From an uncultured Lachnospiraceae bacterium (GTDB lineage: Bacteria > Bacillota > Clostridia > Lachnospirales > Lachnospiraceae): a stretch of 64,000 bases of DNA. The stretch lies in contig CANQAR010000006.1 in the NCBI GenBank assembly GCA_947588845.1, positions 3,903-67,902 of the forward strand. Direction: 5' to 3'. A program made the translations under genes and the position numbers. Below are positions 1 to 64,000 of the stretch, in pieces; the first letter of the stretch is position 1, and each line of letters begins with the position of its first letter. The notes below the pieces were generated by a model. That model was given only the letters and a program-made list of their open reading frames with translations. It searched no databases and had not been told where the DNA came from.

Positions 1-77
1 TTTGAGACGAAAACAGCAGCAGAGAAGAGGGTCAGCAGCCCTGACAGATTTGCAGGACAGGAATGGGGGAAGGGGAA

Positions 78-1172
78 ATGTATTTTTATCTGCCAACGAA
101 GATTTACAGTGAAAGAGACTGTGTAAAGAACCGTGCCGATGAGTGGACCGCACTGGGCAGAAATGCGCTGATCGTGACGGGAAGAAGTTCCGCGAAGAAC
201 GGTTCTCTGGAAGATGTGGAGAATGCTCTCAAGGGGCGTGGGATAACGTATTGTATTTACAATGATATCGAGGAAAATCCGTCGATTGAGACAGTCATGA
301 AGGCCCGTGACTTTGGTCTGGAGAAACGGGTGGATTTTGTTATCGGCATTGGCGGAGGCTCACCGATGGATGCCGCGAAAGCAATCGCGCTGATGATCGC
401 GCAGAAGGAGCAGGGAGCGGATTATCTTTATCAGAAAGGATCTGACGAGGCCCTTCCGGTCGTGGAGGTGCCGACGACATGCGGAACAGGTTCAGAGGCC
501 ACGCCGAAAGCGATCCTGACGATTCACGAAAAACGCACGAAGAGCAGTATTCCTCACAACATTTTTCCCCGGTTTGCACTCGTGGATGGAAAGTATCTGC
601 GGGAAGCTCCCCGCAGTCTGCTTGTAAATACGGCGGTGGATGCGCTGGGACATTTTATCGAGAGTTATGTCAATACGAGCGCCACGGAGTACAGCAGAAT
701 GCTCTGCACATACGGAATGGGAATCTGGACCAGCTGCAAGAATGTGCTGATCGGCGCTTCTGCCGGCGACAGTGATTTCGACCGGATGATGTGTGCGTCA
801 ACGATTGCGGGGATGTCGATTGCTCACACGGGAACGACGCTTCCGCACGCGCTGAGTTATTATCTGACTTATGAAAAGGGAATTCCGCATGGAAAGGCGG
901 TCGGGTATTTCCTTCCGGGGTATCTGGCGCAGGTGCAGCCGCTTGAGAGACGGAAGGTGCTGAGTCTGATCGGATTTCCGGATATGCAGTATTTCCAGTC
1001 GTTTATCCAGAGACTGATCGGGACAATGGAAGCGGAGGATGAACTGGTCAGCAGCGCGGTGCGCGGGACGATGGCAAAGCCGGAAAAACTGAAGAATGTG
1101 CCGTACGAAGTGACGGAAGAGGTGCTGTACCGTGTCTGCAGTATGGCGGCAGGGACGATGCCTGAAAAATAA
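78..1172 (+). CDS. iron-containing (group III) alcohol dehydrogenase family protein
   Basis: ORF 63..1172. GGGSPMDAAKAIA motif and His-rich metal-site segments (DALGHFIESY, LPHALSYYL) are typical of Fe-ADH. Start moved to in-frame ATG 78 behind a GGAAGGGG RBS. Confidence 0.8.
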   Translation: MYFYLPTKIYSERDCVKNRADEWTALGRNALIVTGRSSAKNGSLEDVENALKGRGITYCIYNDIEENPSIETVMKARDFGLEKRVDFVIGIGGGSPMDAAKAIALMIAQKEQGADYLYQKGSDEALPVVEVPTTCGTGSEATPKAILTIHEKRTKSSIPHNIFPRFALVDGKYLREAPRSLLVNTAVDALGHFIESYVNTSATEYSRMLCTYGMGIWTSCKNVLIGASAGDSDFDRMMCASTIAGMSIAHTGTTLPHALSYYLTYEKGIPHGKAVGYFLPGYLAQVQPLERRKVLSLIGFPDMQYFQSFIQRLIGTMEAEDELVSSAVRGTMAKPEKLKNVPYEVTEEVLYRVCSMAAGTMPEK

Positions 1173-1236
1173 GCCCGTATGCCAGAACCTCTCGAACTGG
1201 GAGACAGTGGCGGCATACATTAGAAAGGTACAGGAA

Positions 1237-2181
1237 ATGAAAGGCGAAAACAGTGCAGTTATGGAAACGCTTGTAAAAGAAATTCTGGAAAGTTACAAAG
1301 CTTACCCGGAGACCTGCAGCATCGGTACAAAAAACAGGCTGAACAAGGATACGATCCTCGATATTCTTGAAGAGATCCGATGTGTGGTTTTTCCAGGATA
1401 TTTTGAGCTGAAAGGGCTGAACCGGGACTCGATCGAGTATCATGTCGGGGAACTTCTGGAAGATATTCATTACAGGCTGAGAAAACAGGTCACGAAAGCG
1501 CTCTCGCATACGGAGAACGGAGAACCTGTGGATAATGAAGAAGCCAGAGAAAAGGCGGATTGGATTGTGACGTCGTTTCTAAAAAGGATTCCGGCGCTGC
1601 GGGAGATTCTTGCCACGGATGTGCAGGCTGCCTACGACGGCGACCCGGCGGCATTTAACACGGAGGAGGTCATATTTTCCTATCCGGGAGTTTTTGCGAT
1701 TACGGTGAACAGGATCGCGCATGAGCTTCACGTGATGGGTGTGCCGCTGATTCCGAGGATTATGACGGAATATGCGCACAACCTGACAGGAATTGACATA
1801 CATCCCGGAGCGCAGATTGGAAGCTACTTTTTTATTGACCATGGAACGGGAGTGGTCATCGGTGAGACGACGGAGATTGGAAAGCATGCCAAGATCTATC
1901 AGGGAGTTACGCTCGGCGCGCTTTCGACGCGCGGCGGCCAGTCCCTGCGCCATACCAAGCGTCACCCGACGCTTGAAGATAATGTAACAGTATACTCCGG
2001 GGCATCCATTCTGGGAGGAGAAACCGTGATCGGCGAAGGAGCCATTATCGGTTCCAACGCGTTTATCACTTCGTCAGTTCCCAGAGGAACCCGCGTCAGT
2101 ATAAAGAACCCGGAGCTCCAGTTCAAGGGCGGAATACAGATGGCCGAGCTTGGACAGGAAGGCTTCTGGGGAAATGAGTAA
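1237..2181 (+). CDS. cysE: serine O-acetyltransferase (long N-terminal form)
   Basis: ORF 1132..2181. Left-handed beta-helix hexapeptide core (GIDIHPGAQIGSYFFIDHGTGVVIGETTEIGKHAKIYQGVTLGA) is characteristic of SAT. Start placed at in-frame ATG 1237 so it does not overlap the ADH gene. Confidence 0.8.
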   Translation: MKGENSAVMETLVKEILESYKAYPETCSIGTKNRLNKDTILDILEEIRCVVFPGYFELKGLNRDSIEYHVGELLEDIHYRLRKQVTKALSHTENGEPVDNEEAREKADWIVTSFLKRIPALREILATDVQAAYDGDPAAFNTEEVIFSYPGVFAITVNRIAHELHVMGVPLIPRIMTEYAHNLTGIDIHPGAQIGSYFFIDHGTGVVIGETTEIGKHAKIYQGVTLGALSTRGGQSLRHTKRHPTLEDNVTVYSGASILGGETVIGEGAIIGSNAFITSSVPRGTRVSIKNPELQFKGGIQMAELGQEGFWGNE

Positions 2182-2336
2182 GTCAGCAAAAAGCAGAGCT
2201 TTTTAAGTCTGACGGGAAGTTCATTCGTCAGCAGGGATGGACTTTACAGAAGAAAGACAGAATCGACAGATTCTGGAATGTTGTGGGAATCGGAAGATTT
2301 TTCACACAAAGCAATCAGAAAGGGAGGCAGAATCGT

Positions 2337-2492
2337 ATGAAGGACAGGAAGGAACAGACAGGAAAGACAGAAAAAGAGGCTGAGGTAAGGCCGGACGGAC
2401 AACAGGGGAAGGTAAGCGAGACCTGGGCGGAGGAGACGATTGCCGATCTGGATGATTTTATTGAATCGCAGGGAATCTATATCCGGCAGTAA
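2337..2492 (+). CDS. small acidic hypothetical protein (51 aa)
   Basis: In-frame ATG 2337 lies 9 nt after a strong AGGGAGG RBS inside ORF 2283..2492. No recognisable family. Confidence 0.35.
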   Translation: MKDRKEQTGKTEKEAEVRPDGQQGKVSETWAEETIADLDDFIESQGIYIRQ

Positions 2493-2564
2493 CGAGAAAA
2501 CCGCAAAGCGGCGAAAAATCAGAAGAAGAGCGAAGAAAAGCCACGCTGCCGCAGGCGTGCGAAT

Positions 2565-2605
2565 GTGCCCGCGAAATCCGCAGGTTTTGTGAGACTCGCG
2601 GGCAC
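2565..2605. terminator. hairpin between convergent genes (possible bidirectional terminator)
   Basis: GTGCCCGCGA (2565-2574) pairs with TCGCGGGCAC (2596-2605). The loop is large (21 nt) and there is no clean U-tract. Confidence 0.35.
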
Positions 2606-2613
2606 ATCCTTTG

Positions 2614-3552
2614 TCAGCGGAGAAAGAGTTCCGCCGCATAGACAAGGACCGGGATCGTGGCCAGCGACAGCAGCGTGGTGAACGCGTAAATCTCCGAGGC
2701 ATAACGGTAATTTTTGTGAAATTTCAGTGCAAAAGCAGTCCCGGTTGCGCCTGTGGGACAGGCCACGGCGATCAGGATTGTCAAAGCCACATTAAAGCTG
2801 ACCGGCAGGACTGCGAGTATCGGCAGCGTGACCAGCGGGATCAGCAGAAGCTTCAGCGCGGATAAGAAATAGATCCGCGCATTTTTCAGCATTTTCAGAA
2901 GATCTGTCTGCGCGACGGAAATCCCTGCGATCAGCATTGCGAGCGGTGTGTTCATGCCTGCTACATAGTTAATGGCGTCTGACGGCACCTGAGGGATTTT
3001 TATCCGTCCAAAGAAAAGAATCAGTCCTGTGAGGCAGGCAATAACCATGGGAGAGAGCAGTCCTTTTTTCAGTTGTGCGAGCGAAAACCGGCCGGTGATA
3101 AGGCCGATTCCGTGTGTCCACGAAAAGATATTGAAAACGGTCATGTAGGCAGTCAGATAGAGCACGCCTTCCTCTCCGAGAATGCTCTGGACCAGCGGGA
3201 TTCCGATGAAGCCGCAGTTGGAGTACACACAGGAGAAACGTTCAAGCAGGTAGTCCTCGCTGCCGCCTGCGGTATTTCCGCCGCTTTTTCGAATCAGAAA
3301 ATGCGAGAGGAAGATTGCGAGCAGGTGTGTCACAATGGCCAGCAGGTAGGAAATGATCAGACCGTTGACGAGTTCCGGCCTGCAGTCTGTCTGCAAAGCT
3401 GTGATTGCGACCATCGGGTTGACGACCAGGAGAAGCAGATTGGCAAGCATTTTGTTCCCGGCCTCATCCACGAGCTTCAGGCGGTAACAGAGACAGCCGA
3501 GGAGCAGGATCAGAAGCATTTTTATGATCTGGTTTATGATTAGAATTACCAT
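2614..3552 (-). CDS. AEC (auxin efflux carrier) family transporter
   Basis: 312-aa polytopic membrane protein with about 10 hydrophobic segments. Sequence style matches the AEC/malate-permease-like family. Confidence 0.75.
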   Translation of the reverse strand: MVILIINQIIKMLLILLLGCLCYRLKLVDEAGNKMLANLLLLVVNPMVAITALQTDCRPELVNGLIISYLLAIVTHLLAIFLSHFLIRKSGGNTAGGSEDYLLERFSCVYSNCGFIGIPLVQSILGEEGVLYLTAYMTVFNIFSWTHGIGLITGRFSLAQLKKGLLSPMVIACLTGLILFFGRIKIPQVPSDAINYVAGMNTPLAMLIAGISVAQTDLLKMLKNARIYFLSALKLLLIPLVTLPILAVLPVSFNVALTILIAVACPTGATGTAFALKFHKNYRYASEIYAFTTLLSLATIPVLVYAAELFLR

Positions 3553-3733
3553 AATGAAATAACCTCTTTTCGGGTAAAGTTTTTATAAGATTTATCATAT
3601 TTTTCGGAAAATGTCTACTGAAATTTGAAGCTTACTGTTCATTTCCCTGCAGGTCGTGATACTGTTCACTCTGTGACCAGTAACAACGCTTCGCGGTACA
3701 AAGACAGTCCGGCAAATGGAAGGAGCGAGAAGA

Positions 3734-4417
3734 ATGAAGATCATACTGGCGTCTGGCTCTCCGAGGCGAAAGGAGCTTCTGGAGCAGATCGGACTGAAAT
3801 TTGAAGTGATTCCGGCAAGGGGAGAGGAGATCATCACAAAGACGATTCCGTCGGAAATTGTGTGTGAGCTTTCCCGGCAGAAAGCGGAGGAAGTTGCGGC
3901 CAGGGTCATGCCCGCGCCCGGCGCGTCAGCGGCCAGGGAAAGCTCGGAAGAAGAGTCAGGGAACCGGAAAGCCGTGTCTGAGCCCGGCGCGTCAGCCCGG
4001 GATGCGGCAAAGGATGCCGGCCATGAAGCGCAGGTCATCATAGGAGCGGACACAGTCGTCTGTCTTGACGGCAGAGTGATGGGCAAGCCTGCCGACAGGG
4101 AATCCGCCATCAGGATGCTGGAAGAACTTCAGGGAAGAAAGCATTCGGTATATACCGGGGTTACCGTGCTGGTCAGAAAACCGGGGCAGGAGATGATCCG
4201 CCATACGTTTTTCTGCGAGACGAAAGTGGAAATTTATCCGATGGAGCAATGTGACATTGAGGAGTATACAGACACGGGAGATCCCATGGACAAAGCGGGA
4301 GCCTACGGGATTCAGGGGTGTTTTGCCGCGTGGGTCAAGGCAATTGAGGGAGACTACAATAATGTGGTGGGGCTGCCGGTGTCGGCGCTGTGGCAGGTAT
4401 TGAAGAATTACCGGTAA
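3734..4417 (+). CDS. maf: Maf-like nucleoside triphosphate pyrophosphatase (septum formation protein) with internal low-complexity insert
   Basis: MKIILASGSPRRKELLEQIGLKFEVIP N-terminus and a GAYGIQG motif near the C-terminus. AAGGAG RBS before ATG 3734. A roughly 45-aa Ala/Ser/Glu-rich insert lies at about 3893-4030. Confidence 0.85.
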   Translation: MKIILASGSPRRKELLEQIGLKFEVIPARGEEIITKTIPSEIVCELSRQKAEEVAARVMPAPGASAARESSEEESGNRKAVSEPGASARDAAKDAGHEAQVIIGADTVVCLDGRVMGKPADRESAIRMLEELQGRKHSVYTGVTVLVRKPGQEMIRHTFFCETKVEIYPMEQCDIEEYTDTGDPMDKAGAYGIQGCFAAWVKAIEGDYNNVVGLPVSALWQVLKNYR

Positions 4418-4546
4418 AACAAAAATGAAAACATTCATGCCTTGTGCTGCAGGGCATGAATGTCTGTGAGAAAGATTTGATGTTTCTGCGGCGCAAATCT
4501 GACGCGGCAAACGGGCAGAGCGAAAACCGGTTTTCGTCTGCCGGTA

Positions 4547-5302
4547 TTATTCATAGTAGACATCGACGAGAAACAGGCCGTGCGGCGGAGCTGTGAATCC
4601 CGCGGCGGAGCGGTCTTTTTCCTCAATAATGGAAGGGATCATCGAAGGCATCAGATCTCCTGTTCCGGCTTCGATCAGCGTGCCGGTCAGGATGCGCACC
4701 ATATGATAGAGGAATCCATCCCCGTGGTACCGGATGCGGAGTATGCCGTCCTGCAGATCCATTGAGATATCAAAGATGGTACGCTCGGTGGATTTTTTCA
4801 TCTGCGGATTGTCACAGAAACTTTTAAAGTCATGTGTGCCGATCAGATATTTTGCAGCTTCCCGCATGCGCTCGATATTCAGCGGATCTTCCATACGCAG
4901 CAGATAGCGGCGCTCGAATATGTTGGCGACCTCTCCGCAGTCAATACGGTATTCGTAGAGTTTGCCGACGGCCGACAGTCTGGCGTGAAAGCGCTCGCTG
5001 GCTTTCTCGACAGCGAGGACACGGATATCTTTGGGCAGTTCAGAGTTCAGGAACTGCTGAATCTGCTGACAGGAGTAGCGGCTCAGAAGCCGTGGAATCC
5101 GGTAATTGGCGATCTGCCGCAGCGCATGGACGCCGGCGTCTGTGCGTCCGGAACCGTTCAGATCCACAGGCTCGCCGTACAGATCTTCGAGGAGGGATTC
5201 CAGCTTTTCCTGAATTGTGTTTGGAGTATTGCCCTGACGCTGCCAGCCATTGTATCTGGAGCCGTCATATTGAATCATAAGACAAAAATTCGCCATAATC
5301 AT
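4547..5302 (-). CDS. truA: tRNA pseudouridine(38-40) synthase
   Basis: YDGSRYNGWQRQ and GRTDAGVHA catalytic-Asp motifs. The start may instead be the second ATG (5296). Confidence 0.9.
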   Translation of the reverse strand: MIMANFCLMIQYDGSRYNGWQRQGNTPNTIQEKLESLLEDLYGEPVDLNGSGRTDAGVHALRQIANYRIPRLLSRYSCQQIQQFLNSELPKDIRVLAVEKASERFHARLSAVGKLYEYRIDCGEVANIFERRYLLRMEDPLNIERMREAAKYLIGTHDFKSFCDNPQMKKSTERTIFDISMDLQDGILRIRYHGDGFLYHMVRILTGTLIEAGTGDLMPSMIPSIIEEKDRSAAGFTAPPHGLFLVDVYYE

Positions 5303-5530
5303 TTCCTTTCTTTATGTCTTTATGCCCGCGGCAGCGGATTAGCTGCTGTTCATTCCCCCATCGAGCTCGAGGTGGGAGAATGAACTGTAACGCGGATTAG
5401 CATGTGCCTGCAGCGAGGTTGTTGACTGCTGTAAAAACATCCGGGAACAACAGGGAAGATGCCTGCTGAAACGACCCCGCGGATCCCAGGCAGGATTTCA
5501 CGCCGGTCTGGACAGAGACCGCACTGCAGG

Positions 5531-6325
5531 TCAGGCAGTCAGCCGCTTGAAGATGCCATACTGATTTACTGTTCCGATTAGGGTATATCCCATGCTTTCC
5601 ATACCGGCCGCGTCGAAATTCTCCGGTATGGCGACCGAAATGAAGCTGCATTCTTTGGAGGCCGCAAGTTCTGCGATCCGTCCGTAATCGGGCGCCTCGG
5701 CGTTGATTGCCTGATACAGAGAACGGCTGTCGCGGTCGAGCGAGCCCTTTGTGCGCCGTCCGTACGGCATGATAATGGAAGGATCGTAGACCCGGACGTA
5801 GGAGGCGACATGGTCATCTGCGGCAAGACAGATTTCAACTCCTTCTTCCGAATTTTCCTGGATGAGGTTGCAGATATTGGCGACTTCATCCGGAACTTTC
5901 TGGTAGTTGTATGTTCTGGTATAATTACCGGAATGCAGCAGACTGTTTGCGCAGATAACCGCGGCGCTGATAAATACAAGGATCAGGCCGGAGTGCAGGA
6001 AATCCGCAGGTTTGTCCTCGGGGAATTCCGCGCCGGCGAGAGCGATGACCGGTGTGACGGGGAGAAGCCAGAGAACTCTCCAGTAAACGGTCTCACCGAT
6101 ACATTTTTGGATAAAGGCCGCGGTGAGAGGACAGATAAACAAAAACAAAGTGGCAAGGAGGTACAGAAGCACCTGCTGTACACTTCTTTTTTTGCGCTTC
6201 CAGCCGATCAGGTAGATGCTTGCGGCCAGAAGCAGATACTGGAAGGATCCGTCCCCCCAGTAAAGTTTCCAGTTGGTGACAATCCAGTTAATGCTTTCTC
6301 TCATAAAACGTTTGCCTCCGATCAT
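5531..6325 (-). CDS. membrane-anchored hypothetical protein (N-terminal TM segments, soluble C-terminal domain)
   Basis: Part of ORF 5531..6523. ATG 6325 overlaps the stop of the upstream gene as ATGA, and a second candidate start at 6304 follows a GGAGG. Hydrophobic N-terminal third. Confidence 0.5.
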   Translation of the reverse strand: MIGGKRFMRESINWIVTNWKLYWGDGSFQYLLLAASIYLIGWKRKKRSVQQVLLYLLATLFLFICPLTAAFIQKCIGETVYWRVLWLLPVTPVIALAGAEFPEDKPADFLHSGLILVFISAAVICANSLLHSGNYTRTYNYQKVPDEVANICNLIQENSEEGVEICLAADDHVASYVRVYDPSIIMPYGRRTKGSLDRDSRSLYQAINAEAPDYGRIAELAASKECSFISVAIPENFDAAGMESMGYTLIGTVNQYGIFKRLTA

Positions 6326-7368
6326 GCTTTCAGCACAAACAGATAGATAACTCCAAGGATCAGCGACGGCATGCAGCACAAAATACCCTGCAGAAGGCGT
6401 TTCGGATTTTTGAATCTGAAAAGGGCAAAAAGAAGGAAAATGCCCTGCACCAGCGGAGCCAGCAGGATCCCCATGGAGGACAGCAGGCAGCAGGAAGTGT
6501 TGGCCAGAAACAGCAGCAGCCACGGGTATTCAGGCTTCTCTTCCATCACGATGGAGAGGGAAAGGAAGAACAGCAGGGGCAGAAACGCGGACGCAAGCAG
6601 CGCTTTTCCCTGCCAGATGCGGACCATCTGGAAAGTTCCGGCATTGTAGACGGAATAGGAAGTAAAACAGTTCAGCGCCGCCGCAAGGAACAGGAAGATC
6701 CCGCGTCTCATGCTGTCGCTGCGGAACCATCGGCGTCCGATCTGATACAGAACCATATAGGACAGCATCTGAAAAACGGGCGGAAAAACGGTATGCGCCG
6801 TTATTGCGGGGTGAAGGCCGCCGCAGAGCTGGCTGATGACTGCCAGAAATATGGGAAACGGCGAGAGGATATACCTGCTCGGGATATAGTTTCCATAGGA
6901 AAATCCGGTATACGGATTGATCGCAAAAATGCTGTCTGTCTGGACGGCGGTGGTGGCTGTCGCAACGTAAAAAGCGTCGTCCGCGTCAAAATGCGTATAT
7001 ACCACGAGGATGCACATCTGCATGAATATGAGTATCAGAGCGCACCAGAAATAAGGCGACGCCTCGCGGACGCTGCATTTTATATCTTCTGCCAGTCTGC
7101 CGGCCTGTTTTCTGAGACATATAATTCCGCACAGGGCAGCCAGCCCGGCAGCGGCGGCATAGCACTGTACAAGAACATGCAGAGAAGTCCGCAGATAATA
7201 CGCCGCAAGGATCATGACCTCGGCCAGGGCAAACAAAAACAGGTAGCCTGTCAGGAAGCATTCGCCCGGCGTATAGCGGTCTTTTTTTCTTAAAAACGGG
7301 ACGCCGGAAGCGGCAGGAACGATGATAAGCCAGAATCCGGCAAGTATCCCTTTTATAAGCAGATTCAT
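6322..7368 (-). CDS. polytopic membrane protein, possibly GT-C-like (DUF6077-like)
   Basis: Part of ORF 6322..7434. ATG 7368 lies 7 nt after GGAGG. About 10 TM segments with an acidic loop motif HFDADDAFY after the early TMs. Confidence 0.55.
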   Translation of the reverse strand: MNLLIKGILAGFWLIIVPAASGVPFLRKKDRYTPGECFLTGYLFLFALAEVMILAAYYLRTSLHVLVQCYAAAAGLAALCGIICLRKQAGRLAEDIKCSVREASPYFWCALILIFMQMCILVVYTHFDADDAFYVATATTAVQTDSIFAINPYTGFSYGNYIPSRYILSPFPIFLAVISQLCGGLHPAITAHTVFPPVFQMLSYMVLYQIGRRWFRSDSMRRGIFLFLAAALNCFTSYSVYNAGTFQMVRIWQGKALLASAFLPLLFFLSLSIVMEEKPEYPWLLLFLANTSCCLLSSMGILLAPLVQGIFLLFALFRFKNPKRLLQGILCCMPSLILGVIYLFVLKA

Positions 7369-7699
7369 ATAAAACCTCCGGAATGATAATTTCCTGTTGT
7401 TCTTAAAGATAGCAAGGATTGTCGAAAAAAGCAAGACGTTCTTTCTGGAAAGGAAATAAGGAAATGCCAGAAGGACATAATAATTCCTGACAATGATAGT
7501 TGATGATTAAAAAAATTTCATTTATACTGGTAAAAGTGCGGGCCGGTCTGTCTGTGCAAAAGCGCGGGAAAAGGCTGTGCCTGCGAAAGAGAACAAAGTG
7601 AGTTTCGTGAATTGATGTGGAGGCGGGACGGGGGACGAGCCTGCGGCAGTGAGGGAAACTCGCGGATGAGTTCCGAATTTTTACATGGGAGGAACTGGT

Positions 7700-8278
7700 A
7701 TGGGAACCAGTAAAGAGAACAGTATTGAAATCGGGGAAGAAAATTTGCGAAATATGGTGGAGGAAAAACTGCAGGAGCTTCCGGTTGTCCAGTATGCGTG
7801 GCTTGAGGAGAGAGAAATTCCCTTTTCCGGGCGTGTCAGGGAGATCTGTCAGAGCGAGTGTCCGCGTTACGGCACGAGCTGGTCCTGCCCGCCGGGAGTC
7901 GGAACGGTAGAGGAATGCAGAGACAGGTGCGCCGGTTTTCCGGGGGCATTTGTCTTCACAACGATCGCGGAGGTCATGGACGCGGCCGATATGGAGGAGA
8001 CTCTGGCGACCAGAGGAGCTCACGAGGAGGTCACAAAAGAGATCCGTGAAATTTTCAGGAAGGCAGGCTGCAGGACGCTGGCGCTTTCTGCTGATTCCTG
8101 CGCAATCTGTGACAAATGCGCGTATCCTGACGCTCCGTGCCGTCATCCGGAGAGAATGCTTCCCTGCCTTGAGAGCTACGGAATTATTGTGCCGGAACTG
8201 GCGCAGAAAGCGGGGATTGAGTTTATGAACGGGGCGAATATCGTGACCTGGTTCGGCGTGATTCTGTTCACAAAATAA
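7700..8278 (+). CDS. DUF2284-type predicted metal-binding protein
   Basis: Cys motifs CPRYGTSWSCPP and CAICDKCAYPDAPC. GGGAGG RBS before ATG 7700. Confidence 0.7.
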   Translation: MGTSKENSIEIGEENLRNMVEEKLQELPVVQYAWLEEREIPFSGRVREICQSECPRYGTSWSCPPGVGTVEECRDRCAGFPGAFVFTTIAEVMDAADMEETLATRGAHEEVTKEIREIFRKAGCRTLALSADSCAICDKCAYPDAPCRHPERMLPCLESYGIIVPELAQKAGIEFMNGANIVTWFGVILFTK

Positions 8279-8476
8279 ACACAAAATCACCACAAATGAA
8301 CCATATATTAATCACAAATCTGTCAAAAGACGCAGGTATACTACGAGCTATAAAAACAAAGGAAACGAAGGACAGAAAATATTTCAGATGATACCTTGAA
8401 AGGCAGCGCAGGAACAGGCTGCCGGGAAAAGGATGAAAATAAACTGTCCCGCAGAAATAAAAGGAGGTCCTGAATT

Positions 8477-9673
8477 ATGAAGAAAAGAACAGTGGTTTCA
8501 TTATTGTGTGCAGGTATCGTGACAGCAGGAACGATCGCGGGAGTGACTGGTTTTGCGGAAGATGGGAGCGGTGAAGATTTCACGCTTCTCTCCACAGCAG
8601 ATGTTGAAAGCACAGAGGTACCGGAGGATGGCACGATCACAGGAGTTTCCGCCGTGGCACAGGCCATGATGCCGGCGGCCGTCTCGATCACGAACAAATC
8701 CGTGGAAGAAGTGATGGATATCTACAGCATGTTCGGCTTTTATGGATATGGATACGGTTCCCAGCCGCGGACGAGAGAATATGAGAGCGTCAGCGCAGGT
8801 TCCGGCATCATCATCGGCAAGAGCGATACGGAGCTTCTGATCTGCACGAACTATCATGTGGTCGAGGGAGCGACAGAACTGTCAGTAGGTTTTGTGGACG
8901 ATGAAGTTGCGGAAGCGGTTGTGAAGGGAACGGATGAATCCAACGACCTGGCTGTAGTGGCGGTGAACCTCGAGGACATCAAGGATGATACGCTTGATCA
9001 GATCCGCATCGCTCAGATCGGAAGCTCGGATGATCTGCTTGTCGGCGAGCAGGTGGTTGCAATCGGCAACGCGCTCGGTTATGGCCAGTCTGTGACGACC
9101 GGTATCGTGAGCGCTCTTGACCGTCAGATTGATCTGGACGGCTATACGGCGGCTCTGATTCAGACGGACGCTGCGATTAACCCGGGCAACAGCGGCGGCG
9201 CGCTGGTCGATATGCAGGGAAGAGTCATCGGAATCAACTCGGCAAAGGCAGCGTCAAACGGCGTGGAAGGCATGGGTTATGCAATCCCGATTTCCTATGC
9301 AGAACCGATTCTTGAGGATCTGATGAACAAGAAGACGAGAACGGAAGTTGTGGATGACAGTGAGAGCGCGTACATCGGAATCACAGGAGAAGGCGTGACA
9401 AGCGAAGCAACAGCGCTTTACGGAATTCCGCAGGGTATCTGCGTTACATCTGTTGGGGAAGGAACACCGGCCGAGAAGGCAGGAATCCGCAAAGGTGATG
9501 TTATCACGAAGTTTGATGGAAACGGAGTCAGCGACATGGAAGGACTGCGTGACATGCTTGCGTACTATGCGGCAGGCGAGACGGTCAAGATGACAGTCAA
9601 GCAGGCTCAGAATGGGGAGTATGTCGAGGATCAGGTTGAGATCACGCTCGGTGCGGCCGCGGATTATCAATGA
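8477..9673 (+). CDS. htrA: HtrA/DegP-family serine protease with PDZ domain
   Basis: N-terminal TM/signal segment. Catalytic triad context TNYHVV, NDLAVV and GNSGGAL. C-terminal PDZ-like segment (GIRKGDVITKFDG). AAAGGAGG RBS. Confidence 0.85.
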   Translation: MKKRTVVSLLCAGIVTAGTIAGVTGFAEDGSGEDFTLLSTADVESTEVPEDGTITGVSAVAQAMMPAAVSITNKSVEEVMDIYSMFGFYGYGYGSQPRTREYESVSAGSGIIIGKSDTELLICTNYHVVEGATELSVGFVDDEVAEAVVKGTDESNDLAVVAVNLEDIKDDTLDQIRIAQIGSSDDLLVGEQVVAIGNALGYGQSVTTGIVSALDRQIDLDGYTAALIQTDAAINPGNSGGALVDMQGRVIGINSAKAASNGVEGMGYAIPISYAEPILEDLMNKKTRTEVVDDSESAYIGITGEGVTSEATALYGIPQGICVTSVGEGTPAEKAGIRKGDVITKFDGNGVSDMEGLRDMLAYYAAGETVKMTVKQAQNGEYVEDQVEITLGAAADYQ

Positions 9674-9785
9674 AACAATCCGTGAGGGCTTTTGAAATCA
9701 GCAGGCCCGGTCTCTATGAAGGAGCCGGAGACAAGCTTGCTTGTCGGAAGGCGCCTGCATAAGAGACGCTTGAATGTGTGAGCAA

Positions 9786-9827
9786 AACCGCCGCGGAGAA
9801 TATCCGCGGCGGTTCTTTGTTGTTTTT
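9786..9827 (+). terminator. Rho-independent terminator after htrA
   Basis: AACCGCCGCGG / CCGCGGCGGTT stem with a 7-nt loop, followed by CTTTGTTGTTTTT. Confidence 0.7.
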
Positions 9828-9885
9828 GCTGTATATTTATGCGGAAAGCGAGGATAATTTTGTGCGGTAAAGCGTTAAAAAATAA

Positions 9886-11295
<1,410 letters not shown>

Positions 11296-11779
11296 TAAAT
11301 ATTGCGGAGATTTGCGGGAAACTTCCACGCCCGTGCTGTGGGCAATACGATGGATGGAAGATGACTGCCTGGCTGTTCTGCAGCTCATGCAATCACTGTC
11401 AGTATTTGCAAAAAGCAGAAAAAGAAAAGATATGCCGTCCGGCTGCAGAGATGTGGCTGGGCGGTGTTTTTCGTTACAGGAAATTCTGCCGGATTTTGGG
11501 ATTGTATCTGTTCAGTTCCGTTAAATTGTGATATCATAATACTGGGGTCTCAATGTCATGCTTTTCCATGTGAACATGGAACGCATAACCTTTCGGCCCT
11601 GGCATCATATCATGGAAAACGGATACGGTTGCGGGTTTCCCGAATCTGACAGAGGGGGAAGCTGGCGGTTACTGCTCGCGCCGCAAAGCATTGCTGCTGG
11701 TCACGAAGTGAACAGAAACGTTTGGCGGACATTCATGCCCTGGCAGGCAGGACAGCACCATGGATAGGGGGACAGAGGA

Positions 11780-12334
11780 ATGCGGATCAGAAAAACAACG
11801 ATAAATGATCTGGATACAGTGATGAAAATATACGCGCGGGCGCGTGGCTTTATGGCGGAGAATGGAAATCCGACGCAGTGGAAGGATTCTTATCCTTCCG
11901 AGGAACTGATCCGGAAGGATATTCTGGACGGTGTGAGCTATGTATGTGTCGATGAGGACAGCGAAGGGCCGGGGACAAATCCGGACAGAGAGGGAACGGA
12001 AAAAAGCAGCGGCAGCGAAAATCCGGAGGTGATCGAGGCGGTTTTCATGTACGATGTACGCGAAGATCCCACATATGCGGTGATCGAGGACGGTGCGTGG
12101 CCGAATGACAGGCCGTACGGTGTGCTTCACCGGATCGCGAGCAGCGGCAGAAAGAAAGGCGTCGCTTCTTTCTGCATGCAGTGGTGTTTTGCGCAGTGCG
12201 GGAATCTGCGGTGCGATACACATGACGACAATAAGGTGATGCAGCATGTGATGAGGAAAAACGGATTTGAATACTGCGGCCGGATTTATGTGGAGGACGG
12301 ATCGCCGCGGGTGGCGTTTCAGAAAGAAAAATAA
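11780..12334 (+). CDS. GNAT family N-acetyltransferase (with acidic/Gly-Ser insert)
   Basis: 184 aa with GNAT-like core (YGVLHRIASSGRKKGVASFCMQWCF). RBS GGGGGACAGAGG. Confidence 0.7.
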   Translation: MRIRKTTINDLDTVMKIYARARGFMAENGNPTQWKDSYPSEELIRKDILDGVSYVCVDEDSEGPGTNPDREGTEKSSGSENPEVIEAVFMYDVREDPTYAVIEDGAWPNDRPYGVLHRIASSGRKKGVASFCMQWCFAQCGNLRCDTHDDNKVMQHVMRKNGFEYCGRIYVEDGSPRVAFQKEK

Positions 12335-12439
12335 AGAAGTTTTGGAAGAGACATGCCAGGAGAGATGTTTTTTCGTGCGGGAGACAGAAGAGGAGCGCAG
12401 AAAAAGACAAAAAATCAGGTGTTTTGGAGGCGATGGAGC

Positions 12440-13210
12440 ATGGATCAGGAACAGATTTACCGTCTGCTGTGTCAGGTGCAGAACGGCGGGATCTCGCCGG
12501 ATGAGGCGGCGAAAAGGCTGAGTCCGGAGCTGGAGCCGGAGATGCAGGTCGGAAATTACGCGGATATTGACCTTCACCGGGGACAACGCCAGGGAATGCC
12601 GGAAGTCATATACGGGGAAGGAAAGAACGTGGAGCAGATTGCAGGAATTGCGGCGGCCATGAAAGAGAAAGATATCCCCAATATCATGATCACGCGGCTG
12701 TCGAGGGAGAAAGCGGAGCTGCTGCGGTCTTATAAAGGGCTGGATTTGGAATATGAGGAGATTCCGCGCATTGGATTTGTGAATCGGAAAGAGACAGAAA
12801 AAAGAGGAAAGATTGCGGTTGTGGCAGCCGGGACGAGCGACCTGCCTGTCGCGGAAGAGGCCGCGGTCACGGCGGAGACGTATGGAAATTTTGTGGAGCG
12901 TGTCTATGATGTCGGAGTTGCGGGACTGCATCGTCTGCTGCACCGTCTGCCTGTGCTGGCTGACGCGAATGTGGTGGTGGCGGTCGCCGGGATGGAGGGA
13001 GCTCTGGTCAGCGTTGTCGGCGGACTTGTCCGATGCCCGGTCATCGGCGTTCCGACCAGCGTTGGCTATGGAGCCAATTTTGGCGGACTCGCGGCGCTGC
13101 TGTCCATGCTGAATTCCTGTGCCAGCGGAGTGAGCATTGTGAACATAGACAACGGATTCGGGGCCGGAGTGCTGGCGGCGAAGATTAACCGGCAGTCGGT
13201 ATCCTTCTGA
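12440..13210 (+). CDS. larB: LarB (PurE-like) pyridinium-3,5-biscarboxylic acid mononucleotide synthase
   Basis: N-terminal helical segment followed by a PurE-like core (KIAVVAAGTSDLPVAEEA, VAGMEGAL, PTSVGYG). GGAGG lies 9 nt before ATG 12440. Confidence 0.8.
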   Translation: MDQEQIYRLLCQVQNGGISPDEAAKRLSPELEPEMQVGNYADIDLHRGQRQGMPEVIYGEGKNVEQIAGIAAAMKEKDIPNIMITRLSREKAELLRSYKGLDLEYEEIPRIGFVNRKETEKRGKIAVVAAGTSDLPVAEEAAVTAETYGNFVERVYDVGVAGLHRLLHRLPVLADANVVVAVAGMEGALVSVVGGLVRCPVIGVPTSVGYGANFGGLAALLSMLNSCASGVSIVNIDNGFGAGVLAAKINRQSVSF

Positions 13211-13234
13211 TTTGCAGCAGAAAAGGAGATTTTG

Positions 13235-13828
13235 ATGAAACTGTATGATATTTCCAAAGAACTGTTTTCGGCGGAGGTCTATCCGGGAGATCCGGTGCCG
13301 TTTCGCGCGGATTTTGCCTCCTATAACAGTACGCCGCCGTCCATCTGCCAGGTATCAGGGATTGTGGCAGGGAGCCACAGCGGGACGCACCTTGACGCGC
13401 CGCTGCATTTCTGCCCCGGAGGACGTGATACGGCGGACATGGAACTGGAACGCTGCATTGGGGAATGCAAGGTGGTAAGTGCAGAAGGAGAGATCCTGCC
13501 GGAACAGATGAGAGAATTTCTCTCTGACGGGACAAAACGGCTGCTGATTAAAGGCGATGTGGTGTTCGCATCTGAGACAGCACAGGTTATGTGTGATGCA
13601 GGTCTGTGGTGTGTCGGTGTGGAGACGATGACAGTCGGAACGAAGGAGAGCCAGATTGAGGTGCATCAGCTTCTGCTGCGCCATGAGATTGTGATCATTG
13701 AGAGCCTTGTGCTCGCGGATGTGCCGGAGGGAAAATATTTCCTGTCTGCACTGCCGCTTCGTATGGCAGGCTGCGACGGGTCGCCGGTGAGGGCGGTGCT
13801 GCTCGGCGCGGAGGCAAAGAATTTTTGA
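13235..13828 (+). CDS. cyclase family protein (kynurenine-formamidase-like fold)
   Basis: HSGTHLDAPLHF metal-binding motif. AAGGAG RBS 7 nt before ATG 13235. Confidence 0.75.
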   Translation: MKLYDISKELFSAEVYPGDPVPFRADFASYNSTPPSICQVSGIVAGSHSGTHLDAPLHFCPGGRDTADMELERCIGECKVVSAEGEILPEQMREFLSDGTKRLLIKGDVVFASETAQVMCDAGLWCVGVETMTVGTKESQIEVHQLLLRHEIVIIESLVLADVPEGKYFLSALPLRMAGCDGSPVRAVLLGAEAKNF

Positions 13829-13906
13829 AATCGGTGCGGAGGCAGGAGAGGGAGACGGGCAGATTTTGACCTGCCGGCTCTGCAAATTATAACAGGAGGA
13901 AGCTAT

Positions 13907-15763
13907 ATGAAGCTGCCGCAGGAATTTTCAGAGAGAATGAAGATACTGCTGGGAAAGGAATACGAGGAGTTTCTTAAGACATACGAAGAGCCGCGCCGCT
14001 ATGGTCTCCGGGTCAATACGCTGAAGATCAGCGCGCAGGAGTTTGAGAAGATTGCGCCGTTTCTGATTGAAAGACTGCCGTGGATTCCGGGCGGCTACTG
14101 GTATGAAAAATTTGGGACAGAATCAGACGAAGGGGCAGCGGATAAACATGCCGGGCCTTCCAAAGAAGAAAGGCGTCTGGCGGAACCGTCCCGTCATCCG
14201 TTTTACTATGCCGGCCTGTATTATCTGCAGGAGCCAAGTGCGATGACGCCTGCGAGTGTCCTGCCTGTCGAGCCGGGGGACCGAGTTCTGGATCTCTGTG
14301 CAGCTCCGGGCGGCAAGGCGACCGCCCTGGCGGCAAAACTGAAAGGAAAAGGGCTTCTGGTAGCGAACGATATCAGCGCTTCCCGCGCGAAGGCGCTTTT
14401 GAAGAACTTGGAAGTGTTTGGAGTTACAAATGCATTTGTGACAAATACGGTTCCGGCGAAGCTGGCCGGCCAGTTTCCGCTGTTTTTTGATAAGATACTT
14501 GTGGATGCCCCATGTTCCGGGGAAGGGATGTTCCGGAAGGATGCCGCCAATGCGAGGGCCTGGAGTCCGGAAAAGGTGGATGACTGTGCGAAGATCCAGA
14601 AGGGGATTCTCTGCGCGGCTGTTGCCATGCTGCGCCCGGGAGGGCTGCTTCTGTATTCTACCTGCACATTTGCGCCGGAAGAAGATGAGCAGGCTGCGGC
14701 GTATCTTCTGCGGGAGTTTCCGGAGATGGAGCTCTGTGATATTCCGTGGTACGAAGGATTTTCACATGGCAGGCCGGAGCTGGGAAGGGAGTCCTGGCAG
14801 GAATATGTGAAAGCAAACCGGCAGGAGCCGGAAAGCGGTCGGAATAATGCTGCGGATGCTGCCGGCAACATATATTTCCGGGAACAGGGCAGACATCAGG
14901 AGAACTGTGAAATTCGGGAAAAAGAAGATTTCCAGGCGGAACAAAACTTCCAGATTTCAGATGACAGGGTTCTTGCGCAGCTGAGTAAATGCGTGCGTAT
15001 TTTCCCGCATAAGATGCGCGGAGAGGGGCATTTCCTCGCTCTGTTCCGAAAGAGAGAACAGAGGGAAATTCTGTCTGAAAATGCAGAGCGGTCTCCACAT
15101 CGATTCCTTTATGACATTTCCGCATGTGAAGATCCGTTCGAGGGAACCGAAACGGACAGAGCTGAAAACTGCGGAGATGCAGCTGCCAGAAAAGAGAAAG
15201 GCGACAGGGCCGGGAACAGAAGAGGCAGAGCAGCTGACAGGAAAAAAACGGCCAGAGACAGTCATGACAGAAGAGAAAACGGCAGGAAGCAGACCGGGAA
15301 CAGCATGCGGAACAGCGGTTCAGTGAGAAAAGATCCATCCAGGGCAGAGTGGGAAATTCTCCAGGAATTTCTGCAGGATGTCAGGATGGATTTCCGAAAA
15401 GAACAGATTGAGGTCCGAAACAATCAGGTATATCTTGTTCCGGAGGCGCTGCCTGAGGTGCAGGGTATCCCGTTTCTGCGGAACGGCCTGTATATGGGAG
15501 AGATCCGCAGGGACAGGTTTGAACCGTCGCAGTCGTTCGCGATGGCGCTTGCGGGAGACGGATATGCGTCCGTGGTCGCGCTCTCTCCGGATGATGAGAG
15601 AACGTATCGCTATCTGAAAGGGGAGACGATCGAAGTGGACGACCTCATGCCGGTCCGTGCAGGAGGCTGGCAGCTTGTCTGTGTGGACGGATATCCGCTC
15701 GGCTGGGGAAAGCTGACAAACGGGACACTGAAAAATAAATATCACAGCGGCTGGAGAATGTAA
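13907..15763 (+). CDS. RsmB/RsmF-family rRNA cytosine-C5 methyltransferase with large charged insertions
   Basis: DLCAAPGGKAT SAM motif, DAPCSGEGMFRKD and YSTCTF catalytic Cys motifs. C-terminal PUA-like tail. Inserts at about 14790-14950 and 15060-15335. Confidence 0.8.
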   Translation: MKLPQEFSERMKILLGKEYEEFLKTYEEPRRYGLRVNTLKISAQEFEKIAPFLIERLPWIPGGYWYEKFGTESDEGAADKHAGPSKEERRLAEPSRHPFYYAGLYYLQEPSAMTPASVLPVEPGDRVLDLCAAPGGKATALAAKLKGKGLLVANDISASRAKALLKNLEVFGVTNAFVTNTVPAKLAGQFPLFFDKILVDAPCSGEGMFRKDAANARAWSPEKVDDCAKIQKGILCAAVAMLRPGGLLLYSTCTFAPEEDEQAAAYLLREFPEMELCDIPWYEGFSHGRPELGRESWQEYVKANRQEPESGRNNAADAAGNIYFREQGRHQENCEIREKEDFQAEQNFQISDDRVLAQLSKCVRIFPHKMRGEGHFLALFRKREQREILSENAERSPHRFLYDISACEDPFEGTETDRAENCGDAAARKEKGDRAGNRRGRAADRKKTARDSHDRRENGRKQTGNSMRNSGSVRKDPSRAEWEILQEFLQDVRMDFRKEQIEVRNNQVYLVPEALPEVQGIPFLRNGLYMGEIRRDRFEPSQSFAMALAGDGYASVVALSPDDERTYRYLKGETIEVDDLMPVRAGGWQLVCVDGYPLGWGKLTNGTLKNKYHSGWRM

Positions 15764-15883
15764 AAACAGCAGTGCGCTTCTCGTGCAAAATGCCCGGAAA
15801 TTCCGATAATTAATGGACGTTTTCATCATTTCATGCTAAGATAGGCGAGGACAGATTTTTCTTCGTGGGCTGGAGGTGAGACT

Positions 15884-17076
15884 GTGTATTATTTAAACCC
15901 GAAAGAACCTGCGGAATTGTTTCGGATGGAATTAAACAGCAGGATATATGTTGATAAAAGTATGCTGATCAGCAAGGTTTCAGAAAATATTGGCACTGGT
16001 TCCCGTTATATCTGCATCACAAAGCCGCGCAGGTTTGGGAAAAGTGTCAACGCCTGTATGCTTGCCGCATATTACACAAAAACTCTGGATACGCATGATT
16101 TATTTGACGGCCTGCAGATTTCTTCGGTCTCTGCCTGCAGACAGCATCTGAATCAGCATCATGTCATTTTTATTGATTTCAGCCGTATGCCCCGCGGTTG
16201 TGAAAATTATGATACGTATATTCAGAGCATCGAGGATATTCTGATCAATGACATACAGGAAGCTTTTCCTGCCACAAAACAGCAAAATTTTTTCAATCTG
16301 GATCAGCTGCTTGTATCAAGCGGGGAAAAATTTATTTTTATTCTGGACGAGTGGGACGCTGTATTTTACGAAGATTTCATGACTGATCGTGATAAAGTCA
16401 GATATCTGAAATTTCTCCGGAACCTTTTGAAGGGACAGGCATATGTAGAACTTGCCTATATGACAGGCGTTCTCCCGATTACAAAATATTCCAGCGGTTC
16501 CGCTTTGAATATGTTCGAGGAGTTCAGCTTTCTCGATGATGATGTCTACGACAGTTTATTTGGATTCACCGAGGATGAAGTGCTGCTTTTATGTCAGAAG
16601 CACACGTCAGTGTCTTTTGAGGAAATCAAATACTGGTATGACGGATATTTTACCAGTGATGGAAGAGCTTTATTTAATCCCCGTTCTGTAAACTATGCGC
16701 TCACTCGTGGAAAATGCCGCAATTACTGGACAGAAACGGGACCGATGAATGAGATTGCGGACTGTATTGAACACAATGTGGATGAGGTACGGGAGGATAT
16801 TGTAAATCTTGTTTCCGGGATACCAGTAGAAATCAGGCTAAATGGATACAGTGCTTCTGACCTGCGGCTTGACAGCAGGGATGAAATTTTGTCAGCAATG
16901 GTTGTTTTTGGCTTCTTGTCCTACCATGATCTGACTTTACGGATCCCAAATCATGAACTGATGGAAAAATTTCAGACTGTATTCTCGTTCTGCTCGTTGG
17001 AATAAGTTACAATCGCACTGAAAAAAGACATCGCTGCCTGATTGAAGAATATCAGGGAGCATTGTCTGGCACATAA
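15884..17076 (+). pseudogene. AAA-ATPase-like/PDDEXK_9 family gene with internal deletion and frameshift
   Basis: The N-terminal domain is intact (YVDKS, KPRRFGKS, FILDEWD). The ORF stops at 17005, yet the -1 frame continues as VGISYNRTEKRHRCLIEEY to 17076, which is the usual extreme C-terminus of the family. The PD-(D/E)XK core in between is missing. Confidence 0.65.
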
Positions 17077-17108
17077 TAAATGAATGTTTTTTAGCAAGGA
17101 GGAACAAA

Positions 17109-18728
17109 ATGAAAAGGATCTGGAAACTTTATGCCGCCTGTCTGGCGGTCTCTGCTATGCTGTTGTTCAGCAGTATTATGGCTTCCGCCGCGGGAGGTAC
17201 GACCGTAAAAGTAACCGGGAAATTCGGGCAGACAAATGCGCGAACCATGCTTGACATGATTAATGAATTCAGGACGGGAGACGACGCATGGTATCCGGAT
17301 GCGAACGGACAGGAAGTGCGCAACACACTGCAGCCAATGACCTACGACTATGGACTGGAACAGGCGGCTATGCAGCGCGCGATAGAGACAGCGCTTTCGT
17401 TTTCAGCCACAAGACCGAACGGAGAGAATAATAAGACGGTGCTGCCGAACTATTCGGTAGGGGAAAATTTTGCGGCAGGCGCAAGCGCCGCGGCGGTGTT
17501 CAAGGCATGGAAGGCGGACGGAAAGCCGTACACCTCACAGGTCTCAAGAAGAAACATGCTGAACAGGTACATCAAAACAGTAGGCGTGGGACATGTTTTC
17601 TATAATGGGAAACATTACTGGGTAATGATGTTCGGTACGAAAAGCAGCGGTGTTCCCGCGTCAGCTCCTCTGGATGGAGACAAGACAATGGAAGTGGAAG
17701 TAGCTTTAGATAAAATTGCGGAAAAGTCCCTGAATGTATCTTCCGCGCAGCTGGAGATTCCTCTTGGTTCTTCAGTTCCTCTTCCGGAAATCGCAGGCGG
17801 CATCAGGCTTGAAAGCGCAAATCCGAGCGTGCTCAGCGAAGTATCCGTGGTGTGTGACTGGAAAGCAGCATCCGGCGGAGACAGCATCATCAGTATTTCT
17901 TCCGGAACTGTAAGCGGAACAAATGCCGGAACAACGTCGATTACAACGGAAGTATTTGGAGAGACGTTTTCGGTTCCTGTGACAGTATCCGGGACTGAGC
18001 CGACCACTCCGACCGCTCCGAAATCGATTTCTTCCGCGACAGTATTTCTGGCGACAGATGCTTATACGTATAACGGAAAAGCCAGAAAACCGGCGGTCCT
18101 GTCTGTTGTGCTTGAGGGAAAAGAGCTGACAGCCGGAAAAGACTATACGGTCAGCTACACAAACAACGTGAATCCGGGAACAGCGACAGTAACGGTTGCC
18201 GGGATCGGAGACTATACCGGCTCTGTTTCGGAGTATTTTACGATTAAGGAGAAAATAAAGAAGATAGCGGTTGGAGTACAGGGAAAAGCATCCGGCGCGA
18301 AATACAAGGTGACAAAAGGCGGAGTCTCAGGAAAGGCTGAGGTTGAGTACGTGGCGCCTGTCAACGCGGCAAAGGCATCGGTGGTCATTCCGTCAACCGT
18401 GACGCTCAAAGGATTTAAGTGCAAGGTTACTTCAATCGCGGCGAACGCGTTCAAGAATAATAAGAAACTGAAAAATGTGACGATTCCGGCTTCGGTAGGA
18501 AAAATTGGAAAACAGGCGTTTTATAACTGCCGGAATCTGGCGAAGCTCGAGATCAGGACGAAAACTCTCACAACAAAGAACGTGGGAGCGAATGCCTTTG
18601 GCGGGGTTTCCGGCAAGGTAACCATTAAGGTTCCGGCCGGTAAACGAAATGCTTACAAGAAGCTGCTGAAAGCCAGGGGCTTGTGTGAGATAAAGAAGCG
18701 GCAGAAGTATAAAAAGTTTTTTGAATAG
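17109..18728 (+). CDS. secreted CAP/SCP-domain protein with Ig-like and BspA-type leucine-rich-repeat C-terminal modules
   Basis: Signal peptide (MKRIWKLYAACLAVSAMLLFSSIMASA). SCP-like region (NEFR, YDYGLEQAAMQRA, HYWVMMFG). C-terminal repeats (VTIPASVGKIGKQAFYNCRNLAKLEI). AAGGAGG RBS. Confidence 0.7.
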   Translation: MKRIWKLYAACLAVSAMLLFSSIMASAAGGTTVKVTGKFGQTNARTMLDMINEFRTGDDAWYPDANGQEVRNTLQPMTYDYGLEQAAMQRAIETALSFSATRPNGENNKTVLPNYSVGENFAAGASAAAVFKAWKADGKPYTSQVSRRNMLNRYIKTVGVGHVFYNGKHYWVMMFGTKSSGVPASAPLDGDKTMEVEVALDKIAEKSLNVSSAQLEIPLGSSVPLPEIAGGIRLESANPSVLSEVSVVCDWKAASGGDSIISISSGTVSGTNAGTTSITTEVFGETFSVPVTVSGTEPTTPTAPKSISSATVFLATDAYTYNGKARKPAVLSVVLEGKELTAGKDYTVSYTNNVNPGTATVTVAGIGDYTGSVSEYFTIKEKIKKIAVGVQGKASGAKYKVTKGGVSGKAEVEYVAPVNAAKASVVIPSTVTLKGFKCKVTSIAANAFKNNKKLKNVTIPASVGKIGKQAFYNCRNLAKLEIRTKTLTTKNVGANAFGGVSGKVTIKVPAGKRNAYKKLLKARGLCEIKKRQKYKKFFE

Positions 18729-18774
18729 TGGACAAAAAACAGCGGATTAAAGGCGATACGGAATAAGAGAACGC

Positions 18775-18803
18775 TTGCATTTATCTCACAGGCAGGCTAT
18801 AAT
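18775..18803 (+). promoter_or_regulatory. near-consensus sigma-A promoter for ppiB
   Basis: TTGCAT (18775-18780), 17-nt spacer, TATAAT (18798-18803). Confidence 0.6.
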
Positions 18804-18829
18804 TCAAAGAAAAATACACGGAGGAATAA

Positions 18830-19357
18830 ATGAACATGGCACAAAACCCAGTCATCACAATAACCATGGAAAACGGCGACATCATCAAAGCGGAACTTTA
18901 TCCGGAGGTTGCCCCCAATACGGTCAATAATTTTCTGAGCCTTGTCAATAAGGGATTCTACAACGGGTTGATTTTTCACCGGGTTATCCGCGGATTCATG
19001 ATCCAGGGCGGATGTCCGCAGGGAACCGGCATGGGCGGCCCGGGCTACAGCATCCCCGGCGAGTTTGCGTACAACGGCTTTAACAATCCGCTGAAGCATG
19101 ATGCGGGCGTACTCTCGATGGCGCGCGCGATGGCACCTGATTCCGCAGGCAGCCAGTTCTTCATCATGCACAAGGCAGCGCCGCATCTTGACGGCCAGTA
19201 CGCGGCGTTCGGAAAAGTGACAGAGGGAATGGATATCGTAAACAAGATTGCGGAGACGCGCACCGATTACCGTGACAAGCCGATGACAGAGCAGAAGATC
19301 AAATCCATCACGGCGGAGACGTTCGGCGTGGACTATCCGGAACCGAAGAAAGCCTGA
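18830..19357 (+). CDS. ppiB: cyclophilin-type peptidyl-prolyl cis-trans isomerase
   Basis: [13 protein letters not shown] and GSQFFI cyclophilin signatures. Confidence 0.9.
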
Positions 19358-19502
19358 ACATTTAATTAAAGACAGAGCCGCCGCAGAATCGCACGGCGCA
19401 CGCAGCTGATCGCGGAAATTTTCCAGAATTCCTGACAGATACTGCGGTCTGCCTGCAATTTGCGGCGGCCTCATTTTCTTTGCTTTTTATGCAGTACGGT
19501 TT

Positions 19503-19658
19503 TTATGCCTCTGCAAACTGATCTTTGCTTACTCCGCACAGCGGGCACTCAAAATCATCCGGCAGATCTTCCCATTTTGTTCCCGGCTCAATGCCATGCT
19601 CCGGATCTCCGGCAGTCTCATCGTATTCCCAGCCGCATACTTCGCATACATACTTCAT
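19503..19658 (-). CDS. rubredoxin (51 aa, below the ORF-track size cutoff)
   Basis: Hand translation of the minus strand gives [51 protein letters not shown]. It has the two CxxC knuckles (CEVCG, CPLCG). AGGAGG RBS at 19667-19672. Confidence 0.9.
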
Positions 19659-20191
19659 GTTGTTATCCTCCTTACATTTTTATAAACATCCCGGCCCTGC
19701 GGGGACAGGGTTGTTTTACAGATTCAAAACCCGCCTGCGAGTTTTGCATGCGGGATTCGGGTCTGCGTCAGCAGACATCTTCAGCTCCGAATCCCTGCGC
19801 TCTTCGCAGCTCGCTATTACTATACTCCATAACGCCGGAAATTACCAGAGCAAGATTTTGAATATCCTCATAAATACACTCATAAAATATGTTGCTTTTG
19901 GAAATTGTACGGTTTTCAGAAAAACTTCTGTTGTTGTCCATGCAAAATGCCACACATACGGAATAATGTTCCAAATAATTCAGAATTTTTCTTTATTTCC
20001 ACTATTTTTTTAGTACAAATTCATGAAATCTGGTAAAATTGTTTTTATAAGAACACTACCATTATTATGATTTTGACACCATAATAAGAGTAGATATAGA
20101 ATTGATTTTATATACGGAATATCCTGCGAAAGCGGCCGTTTCAGCTTTCGTTTATGCGGATTATATACTGGAGATAAGGAGGTGTTAAATC

Positions 20192-20404
20192 ATGATTACG
20201 TATAGTCCATTATGGGTCACTATGAAAGAAAAGGGGATCACGCAATACGCGCTCTATACGCAATATGGTATCAACCGCTCTCTACTTGACCGCCTCAGAA
20301 AAAACAAGAATATAGAAGTCAATACGGTCGACCGGCTATGCACTATTCTGAACTGTCGCGTAGAAGACATTATGGAACATATTCCTGATGAAACGGTAAT
20401 GTAG
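20192..20404 (+). CDS. small XRE/YozG-like helix-turn-helix regulator
   Basis: 70 aa with an HTH segment (GITQYALYTQYGINRSLLDRLRKNK) and a VDRLCTILNCRVEDIMEH tail typical of the HTH_26/COG3655 family. AAGGAGG RBS. Confidence 0.7.
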   Translation: MITYSPLWVTMKEKGITQYALYTQYGINRSLLDRLRKNKNIEVNTVDRLCTILNCRVEDIMEHIPDETVM

Positions 20405-20407
20405 GGA

Positions 20408-20435
20408 CCCTCATATCATTTGATATGGGGGTTTT
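20408..20435 (+). terminator. terminator after the HTH gene
   Basis: CCCTCATATC / GATATGGGGG stem (one G-U pair), 4-nt loop, then TTTT. Confidence 0.5.
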
Positions 20436-20763
20436 GCCTATGCGAAAAACTTACCGTCGGGAGCTTTTCGCCTGCCCGGATATACAGAAAGGCAGCCAGT
20501 AACAGGTTTTCTGTATTTTCAGTGTACAGAAGACCTGTTGCAGGTGGGTTTTCTGTATTTTTATGTCACAGGAAATTTCGTCCTGTGAATCGAGTAGGAG
20601 GCGGCTTTTCCTCCTGCTCGCCCGCGCGGCCCAGGTGCTGCGTCAGCAGCTGATTTCCCTGCCTGGGTCTGCGCAAAAAAACGCCGTCTCCCCTCGTGAG
20701 TGAAGGGCAGGGGAGTTGATATGCTGAAGGCATTTTTTATGGGAATGAAATGAAAATAAAAAA

Positions 20764-20834
20764 AGCGGGTGATGGGAATCGAACCCACGTGTCCAGCTTG
20801 GAAGGCTGGTGTTCTACCATTGAACTACACCCGC
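20764..20834 (-). tRNA. tRNA-Gly (anticodon TCC)
   Basis: Hand-folded cloverleaf: acceptor GCGGGTG/CACCCGC, D-arm GTTC..GAAC, anticodon stem CCAGC/GCTGG with loop CTTCCAA, T-loop TTCGATT. No encoded CCA. Confidence 0.9.
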
Positions 20835-20907
20835 ATAAATCTTATTCATTTTTATAAAGAAAACGGAACCCTGAATCACCAAGGGTTCCGCTGCCCCTGC
20901 CAAGGAG

Positions 20908-20981
20908 TCGATGCGACAGGATTTGAACCTGCGACCTCTGCGTCCCGAACGCAGCGCTCTACCAAGCTGAGCCACGCATCG
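20908..20981 (-). tRNA. tRNA-Pro (anticodon CGG)
   Basis: Hand-folded cloverleaf: acceptor CGATGCG/CGCATCG, D-arm GCTC..GAGC, anticodon stem CTGCG/CGCAG with loop TTCGGGA, T-loop TTCAAAT. Confidence 0.9.
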
Positions 20982-21021
20982 CTACAGGCTTGAAATTGTT
21001 TCTCTCAACTCAAGCTTGTTC

Positions 21022-21050
21022 ATTGTAACACCATCTTCCTGAAAATGCAA
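21022..21050 (-). promoter_or_regulatory. promoter of the tRNA-Pro/tRNA-Gly operon
   Basis: On the minus strand: TTGCAT (21050-21045), 17-nt spacer, TACAAT (21027-21022) with TGn extended -10. A/T-rich UP-like tract lies upstream (21051-21075). Confidence 0.6.
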
Positions 21051-21067
21051 GTACTTTTTTTATTTTT

Positions 21068-22342
21068 TTAAAATTTTTTGATCAGCACTTTTTTCCCCTT
21101 AAATGCAAATCCATATTTGCGGATACGATTCTCTGGTATTTTTCGTGAGATCAGGTATGCCGTGTAATTCTGGCGTTCGATCTGCTCCAGCGCGTTTTGG
21201 GCGGTGTCTTCCAGGGTTTTGTCTTCGTCGGGATCGAATACTTTAAATTCTATGACAGCCGCGAAGTCTTCTGCGCGCAGAGGCTCCAGCATAATGTCAT
21301 ATCTGCCGTAGCCGCTTTCACGGTTGGAAGTAATGACATAGCGTCCGTTCAGATCCACAATCAGTCCGAGTACAAAACCGTGATAGAACCGTTCCGGTTC
21401 GTTTGCGCAGGAGGGGCGGTTTCCGCTGTCAAAAAAACGGAATGTTGTGAGCGCTGTGTTGTTCATATAAGCGTTCATTGCTTTGACATCATCGCGCAGC
21501 AGAGCACGGATGAACAGGTTGTAATCAGGTTCGCGTTCCGCAAACCAGGCATGCACGATGCTGCGGAACATAAAAAGGACTTCTCTGTTTGTCAGAGATA
21601 ATTTATAATAAGGCATGTCGGTGAAAAAGAACGTTTCCGCACCTTCTTCTGGCTGGTCGGCAGCAAAATTGCGGGGAGAGTAAGGATCCGACTCCGCAGT
21701 TTTTACAACTTTCAGGTAGCCGCATGCAAGGAGAAGGCTCCAGATGGCCGTTTCGTTCTGCGCCAGCTGTGAGAAAACAATCTGTTCGTCGAGAACGGTT
21801 TCCAGAGATCTGCCCTGAAGCAGATCCTCAAAATGAATTTTCAGCTGAGGGCTTCCGGTCTGGATGAGGCGGCTGATCAGTTCATTGCTGCTGGTATTTG
21901 CCCAGTAACAGGACAGTTTTTTACTGCGAAGATAGTTAATGATCGACCAGGGATTGTAAATGCCGGAGATACTGCCGAACGTGAAGCCGTCGTACCACTG
22001 CTTTACCTCGTTTTTTCTGTCCGAAAGTCCGTACTCATCCAATGCGCGAAAGACTTCTTCCTCCGTGAATCCGAAACAGTCGGCGTACTCGGCGGAAGTG
22101 GTTGTAATCACAGACAGATTATTCAGGTCTGAAAAAACGGACTCTCTGCTGACGCGCGTGATTCCTGTCATGAGCGCGCGCTCCATAAAAGGATTTGTCT
22201 TAAATGCCGCATTGAACAGACTGCGGATAAAAACCATGAATTTGTCCCAGTAGCCATGAACAAATGCTTCCTGCATTGGAGTATCATATTCATCAAGCAG
22301 AATGAGAACCTTTTTCCCGTAATAGCGCGACAGATTTTTCAC
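21068..22342 (-). pseudogene. 5'-truncated AAA-ATPase-like/PDDEXK_9 family gene
   Basis: The ORF begins at the motif KKVLILLDEYD, which lies at about residue 150 in the paralog at 15884. An in-frame stop lies about 20 codons upstream, and no Walker-A-like PRRFGKS segment is present. The C-terminal PD-(D/E)XK core is intact (GYGRYDIMLEP...AVIEFKV). Confidence 0.6.
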
Positions 22343-22528
22343 GGCGGCTTTGCTGCTGCCGGACAGGTACAGCAGATGATAAAAAGATTTCGTTTATTGC
22401 GCTGGATTTGCATTGCGCAAGCAGCATATTTCCGATGCAGATTCGCGTGCTCTCTGTCTGGTTTCTGTGTGGTACAATTTTATCATACAGGGATTTCAGA
22501 GTCAAAAAATTTATGAAAGGAACCGAAA

Positions 22529-23941
22529 ATGAGTCGGATATTATTTTATATGAAGCAGAGCCGTCATCGGGCGGACAGCCTTTCTTTTATGCGAAAGCTG
22601 GAGGCGCAGGGATTTTTCTGCCGGATGTGTGGGAAATCCGATGGGGATGATCGGGGTGGAGAATTTTTTCCTGTGGATTTTGAAAAGAAAGGCATTTCGT
22701 TTTCTGGTGGGGGGACATCGGAAATTTCGTGTGGTGAGGGACAGGAAACCATGGTTCCGAATGATGGAAAATGGAAGGTTATAGGTTTGGATGGAGAGAG
22801 ATGTTTATCTGTGGGCCTGGGTGGAGAGGAATGTTCATCTGTGGGCCCAGATGGAGAGAAATGTCCGCTTGTGGGGGCGGATGGGGAGGAATGCCCATCT
22901 GTGAGTCCAACTGGAGAAGAACGTGCGCTGGTGATCACGGATGACGCAGTAGTGGCCGGAATCTGTGAACTGCGGAAAATTGCCTGCATCGGATACTGTC
23001 CGCCCGAATTGGAAGAAACCGGATCAGAGGACTCGGATCTGTCTGGGGATATGGAAAGAGATCCGGCAGCAGAAGCTGAAAAAGAATCTGTGTCAGAAGA
23101 AAACGGGGAATCTGGTTATTTTCCGCATGTCCGTATGGTGTGGGAGAGCTTTGCGGGCAGGGAGCCGGAAGAACTGGAACAGTTCCGATGCCGGTTTTAC
23201 GGGGAGCCGGTCGTCATCGCGCGCACAGAGAGACTGCTGATTCGCGAGAGTGTACCGGAGGATTTTGATGCAATTTATCGGATGGAGTCTGACATGGTCT
23301 CCGAGCAGGAACTCTGTGAGGACAGGAAAAAAATCTGTTCTTGCAGCGCAGCAGGAGACAGTAAAAAAGAGAGAAAAGAGGATCGTATAGCAGGAGAAAT
23401 AATCTGCTTTCATGAAGAGAGAGAAAAGTTCTGTTCCTATATAAAAAATGTCTACCCATTTTACGGATACGGTTACTGGACGGTCGAACTGACAGAATCG
23501 GGCCGGGAGGGGACAGTACTCGGGCGCTGTGGTCTGAAGGATTATGAGCCGGGGGAAGATGACGGATATGTTGTCATGAAGAAAGAAGCAGGGGATGAAT
23601 TGATGCGGAAATCGATCCTTGTATTGCCTCAGGAATCTGAGTTCGAAGAGGAGGCTGAGTCTGAGATCTGCTGTTCGGATTGTCTGCCAGAGTTCCGGCA
23701 GGAGATCGGCTCCGAATTGCAGCAGGTTTTCCCACCGGAACTTTTCTGTCTGGAGCTTGGGTATATTGTTGCAAAACCTTACCACAGACAGGGCTATGCT
23801 TATGAGATGTGCAGGGCTGTGCTGGACTATGCGTTTGCCGTGCTGCGCGCGGATATGGTCATGGTCAGGATTCATCCTCAAAACAAAGCTTCGCTGGAAC
23901 TGGCCCGGAAGCTGGGATTAGCAGGTTTTTCTTTTTTATAA
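22529..23941 (+). CDS. RimJ/RimL-like GNAT acetyltransferase with long N-terminal extension and internal inserts
   Basis: C-terminal half shows TERLLIRESVPEDFDAIY ... LELGYIVAKPYHRQGYAYEMCRAVLDYAF ... NKASLELARKLGL. The N-terminal 220 aa match no family I recognise and contain the decapeptide repeats. Confidence 0.6.
   Translation: MSRILFYMKQSRHRADSLSFMRKLEAQGFFCRMCGKSDGDDRGGEFFPVDFEKKGISFSGGGTSEISCGEGQETMVPNDGKWKVIGLDGERCLSVGLGGEECSSVGPDGEKCPLVGADGEECPSVSPTGEERALVITDDAVVAGICELRKIACIGYCPPELEETGSEDSDLSGDMERDPAAEAEKESVSEENGESGYFPHVRMVWESFAGREPEELEQFRCRFYGEPVVIARTERLLIRESVPEDFDAIYRMESDMVSEQELCEDRKKICSCSAAGDSKKERKEDRIAGEIICFHEEREKFCSYIKNVYPFYGYGYWTVELTESGREGTVLGRCGLKDYEPGEDDGYVVMKKEAGDELMRKSILVLPQESEFEEEAESEICCSDCLPEFRQEIGSELQQVFPPELFCLELGYIVAKPYHRQGYAYEMCRAVLDYAFAVLRADMVMVRIHPQNKASLELARKLGLAGFSFL
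22784..22933 (+). repeat. 5 x 30-bp in-frame tandem repeat (Cys-containing decapeptide)
   Basis: Units start at 22784, 22814, 22844, 22874 and 22904. They encode GLDGERCLSV / GLGGEECSSV / GPDGEKCPLV / GADGEECPSV / SPTGEERALV. Confidence 0.9.
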
Positions 23942-24148
23942 TTTGATTGCGCGTTTTCTGACAATATTCATATCCGCACCCGTAATAAAAAGGTTCTTTT
24001 CTTCATCTGTCAGGTCACATACTCTGCAGCCTTTATTATGGGCAAATTTGATCAAACCCCGATAATCAATTTTGATATTCGGAATATCAGACTTAAAATA
24101 AGGGCCGGCTAAAGCAGATGTTTTATATGATTTCATCGGTCCATTCAT
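23936..24148 (-). CDS. hypothetical 70-aa protein translationally coupled to the upstream GNAT-like gene
   Basis: ATG 24148 (MNGPMKSYK...) lies 9 nt after an AAGGAGG embedded in the 3' end of the upstream gene. It overlaps that gene by 26 nt. No family recognised. Confidence 0.5.
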   Translation of the reverse strand: MNGPMKSYKTSALAGPYFKSDIPNIKIDYRGLIKFAHNKGCRVCDLTDEEKNLFITGADMNIVRKRAIKL

Positions 24149-24668
24149 AATCGTACACCTCCTTAATTTGTGCTCCATTGATTTCAGAAATAAATATCTG
24201 ATATGGATGGAGCATGCATATGGGTTCTGCATTAAAAACATTACAATAATGTTCCATCAGTTTTTGATCAGCGGCAAATCCAGATATTGCTCCTTCGAAG
24301 CCGTAATCAAAAGAACGCTGTGCGGCTATGGCAAATAAATGTCCGCCGACGCCTTCATATTTTTTCTCTGGAGTAAGTTCAGGATTGTTTTCTGGTGAAG
24401 CGCACATCCAGGTTACGAATGCGGATGCCATGTTTTCGTCGGGCCGGACCGCCAGAAGGCCCTGGATGTCAACACTCCCGTGAATGACTAAAGCATAGAT
24501 TTCGTTCTCCTTGAGTAATTCATTCCAGTTTACATACCAACCATTTTTCTTGTTGTATTTTCGCAGGAAAGAAGCTCTCTTGATGCGAATTACCTCAGTA
24601 TCAACGAGTTCTCCTGTTTTTTTATCTTTTAAACATGGAGTCATGGTATCAATCCATGCAGTTAACAT
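24123..24668 (-). CDS. GNAT-like acetyltransferase-fold protein (181 aa)
   Basis: Core segment resembles a GNAT (YALVIHGSVDIQGLLAV...YEGVGGHLFAIAAQRSFDYGFEGAISGFA). AAGGAG RBS. Sits in a visibly AT-rich segment. Confidence 0.55.
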   Translation of the reverse strand: MLTAWIDTMTPCLKDKKTGELVDTEVIRIKRASFLRKYNKKNGWYVNWNELLKENEIYALVIHGSVDIQGLLAVRPDENMASAFVTWMCASPENNPELTPEKKYEGVGGHLFAIAAQRSFDYGFEGAISGFAADQKLMEHYCNVFNAEPICMLHPYQIFISEINGAQIKEVYDYEWTDEII

Positions 24669-24704
24669 GAGACCACTCCTTTTTTATTATGTTTCCATAT
24701 AAAC

Positions 24705-24733
24705 ATTTTACAACAAAAGAGAAAGTATTTCAA
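24705..24733 (-). promoter_or_regulatory. promoter of the GNAT/small-protein cassette
   Basis: On the minus strand: TTGAAA (24733-24728), 17-nt spacer, TAAAAT (24710-24705). Confidence 0.5.
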
Positions 24734-24823
24734 TGAAATTTTCACCTGATCTTCGGAAACTTGACAGATGAATAGAGAAAAAATTTCAGACATCAGATAA
24801 TGTCAGAATAAAGGTGCGGTACC

Positions 24824-24852
24824 TCGACGAACGCCGCCTCTTGTGATATACT
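24824..24852 (+). promoter_or_regulatory. candidate promoter of the GTPase-NYN fusion gene
   Basis: TCGACG (24824-24829), 17-nt spacer, TATACT (24847-24852). The -35 is weak. Confidence 0.3.
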
Positions 24853-24885
24853 GGACAAAGTATTTTTACAAGAGGGGGCGTTTTT

Positions 24886-27800
24886 ATGGGAGAACAGATG
24901 AAAAAGAAGGAGTCCAAAAAGCATATCTGCCTCGGCATTCTCGCCCATGTCGACGCGGGAAAGACGACTTTGTCGGAGGCCCTGCTGTATCTTGGCGGAA
25001 GTATCCGCAAAATGGGGCGCGTGGATCACAAGGACGCGTTTCTTGACACGTTTGAGCTGGAGCGCGCGCGTGGAATCACAATTTTCTCAAAACAGGCGCA
25101 GCTGACCTTTGGTGATATGGAACTCACGCTTCTCGACACGCCGGGGCATGTGGATTTTGCGGCGGAGATGGAGCGCACGCTGCAGGTGCTGGATTATGCG
25201 GTGCTGGTGATTAGCGGCGCCGATGGAGTACAGGGGCATACGGAGACACTCTGGAAGCTGCTCGCGCAGTACCGGGTGCCGGTTTTTTTATTTGTGAATA
25301 AGATGGATCAGCCGGGAACGGACCGGCAGGCGCGAATGGAAGAACTTGTCCGCAGGCTGGACGGGAACTGCATTGATTTCGGCGCTGATCCGGATTCGGA
25401 GGAATTTCTTGAGAATCTCGCGATGTGCGACGAGGATGTAATGGAATGTTATCTGGAGACAGGCGAAGTGACGGCGGAGGACACGGCGCGGATGATCCGG
25501 GAAAGAAAGGTGTTTCCGTGCTTTTTCGGCTCTGCGCTGAAACTGACCGGCGTGGAGGAATTGATTGAAGGGCTGGCAAAGTACACGCTCAATCCGGTAT
25601 ACCCGGAAGAATTTGGAGCCAGAGTCTACAAGATTTCCCGTGATGAGCAGGGGAAGCGCCTGACGCATATGAAGATTACGGGGGGCGGCCTGAAGGCGCG
25701 GATGGTGCTGACAAACCGTCTCCCGGAAGTGTCAGAAAGAGAAGATGAAATTTTAAATGCAGCAGGCAGAGACGGAAAAATCCGTAAACAAGGAGCGGAA
25801 CGAGCCAGGATTCCGACTGGAAAAGCAGATGAGGGGGCTGGAAGAACGGTCAGGGATTCGATGGTGAAAGCAGGCAAAGCCGGGAAAACAGAAAACGGAG
25901 GAATATCTGAAAATCCGGCGATGAAAAACAGCGGCCCTGCGGCACGGGAGATTCCGGAAGACCAGATATGGGAGGAGAAGGTGGATCAGATCCGCATTTA
26001 CTCCGGGACGAAATTTGAGGCGGTGCAGGAGGCGGCAGCCGGGGCGGTCTGCGCTGTGACAGGACTTACGAAGACCTGGCCGGGACAGGGGCTTGGAATA
26101 GAGCGGGAGACAGTGCTGCCGGTGCTCTCTCCGGTGCTGACGTACCGCATCGATCTTCCGGAGGACTGTGACGTCCATGTAGCGCTGCAGAAGCTGCGCC
26201 AGCTTGAAGAGGAGGAACCGCAGCTTCATATTGTGTGGAACGAGCAGCTTGGAGAAATCCATGCGCAGGTGATGGGCGAGGTACAGATCGAGATCCTGCA
26301 GAGTCTGATCCGTGACCGCTACGGGATGGAGGTCACGTTCGGGACGGGGAATATTGTGTATAAGGAGACGATCCGGGAGCCGGTCGAAGGCGCCGGACAT
26401 TTTGAGCCGCTGCGCCACTATGCGGAGGTGCATCTGCTGCTTGAGCCCGGAGAGCCGGGAAGCGGAATCCAGGTCGAGTCCGCCTGCAGTGTGGACGAGC
26501 TGGATCTGAACTGGCAGAGGCTGGTGCTCACGCACCTGCTTGAGAAAGAGCATGTCGGAGTCCTTATCGGAGCGCCGCTGACGGATGTGCGGATCACGCT
26601 GACGGCGGGGCGCTCCCATCTGAAGCATACGGAGGGCGGCGATTTTCGCCAGGCTACTTACCGGGCGGTGCGTCAGGGACTGAAAAAGGCGGACAGTGTT
26701 CTTCTTGAGCCGTTTTACGCGTTTCGGCTGGAGGTCCCTTCGGAGACGGTCGGCAGGGCTCTCTCGGATATCCAGCGGATGTACGGTTCCTTCGACTCTC
26801 CTGAGATTGAGGGGGATATGACGGTGCTGACGGGGAGCGTTCCCGTCTCTGAGATGCGCGGCTATCAGATGGAAGTCAGCGCGTACACGAAGGGACGCGG
26901 CCGTCTGGCCTTCCGTCTGGAAGGGTACCGGCCATGCCACAATGCGGAAGAGATCATAGAAGAAGTCGGTTACGATTCGGAGAGGGATCTGGAGAATCCG
27001 ACCGGATCGGTCTTCTGTGCTCACGGTGCGGGATTTGTGGTGAGCTGGGACAAGGCTGATTCCTATATGCATGTCGAAAGCGGCGTGGAGTGGGTCGCAG
27101 AGGAAGACGGGAAAGAGAAGGCCGTTCTGCGGGGATTTTACCGAAATGCAGGTTCCGGCTGTGATTTTTCCAGTGACACATCCGGTACGGAGATGATGTC
27201 GGATACAGGGGAATCATCCGGTAAAATACCGGGAAAGGAAACACAGACCGGCAGGAGAGAGTTGTCCGGCGGAGCGCGTAGAGATGGAGCACAGTCCGGC
27301 GGGATGCCGCCTCCGATGGGTATGCCGTCCGGTACAGCCTACGAGGACCGTTTTCACGATGAGGAAGAACTGAAGGCGATCTTTGCGCGAACTTACGGGA
27401 CGTCTTCCGGGGAGTCAAGGATGGCATGGAAACGCTCGAAAGGAAGCATCGCCTCGTCGGGAAAGAGGTCCGGCGCTTCATCGGAGAAAAATTCCGGCGC
27501 GGCAGGGAATTTTCCCCGGATGGACAGCAGGTCTGGACAAAACAGCGTAGGCGCGCCCGGCAGAACCGCGAAAAAAGAGGAGCCTGTGACGGAATATCTG
27601 CTGGTTGACGGATATAACATTATCTTTGCCTGGGATGAGCTGAAAGAACTCGCTGAGGCGGATATCGGAGCCGCGAGGACAAAACTGATGGATGTGCTCT
27701 GCAATTATCAGGGGTTTGCCGAATGCCGGCTGATTCTGGTATTTGACGCGTACAAGGTGGAAGGATTTACGGGCGAAGTTATAAAATATCACAATATTTA

Positions 27801-28113
27801 TGTTGTATATACAAGGGAAGCGGAGACGGCGGATCAGTACATCGAGAAGACTGTGCGCGAGATCGGGAAGAGGTATCATGTTACCGTGGCCACTTCCGAC
27901 CGTCTTGAGCAGGTCATTATTCTGGGCGACGGAGCGAGAAGACTGTCCGCGTCGGATTTAAAAGAGGAGATTCTCTATATGAATGAGCAGATCCGCCAGG
28001 CATACCGCAGCAGGCGGGAGAACAGCGGCAGGAATTATCTGTTTGACAGTCTTGACGAGGATCTGGCACAGTATATGGAAGAAGTGCGGCTGGGACGGTC
28101 GAAATTTAAGTGA
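24886..28113 (+). CDS. TetM/EF-G-type translational GTPase fused to a Rae1/YacP-type NYN endoribonuclease domain
   Basis: One uninterrupted 1075-codon ORF. G1 AHVDAGKT, G3 DTPGH and G4 NKMD are followed by EF-G-like domains II-V, up to about nt 27087. A Gly/Ser/Arg-rich linker spans about 27088-27585. The NYN domain spans about 27592-28010, with LLVDGYN, VFDA, ETAD and ATSD motifs collinear with B. subtilis YacP. AGAGGGGG RBS. Confidence 0.85.
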   Translation: MGEQMKKKESKKHICLGILAHVDAGKTTLSEALLYLGGSIRKMGRVDHKDAFLDTFELERARGITIFSKQAQLTFGDMELTLLDTPGHVDFAAEMERTLQVLDYAVLVISGADGVQGHTETLWKLLAQYRVPVFLFVNKMDQPGTDRQARMEELVRRLDGNCIDFGADPDSEEFLENLAMCDEDVMECYLETGEVTAEDTARMIRERKVFPCFFGSALKLTGVEELIEGLAKYTLNPVYPEEFGARVYKISRDEQGKRLTHMKITGGGLKARMVLTNRLPEVSEREDEILNAAGRDGKIRKQGAERARIPTGKADEGAGRTVRDSMVKAGKAGKTENGGISENPAMKNSGPAAREIPEDQIWEEKVDQIRIYSGTKFEAVQEAAAGAVCAVTGLTKTWPGQGLGIERETVLPVLSPVLTYRIDLPEDCDVHVALQKLRQLEEEEPQLHIVWNEQLGEIHAQVMGEVQIEILQSLIRDRYGMEVTFGTGNIVYKETIREPVEGAGHFEPLRHYAEVHLLLEPGEPGSGIQVESACSVDELDLNWQRLVLTHLLEKEHVGVLIGAPLTDVRITLTAGRSHLKHTEGGDFRQATYRAVRQGLKKADSVLLEPFYAFRLEVPSETVGRALSDIQRMYGSFDSPEIEGDMTVLTGSVPVSEMRGYQMEVSAYTKGRGRLAFRLEGYRPCHNAEEIIEEVGYDSERDLENPTGSVFCAHGAGFVVSWDKADSYMHVESGVEWVAEEDGKEKAVLRGFYRNAGSGCDFSSDTSGTEMMSDTGESSGKIPGKETQTGRRELSGGARRDGAQSGGMPPPMGMPSGTAYEDRFHDEEELKAIFARTYGTSSGESRMAWKRSKGSIASSGKRSGASSEKNSGAAGNFPRMDSRSGQNSVGAPGRTAKKEEPVTEYLLVDGYNIIFAWDELKELAEADIGAARTKLMDVLCNYQGFAECRLILVFDAYKVEGFTGEVIKYHNIYVVYTREAETADQYIEKTVREIGKRYHVTVATSDRLEQVIILGDGARRLSASDLKEEILYMNEQIRQAYRSRRENSGRNYLFDSLDEDLAQYMEEVRLGRSKFK

Positions 28114-28186
28114 GAGAAGCGGCCCTGCCCTGTCGGCTTTGCGCCGCGGGCACGGCTTCCTTCATTCTGCGTGAGGACAAAGTGAA

Positions 28187-28213
28187 ACAGCCGATAGGGG
28201 AGCTATCGGCTGT
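28187..28213 (+). terminator. hairpin after the fusion gene (possible terminator, no U-tract)
   Basis: ACAGCCGATAG (28187-28197) pairs with CTATCGGCTGT (28203-28213), with a 5-nt loop. Confidence 0.35.
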
Positions 28214-28534
28214 CTCGAGGGGAGTATAAATAATTAATAAGGGGTTTTGTAAAAAAAATTTTTGAAGGGTAAATTCTTTTTACAAGAGAGATTATAATAT
28301 AACTTCCATAAAATTGCAACAGATTTTTTTCAAAAATGTTAAATTTTGGAGAAGTGGGTTTCGGGAGCGTGCAGAAACTTCGTTTTGTCTTGCAGGAACC
28401 TCCGCAAAAGAAAGAGAATACGGCTGGATGCATATTTTTTGTTACATGCCAGAGGGAGTAATTGTTAAAATTTCGTTAAACGAAAAACTCTGTATTGACA
28501 ATGGAAATATTTCGTGTTTGGATGTAGGAGAAGA

Positions 28535-30182
28535 ATGGGGGGATGAGCCGATGCCGGATTTGTATGAATTGCTGAGGGAATACAGCAGCCAGGACTATTA
28601 TCCGTTCCATATGCCGGGCCACAAGCGGAACATCCGTTATTTTCAGGATGCGTTTGCGATCGATATCACGGAAATCGACGGGTTTGATAACCTTCATCAT
28701 GCAGAGGGGATCCTGCTGGAGGCGGAGAAGAGAGCCGCCCGGCTGTACGGCGCGGAGGAAACGCATTATCTTGTAAACGGAAGCACGGCAGGGATTCTGT
28801 CGGCCATATCGGCATGTTCGCGGCGCGGCGGCCGTATTTTAATGGCGAGAAACTGCCACAAATCCGCATATCATGCGGTATTTTTGAATGGTCTTCATGT
28901 GGTATGGCTTTATCCGGACACGGATATGGTCCGGGGAATTTACGGGAGTGTTGATCCGGCAAAGGTGCGGGCGCTTCTGGAACAAAATCCCGGAGTATCC
29001 GCTGTTTTTTTGACCTCTCCAACTTATGACGGGGTAGCGTCGGATATCCGGGCGATTGCCGCCGAGGCCCATGAACATGGAGCAGTTCTGATTGTTGACG
29101 AGGCGCACGGGGCGCATTTTGCGATGCATTCGTATTTTCCCGAATCAGCGGTCTCCTGCGGCGCGGACATTGTCATAAACAGTATCCACAAGACTATGCC
29201 GTCGCTGACCCAGACGGCGCTGATTCATGTCTGCGGACCGCGCGCAGACCGTGTCAGGCTGAAGAAATATCTTGGGATTTATCAGAGCAGCAGTCCGAGC
29301 TACGTCCTGATGGCGGGAATCGACTGCTGCGTCAATATGATGGCAGACCGCGGAGAAGAGTTGTTTGAGCTGTTCTGCAGGAGGATCGATTCGGTACGCG
29401 GCTGTCTGTCAAAAATGAAAAAGCTGCATCTTGTCACCGGGACGGAGGAAGAGCTTTTCTGTTATAAGTATGACCGGTCCAGGATTCTGATCTCGACGGA
29501 GAATTGTGAAATCGGAGGGCGGGAACTGTACCGGCGCCTTCTTGACCGGTACCATATCCAGGCGGAGATGGCGGCGGAACATTATGTGACGTTCCTCACC
29601 TCTGTTGCGGATACGCAGGAAGGATTTGACCGGCTGTGCGGAGCGCTGCTGGAGATTGATGCGGAGCTGTGCGCAGGTGATTCCACCGGGAAAGAGCTGA
29701 AGCGGGGGAGTGGAGTTATTCCGGAAAGTGGAAGGGAATCCGGCTCCACCGGGAAAGAGCTGAAGCGAGGGAGTGAGGCTATTCCGGAAAGTGGAAGGGA
29801 AGCCGACTCCACCGGGACCGGGACACGACCAGGACATGAAACTGTTCAGGAAAGTGGAAAGGAAGACGCCTCCGCCGGAGAGGAGCAGGCTGCACGGTTC
29901 GCTCCCGGGCTTCCAAATGAGGAAGTCCTGAACCTTGAAGAGGCGGAAAACGCCGAAAAACACAGGATGCCTCTCTGGAAAAGCGCAGGCCGGGTATCAG
30001 GGGAATATATTTATCTCTATCCGCCCGGAATCCCGCTTCTGATTCCGGGAGAGCGGATCACGCAGCGACTTCTTGACCGGCTGGATGGTTTTCGCAGGCA
30101 GGGATTTGAGCTGCAGGGGCTGGACGATTATTCTGGCGAGACGATCCTTGTGGTCTGTGAAGCGGCGCAGGGACAGCGCTGA
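28535..30182 (+). CDS. Orn/Lys/Arg decarboxylase family PLP enzyme (YaaO-like) with tandem-repeat insert
   Basis: YPFHMPGHKRN N-terminal motif and SIHKT PLP-lysine motif. Sits in the yaaO position upstream of holB-yaaT. Start set at ATG 28535 behind AGGAG; ATG 28551 is an alternative. Confidence 0.8.
29682..29870 (+). repeat. 3 x 63-bp in-frame tandem repeat
   Basis: Units start at 29682, 29745 and 29808. The first two are nearly identical (STGKELKRGSGVIPESGRESG / STGKELKRGSEAIPESGREAD) and the third has diverged. Confidence 0.9.
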
Positions 30183-30293
30183 CTGAAACAGTGGATAGCT
30201 TATAAAGTGCGGGACATCATCAGAAACGGAGTGGAGAGCGAGTCTCGAATCAGACCGAATTTTCGGGGAGCGTACAGACGGAGAACAGGAACA

Positions 30294-30899
30294 ATGGGAA
30301 AACTATTTTACATAATGGGAAAGAGTGCGTCCGGCAAGGACAGCATCTATGCGGAGCTTCTTTCCCGGCAGGAGCTGGGACTGAAATCTCTCATAATCTA
30401 TACAACGCGTCCAATCCGCGCTCATGAGACGGACGGTGTGGAATATCATTTTGTGGATGAGACGCGCATGCGTCAGATGGAGAAGGAAGGAGTCATCATT
30501 GAACTGAGGATCTACCATACGGTACAGGGTCCCTGGTATTATTTTACGGCGGACGATGAAAGCATCAGACTGGAGGACAGCAGTTATCTGGCGCTTGGCA
30601 CGCTGGAATCTTACCAGAAGCTGCGCCGGTATTATGGAGAGGACAAAGTTGTCCCCATTTACATTGAGGTGGAGGATGGAGAGCGCCTGTCGCGGGCGCT
30701 TTGCCGCGAGCGCAGAGAGGATTCCCCGGATTATGAGGAAATGTGCCGCCGCTTTCTGGCGGACCAGAAGGATTTTTCAGAGGAAAATATCCGCAGGGCG
30801 GGTATTTCGCACAGATTTTACAACCGTGTGCAGGAAGACTGCGCGGAAGAAATCGCGGATTACGTGCTGCAGTTTACGCTGCCACCAAGCCCGAGGTGA
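30294..30899 (+). CDS. guanylate-kinase-like P-loop kinase
   Basis: GKSASGKD P-loop and TTRPIRAHETDGVEYHFV signature. Start ATG 30294 within ORF 30207..30899. Confidence 0.7.
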   Translation: MGKLFYIMGKSASGKDSIYAELLSRQELGLKSLIIYTTRPIRAHETDGVEYHFVDETRMRQMEKEGVIIELRIYHTVQGPWYYFTADDESIRLEDSSYLALGTLESYQKLRRYYGEDKVVPIYIEVEDGERLSRALCRERREDSPDYEEMCRRFLADQKDFSEENIRRAGISHRFYNRVQEDCAEEIADYVLQFTLPPSPR

Positions 30900-31081
30900 T
30901 GTTACGTTCACGACCTGCAGGGAGAGTGAACAGCAGTCGTTACTGTTCATTCCGTGACCAGCAGCCATTTTTGTGTAACAGTGATTGGCAAGGAACAGCT
31001 TTTCATGCTGCTCAAATTATGATATACTGAAAAACAGGGGAATACAATTTGTTGTTGTTTCTCTCTCAGGGGGAGTGAGCA

Positions 31082-32176
31082 ATGACTGCTGTTTGCCCTG
31101 ATATTTTTACGACAGAGAGCTGCTGCTCATCTTGTGTGCGCAGCGGCTGCAGAAACAACAGAGGGAGGTGCATTGTTGTGACAGAGCTGAAGGATATCAT
31201 CGGACGTGAACAGATCAAACGGCAGCTGATGCATGTGATCGAGACCGGAAAGGTCGGGCATGCCTATATGTTCAGCGGCGAGAAAGGATGCGGAAAGAAA
31301 GCGCTGGCATCAGCGTGGGCGATGGCGCTGCAATGTACAGGGCAGGGGACGGTTCCCTGCGGCGAGTGCCATTCTTGCAGACAGGCAAAAAGCGGGAATC
31401 ATCCCGATATTATTTATGTTACCCATGAGAAGCCGGGAAGCATCGGGATTGACGATGTCCGGGAGCAGCTGGTCGGAGATGTACAGATCCGTCCGTACAG
31501 CGGGAAATACAAGATCTATATAATTCCGGAGGCGGAGAAGATGACGGTTCAGGCGCAGAACGCGATTCTCAAAACGATCGAGGAACCGCCGGAGTATGCG
31601 GTGATTATCCTGCTGACGACGAATGAACAGCATTTTCTGGATACAATCCGTTCCAGATGCGTGATTCTGCCCATGAAGCCGGTCCCGGACAAACAGGTAA
31701 AGGAATACCTGATGGAGCATATACAGATTCCGGATTATCAGGCGGATATCTGCGTGGCCTTTGCGCAGGGAAATATCGGAAAGGCAATCCGGCTGGCTTC
31801 CTCGGAGGATTTCAACGCGATCAAGTCCGCGGCGATGCATCTGATCCAGAATGCCGGGAAAATGGAGCTTTACGAGATTGTGGAAGCGGTGAAAGGAATT
31901 CAGGAATTCAAGCTTTCCATCCAGGATTATCTGGACATTCTTGCGCTCTGGTACCGCGATATGGTATATTTCAAGGCGACCAGAGACGTGAACGCGATTG
32001 TGTTCAAAGACCAGATTCGCAATATCCAGGAAACGGTAAATATCTGCTCTTATGAGGGAGTGGAGGAAGTCATGAAGGCGATTGAGTGTGCCAAGGCGCG
32101 TCTCGATGCAAATGTAAATTTTGAACTGACGATGGAACTGCTGTTCCTCGTAATTAAGGAGAACATGCATGATTAA
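31082..32176 (+). CDS. holB: DNA polymerase III delta' subunit
   Basis: GHAYMFSGEKGCGKKALA and Zn-module CGECHSCRQAKSGNHPD. Two plausible starts: ATG 31082 (RBS GGGGGAG, adds a 32-aa Cys-rich extension) or GTG 31178 (RBS GGGAGG). Confidence 0.85.
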   Translation: MTAVCPDIFTTESCCSSCVRSGCRNNRGRCIVVTELKDIIGREQIKRQLMHVIETGKVGHAYMFSGEKGCGKKALASAWAMALQCTGQGTVPCGECHSCRQAKSGNHPDIIYVTHEKPGSIGIDDVREQLVGDVQIRPYSGKYKIYIIPEAEKMTVQAQNAILKTIEEPPEYAVIILLTTNEQHFLDTIRSRCVILPMKPVPDKQVKEYLMEHIQIPDYQADICVAFAQGNIGKAIRLASSEDFNAIKSAAMHLIQNAGKMELYEIVEAVKGIQEFKLSIQDYLDILALWYRDMVYFKATRDVNAIVFKDQIRNIQETVNICSYEGVEEVMKAIECAKARLDANVNFELTMELLFLVIKENMHD

Positions 32177-33101
32177 GATAGTTGGCGTAAGATTCAGGAA
32201 CGCGGGCAAAGTGTATTACTTTGACCCGAAAGGGTACAGGATCAGTCCGAAGGATCACGTGATCGTGGAAACAGCGCGCGGAGTGGAATACGGGACTGTG
32301 GTAGGCGGAGTCAGGGAGGTGGAGGAGGAGAAAGTCGTTCAGCCTCTCAAACCGGTCATCCGCGTCGCCACGCCGGAGGACGATGAGCGGGCGCAGAAGA
32401 ACCGTCTGCGTGAGAAGGACGCAATGGTGATCTGCCAGGAGAAAATTCAGAAGCACGGGCTTGAGATGAAGCTGATCGACGCGGAATATACGTTTGACAA
32501 CAATAAAGTTCTGTTCTATTTTACGGCGGATGGACGGATTGATTTCCGCGAGCTGGTTAAAGATCTGGCGGCGGTATTTAAGATGAGGATTGAGCTCCGC
32601 CAGATCGGCGTCCGCGATGAGACAAAGATCCTGGGCGGCGTGGGCATCTGCGGGCGGCCGCTGTGCTGCCATACGTTTCTTTCTGAGTTTGCCCCGGTAT
32701 CGATCAAGATGGCGAAGGAGCAGAATCTGTCCCTGAATCCCACAAAGATTTCCGGCGTCTGCGGCCGTCTGATGTGCTGTCTCAAGAATGAGGAAGAGAC
32801 TTATGAGTATCTGAACAGCCGGCTGCCGAATGTGGGCGAGCAGGTGACGACTGTGGGAGGCGTCAGGGGCGAGGTGCACAGTGTGAATGTGCTCCGTCAG
32901 AAGGTACGCCTCCTGGTCGATGTAAACGATGAGAAAGAGCTGCTGGAGTACGATGTCAGGGATCTGAGATTCCGGCCGAAACGCCGCAAGGACAAAGGAA
33001 AAGGCAGGGAGAAAGAGAAAGACGCCGCGCTGGAGAAAGAGCTGAAACAGCTGGAAGCTCTCGAAAAGAAAGAAGGGAAGTCGAAGCTGGATGACGATTG
33101 A
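32169..33101 (+). CDS. ricT: PSP1-domain protein YaaT/RicT
   Basis: PSP1 core with Cys cluster (CGRPLCCHTFL, CGRLMCCLKNE). Overlaps the holB stop by 8 nt. Confidence 0.9.
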   Translation: MIKIVGVRFRNAGKVYYFDPKGYRISPKDHVIVETARGVEYGTVVGGVREVEEEKVVQPLKPVIRVATPEDDERAQKNRLREKDAMVICQEKIQKHGLEMKLIDAEYTFDNNKVLFYFTADGRIDFRELVKDLAAVFKMRIELRQIGVRDETKILGGVGICGRPLCCHTFLSEFAPVSIKMAKEQNLSLNPTKISGVCGRLMCCLKNEEETYEYLNSRLPNVGEQVTTVGGVRGEVHSVNVLRQKVRLLVDVNDEKELLEYDVRDLRFRPKRRKDKGKGREKEKDAALEKELKQLEALEKKEGKSKLDDD

Positions 33102-33828
33102 GCTGAAAGAGGGAGAACGCCTGGACGATCTTCAGAGGAACGGCTATCGGATCATACAGAGGGAAGGAAAATTCCGCTTTGGCATGGACGCTGTTCTTCT
33201 GTCCGGATTTGTCCAGGTGAAGCCGCGGGAGACGGTGCTGGATCTCGGCACGGGAACGGGGATTATCCCGATTCTGCTTGAGGCAAAGACACAGGGCCGG
33301 CATTTTACCGGGCTTGAGATTTTTCCCGCGAGCGTTGACATGGCCAGACGCAGCGTTGCGCTGAATGGTCTTGAAGAACGGATTGCGATTGTCCAGGGGG
33401 ATATTAAAGAGGCCGGGAGTCTGTTTGCTCCGGCTTCTTTTGATGTCATTACGTCGAATCCGCCGTACATGACGGGACAGCACGGGCTGACAAATCCGGA
33501 TCTGGAGAAAGCGGCGGCGCGGCATGAGCTGCTGTGCACGCTGGAGGATGTGGTCAGGGCGGCGGCAAAGCTGGTGCGCACAGGCGGAAGATTTTACATG
33601 GTGCACAGGCCGTTCCGGCTGGCGGAGATCATACGGACACTGTCACAGTACAAAATGGAGCCGAAGCGGATGCGGATGGTGCATCCGTTTGCGGACCGGG
33701 AGCCGAATATGGTGCTGATCGAGTCGGTACGTGGCGGCAGACCGAGGATGACGGTGGAACGGCCGCTGATCGTGTTCGAGGAACCGGGGAAGTATACGGC
33801 GGAGATTCAAAATTTGTATGGTTTTTGA
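33091..33828 (+). CDS. SAM-dependent N6-adenine methyltransferase (YabB/TrmN6-like)
   Basis: VLDLGTGTG SAM motif and NPPY catalytic motif. Syntenic position of B. subtilis yabB. Confidence 0.8.
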   Translation: MTIELKEGERLDDLQRNGYRIIQREGKFRFGMDAVLLSGFVQVKPRETVLDLGTGTGIIPILLEAKTQGRHFTGLEIFPASVDMARRSVALNGLEERIAIVQGDIKEAGSLFAPASFDVITSNPPYMTGQHGLTNPDLEKAAARHELLCTLEDVVRAAAKLVRTGGRFYMVHRPFRLAEIIRTLSQYKMEPKRMRMVHPFADREPNMVLIESVRGGRPRMTVERPLIVFEEPGKYTAEIQNLYGF

Positions 33829-34033
33829 TGAGAGAGTCCGGATTCCGCGCAAAGTCAGGGGGAAACTGCAGTTTACATCCCCACTGAATTTCGAGGAGAT
33901 TTTCGCACATTCTGCGTGGGAAGTGAGCAGTAAGACATGCAGACATGTCTGTTGGCGAACGCTGCGGACAACCATGAAATGATCAGAGAGAATTTCATGG
34001 GCTGCGCGGGTATCTGGAGAAAGGGGACAGATT

Positions 34034-34876
34034 ATGGAGCAGGGCAGACTGTATCTCTGCGCGACGCCGATCGGAAATCTTGAGGATATCACGTTCCGGG
34101 TCGTGCGGACTTTGAAGGAGGCGGATCTGATCGCGGCGGAGGATACGCGCAACAGCATAAAGCTGCTGAATCATTTTGAGATAAAGACGCCGCTCACGAG
34201 CTATCATGAATACAACCGGATCGAGAAGGCGCATGTCCTGATACAGAAGATGCGCGAGGGGAAGAAAGTGGCTCTGATCACGGACGCCGGGACGCCGGGG
34301 ATCTCGGATCCCGGGGAAGATCTGGTGCGGCTCTGCATGGAGGCGGGGATTGAGGTGACTTCGCTGCCGGGAGCCTGCGCCTGTGTGACCGCGCTCACGC
34401 TGTCCGGTCTGCCGACGAGGCGTTTCTGTTTCGAGGCGTTTCTTCCGCAGGAGAAAAAGGAGAAGCAGGAAATCCTGGAAGAACTGAAGGAAGAAACGCG
34501 GACGGTCATTTTGTACGAGGCGCCGCACCGTCTGAAAAAGACGCTGCAGGAGCTGTACGGGGCGCTCGGGGAGCGGAGGATCACGATCTGTCGGGAGCTG
34601 ACAAAGAAGCATGAGACGGTCTTTGCGTCGACGCTGTCGGAAGCGCTCGCCTTTTATGAGCAGAACGAACCCAGAGGCGAGTGCGTGATCGTGATGGAGG
34701 GGCGCAGCCGTCAGGAGCTCCGCCGCGAGGAGCAGAAAAAATGGGAGGAGCTGAGCGTGCAAGAGCATGTGGAACACTATGAGGCGCTTGGCATGGACCG
34801 GAAGGAGGCAATGAAGCAGGCGGCGAAGGACCGCGGTGTTTCCAAACGGGAGATTTATGCATATTTAACAAAATAG
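34034..34876 (+). CDS. rsmI: 16S rRNA (cytidine1402-2'-O)-methyltransferase
   Basis: LYLCATPIGNLEDITFRVVRTLKEADLIAAEDTR N-terminus, a tetrapyrrole-methylase-fold signature. Confidence 0.9.
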   Translation: MEQGRLYLCATPIGNLEDITFRVVRTLKEADLIAAEDTRNSIKLLNHFEIKTPLTSYHEYNRIEKAHVLIQKMREGKKVALITDAGTPGISDPGEDLVRLCMEAGIEVTSLPGACACVTALTLSGLPTRRFCFEAFLPQEKKEKQEILEELKEETRTVILYEAPHRLKKTLQELYGALGERRITICRELTKKHETVFASTLSEALAFYEQNEPRGECVIVMEGRSRQELRREEQKKWEELSVQEHVEHYEALGMDRKEAMKQAAKDRGVSKREIYAYLTK

Positions 34877-34971
34877 TTGGTTTCTTATGACCAGCGATTG
34901 ACATAGATGTTATCCGCATGTTATAGTGAAAATGTAATAACTGGATATTTTTGCCGAAGGAAGGTGGACAA

Positions 34972-35949
34972 ATGGCAACTTTGAAGGATGTCGCCCGCAG
35001 ATCAGGTCTGACTGTCGGAACTGTTTCAAGAGTCCTGAACAACAGAGGATATATCAGTGAACAGACACGTCAGAGGGTGTACGACGTGATGAAGGAGCTG
35101 GATTACCAGCCCAATGAGATGGCGAGATCCCTTTCAAAAAAGAGAAGCAATACGATCGGCGTCATCGTCCCGCATGTTGTGCACCCGTATTTTGCCAAGC
35201 TCATCGGAAGTCTTGAGCAGGCGGCATATGACCGCAAATATAAGATTCTTCTGTTCAATTCCCAGGGGAAGGATGAGAAGGAAGAGGAATATATTGAGAT
35301 GTGCAAGAGCAACCGGGTTGCGGGGGTGATTCTGTGCAGCGATACCTTCCAGACGGACAAGTTCCGGAATCTGAGCTTTCCTCTGATTACGATCGAGCGC
35401 TTTCTCGATGAGGGGACAGCCGGAATTGAGTGCGATAACTACCGGGGAGGCGTACTGGCGGCGGAGCATCTGATTGCAAAAGGGTGTACCAGCCTTCTCC
35501 ATATCGGAGGCATCAGAAATCACCGCAAGCCTGCGGACGAGAGGAAAGAGGGCTTTGAGGATGTCTGCAAAAGAGAGCATATAAAGTATGCGTCGGTAGA
35601 ATCTTCACAGTTTATTTATGATGAGATGGATTATTATTCCAGTATTGACCGTATGCTGGACGAATATCCGGGGACGGACGGCGTATTCGCGAGTTCGGAT
35701 GTGATTGCAGCGCAGGTTCTTCAGGTGTGTGCCAGAAGAGGGCTTCGCGTTCCGGAGCAGATGAAGGTGATCGGGTATGACGATGTGAACGTGGCCTCCC
35801 TCACGACTCCGGATATCACGACGATCCGGCAGCCGGTAAAGGAGATGGCGGAGACGGCAATCGCGATGATCGACCGTGTGGCCGGCGGAGAGATGGTTCC
35901 GTCGCGGAGCTTGTTTCCGGTGACGTTGGTGGAGCGCGGAAGCACCTGA
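34972..35949 (+). CDS. LacI family transcriptional regulator
   Basis: MATLKDVARRSGLTVGTVSRVLNNRGYIS HTH followed by a periplasmic-binding-fold core. Start ATG 34972. Confidence 0.9.
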   Translation: MATLKDVARRSGLTVGTVSRVLNNRGYISEQTRQRVYDVMKELDYQPNEMARSLSKKRSNTIGVIVPHVVHPYFAKLIGSLEQAAYDRKYKILLFNSQGKDEKEEEYIEMCKSNRVAGVILCSDTFQTDKFRNLSFPLITIERFLDEGTAGIECDNYRGGVLAAEHLIAKGCTSLLHIGGIRNHRKPADERKEGFEDVCKREHIKYASVESSQFIYDEMDYYSSIDRMLDEYPGTDGVFASSDVIAAQVLQVCARRGLRVPEQMKVIGYDDVNVASLTTPDITTIRQPVKEMAETAIAMIDRVAGGEMVPSRSLFPVTLVERGST

Positions 35950-36070
35950 GATGTTTTCGTCAAAACCCCATGGTTTTTTGCAAAAACGGTATTCCGGTAT
36001 GGAAAAGTGTGAAAAATGCAGGGCGTTGGTATGTGAAACGGTTAACCTATAAAAATACAAGGGAAAACGT

Positions 36071-36104
36071 ACAGCAGGTTATACAAGACCTGCTGTATGT
36101 TTTT
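36071..36104 (+). terminator. Rho-independent terminator after the LacI-family gene
   Basis: ACAGCAGGT / ACCTGCTGT stem with an 8-nt loop, then ATGTTTTT. Confidence 0.7.
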
Positions 36105-36340
36105 GTCGGAGATGTAGTAAATTAGCAAAGAAATACGTGGTTAACATGACAGGTTTTTCATGAAACCATCTTGAAAATATCAAATTATATAACAAGCAGT
36201 AATCATAAAAATTTTGATTTAATAATAAAAATATTTCAAAAGTATATCAATAAAATATTAAAAATAACCAAAAATGAAAGGCATAATTCGTTGATATGTA
36301 CTAAAAATGAAGAAAAAATCAAAAAATAAATGATAAGTGG

Positions 36341-36370
36341 TTGACATGTAAAAATATCATATGTTAGTAT
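36341..36370 (+). promoter_or_regulatory. promoter of the sugar ABC operon
   Basis: TTGACA (36341-36346), 18-nt spacer, TAGTAT (36365-36370) preceded by TGn. Confidence 0.5.
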
Positions 36371-36413
36371 GTAAAACGAACTGAAAAATATAATTAAAGG
36401 AGGAAAAGGTAAC

Positions 36414-37676
36414 ATGAGAAAGAGGATTTCTTTAGCAATGGCAGCAGCGATGGCACTGTCCGTATCTGCTGTGGGATCCATGCCGGTCATGGCGGCTGAC
36501 GTTTCCATCACAATCTTTAACTCAAAGATGGAAATTCAGAGCCAGATGGAGGAGATGGCTGCGGAATACTCAGAGGCTAAGGGCGTAGACGTTGAGGTTT
36601 ACTATTCAAACGATACGGTAGCGGCTCATCTGGGAACAAGATACGCATCCAACGATCCGTACACGATCTCCATGGTTGACGCGAAAGATATCTATTCACT
36701 CGGCGCAGAGCATGCAGTAGATCTGTCAGGCGAGCAGTGGGTTGAGGACACGACTGAGGAAATCGCGATCGACGGCGCGGTTTACGGATTCCCGGTATGT
36801 GTGGAAGCCCGTGGTCTGATCTACAATGCTGACGCGATCGAAGCAATCACAGGCGAGACTTTCGATCCGACCGCTTACGCGACGCTGGATTCCTTCAAGG
36901 AACTGCTTGCGACGCTGGTAGAGGGCGGCATGGAGTCTCCGGTTGCCATCATGAAAGAGGACTGGTCTCTGGCTGGACACTTCCTTGCTGAGGTTTATGA
37001 GGAGCAGGAAGATGTCGACGCGTTCATCACTTCTCTTCATGAGGGTTCTGCTGACCTGATCAACAATGCGAAGTTCAACGCGAAGATGGACTACTTCGAC
37101 ACCATGATGGAGAACAACTACGCGAAGGATTCCGCAATCGCTGCAGAGCGTGAGGTCAGCGAAATGATGCTGGCAGAAGGACAGGTTGCGTTCATGTTTG
37201 GCGGCAACTGGGACTGGGCAGTCATCAACGCTTATGACTACAGCGAGAACATGGGAATCATGCCGGTTCCGCAGAACACCGAGGACGGCACGAACACCAA
37301 GCTTGAGGGCGGCGGCTCCAAGTATTTCTTCATCGACAACTCCGATAATACGTCTGAGGAGCAGGTACAGGCAGCGAAGGATTTCCTGAACTGGCTGGTA
37401 TATGAGGAAGACGGACAGGATTTCATCGTCAACAAGTGCGCGCTTGTTCCGGCTTACTCAAACATCACTCTGGAAGTTGCTGATCCGCTCGGCGCATCCG
37501 TTAAGGGCTTTGCTGACGCAGGCAACCTGATCCCGAACTACAACTATCTGCCGGATGATCACTATTCAATCTGCGGCGGATTCATGCAGAAATATCTTGC
37601 AGGACAGTCAGACCGTGAGACTCTTGCATCTGAGATCGAGGGCTACTGGTCATCCACGACTCCTGTAGAGCACTAA
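36414..37676 (+). CDS. sugar ABC transporter substrate-binding protein
   Basis: Signal sequence, about 420 aa, family-1 solute-binding style. First gene of the binding-protein and two-permease operon. AAAGGAGG RBS. Confidence 0.85.
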   Translation: MRKRISLAMAAAMALSVSAVGSMPVMAADVSITIFNSKMEIQSQMEEMAAEYSEAKGVDVEVYYSNDTVAAHLGTRYASNDPYTISMVDAKDIYSLGAEHAVDLSGEQWVEDTTEEIAIDGAVYGFPVCVEARGLIYNADAIEAITGETFDPTAYATLDSFKELLATLVEGGMESPVAIMKEDWSLAGHFLAEVYEEQEDVDAFITSLHEGSADLINNAKFNAKMDYFDTMMENNYAKDSAIAAEREVSEMMLAEGQVAFMFGGNWDWAVINAYDYSENMGIMPVPQNTEDGTNTKLEGGGSKYFFIDNSDNTSEEQVQAAKDFLNWLVYEEDGQDFIVNKCALVPAYSNITLEVADPLGASVKGFADAGNLIPNYNYLPDDHYSICGGFMQKYLAGQSDRETLASEIEGYWSSTTPVEH

Positions 37677-37746
37677 AAACTTTTGAAGAGGATAAGGATA
37701 TATTATTGACAAAAGGGAGCCGGCTTTATGCCGGCCCCCCTGTGAC

Positions 37747-37792
37747 ACAGCCATATGCTTTGCGCGTAAGAAGAGGCTATGGCTGTTTTTTT
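37747..37792 (+). terminator. intra-operon terminator/attenuator after the binding-protein gene
   Basis: ACAGCCATA / TATGGCTGT stem followed by TTTTTTT. Confidence 0.65.
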
Positions 37793-37826
37793 ACCTTGTG
37801 AACATCATTGAGGGGGAAAAGAAAGT

Positions 37827-38708
37827 ATGAAGAAAAATACCATGTCATACAAAACAAGCCAGTTCCTCATGTTCGCGGGACCGGCGGCCGTCCTGTTCAT
37901 CGGCGTCGTCGTTTTCCCGTTTATTTACGGCTTGTATCTGACATTCACCAGCTGGGACGGCGTTTCCAGAGAGAAGCCGTTCGTAGGACTTGCCAATTAT
38001 ATCGCTGCTTTCCAGGATAAAGCATACTGGCAGGCGCTTGGCAGAACGATGATTTATTCCGTCATCGCAGTTATTTTTGTTAACGTAGTCGCATTTCTTC
38101 TGGCATACCTTGTAACGAGCGGAATCAAGGGACAGAACTTCTTCCGTGCCGGATTCTTCATCCCGAACCTGATCGGCGGTATCGTTCTTGGTTATGTCTG
38201 GAAATTCGTATTCAACCGCGCGCTTGTCTCCATCGGCACAGCGATCGGTTCAGGAGCTCTCTCCACATCATGGCTGGCAACGACCAACGGCGCGATGGCC
38301 TGCCTGATCATCGTTTCCGTATGGCAGTACGCGGGCTACATGATGCTGATCTATGTAGCAGGCTTCATGAGCGTTTCCAAGAGCCTTATGGAAGCGGCTC
38401 AGATTGACGGCTGCACGCAGTCTCAGTCTACCTGGTACGTGACAGTTCCTCTTATGAGAGCTTCTTTCGTACAGTGTCTGTTCCTCACGATCACACGCTG
38501 CTTCATGGTTTATGATGTAAACCTTTCATTGACAAACGGCGAGCCGTTCGGATCATCCGTCATGGCGGCCATGCACGTGTACAATTCCGCGTTTACATAT
38601 AGAAGATACGGCGCAGGCCAGGCAGAGGCCCTGATCCTGTTCATCGTATGTGCGATCGTAGGTGTAACTCAGGTTTATGTAGGTAAGAAAGGGGAGGTGG
38701 CAGCATAA
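37827..38708 (+). CDS. carbohydrate ABC transporter permease (MalF/UgpA-like)
   Basis: Six TM segments. EAA-like loop MEAAQIDGCTQSQSTWYVTVPLM. Confidence 0.9.
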   Translation: MKKNTMSYKTSQFLMFAGPAAVLFIGVVVFPFIYGLYLTFTSWDGVSREKPFVGLANYIAAFQDKAYWQALGRTMIYSVIAVIFVNVVAFLLAYLVTSGIKGQNFFRAGFFIPNLIGGIVLGYVWKFVFNRALVSIGTAIGSGALSTSWLATTNGAMACLIIVSVWQYAGYMMLIYVAGFMSVSKSLMEAAQIDGCTQSQSTWYVTVPLMRASFVQCLFLTITRCFMVYDVNLSLTNGEPFGSSVMAAMHVYNSAFTYRRYGAGQAEALILFIVCAIVGVTQVYVGKKGEVAA

Positions 38709-39568
38709 TGGATGCAAATGCAAAAGCAGCTCGCAAGAAAAAAATTTCGCATGCGGTCATGTGGATCGTACTGCTCCTTGTATTTATTATTTTCGTCTTC
38801 CCGTTCATCCTGGTAATTATCAACGTGTTTAAGAACAAAGCGGATATCACCATGAACCCGATGGCAATCATCGGCGCGCATGGATTTACGATTGAGAACT
38901 TCCCGCAGGCGATGGAGAAGATGAATTTCTGGGTGGTATTCGGAAACTCTCTGATCGTCACGGTGACTTCTACAATCCTTACTCTGCTGGTTTCCTCCAT
39001 GGCGGCATTCGTGATCGTGCGTAACAACTGGAAAGCCTGCACGCTGCTGTTTTCCGGTATGATCGCTTCCATGGTTATCCCGTTCCAGGTACTGATGATC
39101 CCGCTCGTATCTCTGTATGGCGGTATCTTCAACGTGCTGAACCACAGAGTAACTCTGATTCTGATGCATACAGGCTTTTCTGTATCGATGGCGGCATTCA
39201 TGTTCCACGGAGCAATCCACACGAACATTCCGCTTGAACTTGAGGAAGCAGCTCTGATCGACGGCTGCTCAAGATGGCAGACCTGGTGGAAGGTTGTCTT
39301 CCCGCTGCTCAAGCCGACCGTGGCAACCGTTGCAATCATTGACGCGATGGCATTCTGGAACGACTACCTCCTTCCGAGCCTTGTACTTGGCCGTAAGGAA
39401 CTGTACACGATCCCGATCGCTACACAGGCATTCTACGGAACCTATTCAACGGATATGGGTCTTGTCATGGCGGCCCTGCTGCTCGCGATGCTGCCTATCC
39501 TGATCCTGTATCTGTTCCTGCAGCGCTACATCGTTGAGGGCGTTACCTCCGGCGCTGTCAAGGGCTGA
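38708..39568 (+). CDS. carbohydrate ABC transporter permease (MalG/UgpE-like)
   Basis: EAA loop LEEAALIDGCSRWQTWWKVVFPLLKP. Its start overlaps the stop of the upstream permease. Confidence 0.9.
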   Translation: MDANAKAARKKKISHAVMWIVLLLVFIIFVFPFILVIINVFKNKADITMNPMAIIGAHGFTIENFPQAMEKMNFWVVFGNSLIVTVTSTILTLLVSSMAAFVIVRNNWKACTLLFSGMIASMVIPFQVLMIPLVSLYGGIFNVLNHRVTLILMHTGFSVSMAAFMFHGAIHTNIPLELEEAALIDGCSRWQTWWKVVFPLLKPTVATVAIIDAMAFWNDYLLPSLVLGRKELYTIPIATQAFYGTYSTDMGLVMAALLLAMLPILILYLFLQRYIVEGVTSGAVKG

Positions 39569-39617
39569 TGATCGGATCCGGACAACATAAAAAATTATAC
39601 AGGTGATTCTGTTGTGT

Positions 39618-39655
39618 GCGGAGGAAATGCATGTTGCATTTCCTCCGCATCTTTT
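39618..39655 (+). terminator. strong Rho-independent terminator after the permease genes
   Basis: 14-bp perfect stem GCGGAGGAAATGCA / TGCATTTCCTCCGC with a 3-nt loop, then ATCTTTT. Confidence 0.8.
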
Positions 39656-39741
39656 GTAAAATGAACAGGAGAAAAGCAGCTGCTTTTCTGAGTATGAGCA
39701 CAGGAGAAGGGAAAAGCAGTACGCCAAAAGGAGAAAAAGAC

Positions 39742-40287
39742 ATGGAATTTGAGATCAGAAGAGCGCTGCCTGCCGACATTCCGGGGATCATGCGCATCAT
39801 GGAAGCGGCGGCCAACCCGGAACATCCGGACTGGTATATTCAGGACGACGAGCCGTATATGCGGAAACGTGTATCGGAGGATGGGAGATCGACGAAGGAT
39901 GGGTTTACGCTGGTCGCGCAGGCTCCTGACGGTGAGATCGCGGGCTATTTTGTTGTGACTTATCCCGATCCGGAGAAAAATCTGGGACATTTTCTGTCCT
40001 ATTCTCCGGAACAGATCGCGCGGGCGGTCATGATGGATACGGCGTCGGTCGGGGCGAAATACCGCGGGTACGGGCTTCAGAGAAGGATGGCGGAGGCCGC
40101 GGAGGATGAGGTCATTTCTGAACGGAAAGAGGTGAAATATCTTCTCTGCATGATCCACCCGGAGAATGTGTACAGTCTGTCGAACATGCAGGAGCGGGGA
40201 TATGAGGTCAGGAAAGAAGCGATCTATCATGGCCGGTGGAGATATGTGCTGGAGAAGGTGCTTCAGAAAAGTTTGCAGGATAATTAA
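39742..40287 (+). CDS. GNAT family N-acetyltransferase
   Basis: MEFEIRRALPADIPGIMRIM start and a YRGYGLQRRM acetyl-CoA loop. AAAGGAG RBS before ATG 39742. Confidence 0.75.
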   Translation: MEFEIRRALPADIPGIMRIMEAAANPEHPDWYIQDDEPYMRKRVSEDGRSTKDGFTLVAQAPDGEIAGYFVVTYPDPEKNLGHFLSYSPEQIARAVMMDTASVGAKYRGYGLQRRMAEAAEDEVISERKEVKYLLCMIHPENVYSLSNMQERGYEVRKEAIYHGRWRYVLEKVLQKSLQDN

Positions 40288-40373
40288 TCAGGGCCGCAAA
40301 GAGAGAACTTCGCACAGTGTGTTTCGGCCGGATGAAAAAACGGGAAGACAGATAAAGATTGAGGGAATAAGAG

Positions 40374-43300
40374 ATGAAAGAATGGGAAGCGAAATTTGAT
40401 GAAAATACGCTGGAGCGCGGAAGGACGGCCTGCAGGAACAGGCGCGTGATGAATTTAAAGCAGGACGGGGATGTTTTCCGCGCGGGCGTACTTTCGAGAA
40501 CGAGGTCGGAAGTGACGATCAAAATGCGCGACGGCAGCCCTGTGCAGATGTCCTGTTCCTGCCCGGTACCGAAGAGCGGCAGGAACTGTGAGCACATGGC
40601 GGCCGTTCTTTATGCAATCGAAATGCTGAACAACCCCGGGGAGCAGGAGCTGGCGGAGCAAGAAGCGGCTGCAGAACAGCGCCGGGATGAGGGGACTCCG
40701 GAGAAGAAAACAAGAAATGCCGGAAGGAAAAAAACAGCCGAGAGAACGGCTGCGGAAGAGATGCCGGATCGCAAAGAGATGGGAGCAGAGGCGACACCGG
40801 AAGAAACGAGAGCTGCAGAAACAGTACAGAACAAAAAGAAAACCGGAGCAAGGGGGCGGAAGAAAATAACGGAAGCAACGGCAGAGGTTCAAAAGGAAGA
40901 AAAAGTCCCTGCATCCGGGACACAGCAGGAAGAGGACGCATCCTCCGTCCAGAAAAAGCCCCGCAAGAAAAGAATGACGAAGGCGGAGAAACTTCTCTTG
41001 GAACAGCAGAAAGCAGAAGAAGAGCAGAAACGCCGGGAAGAGGAGCAGGCTGCTCTGGAGGAACAACGCAAAGAACTGGAAAAGGCAAAAAAAGAGACGG
41101 AAGAATTTCTCCGTCAGGAGAAGGAGCGCCAGGAAAAGCGCGACGCCCGAAAGAAGAGAAAAGAAGAGAGAGCGCGCCGGGAGGAAGAGCGCAGGCAGAA
41201 AGCGGAGGAAGCGAGAAATAAGGAGTATGAGAGGCTGCGCGCGGAGGAAAAAAAGCGCGAGGAAATAAAGAAGCAGCAGGAACTTGAGGAGCAGAGAAGG
41301 GCGGAGAAGCGGCGTATGGAGCAGGAAGCCGCCAGGCTGGCGGATGAGCGCCGCCGCATGGAAGAAAAACAGGCCCGGAAGAAAAATGTCCGCAGTGCGG
41401 CCTGGACAGATGAAAACAGCGATCGGCAGGAAACTGAGCGGAAGAGGCTGAACGATTATCTGGATGAGGATCAGCTGAATGCTCTGGGACAAGGCCGGAA
41501 AAACTGGTATTCCGGCGAAAAGAATCCGGAAGAGTGGGAGTCAGGGAAGCGAAATATGGATAACTGGTATGAAGACGACTGGGATGTAGAGGGAGACCGG
41601 GATAAAGAAGACTGGCCGGTGGAAGCCCCGTGGGACGAAGATGATGACTGGAACGTCCAGATGGAAAAAGAAATGCAGGAGTGGATGCGCAGGCAGAAAA
41701 TAAGGGAAGAAAATGCGCGCATTTGGCAGACCAGAAAGAAGGAGTTTTCTGAGATACCAAATCTGAGAGAAGAAGATACGGATCTGGAGGATGCGGACCG
41801 CAGGATCCGCGCGCTTGAAAAATATGCTTATTTTAAAGGAAGAAAGATTCGGGGGTCTGTGAAAATTTCCAAAGATGTACAGAACAGGGGAATGAATCTT
41901 CTCATGCAGGGAAAGATTCTGCTGAATGAAATTACATCCGGCCATGAGAGAAATTCCGGGGAAGTACTCGGGCAGATGAACGCAATCGGTGAGGAAGGCA
42001 GCCGGGAATTTGCCATGGAGCTGATTTTTTCGCAGACGGAGGTCAGAAGGATTACCTGCGGATGCACAAAATGCCGCGGCGAATATTACACCTGGAATCC
42101 GAAAAGCGTCAGCTGTCCGTATAAAGCGGGGCTTCTGGTGTTTATGGAAGAATATCTGAAAGAGCATTCGATCGGGGATGCGACGGATCAGAATGGTCTG
42201 GTGTTCCTGGGCGCTTTTAACAGGAAGCATGAGAGCGAAGTGATAGCGGATACGGTATCCGGCAAGATGAATCTTCGCCTGGAACCAAGACTAATCCGGA
42301 GCGACGGGAAACTGACTCTGTCGTTCCGCGTCGGCGAGAACAGGATGTATGTAGTGAAAAAGCTGGATGAATTCTGTCAGAATGTGAAGAATTCGGCGAC
42401 CACAATGTACGGCGTAACTACAAAAATCAATCATAATATTGATAATTTCACAGAAAGCGGGAAAGAATGGATCCGTTTTATCAATCAGATTGTGCGCGAG
42501 GAACAGGAATTTACGCAGAGACTTGCCGATTCCTGGAATTATTATTATGGGATGAGACGCCTGGAAAGCGGGTCTTCGCTGAATCTGTATGGATGGCGGC
42601 TGGATGAGTTTTACGCGAGGCTGCAGAACGGGCCGGTGGAATTTGAGGACAAGGATGCTCCGGATAAAAAGAAGAAGATGCTGACAGCCCTGGACGCAAA
42701 TCCAAAAGTGACCATGGAGATCACGGCGGATGAGGACTCAAAAGGAGAAAAGGAATTTCATGGAATCTGCGTAAAGGGGACGATTCCCCAGCTGTATGAG
42801 GGGACAGATTCAATGTATTTTATCAACGGAGACTATTTCAGCCGGGTGGACAGGAAATTCACAGAAAGGATTGGGCCTCTGACAAGACTTGCCTCTGGGG
42901 ATGAATTTCTCTTTCGGCTGGGAAGAAATCATATGGCGCAGTTCTATTATGACCTGCTTCCGCAGCTTGAGGATATCATCGATGTCACGGAGACCGAACC
43001 GGAGAAATTCCGCTCTTATCTGCCGCCTCAGGTGAGCTTCCTCTTTTATCTGGACGCGGAAGACGGCGATATGACCTGCCGGGCCTACGCACGGTACGGG
43101 AAAAAGGAATTTTCTGTGTTTGATACAGCGGCCCGTGACCGTGAGACAGCCCCTTTCCGGAATGTGGCAAAGGAGAATGAAATATTGTTTCTGGCGTCGC
43201 AGTGGTTTCCGGAAATAGACTGGGACAGAGACGAACTGTTCTGCGGCGGGGATGAGCAGAGGATGTATCTGGTGCTTGAGAGCGGTGTGGAGCAGCTGAT

Positions 43301-45221
43301 GGAGCTCGGCGAAGTGCACTGCACGAAACGTTTTCTGAGCCGCCGCGTGATTAATCGCGTAAAGGTGTCGGTAGGCGTTTCGGTTGCGGGCGGAATGCTG
43401 GATCTTGAGGTTGCGACCGACGATGTTCCGCAGAGCGAACTGCTGGATATTCTGAAAAGCTACAGGCTCAAGAAGAAATATTACCGGCTGAAGAACGGGG
43501 ATTTCGTGAATCTCGAGGAACAGAATCTTCAGATGCTTGCTGAACTCATGGATTCCATGCATTTAAAGCCGAAGGAGCTCATACAGGGAAGAATGCATCT
43601 TCCGATGTTCCGTACACTCTATCTTGACCGGATGCTGGAGGAAAACGAGGACATTTACAGCCGCCGGGACAGTCACTTCCGCGAGATCATCAAGGGTTTT
43701 AAGACTGTGAAAGACGCGGACTACGAAGAGCCGGAGAGTCTGTCCGGGATCATGCGGAAATATCAGAAGGACGGCTTCAAGTGGCTGAGGACGCTGGAAA
43801 CGTGGAAATTCGGCGGCATCCTGGCCGACGATATGGGCCTTGGAAAGACGCTGCAGATCATAGCGGTGCTGCTGGCCGCGAAGCAGGAGCAGCAGGAAAT
43901 TTCGGCAAGAATGCGGCCGGCGGAAGATTCGGGTCAAACGGAGACCTCAGGGCAGCAGGAAAGTTCGGCTCAGGAAGAGGAGCATGACGTCTCCCTCGTG
44001 GTAGCGCCCGCCTCCCTGGTGTTCAACTGGGGCGAGGAATTCCGCCGGTTTGCGCCGGAGCTTTCCGTCGTGCTGGTCACAGGGACGCAGGAAGAACGGC
44101 ATTCCAGGATTGAGCGCTGGCAGGAGGCGGACGTGCTGGTGACCTCCTACGATCTGCTCAAGCGCGATATCGCGTACTATGAGGATAAGCTGTTCCGTTA
44201 TGAGATCATCGACGAGGCGCAGTACATAAAGAATCACACGACGGCGGCCGCGAAAGCGGTGAAAGTGATAAACAGCCAGATCCGATTCGCGCTGACGGGC
44301 ACGCCGATCGAGAACCGGCTCAGCGAGCTCTGGAGCATCTTTGACTACCTCATGCCGGGCTTTTTGTACGGGTACGATGTGTTCCGGAAGGAACTGGAAA
44401 TTCCGATCGTGAAGAGTAATGACGAGGAGGCCACAAAACGGCTCCAGAAGATGGTGAATCCGTTTATTCTGCGCAGGCTGAAAGGCGATGTGCTGCGAGA
44501 TCTGCCGGAGAAGCTTGAGGAGATCCGCTATGTGAAGTTTGGAAGCGCGCAGCAGAAGCTCTATGACGGTCAGGTGGTTCACATGAAGCAGAGCCTTGCT
44601 TCGCAGAGCGACGATGAGTTCAGCCGCAATAAGATACAGATTCTCGCGGAGCTGACCAGGCTGCGCCAGATCTGCTGTGCGCCGCAGCTCTGTTTTGAGG
44701 ATTATCATGGAGATGCGGCCAAGGTGGAGGCCTGTGTGGAACTGGTGCAGAGCGCAATCGACGGGGAGCACCGGGTGCTGCTGTTCTCTCAGTTCACGTC
44801 CATGCTGGACATGCTGAAAGAGCGCTTCGACGATGCGAAGATTCCGTATTTTATGATCACCGGGAGTACGCCCAAATCAAAGCGGCTGCAGCTGGTGAAG
44901 GAGTTCAACGAAGGAACCGTGCCGCTGTTCCTGATCTCGCTGAAGGCCGGCGGAGTCGGACTGAATCTGACCGGCGCGGACGTGGTCATCCACTATGATC
45001 CGTGGTGGAATCAGGCGGTTCAGAATCAGGCGACCGACCGCGCGCACCGCATCGGACAGACAAAGAAAGTGACCGTGTACAAGCTGCTTGTGAAAAATTC
45101 GATCGAGGAAAAGATCCAGAAGCTGCAGGAAGAAAAGGGAGATCTGGCCGAGCAGATTATCGGCGGCGAGACCGGGCAGCTCGGCAGCATGAGCAGAGAG
45201 GAGTTGCTGGCGCTGCTGTAG
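40374..45221 (+). CDS. SNF2-family helicase/ATPase with N-terminal SWIM zinc finger and long charged insert
   Basis: SWIM CSCPVPKSGRNCEHMAAVL. Second SWIM-like CGCTKCRGEYYTWNPKSVSCPYK. SNF2 motif I LADDMGLGKTLQ and motif II DEAQYIKN. Helicase-C motifs LKAGGVGLNLTGADVVIHYDPWWN and TDRAHRIGQ. Confidence 0.85.
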   Translation: MKEWEAKFDENTLERGRTACRNRRVMNLKQDGDVFRAGVLSRTRSEVTIKMRDGSPVQMSCSCPVPKSGRNCEHMAAVLYAIEMLNNPGEQELAEQEAAAEQRRDEGTPEKKTRNAGRKKTAERTAAEEMPDRKEMGAEATPEETRAAETVQNKKKTGARGRKKITEATAEVQKEEKVPASGTQQEEDASSVQKKPRKKRMTKAEKLLLEQQKAEEEQKRREEEQAALEEQRKELEKAKKETEEFLRQEKERQEKRDARKKRKEERARREEERRQKAEEARNKEYERLRAEEKKREEIKKQQELEEQRRAEKRRMEQEAARLADERRRMEEKQARKKNVRSAAWTDENSDRQETERKRLNDYLDEDQLNALGQGRKNWYSGEKNPEEWESGKRNMDNWYEDDWDVEGDRDKEDWPVEAPWDEDDDWNVQMEKEMQEWMRRQKIREENARIWQTRKKEFSEIPNLREEDTDLEDADRRIRALEKYAYFKGRKIRGSVKISKDVQNRGMNLLMQGKILLNEITSGHERNSGEVLGQMNAIGEEGSREFAMELIFSQTEVRRITCGCTKCRGEYYTWNPKSVSCPYKAGLLVFMEEYLKEHSIGDATDQNGLVFLGAFNRKHESEVIADTVSGKMNLRLEPRLIRSDGKLTLSFRVGENRMYVVKKLDEFCQNVKNSATTMYGVTTKINHNIDNFTESGKEWIRFINQIVREEQEFTQRLADSWNYYYGMRRLESGSSLNLYGWRLDEFYARLQNGPVEFEDKDAPDKKKKMLTALDANPKVTMEITADEDSKGEKEFHGICVKGTIPQLYEGTDSMYFINGDYFSRVDRKFTERIGPLTRLASGDEFLFRLGRNHMAQFYYDLLPQLEDIIDVTETEPEKFRSYLPPQVSFLFYLDAEDGDMTCRAYARYGKKEFSVFDTAARDRETAPFRNVAKENEILFLASQWFPEIDWDRDELFCGGDEQRMYLVLESGVEQLMELGEVHCTKRFLSRRVINRVKVSVGVSVAGGMLDLEVATDDVPQSELLDILKSYRLKKKYYRLKNGDFVNLEEQNLQMLAELMDSMHLKPKELIQGRMHLPMFRTLYLDRMLEENEDIYSRRDSHFREIIKGFKTVKDADYEEPESLSGIMRKYQKDGFKWLRTLETWKFGGILADDMGLGKTLQIIAVLLAAKQEQQEISARMRPAEDSGQTETSGQQESSAQEEEHDVSLVVAPASLVFNWGEEFRRFAPELSVVLVTGTQEERHSRIERWQEADVLVTSYDLLKRDIAYYEDKLFRYEIIDEAQYIKNHTTAAAKAVKVINSQIRFALTGTPIENRLSELWSIFDYLMPGFLYGYDVFRKELEIPIVKSNDEEATKRLQKMVNPFILRRLKGDVLRDLPEKLEEIRYVKFGSAQQKLYDGQVVHMKQSLASQSDDEFSRNKIQILAELTRLRQICCAPQLCFEDYHGDAAKVEACVELVQSAIDGEHRVLLFSQFTSMLDMLKERFDDAKIPYFMITGSTPKSKRLQLVKEFNEGTVPLFLISLKAGGVGLNLTGADVVIHYDPWWNQAVQNQATDRAHRIGQTKKVTVYKLLVKNSIEEKIQKLQEEKGDLAEQIIGGETGQLGSMSREELLALL

Positions 45222-45319
45222 TTGGTTGTGAAAGATCGGACGGCTGCCTTTTGCATATTCAATATACCATATTTTCGTGAAAAAAATCAAATTGTAGAAC
45301 AGAAGAATTAAAAAAATAG

Positions 45320-45348
45320 TTGAAATGTGATGTTAAAAATGATACATT
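45320..45348 (+). promoter_or_regulatory. promoter of the toxin mRNA
   Basis: TTGAAA (45320-45325), 17-nt spacer, TACATT (45343-45348) preceded by TGn (extended -10). Confidence 0.5.
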
Positions 45349-45452
45349 AGTAACGTGGCGTAAGCCATAGGAAAGTACCCAGGACGGGGTGGCAGCCTCC
45401 CAACACTTAATGACCGGTTTGCCGGAATACATAGGAAGGGAGGTGGCGTTAT

Positions 45453-45572
45453 ATGACAGCTTTTGAAATCATTTCGATTTTCATCGGCATATTAACTTTG
45501 TTGTGTGCCTTTGGCAGCTTAATTGTAGCGTTGCTTGCCTTTCTCTATAAGGGAAAGAGAAAGCGAAAATAA
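45453..45572 (+). CDS. 39-aa hydrophobic peptide, type I toxin candidate (holin-like toxin style)
   Basis: MTAFEIISIFIGILTLLCAFGSLIVALLAFLYKGKRKRK: one TM helix plus a Lys/Arg tail. GGGAGG SD at 45438-45443. Below the ORF-track cutoff. Confidence 0.6.
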   Translation: MTAFEIISIFIGILTLLCAFGSLIVALLAFLYKGKRKRK

Positions 45573-45574
45573 AA

Positions 45575-45669
45575 ATGCCTATCCTGTCTGCAACACAGGA
45601 TAGGCGGTGTCCGTGAGGACACTATTCCACGTGGGAGCATCCACTTTGGGGTGGGTACTTTCCTTTTCA
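45575..45669 (-). ncRNA. predicted cis-antisense sRNA (antitoxin candidate)
   Basis: Bounded by a minus-strand promoter (45704-45676) and the hairpin at 45578-45604, which has a U-tract only in the minus orientation. Fully complementary to the region immediately downstream of the toxin ORF. Ends are approximate. Confidence 0.35.
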
Positions 45670-45675
45670 AGTATT

Positions 45676-45704
45676 ACTATATCACATTTTTCACATACAT
45701 TCAA
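45676..45704 (-). promoter_or_regulatory. promoter of the antisense sRNA
   Basis: On the minus strand: TTGAAT (45704-45699), 17-nt spacer, TATAGT (45681-45676) preceded by TGn. Confidence 0.5.
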
Positions 45705-46219
45705 CTAAAATTTTTATGGTTTTTAACATATCTCGTTTCATAAGTCTTAAATTTCCTGTAAATCCTGATAAGTGATCCTCTTTATTTTTATACTTTTCCA
45801 AATATTCCGCCAGTTTCTCTGACCGCTGTTTATGTCTGCGGTGCGTCCAAAAATAAAATATAGAAAAGATATTGTTAATATTCAGAAAATATGATAAAAT
45901 AAATAATGTATAAGTAAAAATCATATTAATAAAAGAAAATATATAAAAAAACAGAAAATTAAAACGAAAAGGAGGAATTCTCAAAATTGAAACCGCAATG
46001 AGACATTATGGAAACGACAATTCTGATATGACAGGAAAACTTCCCCAAGTGAGATGATGAGTCTTAGAGGGAAGTATTTTATACTGCCCAGGAACAAAAG
46101 GCGGTTTAGTAAGATATTTCAGAAAGCGTCTGACGTGATGTCTCCTGCGGCGATGCCGGAAATGAAAACAGGAGGAGCCTGCAAAGAAAATCAGTCTGGC
46201 AAGAAATGGAGACAAAGTT

Positions 46220-47233
46220 ATGAAAGAGAAAGAATTATCAGAAATAAAGTTTTTTCCCTGGACGTTTTCATTTGCGCGAAGACAAAGGAAAAAAAGACGC
46301 GTCTGCACGGGAAGGCGGAACATATCTGCAGCAGGCGGAATCCGCGCCGTGTGTCTGAGCCTGCTTATGATGATTGTGTGGGGCATTCCCGCAAGCGGCG
46401 CAGATATAGCCATCATCCAGGAGCAGAATATTTCCGCGCAAAATAGCGCGGGAAATGTTCAGGCACAGGGAGGGATCAAAGGCAGTCAGATCCCGGCTGA
46501 AAATGTTTCCAAGGCGACGAAAACGACAAAGACTGCAGTATCGGTCAGGACAGTGAAACTGGCGGAGAAATCAAAAAAGACCTGTACAAAAAAAGGAAAA
46601 GTTCAGAAAACGGTCAGGACGGAGATAAAAATTTTATCTGGAAAGATAGTCAAAGTCAGGACAGTGACTAAAAGAAGGATCACGAACGAGTTTGAGAAAG
46701 GGTCAAAGATCTGTACGCAGAGGACGATTACGACAGTAGTGACAGCAACGAAAATACAGACAACCGCAAAAGGAAAGGATGCCGTCATTGCAGTTGCGCC
46801 TGGAATTGACAGCAGGGTATTGACTGTTTACACGGCGCTCGGATTTACAATCGGGATTAATCCGGATGCAAACTATAACGGGATGTTTAATTCGGAAACC
46901 AGGAGTATCATGCTGAAAGAGAGCGGGGATGTCGTGTATCATGAACTTGGCCATTTTGTGGCATTTGTTACGGGAAATATTGACAGGCAGGAGGATTTCG
47001 TACAGATATTTGAACGGGAAAAAGACAGGCATAAAAGAGCATATATGATTCAGAGCAGTTCCGAATATTTTGCGGAATCTTTCAAGGACTACACGCTGGA
47101 TCCGGAAGGACTGAAAGCGTCCAGGCCGCTGACCTATGCAGCGGTCAGAGATGCCCTTGACAGGATGACGGAGGCGCAGGCAGAGCGGGTCCGGCAGGTC
47201 TTTCAGGTGGTATGGAAGAATGGCGGAGCGTAA
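46220..47233 (+). CDS. secreted zinc metalloprotease-like protein (M34/ATLF-like C-terminal domain)
   Basis: N-terminal basic and hydrophobic signal-anchor. Lys/Thr-rich spacer. C-terminal HELGH zinc motif followed by EYFAESF, as in lethal-factor/PPEP-type domains. Confidence 0.6.
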   Translation: MKEKELSEIKFFPWTFSFARRQRKKRRVCTGRRNISAAGGIRAVCLSLLMMIVWGIPASGADIAIIQEQNISAQNSAGNVQAQGGIKGSQIPAENVSKATKTTKTAVSVRTVKLAEKSKKTCTKKGKVQKTVRTEIKILSGKIVKVRTVTKRRITNEFEKGSKICTQRTITTVVTATKIQTTAKGKDAVIAVAPGIDSRVLTVYTALGFTIGINPDANYNGMFNSETRSIMLKESGDVVYHELGHFVAFVTGNIDRQEDFVQIFEREKDRHKRAYMIQSSSEYFAESFKDYTLDPEGLKASRPLTYAAVRDALDRMTEAQAERVRQVFQVVWKNGGA

Positions 47234-47374
47234 AAACAGGGAATGAAAATCTCTTACAGTTCAGAACAGGCCGAAACACTTGCAGCTGGGGCCGTAAGAA
47301 CATGAGCCCAATGACAGTAACTGGAAATCCGCTGCAGTTCCCCATTTGATATACGCTCTATTTGTATAAGAATG

Positions 47375-47404
47375 TTGACAAGCGCCTTCACATAGATTTA
47401 AAAT
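47375..47404 (+). promoter_or_regulatory. promoter of glmS
   Basis: TTGACA (47375-47380), 18-nt spacer, TAAAAT (47399-47404). Confidence 0.5.
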
Positions 47405-47478
47405 GGGTACTGTCTCATGCGTATGTTTCGTCGGCAGGGAGACAGGCTATCAGAAAACACTGTCAGGAGGGTATCAAT

Positions 47479-49317
47479 ATGTGCGGAATAGTTGGTTATC
47501 TGGGAGAGCAGCAGGCTGCCCCGATTTTGTTGAATGGACTTTCGAAGCTGGAGTATCGGGGGTATGATTCCGCCGGTATCTGCGTGCGCGACGGGGAAGC
47601 GGATACGGTGGTTGTGAAGGCGAAGGGCCGTTTGAAAGTTCTCTCGGAGAAGACGGACGGAGGACACGCCGTAAGGGGAAAATGCGGGATCGGACATACG
47701 CGCTGGGCGACTCACGGGGAGCCGTCAGAGAAGAACGCGCACCCGCATCACTCTGCGGATAATAATGTGGTGGCGGTTCACAACGGAATCATAGAAAATT
47801 ATCAGGAACTGAAGGAAAAGCTGGTAAAGAAGGGCTACAGCTTTTATTCGCAGACTGACACGGAGGTGGCGGTCAACCTGATCGACTATTATTATAAAAA
47901 GAACGGCAGTGACCCGGTGAAGGCGCTGGAGCGCTCCATGATGCGCATCCGCGGTTCCTACGCGCTGGCCGTCATGTTTAAAGAGTATCCGGATGAGATC
48001 TACGCGGCCCGCAAGGACAGTCCGATGATCATCGGCGTCTCCGGCAGCGACGCCTATATAGCGTCCGATGTGCCCGCGATCCTCAGATATACGAGAAATG
48101 TCTATTATATCGGAAATATGGAAATCGCGCGTCTGCAGAAGGGCAGCGTGCAGTTCTTCAACATGGATCAGGAGGAGATCGAGAAAGAGCTGACGGAGAT
48201 CAAGTGGGATGAGGAGTCGGCAGAAAAAGGCGGCTATGAGCATTACATGATGAAGGAGATTCATGAGCAGCCGAAGGCAATCCGCGACACACTGAATTCC
48301 GTCATCCGCGACGGGGAGATCAGTTTCACGGATATCGGTCTGTCTGATGAGGAGATCCGCAGTATCAGCACGATCTATATCGTGGCCTGCGGCTCCGCGT
48401 ACCATGTGGGGATGACGCTCCAGTATGTGATTGAGGATCTGGCGCAGATTCCGGTGAGAGTGGAGCTGGCGTCGGAATTCCGCTACCGCGGGCCGCTGCT
48501 TGCGCAGGACGGACTTGTCGTTGTGATCAGCCAGTCCGGTGAGACGGCGGACAGCCTGGCGGCTCTGCGTGAAGCAAAAAGCAAAGGAATCCGCACGCTT
48601 GGCATTGTGAATGTGGTAGGCTCGTCGATCGCGCGGGAGGCAGACAATGTCTTCTACACACTGGCGGGGCCGGAAATCGCGGTCGCGACGACCAAGGCGT
48701 ACAGCGCGCAGCTCATCGCGGGTTACCTGCTCGCGATCCAGTTCGCGAAAGTCCGCGGGAATCTTGAGGAAGAGCAGTACCACCGGATGATCGCCGAACT
48801 TGGAACGCTTCCCGGAAAGATCGGGAAAATACTTGAGGACAAAGAGCGCATCCAGTGGTTCGCGTCGAAGTTTTCGAACGCGAAGGATATCTTCTTTGTC
48901 GGAAGGGGTATCGACTACGCGACCGGCATGGAGGGCAGTCTCAAGATGAAGGAGATCAGCTATGTGCACTCTGAGGCGTACGCCGCCGGCGAGCTGAAGC
49001 ACGGCACGATCAGCCTGATCGAGGAAGGCATCCTTGTCATCGGTCTGCTCACGCAGCAGGAACTGTACGAGAAGATGATCAGCAACCTGGTCGAGGTGAA
49101 GAGCCGCGGCGCCTATCTGATGGGACTGACGACGTACGGCAATTACAGTATTGAGGATACGGCGGATTTTGCCGTGTACATTCCGCGCACGGACAGCCAT
49201 TTTACGACGAGCCTCGCGATCATTCCGCTGCAGCTGCTCGGGTACTACGTGAGCGTGTCCAAGGGACTCGACGTGGATAAGCCGAGAAATCTGGCGAAGA
49301 GCGTGACGGTGGAGTGA
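47479..49317 (+). CDS. glmS: glutamine--fructose-6-phosphate aminotransferase
   Basis: MCGIVGY N-terminal nucleophile, two SIS domains and a C-terminal KSVTVE. AGGAGG RBS before ATG 47479. Confidence 0.95.
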   Translation: MCGIVGYLGEQQAAPILLNGLSKLEYRGYDSAGICVRDGEADTVVVKAKGRLKVLSEKTDGGHAVRGKCGIGHTRWATHGEPSEKNAHPHHSADNNVVAVHNGIIENYQELKEKLVKKGYSFYSQTDTEVAVNLIDYYYKKNGSDPVKALERSMMRIRGSYALAVMFKEYPDEIYAARKDSPMIIGVSGSDAYIASDVPAILRYTRNVYYIGNMEIARLQKGSVQFFNMDQEEIEKELTEIKWDEESAEKGGYEHYMMKEIHEQPKAIRDTLNSVIRDGEISFTDIGLSDEEIRSISTIYIVACGSAYHVGMTLQYVIEDLAQIPVRVELASEFRYRGPLLAQDGLVVVISQSGETADSLAALREAKSKGIRTLGIVNVVGSSIAREADNVFYTLAGPEIAVATTKAYSAQLIAGYLLAIQFAKVRGNLEEEQYHRMIAELGTLPGKIGKILEDKERIQWFASKFSNAKDIFFVGRGIDYATGMEGSLKMKEISYVHSEAYAAGELKHGTISLIEEGILVIGLLTQQELYEKMISNLVEVKSRGAYLMGLTTYGNYSIEDTADFAVYIPRTDSHFTTSLAIIPLQLLGYYVSVSKGLDVDKPRNLAKSVTVE

Positions 49318-49323
49318 CGCATT

Positions 49324-50928
49324 ATGGCAAAAATATTCAATACAACTGCCGCCTGTATACCAGAAGAGCATTATATGGTGAACATCGACAGGCGGCTGGA
49401 GGATATAAAGGCACTGGTCGATCAGAATAAGTATTTTACGATTAACCGCGCCCGACAGTATGGAAAGACAACGACATTGAAGGCTCTGGCAAAATATCTG
49501 CGGGAAGAATACTATGTCGTTTCCATGGATTTTCAGAAATTTGACGCGTTGAAATTTGAAAATGGAAATATTTTTTCAGTTTCATTTTTAACTACTTTTT
49601 TAAGGCTGTTTCAGACAAACCGTTCTGCCCTGACAGATGGGGTAAGAAAGGCAATCGATGATTTAAAAGAATGTATGATTTTGCAGGGCTCTTATTTTGG
49701 GATGAAAGAGCTCTTTGAAGGCCTGAGCGATATTTGCTCTGAATCTGAGAAACCGGTTGTGCTGATTATTGACGAAGTGGACAGCGCAGCGAATAATCAG
49801 GTATTTCTTGATTTCCTGGCACAGCTGAGAGCGTATTATATTGACCGCAGGGAGCGGGCTGCATTTTGGTCCGTCATCCTTGCGGGCGTATATGATATAA
49901 AAAACTTAAGGTACAAAATCCGTCCGGAAGATGAACATAAAGTCAACAGTCCGTGGAATATTGCCGCAGATTTTGAGATTGACATGAGTCTTTCAAAAGA
50001 AGGGATTGCGGGTATGCTCCTTGAGTATGAGGCGGATTATCACACAGGTATGGATGTTGAGAAGATGGCAGAAGAGATTTATCAGTATACTTCCGGATAT
50101 CCGTTTCTTGTTTCAAGGCTTTGCCAGCTGATGGATGAAAAAGTGAGCAGACAGGAAGAAGCCGGTTCTAAAGCCGCGGCATGGACAAAAGAGGGATTTT
50201 TGATGGCGGTGAATATGCTGCTTGCAGAAAAGAATACTCTGTTTGAGTCATTAATCGGGAAACTTGACATCTATCCGTCGCTGAATGCCATAATAAAAGA
50301 TATCCTCTTTGCAGGCAGGCCGGTCGCCTGTAATCCTGATCTGGCAGAACTTGATCTGGCTGCCATGTTTGGATTTATAAAAAATCAAAAGGGTCTGGTG
50401 GAGGTCGCAAACAGAATTTTTGAGACAAGGTTATATAATCTGTATCTTTCTGCAGAGGAGCTTCGAAATCAGGATATCTGCAGAAGATCGACAGCAGATA
50501 AAAGTCAGTTTATTACAGATGGACACCTGAATATGAGAAGGATTCTTGAAAAGTTTGCGGAGCATTTCCATGAACTTTATGGAAACAGGGAAGATACGTT
50601 TAAAGAGGAAGAAGGCCGGACATATTTCCTTCTTTACCTCCGGCCGATTATCAACGGAACGGGAAACTACTATATTGAAGCCCGGACAAGAAACATGACC
50701 CGGACAGATCTTATTGTGGACTATCATGGAGAGCAGTATGTGGTTGAGATGAAAATCTGGCATGGCAATGAGTACAACAACCGCGGAGAGCGGCAGCTGA
50801 TCGGTTATCTTGACGATTATGGTTTGAAAAAGGGATATATGATAAGCTTCAATTTTAATAAAAAGAAAGAAGTCGGCGTAAAAGAGCTCGTGATAGGTGA
50901 TAAGGTTCTGATCGAGGCAGTTATATAA
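49324..50928 (+). CDS. ATP-binding protein with C-terminal PD-(D/E)XK nuclease-like domain (intact paralog)
   Basis: P-loop-like RARQYGKTTTL and Walker-B-like VVLIIDEVD. C-terminal DLIVDYHGEQYVVEMKIW motif. Confidence 0.7.
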   Translation: MAKIFNTTAACIPEEHYMVNIDRRLEDIKALVDQNKYFTINRARQYGKTTTLKALAKYLREEYYVVSMDFQKFDALKFENGNIFSVSFLTTFLRLFQTNRSALTDGVRKAIDDLKECMILQGSYFGMKELFEGLSDICSESEKPVVLIIDEVDSAANNQVFLDFLAQLRAYYIDRRERAAFWSVILAGVYDIKNLRYKIRPEDEHKVNSPWNIAADFEIDMSLSKEGIAGMLLEYEADYHTGMDVEKMAEEIYQYTSGYPFLVSRLCQLMDEKVSRQEEAGSKAAAWTKEGFLMAVNMLLAEKNTLFESLIGKLDIYPSLNAIIKDILFAGRPVACNPDLAELDLAAMFGFIKNQKGLVEVANRIFETRLYNLYLSAEELRNQDICRRSTADKSQFITDGHLNMRRILEKFAEHFHELYGNREDTFKEEEGRTYFLLYLRPIINGTGNYYIEARTRNMTRTDLIVDYHGEQYVVEMKIWHGNEYNNRGERQLIGYLDDYGLKKGYMISFNFNKKKEVGVKELVIGDKVLIEAVI

Positions 50929-50942
50929 GAGAGGAAGAAGAT

Positions 50943-51551
50943 ATGAATCAGAAGGAGAGGATGCTGAACAGCCTGCCGTACAAGGCCTGGCTGGATCATC
51001 TTGGGGAGGAAAGAGACGCCTGCAAGGCGGCCATTTATGAGTTCAATCTGCTAAAGCCGGACGAACGGGCGAGGATACCGGAACTTTTGAAAAAACTGTT
51101 TGGCAAAACCGGGAAAAATATCTGGATCGAGCCGCCGTTTCACTGTGACTACGGGTGGAATATCGAGGCAGGCGAGAATTTTTTCGCCAACTACGGGCTG
51201 ACGATCCTGGATGTCGGCAAAGTGACATTTGGCGATAATGTGCAGATTGCGCCCAACGTTTCGATTTACACGGCGGGGCATCCCATTCATCCTGACAGCA
51301 GGAATTCCGGGTATGAATACGGGATTCCCATCACGATCGGAAACAATGTCTGGATTGGCGGAAGCGTTGTGATCCTTCCGGGAGTTACAATCGGCGACAA
51401 TGTGGTGATCGGCGCCGGGAGCGTGGTCACAAAGGATATCCCGGCCAATATGGTGGCCGCGGGCAATCCGTGCAGAATCATCAGAGAGATCACAGAGGAA
51501 GACAGAAAATTCTATTATAAAGACCGGGAGTTTGATGTGACTGATTATTAG
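50943..51551 (+). CDS. maa: maltose/galactoside O-acetyltransferase
   Basis: Mac N-terminal domain (MLNSLPYKAW) plus hexapeptide repeats ending in GNPCRIIREI. Confidence 0.85.
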   Translation: MNQKERMLNSLPYKAWLDHLGEERDACKAAIYEFNLLKPDERARIPELLKKLFGKTGKNIWIEPPFHCDYGWNIEAGENFFANYGLTILDVGKVTFGDNVQIAPNVSIYTAGHPIHPDSRNSGYEYGIPITIGNNVWIGGSVVILPGVTIGDNVVIGAGSVVTKDIPANMVAAGNPCRIIREITEEDRKFYYKDREFDVTDY

Positions 51552-51660
51552 ATTGGAATGCGCTTAACACAAGTGTTAAGTCGGTTATCATTCTGCGCAC
51601 TGTTTTTCCAGATCATGCTTTGTTATAATCATGATAAATATAAAACGCAGGAGGTCGTCT

Positions 51661-52062
51661 ATGGATATTGGAAAGACAATAAGGGAGTTAAGACAGAGAA
51701 GAGGAATTACGCAGGAAGTATTCTCGGAAGCACTGCAGGTTTCCGTTCAGACGGTATCCCGGTGGGAGAATGGCGTAAATGCTCCCGATCTGTCCATGCT
51801 TCCCCGGCTTGCCGTATATTTTAAAGTGACCACAGATTACCTTCTGGGAATGGAAAGGAATGATACAATGGCAAAGCTGCTGAAAACTACGGAAATATTT
51901 GAAGTGGCATCCAGGCAGGAAGCTGAGGAGATGGTGCTGAAATTTAAAGGCGAAAAATTTCCTGTCTTGAAGGACTCTAGAATCACTGATGCCGGAGATA
52001 AGGTGATTCTTGAAGTCGCAAAAGAATTCAATGCCGACCTTGATAGCATGAAATTCAGTTAA
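51661..52062 (+). CDS. XRE family transcriptional regulator
   Basis: IRELRQRRGITQEVFSEALQVSVQTVSRWENG HTH. AGGAGG RBS before ATG 51661. Confidence 0.8.
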   Translation: MDIGKTIRELRQRRGITQEVFSEALQVSVQTVSRWENGVNAPDLSMLPRLAVYFKVTTDYLLGMERNDTMAKLLKTTEIFEVASRQEAEEMVLKFKGEKFPVLKDSRITDAGDKVILEVAKEFNADLDSMKFS

Positions 52063-52090
52063 GAGTATTGAAAGTGGGGATTGTACGCCA

Positions 52091-52121
52091 GGGGGCCCGA
52101 GAAATCAGGTCCCCATTTTCA
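52091..52121 (+). terminator. terminator-like hairpin, paralog of the intron insertion site (unoccupied)
   Basis: GGGGGCC / GGTCCCC stem with a loop containing GAGAAATC, then ATTTTCA. Lies 29 nt after the XRE gene stop. Near-identical to 63101-63130. Confidence 0.5.
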
Positions 52122-52300
52122 ACGGTTTTTTCTGCCTTTGAGGGTTGAAAGTCTTTGGAGATTTGAAATGTTTATCGTTTCGGACAATATGACGGAAAAC
52201 TGCTCTGTATTCACGCTGACAGAGGATTGAAAAAATGGTATAGTTATTACATGGATCCATGTAGTGAAAGAATATCTTTTACAAATTCGGAGGCGGTAAA

Positions 52301-54757
52301 ATGCTGGAAAACAGGAAGATATCATTTCAGATATACAGCAGTAAGGAAGAATATGGCGGCTGGGCAGATGGTCTGGAAATCTGTTATGTGCTGAGAGGAA
52401 AAGGTTCTCTTACACTTTTGCGGAACAGACAGTGGCAGATATGTGAAAATGATATTTTTATCATTAATATGTATGAAATGTATCAGATTTCTCTGGATCC
52501 GGACGGGCTGATTCTGCGTTTGCGGATTCCGGAAGAATTTGTATTAAGCATTTATCCGGAAGCAGAATGCTTGAAAATGGATTGCTTTTCTTTCCTGTAT
52601 GGAAATGAGGAGCAGGAACGGTTTGACAGGCTGAGAGAGAAGACAGCAGATGTTTTCAAAATGTACAGCAAAAATGATTTTCAGGCCGAAATGCGGATGA
52701 GGGGGACTGTTTCCGGTCTCCTGGCGGAATTAATTTCTTCGTTTGGCAAAGAGAAAGGAAATGCACTGGGAAGAAGGGGCCGCGAACAGTTAGGGATGCT
52801 TATGGAGTATGTGCGGCAGCATTACCAGGAAGAGATATCGCTTACAAGCTTTTCCAGGGAGAGTCATTACAGTGCCTCCCATTTATCACATCTGATGAAA
52901 AGTGAGCTGGGAATCAGCTTTACAGAATACCTGAAAAGGATTCGCATTCAGCATGCGTTACAGCCTTTGCGGCAGGGGAAAAGTATTACGCAGACGGCAG
53001 AAATCACAGGATTTGCCAGCAGCAATGCGTTTATTAAAGCATTCCGTGATATCTATGGCGTTACGCCGGGAAAGTACAGAACAAAGCAGCAGATGGCGGC
53101 GGACACCGCGGATATGGAAGCGGGGGTAATTATAGACGAGCAGCATGCCGCCTCACATTTGTTTGACAGACTTTTTTCCTATATCGGCGCTGGCAGAGTG
53201 GAATCGGAAGAAAAACCGGAGCTTCCTGAGATGGAGCTGTGCAAGTGCAGAGTAAATATCCGCAAATCCGGGAATGAATTGTCAGAGAACTGGAAGTTTT
53301 CGATAAATGGCGGATACGCGAAAAGAATTTTATATGAACAGGTTCAGAAGACGATCCGTAAGGTTCAGGATGAGATTGGATTTCAGTATATCCGTGTAAA
53401 GGACATTTTTAATGATGAGCTTCAGATATGCACGAGAGATCTTGATGGAAGACTGATTTTTAATTATGTGCAGCTTGACAGTATCCTGGATTTTATAAAC
53501 GCCTGCCATGCAAAGCCCTGGATTGAGCTCAGTTATATGCCGTCTGCGCTGAGTACGGCAAAGCCGAGAGTGGGACGGGACGCCTGGCTGATTGCAATGC
53601 CGGATGATTTCGGGGAGTGGTTGGCACTCGTTCGTCATCTGCTGTGTCATATAAGGGAACGGTATGGGGAAAAAGAGATAAGCCAGTGGATCATTACCCC
53701 GTTTGCGGATATCTTTCTGGTGAATATGCATATGCAGAACAAGAACGGGTATTTCGAACTGTACAGAAAAACGTATGCGCTGATCCGGGAACTGCTTCCG
53801 CAGACCAGAATTGCGGCGAGAGGAACCTTTGAGAAGGACGGGTCAGGGCTTGGGGATTATATGGTACAGGAGGAGATTCTGCCGGATTTCTGGACCATGG
53901 TGAACTATAATTCTATATCGCCTTCCGAGGAAGAATCGGAATTGAATCTGGTAGAGAGCCTGGAGGCGTATTCTCTGGTGATCAGCAGGGATACGGAGCA
54001 TTTAAAGCATCAGATCACAAGTGAGAAAACAGAACTGAAAAAATACGGAATTGAAAAGCTCCCTTTGATCCTGGCGGAATGGAACAGCACGATCTGGCAG
54101 AGAGATCTGTGCAGTGACACCGCGTACAAAGCATGTTATCTGGTGAAGAATATACTGGAGAACTGCAATGATATTTCAGGCTTTTCTTACTGGCATGTAT
54201 CGGACTGGAATGACGACTATGTTCCTTCCCCGAGCCGTTTTCACGGAGGCTTCGGCCTGTTTACCCGGGATGGAATTCCGAAGGCAGCGTATGGTGCCCT
54301 GCGGCTTCTTAAGGAGGCAGAAGGCAGAATACTGGCGCAGGATGAAGGGTACATGGTTTTAAACTCTGATGGAAAGATCTTGATTTATCTGTACAATTAC
54401 TGCCCCTATGACATGCTCTACCGGTATCGCCATACCAGGGATATCAGCTTGAGAAACCGATACTGTGTATTCGAGGAGAAAAATGATATTTGTTATCAGA
54501 TAAAGCTGGAAGGTTTGACGCCTGGGATTTACCAGAAGAGGATCTGCCAGATCAGCAGAAAAGGAGGAAGCGCCTGCGACGCCTGGATACAGATGGGAGC
54601 GCCGGAAAAACTCACTGATCTGGAATATAACTATCTGCTTGCAGCTGGTATGCCGCGGTGTACTGCAGAGCGGATTGAGATCGGCGCAGAGTATATCGTA
54701 CAGAGTATTTTAAAGCCGCATACCGTGCAGCTGATCGAACTGCAGAAGGAAGCATGA
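52301..54757 (+). CDS. AraC-family regulator fused to a GH39-like glycoside-hydrolase-fold domain
   Basis: N-terminal cupin-like part. AraC HTH pair (SASHLSHLMKSELGISFTEYLKRIRIQHA, ITGFASSNAFIKAFRDIYGVTPGKYR). A C-terminal region of about 540 aa has TIM-barrel GH-like motifs (ELSYMP, LILAEWNST). Confidence 0.7.
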   Translation: MLENRKISFQIYSSKEEYGGWADGLEICYVLRGKGSLTLLRNRQWQICENDIFIINMYEMYQISLDPDGLILRLRIPEEFVLSIYPEAECLKMDCFSFLYGNEEQERFDRLREKTADVFKMYSKNDFQAEMRMRGTVSGLLAELISSFGKEKGNALGRRGREQLGMLMEYVRQHYQEEISLTSFSRESHYSASHLSHLMKSELGISFTEYLKRIRIQHALQPLRQGKSITQTAEITGFASSNAFIKAFRDIYGVTPGKYRTKQQMAADTADMEAGVIIDEQHAASHLFDRLFSYIGAGRVESEEKPELPEMELCKCRVNIRKSGNELSENWKFSINGGYAKRILYEQVQKTIRKVQDEIGFQYIRVKDIFNDELQICTRDLDGRLIFNYVQLDSILDFINACHAKPWIELSYMPSALSTAKPRVGRDAWLIAMPDDFGEWLALVRHLLCHIRERYGEKEISQWIITPFADIFLVNMHMQNKNGYFELYRKTYALIRELLPQTRIAARGTFEKDGSGLGDYMVQEEILPDFWTMVNYNSISPSEEESELNLVESLEAYSLVISRDTEHLKHQITSEKTELKKYGIEKLPLILAEWNSTIWQRDLCSDTAYKACYLVKNILENCNDISGFSYWHVSDWNDDYVPSPSRFHGGFGLFTRDGIPKAAYGALRLLKEAEGRILAQDEGYMVLNSDGKILIYLYNYCPYDMLYRYRHTRDISLRNRYCVFEEKNDICYQIKLEGLTPGIYQKRICQISRKGGSACDAWIQMGAPEKLTDLEYNYLLAAGMPRCTAERIEIGAEYIVQSILKPHTVQLIELQKEA

Positions 54758-54765
54758 AACAGAAA

Positions 54766-54809
54766 GAAAGCCCTCAAGTCTCGCACACTTGGGGCTTTCG
54801 TTTTGTGTT
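54766..54809 (+). terminator. Rho-independent terminator after the AraC-family gene
   Basis: GAAAGCCCTCAAG / CTTGGGGCTTTC stem (one bulge), then GTTTTGTGTT. Confidence 0.7.
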
Positions 54810-55144
54810 CCTTAAACGTATCTATCTCTCTGCCTTTTGGCATTATAGCATATGCTGTTCCGGATTGCAACATTCAATCTGCATTCGGATCTGAACCATC
54901 TCAATGGCTCATATATTTTGGTGAATATCTTAAAAAATCCCTTCAATAATATAGAAATATTGCTTTTTTATATTGAAAAATTATGAAATATTCAAAAATG
55001 GAAAAGAGATAAGAAAAATATAAACAGAAATAGTATATGAAATTTGCATTTTACAGGTATTTTATATAAATGGGAAGAGCTATAATAAGAGCACAAGAAA
55101 GGGAAACTTGTAAACGGAATATTAAGAAAGAAAAGGAGAAAAGA

Positions 55145-56629
55145 ATGATGAAAAAAAGATGGTTGGCGGTTGTTTTAAGTGCGGCGATGACATCAGGCAT
55201 GCTGGGCAGTCTCGGAGTAAAGGCAGCGGAAATTGACTTTGATGAGGAGCCTTACGAAGCGACTTTGATGTACTGGGTGGCGAACGACGCGAGGGATGTG
55301 GAAGCGGTAGAAGAAGAGTTTAATAAACTGACGATGGAGCAGCTCAATATGAAGGTGGATCTGATGCCGGTGACGCTCGGAACCTACGGACAGCAGATTC
55401 AGATGATTTTGTCCTCGGATGACAAGCTGGATATTTTCCCGTTCTGGCCGGGAAGCATGGGCACTTACATAGACGCGGACTATATTGTAGATATGAGCGA
55501 GTACCTGGAGGATTATGGTCAGGATCTGATCGATATCATCGGAGAAGACGATATCATGTGCTGCAGTATGGACGGTTTCCTGGGCGCTGTTCCGTCCATG
55601 CATGAGAGGACAAACCCGGTGTACATGGTAATGCGGACGGATCTGCTGGAGGAGAGCGGATTTAAGGCGGAAGATATCAAGACAATCGACGATATGACGC
55701 CGATTTATGCAAAGTTAAAGGAACTGCATCCGGATATGGTGATGTACGGCTGTGTAAATTCGATGACGTATCCGGTTGTTATTTTCAGCTCTCTGTTTGA
55801 TCCGCTTGGCGACAATAATTTTGGTGTTCTGATGGACGAAGGACAGACGACGACTGTGACGAACTGGTATGAGACGGATGAGTTTATGAATGCCTGCAAA
55901 ACGATGTATGAATGGAATCAGGCGGGATATACATCCGCAGATCTGGCAACTTCCAGCGATGGCGGAGAATCTCTGATGCGTGCCGGAAACCTGTTCTCCT
56001 TCACCACCTATGGAAAACCGAATACGAAAGTGGAAAAAGATTCCATGACCGGTTACGATACAACCTGCGTGCAGATTACAGATGATTTGTGCTGTACCAA
56101 GGTGACAAACTCTGTATGTTACGGAATTTCCACCAATTCAGAAGAGCCAGAAAAGGCAATGATGCTTCTGAACTGGATTTACAAGACGAAAGAGGCAAAT
56201 GACCTCCTGAACTGGGGAATTGAAGGCAGAGATTATGTGGTGACAGAGGATGGAACCATTGATTATCCGGAGGGAGTTACAGCAGAAAATGTCCAGTATC
56301 ATCAGGACTTTGGCTGGGCGCAGATGAATCAGTACAACAGCTATATCTGGAAAGGCAACTCTCCGGATCTTTGGGGTCAGTATCAGGAAGTAAGAGACAA
56401 CGCGGTGGTTTCCAAGGCGTACGGTTTCTTCTTTGACCCCACAAATGTGATCGATGAAATAGCGGCGCTTCAGACGGTTTCCGATGAGTATCTGATGTCT
56501 TTAGCCGCAGGAGCTCTGGATCCGGAGACGACGATCCCGGAGTTTAATGAAAAACTGTATGATACCGGACTTCAGGACGTGATCGATGAAAAGCAGGCGC
56601 AGCTTGACGCATGGCTGGAAGAACAGTAA
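55145..56629 (+). CDS. large extracellular solute-binding protein (LplA-like)
   Basis: Signal peptide MMKKRWLAVVLSAAMTSGMLGSLGVKA, about 495 aa. Followed by LplB/LplC-type permeases. Confidence 0.85.
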   Translation: MMKKRWLAVVLSAAMTSGMLGSLGVKAAEIDFDEEPYEATLMYWVANDARDVEAVEEEFNKLTMEQLNMKVDLMPVTLGTYGQQIQMILSSDDKLDIFPFWPGSMGTYIDADYIVDMSEYLEDYGQDLIDIIGEDDIMCCSMDGFLGAVPSMHERTNPVYMVMRTDLLEESGFKAEDIKTIDDMTPIYAKLKELHPDMVMYGCVNSMTYPVVIFSSLFDPLGDNNFGVLMDEGQTTTVTNWYETDEFMNACKTMYEWNQAGYTSADLATSSDGGESLMRAGNLFSFTTYGKPNTKVEKDSMTGYDTTCVQITDDLCCTKVTNSVCYGISTNSEEPEKAMMLLNWIYKTKEANDLLNWGIEGRDYVVTEDGTIDYPEGVTAENVQYHQDFGWAQMNQYNSYIWKGNSPDLWGQYQEVRDNAVVSKAYGFFFDPTNVIDEIAALQTVSDEYLMSLAAGALDPETTIPEFNEKLYDTGLQDVIDEKQAQLDAWLEEQ

Positions 56630-56645
56630 AACCGGGAGGTGTGCC

Positions 56646-57581
56646 ATGAAAACAAAAAAGCAGAAACCCCGTCTGACATGGACGACATTTAAAGGTTACA
56701 TACCGCTGTATCTGATGCTGCTGCCGGGTCTGGTCTACTTCTTTATCAACAATTACATTCCGATGGCAGGAATCATAGTAGCTTTCAAGAAATACAGCAA
56801 GCGAAAGGGAATTTACGGCAGCGACTGGTGCGGACTGAAAAATTTCGAGTTTCTGTTCAAGAATGACGCGGCGCTGATCATCCGGAACACTCTGCTTTAC
56901 AACATTGTATTTATTATCCTGGGAATGGTCGTCGGCGTGGCACTTGCGATCCTGATCACGGACGTGTACTCAAAACGCTGCAAGAGACTGTATCAGAGCG
57001 CGATCCTGCTTCCGTTCCTTGTGTCGATTGTTGTCGTGAGCTATATCGTATTTGCTTTTCTGAGTGCGGAGAACGGCATGGTGAACAATGGGCTTCTGAA
57101 GGCGCTGGGACTTCCGGCTGTCCAGTGGTACGCTGAGCCGAAATACTGGCCATTCATCCTGACTTTTGTGAACCTGTGGAAGGGCTGCGGATACGGAACA
57201 CTGATCTACATTGCCGGCATTACAGGGATCGATCCTGCTTTTTACGAAGCCGCGAGGCTGGACGGAGCAAGCCGGTGGAAACAAATCACAAATATCACAC
57301 TGCCCTGCCTGGTGCCGTCGCTGATCACGATGACCATGCTGAATATCGGCCGTATTTTCTGCTCCGATTTCGGACTGTTTTACCAGGTGCCGCAGAATTC
57401 AGGCGCTCTGTTCAGCGTAACGCAGACGATTGATACTTATGTGTATCGCGCGCTGATGTCTGCGGGAGGGATCGGCCGTTCCGCGGCAGCAGGATTCTTC
57501 CAGTCGATCGTAGGATTTATTCTGGTAATGGGGGCTAACTTCCTGGTGCGCAGGATCAGCCGTGAAAACGCGATGTTTTAG
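56646..57581 (+). CDS. sugar ABC transporter permease (LplB-like)
   Basis: Six TM segments. EAA loop YEAARLDGASRWKQITNITLP. GGGAGG RBS before ATG 56646. Confidence 0.9.
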   Translation: MKTKKQKPRLTWTTFKGYIPLYLMLLPGLVYFFINNYIPMAGIIVAFKKYSKRKGIYGSDWCGLKNFEFLFKNDAALIIRNTLLYNIVFIILGMVVGVALAILITDVYSKRCKRLYQSAILLPFLVSIVVVSYIVFAFLSAENGMVNNGLLKALGLPAVQWYAEPKYWPFILTFVNLWKGCGYGTLIYIAGITGIDPAFYEAARLDGASRWKQITNITLPCLVPSLITMTMLNIGRIFCSDFGLFYQVPQNSGALFSVTQTIDTYVYRALMSAGGIGRSAAAGFFQSIVGFILVMGANFLVRRISRENAMF

Positions 57582-57598
57582 GAAAGGGGGAAAGGAAA

Positions 57599-58489
57599 AT
57601 GCTTCGCACAAAATCGAACATCCGGTATCAGGCTATTATCAATACAGTCATGATGCTGGTTACTGTTATCATGGTCGCTCCGCTGGTTCTGCTGTTTATC
57701 TCTTCCATTTCCTCGGAGAGATCCCTGCTGGTAAACGGGTATTCTTTTCTCCCGAAAGAGCTGAGTCTGGATGCCTATCGGTATATTTTCAGCAACCGGC
57801 AGACGATTTTCCGGGCATATGGAATTACAATTATCGTGACAATTATCGGCACAACGTGCAACGTGATGCTGTCCGCGATGATGGGATATGCGCTTTCCGT
57901 AAGAAAGCTGCCATTCCGGAATATCATTAATTTTTATATCTTCTTTACGATGCTGTTCAGCGGCGGTCTGGTACCCTCGTATCTGATGTGGGCAAATACA
58001 TTCCATATCAAAAATACGCTGCTGGCGCTGATCCTGCCGAATTTTCTTTTAAGCGCGATGAATGTGATCCTGGTACGTACCTATTACACCACAAGTATTC
58101 CGGAAGCGCTGTATGAGGCGGCGAAAATCGACGGAGCCTCCTATCTGCAGATTTTTACAAAAGTTGTTTTTCCCATGGGGAAGCCGATACTTGTCACTAT
58201 CGGGCTGTTTTCAGGCCTGACCTACTGGAATGACTGGACAAACGGACTTTACTATATCAATGATCCAAAGTTGTACAGCATCCAGAATCTTCTGAATAAA
58301 ATGATCCAGGATGTTCAGGCGCTTCAGGCAAATGCTTCCGCGGCAGGAAGCGGGGCCGCAATGCAGATTCCGACAGTCAGTGTGCGTATGGCGATTGCTT
58401 TTGTGGCGATCCTCCCGATCCTGATCATCTATCCGTTCCTGCAGAAATATTTTGCAGAGGGTGTTGCACTTGGAGCAGTCAAGGGCTGA
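57599..58489 (+). CDS. carbohydrate ABC transporter permease (LplC-like)
   Basis: EAA loop YEAAKIDGASYLQIFTKVVFPMGKP. Confidence 0.9.
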   Translation: MLRTKSNIRYQAIINTVMMLVTVIMVAPLVLLFISSISSERSLLVNGYSFLPKELSLDAYRYIFSNRQTIFRAYGITIIVTIIGTTCNVMLSAMMGYALSVRKLPFRNIINFYIFFTMLFSGGLVPSYLMWANTFHIKNTLLALILPNFLLSAMNVILVRTYYTTSIPEALYEAAKIDGASYLQIFTKVVFPMGKPILVTIGLFSGLTYWNDWTNGLYYINDPKLYSIQNLLNKMIQDVQALQANASAAGSGAAMQIPTVSVRMAIAFVAILPILIIYPFLQKYFAEGVALGAVKG

Positions 58490-58793
58490 GAAAGGACTCT
58501 TGCGGGCGGACCCTGAACAGACAGGAGATGGCTGCCGCCCTGGCGGACGGTGAGCAGCAGACCTGTATCAGAGACGGCTATCCGGCATCCGGCGACTGAA
58601 CTGGCTGTCGGATGGCCGTTTTCTCTGTGCGCAGGCCCGTGTAAGGAAAATAACTGCTGCAGCACACGGGCCGCGCGGGCGGGCAGGAAGGAATAAGACT
58701 GTGCGTGGCAAAATGGAAGAGTATCTCCGCGGCGCAGAAAGAAAGGAACAAGGAAAGAAAAGATATACAGATATATAAAGGAGCAACAAAAAT

Positions 58794-59576
58794 ATGGCAA
58801 GAATTGAGTGCAATGTAATTTCATATGTTTTACAGAGAGCTGTGGATATCACGGTCATTATTCCGACTGTGACGATGCCGGAGGCAATGCTCTGCTGGGG
58901 CAGTCATCCATCACATACAGTGAAAGAAGATTATCCGGTACTCTATCTGCTCCACGGCATGGGAAACAATCATGCGACCTGGTGCGGGTACAGCAATATT
59001 GAATTGTTTGCGGAGGAGCGGAATATTGCTGTTGTCATGATTTCCGGAGAGAATAAATTTTACCGCTCTGTGCCGGGCGGAGACGATTATGAGAGATTTA
59101 TTGAAGAAGAGCTTCCGGAATTTGTAACAAACATGTTTCCCATTTCCAGACTGCCGGAACAGACGTATATTGCCGGACTGTCCATGGGAGGCGCGGGCGC
59201 TTTGATGCACGGCCTTGGCAATCCGGGAAAATATGCCGCGATCGGCGCCTTTTCCGCGGCGATACATAAAGGAGATCCGGATTCAGAAAAAGCGGACGAC
59301 TGCGGATTGCCGGATCCCGGAGAGAAGGCGGAGGAAATCCTCCGAATGGGTGAAAAAATTCCGAAGATTTATCTGGCCTGCGGGACGGAGGACTTTCTGT
59401 ATCAGGAAAATCAGATGTTCAGAGATTTTCTGATGGAAAAGCATGCGGACGTTACCTGGGTTTCGGCTGCCGGGTATGGACATGAGTGGAGATTCTGGAA
59501 TCAGCAGATTGAATGTTTTCTGGACTGGATTCCGCGGACTGACGGGTATGCGAAGCAGGGAAAACGAAAGATATAA
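58794..59576 (+). CDS. alpha/beta-hydrolase esterase (esterase-D/CE1-like)
   Basis: PVLYLLHG and GLSMGG nucleophile-elbow motifs, with an HEW near the C-terminus. Confidence 0.8.
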   Translation: MARIECNVISYVLQRAVDITVIIPTVTMPEAMLCWGSHPSHTVKEDYPVLYLLHGMGNNHATWCGYSNIELFAEERNIAVVMISGENKFYRSVPGGDDYERFIEEELPEFVTNMFPISRLPEQTYIAGLSMGGAGALMHGLGNPGKYAAIGAFSAAIHKGDPDSEKADDCGLPDPGEKAEEILRMGEKIPKIYLACGTEDFLYQENQMFRDFLMEKHADVTWVSAAGYGHEWRFWNQQIECFLDWIPRTDGYAKQGKRKI

Positions 59577-59618
59577 GCCGCTGCGTTTGCCTTGTACAAA
59601 GACAGGAGGAGTGAAAAG

Positions 59619-62171
59619 GTGAAGAAAAAGATAAGAGAATTTGGCGGAAGCAAAAATTCGGAAATGTCCGCGAGAGAAAAGAAAAACCGGGAAATTGCCC
59701 GCATGGCCGCCTCGGAAGGGATTGTTTTGCTGAAAAATGAAGGAATTCTGCCTTTGCGGACGGATAAACCGATTGCGCTGTTCGGGGCAGGGGCAAAGAG
59801 AACGGTAAAGGGAGGAACCGGTTCGGGTGATGTGAACGAACGGGAATGTGTCAGCATCTGCCAGGGATTAAAGAATGCAGGCTTTGCGATCACAAGTGAA
59901 AGCTGGCTAAACGATTATGAGGAGCGATACTGGCAGGCAAGACAGAAGTGGAAAGAGGAAATTCTGAAGGAGACAGGAGGGACAACATCCCCGTCATTTT
60001 TCAAAATTTATTCTTCTCATGTGTTTGCCATGCCGCAGGGCCGCAGCATAAGGGAGAAGGATCTGGAAGGTGCGGCTGCCTGTATTTATGTGGTCAGCCG
60101 AATCGCAGGTGAAAATGCGGATCGCAGGGAGTGCGAAGGAGACTATTACCTTGCCGGACAGGAAGAAGAGGATATCCGGATGCTCTGTTCTCATAATGAG
60201 AATGTGATTGTGATCATAAATTCCGGGGGACAGATTGATGTGGAAGAGTGGCCGGATTTTCCGCAAATCAAAGCTGTTTTGTACATAGGTCAGTTGGGAA
60301 TGGAAGGCGGGAACGCGCTTGCGGATGTTCTCACAGGGAAGGTGACTCCCAGTGGGAAGCTCACAGATACATGGGCGAAGAAGTATGATGATTTTCCGAA
60401 CGCGAAGACCTTCAGCCATCAGAACGGAAATGTTTTTACAGAAAAATATGAGGAAGGCATTTATGTCGGATACCGGTACTTTGACAGTTTCGGCGTTGAC
60501 CCGAAGTATCCGTTCGGATATGGCTTGTCCTATACAGATTTTGCATTTGCCTGTGAGGAGATTGCGGTGAACGCAGGAAAGATCACTGTGAAAGCGTCCG
60601 TCAGGAATACAGGAACTGTTTTTGCGGGAAAAGAAATCTTACAGGTGTACTGTGCATGTCCGCAGCGACAGCTGACGAAAGAGATAAAACGACTGTGCGG
60701 GTTTGCCAAGACGGATTTGCTCGCTCCCGGGGAGAGCCAGCAGATCAGTATTTCATTTCCGGCAAAGAATCTGGCGTCTTTTTCTGAGCAGGAGAGCGCA
60801 TGGATCATGGAGCAGGGGTATTATATCCTGCTTTTGGGAAATTCTTCCCGGAGTCTGGAAGTTGTGGGCGCTCTGAATGTGGAAGCAGATGCCGTTCTGC
60901 AGCGGGTATCTCATATCTGCCCGCTTGAGGAAGAACTTTCGGAGATTGTCCCGGAAAAAGATACGATGAGGAGACAGGCGGATGCGTTGTGGGAGCTCGT
61001 GCGGAAAGAAAAACTGCCGGTGATCTCATTTGTGCCTGAGGAGGAGCTGCCGGTATACCGGCCGGAGAGTGAATATCAAAAAGAGGCCGCCAGGATGGTT
61101 GAAAAACTTACCGATGAAGAACTGACTGCGATGGTGATCGGGGAAGTGAATAAAGCGCAGTCCAGCGCTTTGGGCTCTGCAGGGGTAAAGGTGCCGGGAG
61201 CCGCAGGAGAGACAAGTGGGATCCTGGAAGAAAAATGGGGAATACCGGGCATTTCTATGGCAGATGGACCAGCAGGTTTGCGGCTGATAAAAAAATACAG
61301 CTTTGATCCGGATATAATGCAGGTATATGGAATCGGAATTTCGCAGGCGCTGGAAGGAGGTTTCTTTTCTGATTCACAGGAGGAAGAAGGGTCTGAGGTG
61401 AGATACCAGTACTGCACGGCATTTCCTGTCGGAACTGTGCTTGCCCAGACCTGGAACGTACCGCTGCTGGAGATAACAGGGGGAGCAGTCGCGGAAGAAA
61501 TGCAGGAGTTTCAGGTGGCGTGGTGGCTGGCTCCCGGTATGAATATTCACAGAAATCCTCTGTGTGGGCGTAACTTTGAATACTACTCGGAAGATCCGCT
61601 GGTCAGTGGCCTGATGGCGGCAGCTATTACGAGAGGAGTGCAGTCTGTCCCGGGGGTTGGCACCACGATCAAGCATTTTGCATGCAATAACCAGGAGGAT
61701 AACCGTATGGGATCGGACAGCGTCATTTCAGAGCGTGCGCTGCGGGAGATTTATCTGCGTGGTTTTGAGATCGCAGTCAGAAAATCCCAGCCGATGGCAA
61801 TCATGACATCCTACAATAAAGTCAACGGGGTACATGCCGCAAATGCCAGAGATCTCTGTACGGTCGCAGCGCGGGAAGAATGGAATTTCCGGGGGATTAT
61901 CATGACAGACTGGACGACGACGTATCCTGCGGGCGGAAGTATTTCCTGGAAGTGTCCGGCGGCCGGGAACGATCTGATTATGCCCGGTTATGCAGGGGAT
62001 TTTGAGAGCATACGTAAGGCGTTGGAGAGTGAAAAACTGAGTCGGGAAGATCTGAAAAACTGTGTGAAACGGCTGCTCACAGTCATTTATCAGACGCTCG
62101 GATTTGAGGACTGCAAATGTTATGACTCTGGTTTGCGCGAGGAGTACAATGAAGTTAAGGCTTGCCCGTGA
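59619..62171 (+). CDS. glycoside hydrolase family 3 beta-glucosidase/xylosidase-like enzyme, domain-permuted
   Basis: The sandwich-domain motif FPFGYGLSYT comes first. The catalytic barrel motifs KHFACNNQEDNR and IMTDW lie C-terminal. GTG 59619 lies 9 nt after AGGAGG. Confidence 0.8.
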   Translation: MKKKIREFGGSKNSEMSAREKKNREIARMAASEGIVLLKNEGILPLRTDKPIALFGAGAKRTVKGGTGSGDVNERECVSICQGLKNAGFAITSESWLNDYEERYWQARQKWKEEILKETGGTTSPSFFKIYSSHVFAMPQGRSIREKDLEGAAACIYVVSRIAGENADRRECEGDYYLAGQEEEDIRMLCSHNENVIVIINSGGQIDVEEWPDFPQIKAVLYIGQLGMEGGNALADVLTGKVTPSGKLTDTWAKKYDDFPNAKTFSHQNGNVFTEKYEEGIYVGYRYFDSFGVDPKYPFGYGLSYTDFAFACEEIAVNAGKITVKASVRNTGTVFAGKEILQVYCACPQRQLTKEIKRLCGFAKTDLLAPGESQQISISFPAKNLASFSEQESAWIMEQGYYILLLGNSSRSLEVVGALNVEADAVLQRVSHICPLEEELSEIVPEKDTMRRQADALWELVRKEKLPVISFVPEEELPVYRPESEYQKEAARMVEKLTDEELTAMVIGEVNKAQSSALGSAGVKVPGAAGETSGILEEKWGIPGISMADGPAGLRLIKKYSFDPDIMQVYGIGISQALEGGFFSDSQEEEGSEVRYQYCTAFPVGTVLAQTWNVPLLEITGGAVAEEMQEFQVAWWLAPGMNIHRNPLCGRNFEYYSEDPLVSGLMAAAITRGVQSVPGVGTTIKHFACNNQEDNRMGSDSVISERALREIYLRGFEIAVRKSQPMAIMTSYNKVNGVHAANARDLCTVAAREEWNFRGIIMTDWTTTYPAGGSISWKCPAAGNDLIMPGYAGDFESIRKALESEKLSREDLKNCVKRLLTVIYQTLGFEDCKCYDSGLREEYNEVKACP

Positions 62172-62224
62172 ATTCTGTGCGTGGAAAAAGAAAGAAAAGG
62201 AAGGAAGTTTTGAATAAAACGAAT

Positions 62225-63067
62225 ATGGAAACTCAGCTTTTCAAATCGGAGAGAGTGTCAGAAAAAATCACACGGATTCGTGGAATTGCAGGGGAACTGA
62301 TGTATCTGGTGGAGGGCACAGAAGAAGCATTTTTGATTGATACGGGAGTTGGCATCGGTAATCTGAAAAAATTTCTGAAGACTTTGACAGATAAGAAAGT
62401 GACGGTTCTGCTCAGCCATGGGCATGTGGATCATGCCCTTGGAGCAGGACTGTTTGAAAACGTTTATATGAATCCATATGATGAGAAGGTGTACAGAGAA
62501 AATTCGGCATTGTCTCATCGGATTGCTTTTTTTGACACTGTTATTGATCATTGGAGAGAATACGTGAAAAAAGAAGACATCATTGAAGAACCAGTGAACC
62601 AATTTCTGCCGTTGAAGGAAAGGCAGTATTTTTTTCCAGGGGGAATAACGATTGAGGCGCTGCCGCTGCCTGGACATACACGAGGATCAATGGTATTTTT
62701 ATTTCCGGAGGAAAGATCTGTATTATTCGGAGACGCCTGCAATTCTTTTACTTTTTTGTTTGATCATAACTCCTGTTGTGTATCTGAGTACAGAAGGAGT
62801 CTGATCTGGCTTCAGGATAAAATACACGGCCGGTATGACAGAGGATATGTGTCTCATGGGAGTGGAGAAGCGCCGGATGGACTGCTGGAATCTGCAATAG
62901 AACTGACAGAGGATATTCTTAAAGGCAAAGCAGATCGTGTTCCATTTGAATTTATGGGAGATTCTGCGTGGATTGCCCGAAAGGTGGATAAGAAACTCAG
63001 AAGAATAGATGGTGGTGCCGCGAATATCGTATATTCTGAAAAAACATGGGTTTCGGATACAGGATAA
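62225..63067 (+). CDS. MBL-fold metallo-hydrolase
   Basis: HGHVDH (HxHxDH) motif and a later GHTRGS. TTG 62210 is an alternative start. Confidence 0.75.
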   Translation: METQLFKSERVSEKITRIRGIAGELMYLVEGTEEAFLIDTGVGIGNLKKFLKTLTDKKVTVLLSHGHVDHALGAGLFENVYMNPYDEKVYRENSALSHRIAFFDTVIDHWREYVKKEDIIEEPVNQFLPLKERQYFFPGGITIEALPLPGHTRGSMVFLFPEERSVLFGDACNSFTFLFDHNSCCVSEYRRSLIWLQDKIHGRYDRGYVSHGSGEAPDGLLESAIELTEDILKGKADRVPFEFMGDSAWIARKVDKKLRRIDGGAANIVYSEKTWVSDTG

Positions 63068-63100
63068 TTAACAAGTTTTTTATGCTTTGCTTATATGTCA

Positions 63101-63130
63101 GGGGCTTGAGAAATCAAGCCCCCATTTTCA
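63101..63130 (+). terminator. terminator-like hairpin forming the 5' exon of the group II intron
   Basis: GGGGCTT / AAGCCCC stem with loop GAGAAATC, then CATTTTCA directly abutting the intron's 5' GTGCG. Confidence 0.55.
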
Positions 63131-64000
63131 GTGCGCCCGGCGGGCGCACGTTCTAATGGGTGAAAGTCCCTGACCCGCCCGGCAGTGGGAAGGGTGCAGT
63201 CAAGGGCAAGGGCGTCACCGTGAGGTGGGGTCTGAAGGAAGCCGGAGACAAAACACTGGCCTGTAAAAGTTGCCCGGACAGGCTGTGAAGCGTGGATGAG
63301 GTTGCTGAACAAACCAAAATCCAATAACTGCACGGAACGCCAGCAGTATACGGGGCAGGTATAAGTGGGAAAGAACGTGCGAGTACCCGGGGAGATCTCA
63401 CGGACATGGCAATGTGATAAAACATTCGCAGCCATGGTCGAAAAAGGTTTGCCGTGAGAAGTCAGCAGAGCCCATATTACAATACCCGGTGGCTTAAGAC
63501 ACAGGGAAAGGGGCGAACAATAGGAGGTGCCATTCTCAAATGGAAACCGGACATGGAATTAAGTACAGACAACTTCATATCGAGGACTACCTGAGAGAGA
63601 TATCTGCGGAACAGGAAAGGGTATCAGGAGTGTACGCCCATGAATGGATTACCGGGGACACTGACACCAATACGGACTTTTGGACGGACAACCTGCTCGA
63701 TACCATACTTAGAAGCGATAACCTCAATGCCGCATATAAGAAGGTGAAAGAGAACGGAGGCTCCGGTGGGATTGACAGAATGCAGGTGGATGAACTTCTG
63801 CCTTACCTGAGAGAACATCGGAAGGAACTGGTCGGGCAGCTGCGGAGGGGGAAGTACAAGCCCAATCCAGTCCGCAGGGTAGAGATACCAAAGGAGGAGA
63901 AAGGCAAAGTCAGAAAATTAGGAGTGCCCACGATGGTTTCATACTGCACACCTCCCAACAGTGTTTTATAATAACGGCTGTTTCCAGTAATAATGAGGAA
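63131..64000 (+). mobile_element. group II intron, class C-like (5' part; runs to or past the window edge)
   Basis: 5' GTGCGCCCGG. Domain I-III-like motifs GGGTGAAAGTCCC, TCTGAAGGAAGCCGGAGACAAAA, TACCCGGGGAG and GAAGTCAGCAGAG. The RT ORF sits where domain IV is expected. Insertion just after a terminator hairpin is the class C hallmark. Confidence 0.75.
63540..63971 (+). pseudogene. group II intron reverse transcriptase/maturase, truncated after RT block 2
   Basis: SDNLNAAYKKVKENGGSGGIDRMQVDEL and YKPNPVRRVEIPKEEKGKVRKLGVPT match RT domains 0-2. Homology ends at about 63933 (…GVPT|MVSYCTPPNSVL*), where VxDRxxQ would be expected. Confidence 0.7.

Follow-up and report, generated by a model that had tools for sequence, protein, structure and literature searches.

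What does a bacterium's protein do when a single gene joins an EF-G/Tet-like translational GTPase to a nuclease of the Rae1/YacP type? Such a gene lies in the window analysed here, a 64,000-nucleotide stretch of DNA from an uncultured Lachnospiraceae bacterium. We propose, at a probability of roughly one half, that its product is an mRNA nuclease of the Rae1 type, brought to ribosomes by its own GTPase, that acts in ribosome rescue. The gene and its parts are as follows:

24824..24852, plus strand: candidate sigma-70-type promoter (TCGACG, 17-nt spacer, TATACT, TG extension), from a consensus scan only and weak evidence
24871..24878, plus strand: Shine-Dalgarno AGAGGGGG, 7 nt 5' of the ATG, read from the sequence
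24886..28113, plus strand: complete GTPase-linker-NYN fusion CDS, 1075 codons plus stop, ATG start, no internal stops
24916..25584, plus strand: G domain, residues 11-233 (Pfam GTP_EFTU, E=3e-51; model pLDDT 80-95)
25585..26130, plus strand: domain II, residues 234-415 (beta-barrel strands in the AF2 model; weak Pfam EF-G_D2 match)
25711..25968, plus strand: charged, disordered loop insertion in domain II, residues 276-361 (pLDDT <50 in both models)
26131..26349, plus strand: domain III, residues 416-488 (Pfam EFG_III, 416-486, E=6e-7; confident in the model)
26350..26694, plus strand: domain IV, residues 489-603 (Pfam EFG_IV, 489-602, E=7e-17)
26617..26649, plus strand: family-specific domain IV tip loop H578-L-K-H-T-E-G-G-D-F-R588, invariant in fused and unfused members
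26695..26949, plus strand: domain V, residues 604-688 (Pfam EFG_C, 605-686, E=5.5e-19)
26950..27081, plus strand: conserved C-terminal extension of the GTPase, residues 689-732 (Y-D-x4-D-x3-P-T-G-S-V-F-C-x-H-G-A-G-F-x-V-x-W...H)
27082..27591, plus strand: disordered tether, residues 733-902 (rich in G, S, A, E, R and K; pLDDT <50)
27343..27399, plus strand: conserved helix in the tether, residues 820-838 (EDRFHDEEELKAIFARTYG), predicted helical at 820-837
27592..28110, plus strand: NYN_YacP (Rae1-type) domain with C-terminal helices, residues 903-1075 (Pfam E=2.2e-52)
28184..28216, strand unassigned: perfect 14-bp hairpin 3' of the fusion stop, possible terminator (the scan placed it on the minus strand)

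The earlier note on this DNA had described a single uninterrupted ORF of 1075 codons in three parts, and both the reading of the frame and the Pfam matches in the two halves bear this out; an identical protein is already in the database (P0001). The monocistronic layout suggested at the time is consistent with the surroundings of the gene, which is separated on its 5' side by a 217-bp gap, containing no Rfam elements, from a divergently oriented ORF, and is followed on its 3' side by the hairpin at 28184-28216 and a 200-bp gap to the next gene. The role of this hairpin as a terminator is uncertain, since no clear T-run follows it on the plus strand.

The nuclease half is the more readily assigned. 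Residues 905-1068 match NYN_YacP (PF05991) over model positions 1-165 of 166, at 177.8 bits against a cut-off of 24.6, and in an alignment with two crystal structures of B. subtilis YacP/Rae1, 5mq8 and 5mq9 (E=5e-24), its four acidic motifs are in register, upholding the collinearity claimed from the letters alone. Conservation was judged across 56 fusions of 52-91% identity, in which LLVDGYN, VFDA, ETAD and ATSD are all invariant. The NYN_YacP active site comprises at least four conserved Asp (Matelska 2017, PMC5499597); D908, D954, D983 and D1005, which correspond in the alignment to B. subtilis D7, D53, D81 and D104, do not vary in any of the 56, so the catalytic residues whose conservation was in question are retained, four out of four. 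Identity over the whole domain is 36% to B. subtilis Rae1 and 60-65% to the stand-alone YacP of Enterocloster, Lacrimispora and Lachnoclostridium, from which the domain is apparently this clade's own Rae1 homologue, later fused. In place of the fusion, a closely related YacP that stands alone is found in some Lachnospiraceae. Neighbour genes typical of the NYN_YacP/Rae1 family were found neither in the window nor in four other fusion neighbourhoods (Diplocloster, Blautia, a MAG and the window's closest relative), and they are absent at related stand-alone yacP genes as well; a family-typical neighbourhood is not needed for membership of the NYN_YacP/Rae1 family.

Rae1 is a translation-dependent mRNA endonuclease that acts at stalled or collided ribosomes and feeds tmRNA (PMC12407103, PMC13622287), and a 2026 preprint ties it to collided ribosomes and tmRNA (PMC13622287); within the NYN_YacP family, this mode of cleavage is known for the B. 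subtilis protein only. The view that Rae1 cleaves in the A site has been superseded. In studies of 2025-26 the cut lies 12 nt upstream, on ribosomes that have stalled or collided, and the notion of a nuclease delivered to the decoding centre by domain IV is thereby deprived of its chief support. A GTPase-docked nuclease might also cleave rRNA, in ribosome maturation or quality control or in ribosome inactivation or turnover under stress. NYN_YacP was indeed first predicted to process rRNA or tRNA, on the basis of an operon that it shares with mrnC and a putative rRNA methyltransferase (PMC5499597), and a factor at the GTPase centre would keep a tethered nuclease near both rRNAs. Nevertheless, every mapped substrate of Rae1 is an mRNA whose cleavage depends on translation, the NYN domain is close to the ordinary stand-alone YacP of related genera and shows no sign of an altered active site, and rRNA-processing genes are not consistent neighbours of the fusion at the loci examined. 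We therefore regard rRNA as an unlikely target.

The GTPase half has, by its sequence and its predicted model, the motifs and five-domain fold of the EF-G/EF2 family. Its GTP_EFTU match scores 174 bits against a cut-off of 26.5, the EFG_III, EFG_IV and EFG_C matches all lie above their Pfam cut-offs, and the motifs first read from the letters, G1 AHVDAGKT, G3 DTPGH (with the catalytic His88) and G4 NKMD, recur without change in the 56 relatives. An AF2 model of residues 1-735 adopts the five-domain EF-G fold (pLDDT 79, pTM 0.67), and Foldseek with this model retrieves EF-G (E=6e-52; the highest TM-scores are 0.65-0.73). With GTPase and nuclease motifs alike invariant in the 56 fusions, both halves look active.

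The conserved C-terminal extension, modelled as a helix, a beta-hairpin and a helix (pLDDT 70-93), keeps Y696, D701, S708, F710, C711, G714-G716, W721 and H729 invariant, and domain IV, which in EF-G and TetM extends to the decoding centre, is the best-conserved part of the protein, with a mean column conservation of 90% in the 56 fusions. The charged insertion of about 85 residues noticed earlier in domain II is real and predicted to be disordered. This loop spans 2-86 residues in the 56 relatives (median 18), is 36 codons shorter in a relative 91% identical to the window protein, and has a GC3 of 0.41 against 0.68-0.71 in the flanking segments; from these comparisons, the insertion is lineage-specific.

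It is the assignment of the GTPase to a subfamily that bears on whether the protein is, as a further reading holds, chiefly a TetM/TetO-type tetracycline ribosomal protection protein with an accessory RNase. Several lines point that way. The best NCBIfam model is tet_protect (NF012153), TetO is the top match in a PDB sequence search, many members are named [quoted passage not shown] by NCBI, and Atkinson 2015 (PMC4342817) placed these proteins in the Tet subfamily and raised a role in resistance as a possibility. The scores tell against it: NF012153 reaches 397 bits against a curated cut-off of 775, the TetM/W-specific model NF033148 263 bits against 1100, and TetO, at 251 bits, is almost equalled by EF-G at 245. 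The EF-G equivalog cut-offs are missed as well (TIGR00484, 290 versus 659 bits; NF009381, 313 versus 583).

The tip of domain IV weighs further against a tetracycline protection role. No element of Tet(M) matters more to function than loop III of this domain, which displaces tetracycline (PMC4750697), and the loop III sequence (Tet(M) L505-Y-Y-S508-P-V-S) is absent from the window protein in the alignment to TetO. At the loop III position the window protein has SHLKHTEGG and TetO has YYSPVSTPA, the residues aligned to the tip being YYSPVSTPADFR in TetO and SYHDVDSSEMAFK in EF-G, and the HLKHTEGG form, as opposed to YYSPVSTP, is invariant across the subfamily. The C-terminal extension is likewise a different, longer conserved module. 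The gene, moreover, occupies variable chromosomal contexts of a housekeeping kind, at one copy per genome among the 80 best species genomes, and no mobile element was called beside it at the loci examined. Since certain substitutions in loop III are tolerated by Tet(M) (PMC4750697), weak protection is still compatible with the sequence; a protein serving chiefly in resistance is nonetheless distinctly improbable. In sum, the window protein resembles Tet(M)/Tet(O) in its five-domain EF-G-like GTPase, best curated family and top PDB match, but differs from them in scoring about half the family cut-off, in its loop III and C-terminal extension, in being chromosomal and in bearing a nuclease. The "TetM-type" label of the earlier note is accordingly not upheld: the GTPase belongs to a distinct Tet-like subfamily marked by the invariant tip H-x-KHTEGGDFR and the conserved C-terminal extension.

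The same subfamily also has unfused members (P0260, P0255, P0264 and relatives) of 642-706 aa, which are 48-56% identical to the window GTPase, share its invariant tip and C-terminal extension, and stop just past the latter with neither tether nor nuclease. No yacP gene adjoins the unfused GTPase genes at the loci examined. That the subfamily occurs without a nuclease implies a function of its own, perhaps other than the recognition of stalled ribosomes.

Between the halves, the low-complexity linker rich in Gly, Ser and Arg proves to be a tether of about 170 residues (733-902), predicted to be disordered except for one helix. Its length ranges from 71 to 186 residues among the 56 relatives, never falling below 71, with a family median of 85. 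Within the helix, E828 is invariant and conservation is 90% or higher at L829, I832, F833, R835, T836 and G838; members outside Lachnospiraceae have a related motif, EEIDxIxNRTYY. AF2 places neither the NYN domain nor the tether helix relative to the GTPase with confidence. Against the closest relative (L007), the tether shows 24 amino-acid versus 16 synonymous changes, a relaxed constraint, with all indels in frame, while the folded domains show 4-6 amino-acid changes versus 24-48 synonymous ones. This pattern of substitution is one of purifying selection on both halves, with a linker that evolves freely but in frame.

How widespread is the architecture? The fusion is kept in thousands of relatives: it is found in all of the 120 best protein matches and, of the best 150 clusters at 50% identity, in the majority. 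The 80 best species genomes contain 74 complete copies, the gene occurring once per genome, and it is also present in complete genomes of cultured strains. Clostridia fusions of a TetM-like GTPase with NYN_YacP have the same architecture and motifs as the window protein (KHTEGGDFR tip, SVFCxHGAG extension, EYLLVDGYN at the start of the NYN domain). The member from Lachnoclostridium phytofermentans is 66% identical in the G domain, 60% from domain II to the C-terminal extension and 49% in the NYN domain. Among its close relatives the window protein is the longest, with an insertion of 86 and a tether of 170 residues against family medians of 18 and 85. The novelty that had been implied for this very common fusion does not hold, as Tet proteins with a YacP-like NYN domain were reported from ten Clostridiales strains (Atkinson 2015, BMC Genomics, Additional file 8, PMC4342817) and "TetM-NYN_YacP fusion proteins" in Clostridia by Matelska et al. 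2017 (NAR, PMC5499597). The companion statement that no protein of this architecture has been characterised stands, in that the literature yielded no experimental study of any family member. The fusion is thus common in gut Clostridia, with an architecture already known and a function never assayed in the literature found.

At the loci examined, the gene contexts vary between genera and are monocistronic-looking, chromosomal and housekeeping in character, and by sequence comparison the fusion looks vertically inherited. These features bear on a reading in which the protein is a translation shut-off toxin or an anti-phage (abortive infection) effector that destroys mRNA on ribosomes globally upon a signal. 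The 2026 preprint speculates that Rae1 could act on ribosome-stalling phage transcripts (PMC13622287), and in the window the fusion gene has an AAA-ATPase_like ORF 2.5 kb upstream of it and a PD-(D/E)XK ORF about 8 kb upstream. A toxin or defence role is highly improbable all the same: the PADLOC defence models gave no match to the protein, no conserved antitoxin or immunity gene adjoins it, its neighbours are wholly different between genera and metabolic or housekeeping, and 74 complete, vertical-looking copies in the 80 best species genomes are unlike the patchy occurrence of defence genes.

Although the linker is low-complexity and poorly conserved, and both unfused GTPases and stand-alone yacP are known in related organisms, an artefact in which a sequencing or assembly error merged adjacent GTPase and yacP genes is refuted by the comparative data, as the same continuous ORF recurs in independently assembled genomes of the closest relative, where every indel keeps the frame (four out of four against L007, of 36, 10, 2 and 4 codons), in cultured strains with complete genomes, in 120 of the 120 top matches and in 74 of the 80 best species genomes, and separate GTPase and yacP genes are never neighbours where examined. 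The frameshift or hidden stop in the linker that the earlier note had wished to see checked is excluded by the same comparison, and the fusion is a real single gene.

We return, then, to the reading of the fusion as an mRNA nuclease that brings itself to the ribosome. In its GTP form, the GTPase module would dock at the factor-binding site of a stalled ribosome, or of one whose A site is accessible for another reason, and this docking would raise the local concentration of the tethered nuclease. The nuclease would then cut mRNA on or beside the bound ribosome, probably outside the A site, the candidate places being where the mRNA enters or leaves and where the ribosome abuts a collided neighbour; the geometry relating the GTPase site to the cut site is conjecture. 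Action away from the A site is the better match for a tether that is long and flexible. GTP hydrolysis would presumably release the factor, and the truncated mRNA may pass to trans-translation (tmRNA) and mRNA decay. Three variants (P0269, P0138 and P0243) retain the NYN domain but apparently lack domain IV and/or V; if genuine, they would mean that docking through domain IV is not always required.

A bolder form of this proposal, which we hold tentatively and consider somewhat less probable than its negation, is that the fusion functionally replaces stand-alone Rae1 across most Lachnospiraceae and in several other Clostridia, as a GTP-gated, self-docking no-go-decay nuclease, its Tet-like subfamily using its own invariant domain IV tip to recognise stalled or collided ribosomes and to license cleavage, and the unfused GTPases serving as stalled-ribosome sensors with Rae1 in trans.

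Set beside named systems, the fusion would be a Rae1 with a built-in ribosome-targeting module. B. subtilis Rae1/YacP stands alone, at about 170 residues (the PDB chains in 5mq8 and 5mq9 have 181), and depends on transient ribosome binding; the window NYN domain differs from it in being tethered to a GTPase and in following a conserved helix that is absent from Rae1. The unfused Tet-like GTPases of Clostridia belong to the same subfamily as the window GTPase and differ from it in ending without tether or nuclease. SmrB in E. coli, Cue2/NONU-1 in eukaryotes and MutS2 (ATPase plus SMR) in B. subtilis link the recognition of stalled or collided ribosomes to mRNA cleavage or ribosome splitting (PMC12407103, PMC13622287). 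Here the likeness is one of functional analogy only, as their SMR fold is unrelated to NYN and none of them docks via a translational GTPase.

To the architecture already on record, the present analysis adds that (i) the GTPase belongs to a distinct subfamily, (ii) its scores fall well below the curated cut-offs for Tet and EF-G alike, (iii) the halves are joined by an obligatory tether of at least 71 residues with a helix, and (iv) in some Lachnospiraceae a related stand-alone YacP takes the place of the fusion. If the bolder proposal is true, the physical joining of the nuclease to a ribosome-binding factor means that the fusion could yield a structure of ribosome-bound Rae1, and the unfused GTPases would be a previously unrecognised class of bacterial stalled-ribosome sensor.

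The fusion gene (window 24886..28113, +) is a single ORF that runs from its ATG to its stop through 1075 codons with zero internal stops, as the earlier note had read it, and a Shine-Dalgarno sequence, AGAGGGGG, lies 7 nt 5' of the start. Pfam returns all five domain matches for the GTPase and NYN halves proposed there, and the low-complexity linker and the charged domain II insertion are likewise present.

Features of the fusion gene and its protein, all on the (+) strand
Residues 11-233: GTP_EFTU, Pfam E=3e-51
Residues 276-361 (window 25711-25968): domain II insertion, predicted disordered
Residues 416-486: EFG_III, Pfam E=6e-7
Residues 489-602: EFG_IV, Pfam E=7e-17
Residues 605-686: EFG_C, Pfam E=5.5e-19
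Residues 733-902: linker, composition rich in G, S, A, E and R
Residues 905-1068: NYN_YacP, Pfam E=2.2e-52, model positions 1-165 of 166

GC3 falls to 0.41 in the domain II insertion from 0.68-0.71 in the stretches of the gene on either side, and 36 of its codons are missing from a relative that is 91% identical. Tandem repeats were looked for as the origin of the insertion or the linker, and none were found. An antisense ORF of 439 codons (25753-27072, -) lies wholly within the fusion gene; antisense ORFs in this gene are most likely by-products of its GC3-rich coding strand.

In the nuclease half, the motifs LLVDGYN, VFDA, ETAD and ATSD, described earlier as collinear with YacP/Rae1, are all in register with the B. 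subtilis YacP/Rae1 crystal structures 5mq8/5mq9, which this half matches at E=5e-24. The catalytic aspartates, on whose conservation the earlier note had staked its reading, are invariant at all four positions: D908, D954, D983 and D1005, which correspond to D7, D53, D81 and D104 in B. subtilis. The tether that carries this domain varies in length from 71 to 186 residues (median 85) and is retained in all members of the aligned family (n=56). It contains a helix, DEEELKAIFARTYG (residues 820-838), in which E828 is invariant and six more positions are at least 90% conserved; members outside Lachnospiraceae have a related motif, EEIDxIxNRTYY, whereas B. subtilis Rae1 is without any such N-terminal element. 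A basic patch, W-K-R-x-K, C-terminal to this helix appeared conserved by eye and was dropped as a family feature because only 19 of the 56 members have it.

The same clade has stand-alone YacP proteins of 171-200 aa in Enterocloster, Lacrimispora and Lachnoclostridium; their identity to the fused NYN domain, 60-65%, is far above the 36% of B. subtilis Rae1, which suggests that the clade's own yacP was fused to the GTPase or split off again. Their genes were found at L041 3833-4564 (the Enterocloster lavalensis locus), L028 157-750 and loci L088-L092; their neighbourhoods differ from the canonical mrnC-yacO-yacP operon context, and in Enterocloster and Lacrimispora a MatE transporter gene directly precedes them.

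Work from 2025-26 has brought Rae1 to light as the nuclease that, in Gram-positive bacteria, cleaves mRNA at stalled or collided ribosomes and passes these on to tmRNA (PMC12407103, PMC13622287), and a September 2026 preprint reports that tmRNA tagging on collided ribosomes depends on Rae1 (PMC13622287). This newer work revises the premise of the earlier note that Rae1 acts in the A site, and places the cut 12 nt upstream. No ribosome-bound structure of Rae1 is available, because its binding is transient (PMC13622287). Together with the anatomy, these findings make a docking GTPase with a tethered mRNA nuclease that acts at stalled ribosomes the most likely reading of the fusion, and we give this whole reading a probability of roughly 0.5. 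The GTPase would dock at the factor site of a stalled ribosome, docking would concentrate the tethered nuclease there, the nuclease would cut the mRNA at or near this ribosome, most likely outside the A site, and GTP hydrolysis would free the factor. Ribosome binding, the substrate, the cut site and the tmRNA link of the fusion are features that we infer. A nuclease directed at rRNA is an unlikely alternative, given that the known Rae1 substrates are all mRNAs.

Turning to the GTPase half, the curated model that fits the window protein best is tet_protect, with 397 bits where the cut-off is 775, and the protein falls far below the cut-offs of the curated EF-G models. Its sequence is about equally distant from TetO (251 bits) and EF-G (245 bits); the protein belongs neither with EF-G proper nor with the true Tet proteins. 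A first AF2 run on the full length, with 56 fusions only as input, gave a pLDDT of 61.6 without resolving domain IV, and no placement of the NYN domain or the linker helix relative to the GTPase was obtained from this model. A second run, limited to residues 1-735 and with unfused as well as fused relatives as input, resolved domain IV and produced a confident model with a five-domain EF-G fold (pLDDT 79, pTM 0.67; Foldseek E=6e-52, TM up to 0.65-0.73).

Domain IV is the most conserved region (90%), and its tip loop, H-L-K-H-T-E-G-G-D-F-R from H578 onward, is invariant in the family; at the aligned positions, TetO instead has YYSPVSTPADFR and EF-G has SYHDVDSSEMAFK. In Tet(M), loop III is functionally the most important element, with some substitutions tolerated (PMC4750697). 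Beyond domain V, a conserved 44-residue extension (…NPTGSVFCAHGAGFVVSW…H) is modelled as a helix, a hairpin and a helix. That the fusion is a tetracycline protection protein with an extra domain is improbable, as both the curated cut-offs and the loop III comparison speak against it, and the usual 'tetracycline resistance' annotation of fusion genes is probably wrong.

The GTPase subfamily also has unfused members, which share this tip and extension and have no nuclease; they are complete mid-contig genes of 642-706 aa, and no yacP was found near them. They occur widely across Clostridia MAGs, mostly under a TetM-family annotation. One group of ~642-656 aa (loci L093 2679-4607 and L095 6001-7971; database proteins P0415-P0533) has the invariant KHTEGGDFR tip and the SVFCxHGAG extension, and is named TetM/TetW/TetO/TetS-family resistance protein in NCBI MAGs. 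It belongs to the subfamily of the window GTPase; the scores below the Tet cut-offs are those of the window protein. Four variants, P0269 (670 aa), P0138 (746 aa), P0243 (754 aa) and P0270 (725 aa), some of them with a different linker motif, VEEVDxILxxxxHAN, may be genuine architectures or products of faulty assembly or gene calling; P0269, P0138 and P0243 keep the NYN domain and seem to lack domain IV and/or V.

The anatomy, conservation and distribution of the fusion are demonstrated. In a cluster scan of 1.8 billion representatives, each of the best 150 matches belongs to this family, at identities as low as 43%, and most are fusions of 830-1156 aa. A species scan, with one genome per species, listed 80 best loci from 80 different genomes, including Blautia, Mediterraneibacter, Dorea, Faecalimonas, Roseburia, Coprococcus, Acetatifactor, Hungatella, Herbinix, Lachnotalea and others. 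These comprise 74 complete fusion ORFs, four fusion-type ORFs ended by a contig edge and two stand-alone NYN genes. No genome occurs twice among these best 80 loci; because only the best 80 were returned, a more distant second yacP would lie outside them. By tblastn, no second copy of yacP or the GTPase was found in the window.

The novelty implied by the earlier note did not hold: this is a common architecture, already catalogued in papers of 2015 and 2017. Atkinson 2015 (PMC4342817) lists fusions from Ruminococcus albus, Eubacterium eligens, E. rectale, Butyrivibrio proteoclasticus, Clostridium cellulolyticum, C. lentocellum, Lachnoclostridium phytofermentans, C. thermocellum and Desulfitobacterium hafniense, and Matelska et al. 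2017 (PMC5499597) described 'TetM-NYN_YacP fusion proteins' with a role that 'is unclear'. The other statement of the earlier note, that no characterised protein has this architecture, stands insofar as we found no experimental study of Rae1/YacP/NYN-Tet fusions in the literature. The window protein shares 66%, 60% and 49% identity with the L. phytofermentans fusion over its three segments. The window gene is one further family member; only its disordered insertion and tether, both unusually long, set it apart.

The gene looks monocistronic, as the earlier note had it, and the flanking genes are consistent with this. Upstream lie a divergent 181-aa ORF with no family match and a GNAT gene; downstream follows a housekeeping cluster of a decarboxylase, a guanylate-kinase-family (PF00625) gene and holB. 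No conserved operon partner was found, as the neighbours differ in Diplocloster, Blautia and another MAG, and the HTH-gene association from Matelska 2017 was not seen in the neighbourhoods examined. No Rfam match indicates a regulatory RNA or leader upstream. A role as a defence or toxin effector is very improbable, as the distribution is that of a housekeeping gene and no PADLOC model matches the fusion protein.

The remaining window is ordinary saccharolytic chromosome, with the following features.

Further features of the window
15884-17005 (+): AAA-ATPase_like (PF09820) / PD-(D/E)XK (PDDEXK_9) ORF
20764-20834 (-): tRNA-Gly(tcc), ~4 kb upstream of the fusion gene
20907-20981 (-): tRNA-Pro(cgg), likewise ~4 kb upstream
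21068-22342 (-): ORF of the same ATPase/nuclease type, 424 aa, with only the C-terminal part of the ATPase domain and the nuclease domain; weak PADLOC SspC match, E=2e-4
22529-23941 (+): GNAT ORF, 470 aa
40374-45221 (+): SNF2-family helicase, 1615 aa, with a bacterial SNF2_assoc domain and no family match in its N-terminal 735 residues
49324-50928 (+): third ORF of the ATPase/nuclease type
63214-63381 (+): group II intron D1-D4, full-length Rfam RF02001 match, 93.9 bits, E=1e-17

The 424-aa ORF may be truncated or start elsewhere, because its counterpart in the closest relative (locus L005) has 603 aa. The GNAT ORF has 345 aa in that relative (L005/L006); here its domain covers residues 404-464 only, which leaves a long N-terminal stretch without explanation or else points to a mis-called start. 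The RF02001 match is at the very end of the window, and the remaining intron and any reverse-transcriptase ORF would fall beyond it.

Both halves are present in all 120 best database matches (50-91% identity, 893-1075 aa), and the closest relative of the fusion gene occurs in three independent assemblies. All four indels relative to it are in-frame (36, 10, 2 and 4 codons). The folded domains differ by 24-48 synonymous and 4-6 amino-acid changes, the linker by 16 synonymous and 24 amino-acid changes; by these counts and the in-frame indels, the domains are evidently under purifying selection, while the tether evolves freely yet preserves frame. The independent assemblies and the in-frame indels, the latter taken against the closest relative only, led us to reject two adjacent genes or the linker frameshift that the earlier note had named as refuting, and these comparative data leave practically no room for a GTPase and a yacP joined by assembly error.

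A Rae1-type domain is fused to a putative GTPase-centre-docking factor here and in many gut Clostridia genomes. Routine annotation marks thousands of such gut-bacterial genes as tetracycline-resistance determinants and so probably inflates resistome counts; the fusion family offers a correction to these labels. The biology of the family has become more interesting now that Rae1 is tied to ribosome collisions. The fusion is a strong clue that a Tet-like GTPase subfamily works with Rae1, and it gives structural and biochemical studies of Rae1-type nucleases a stable handle; together with the unfused relatives, it points to an unexplored GTPase partner for Rae1.
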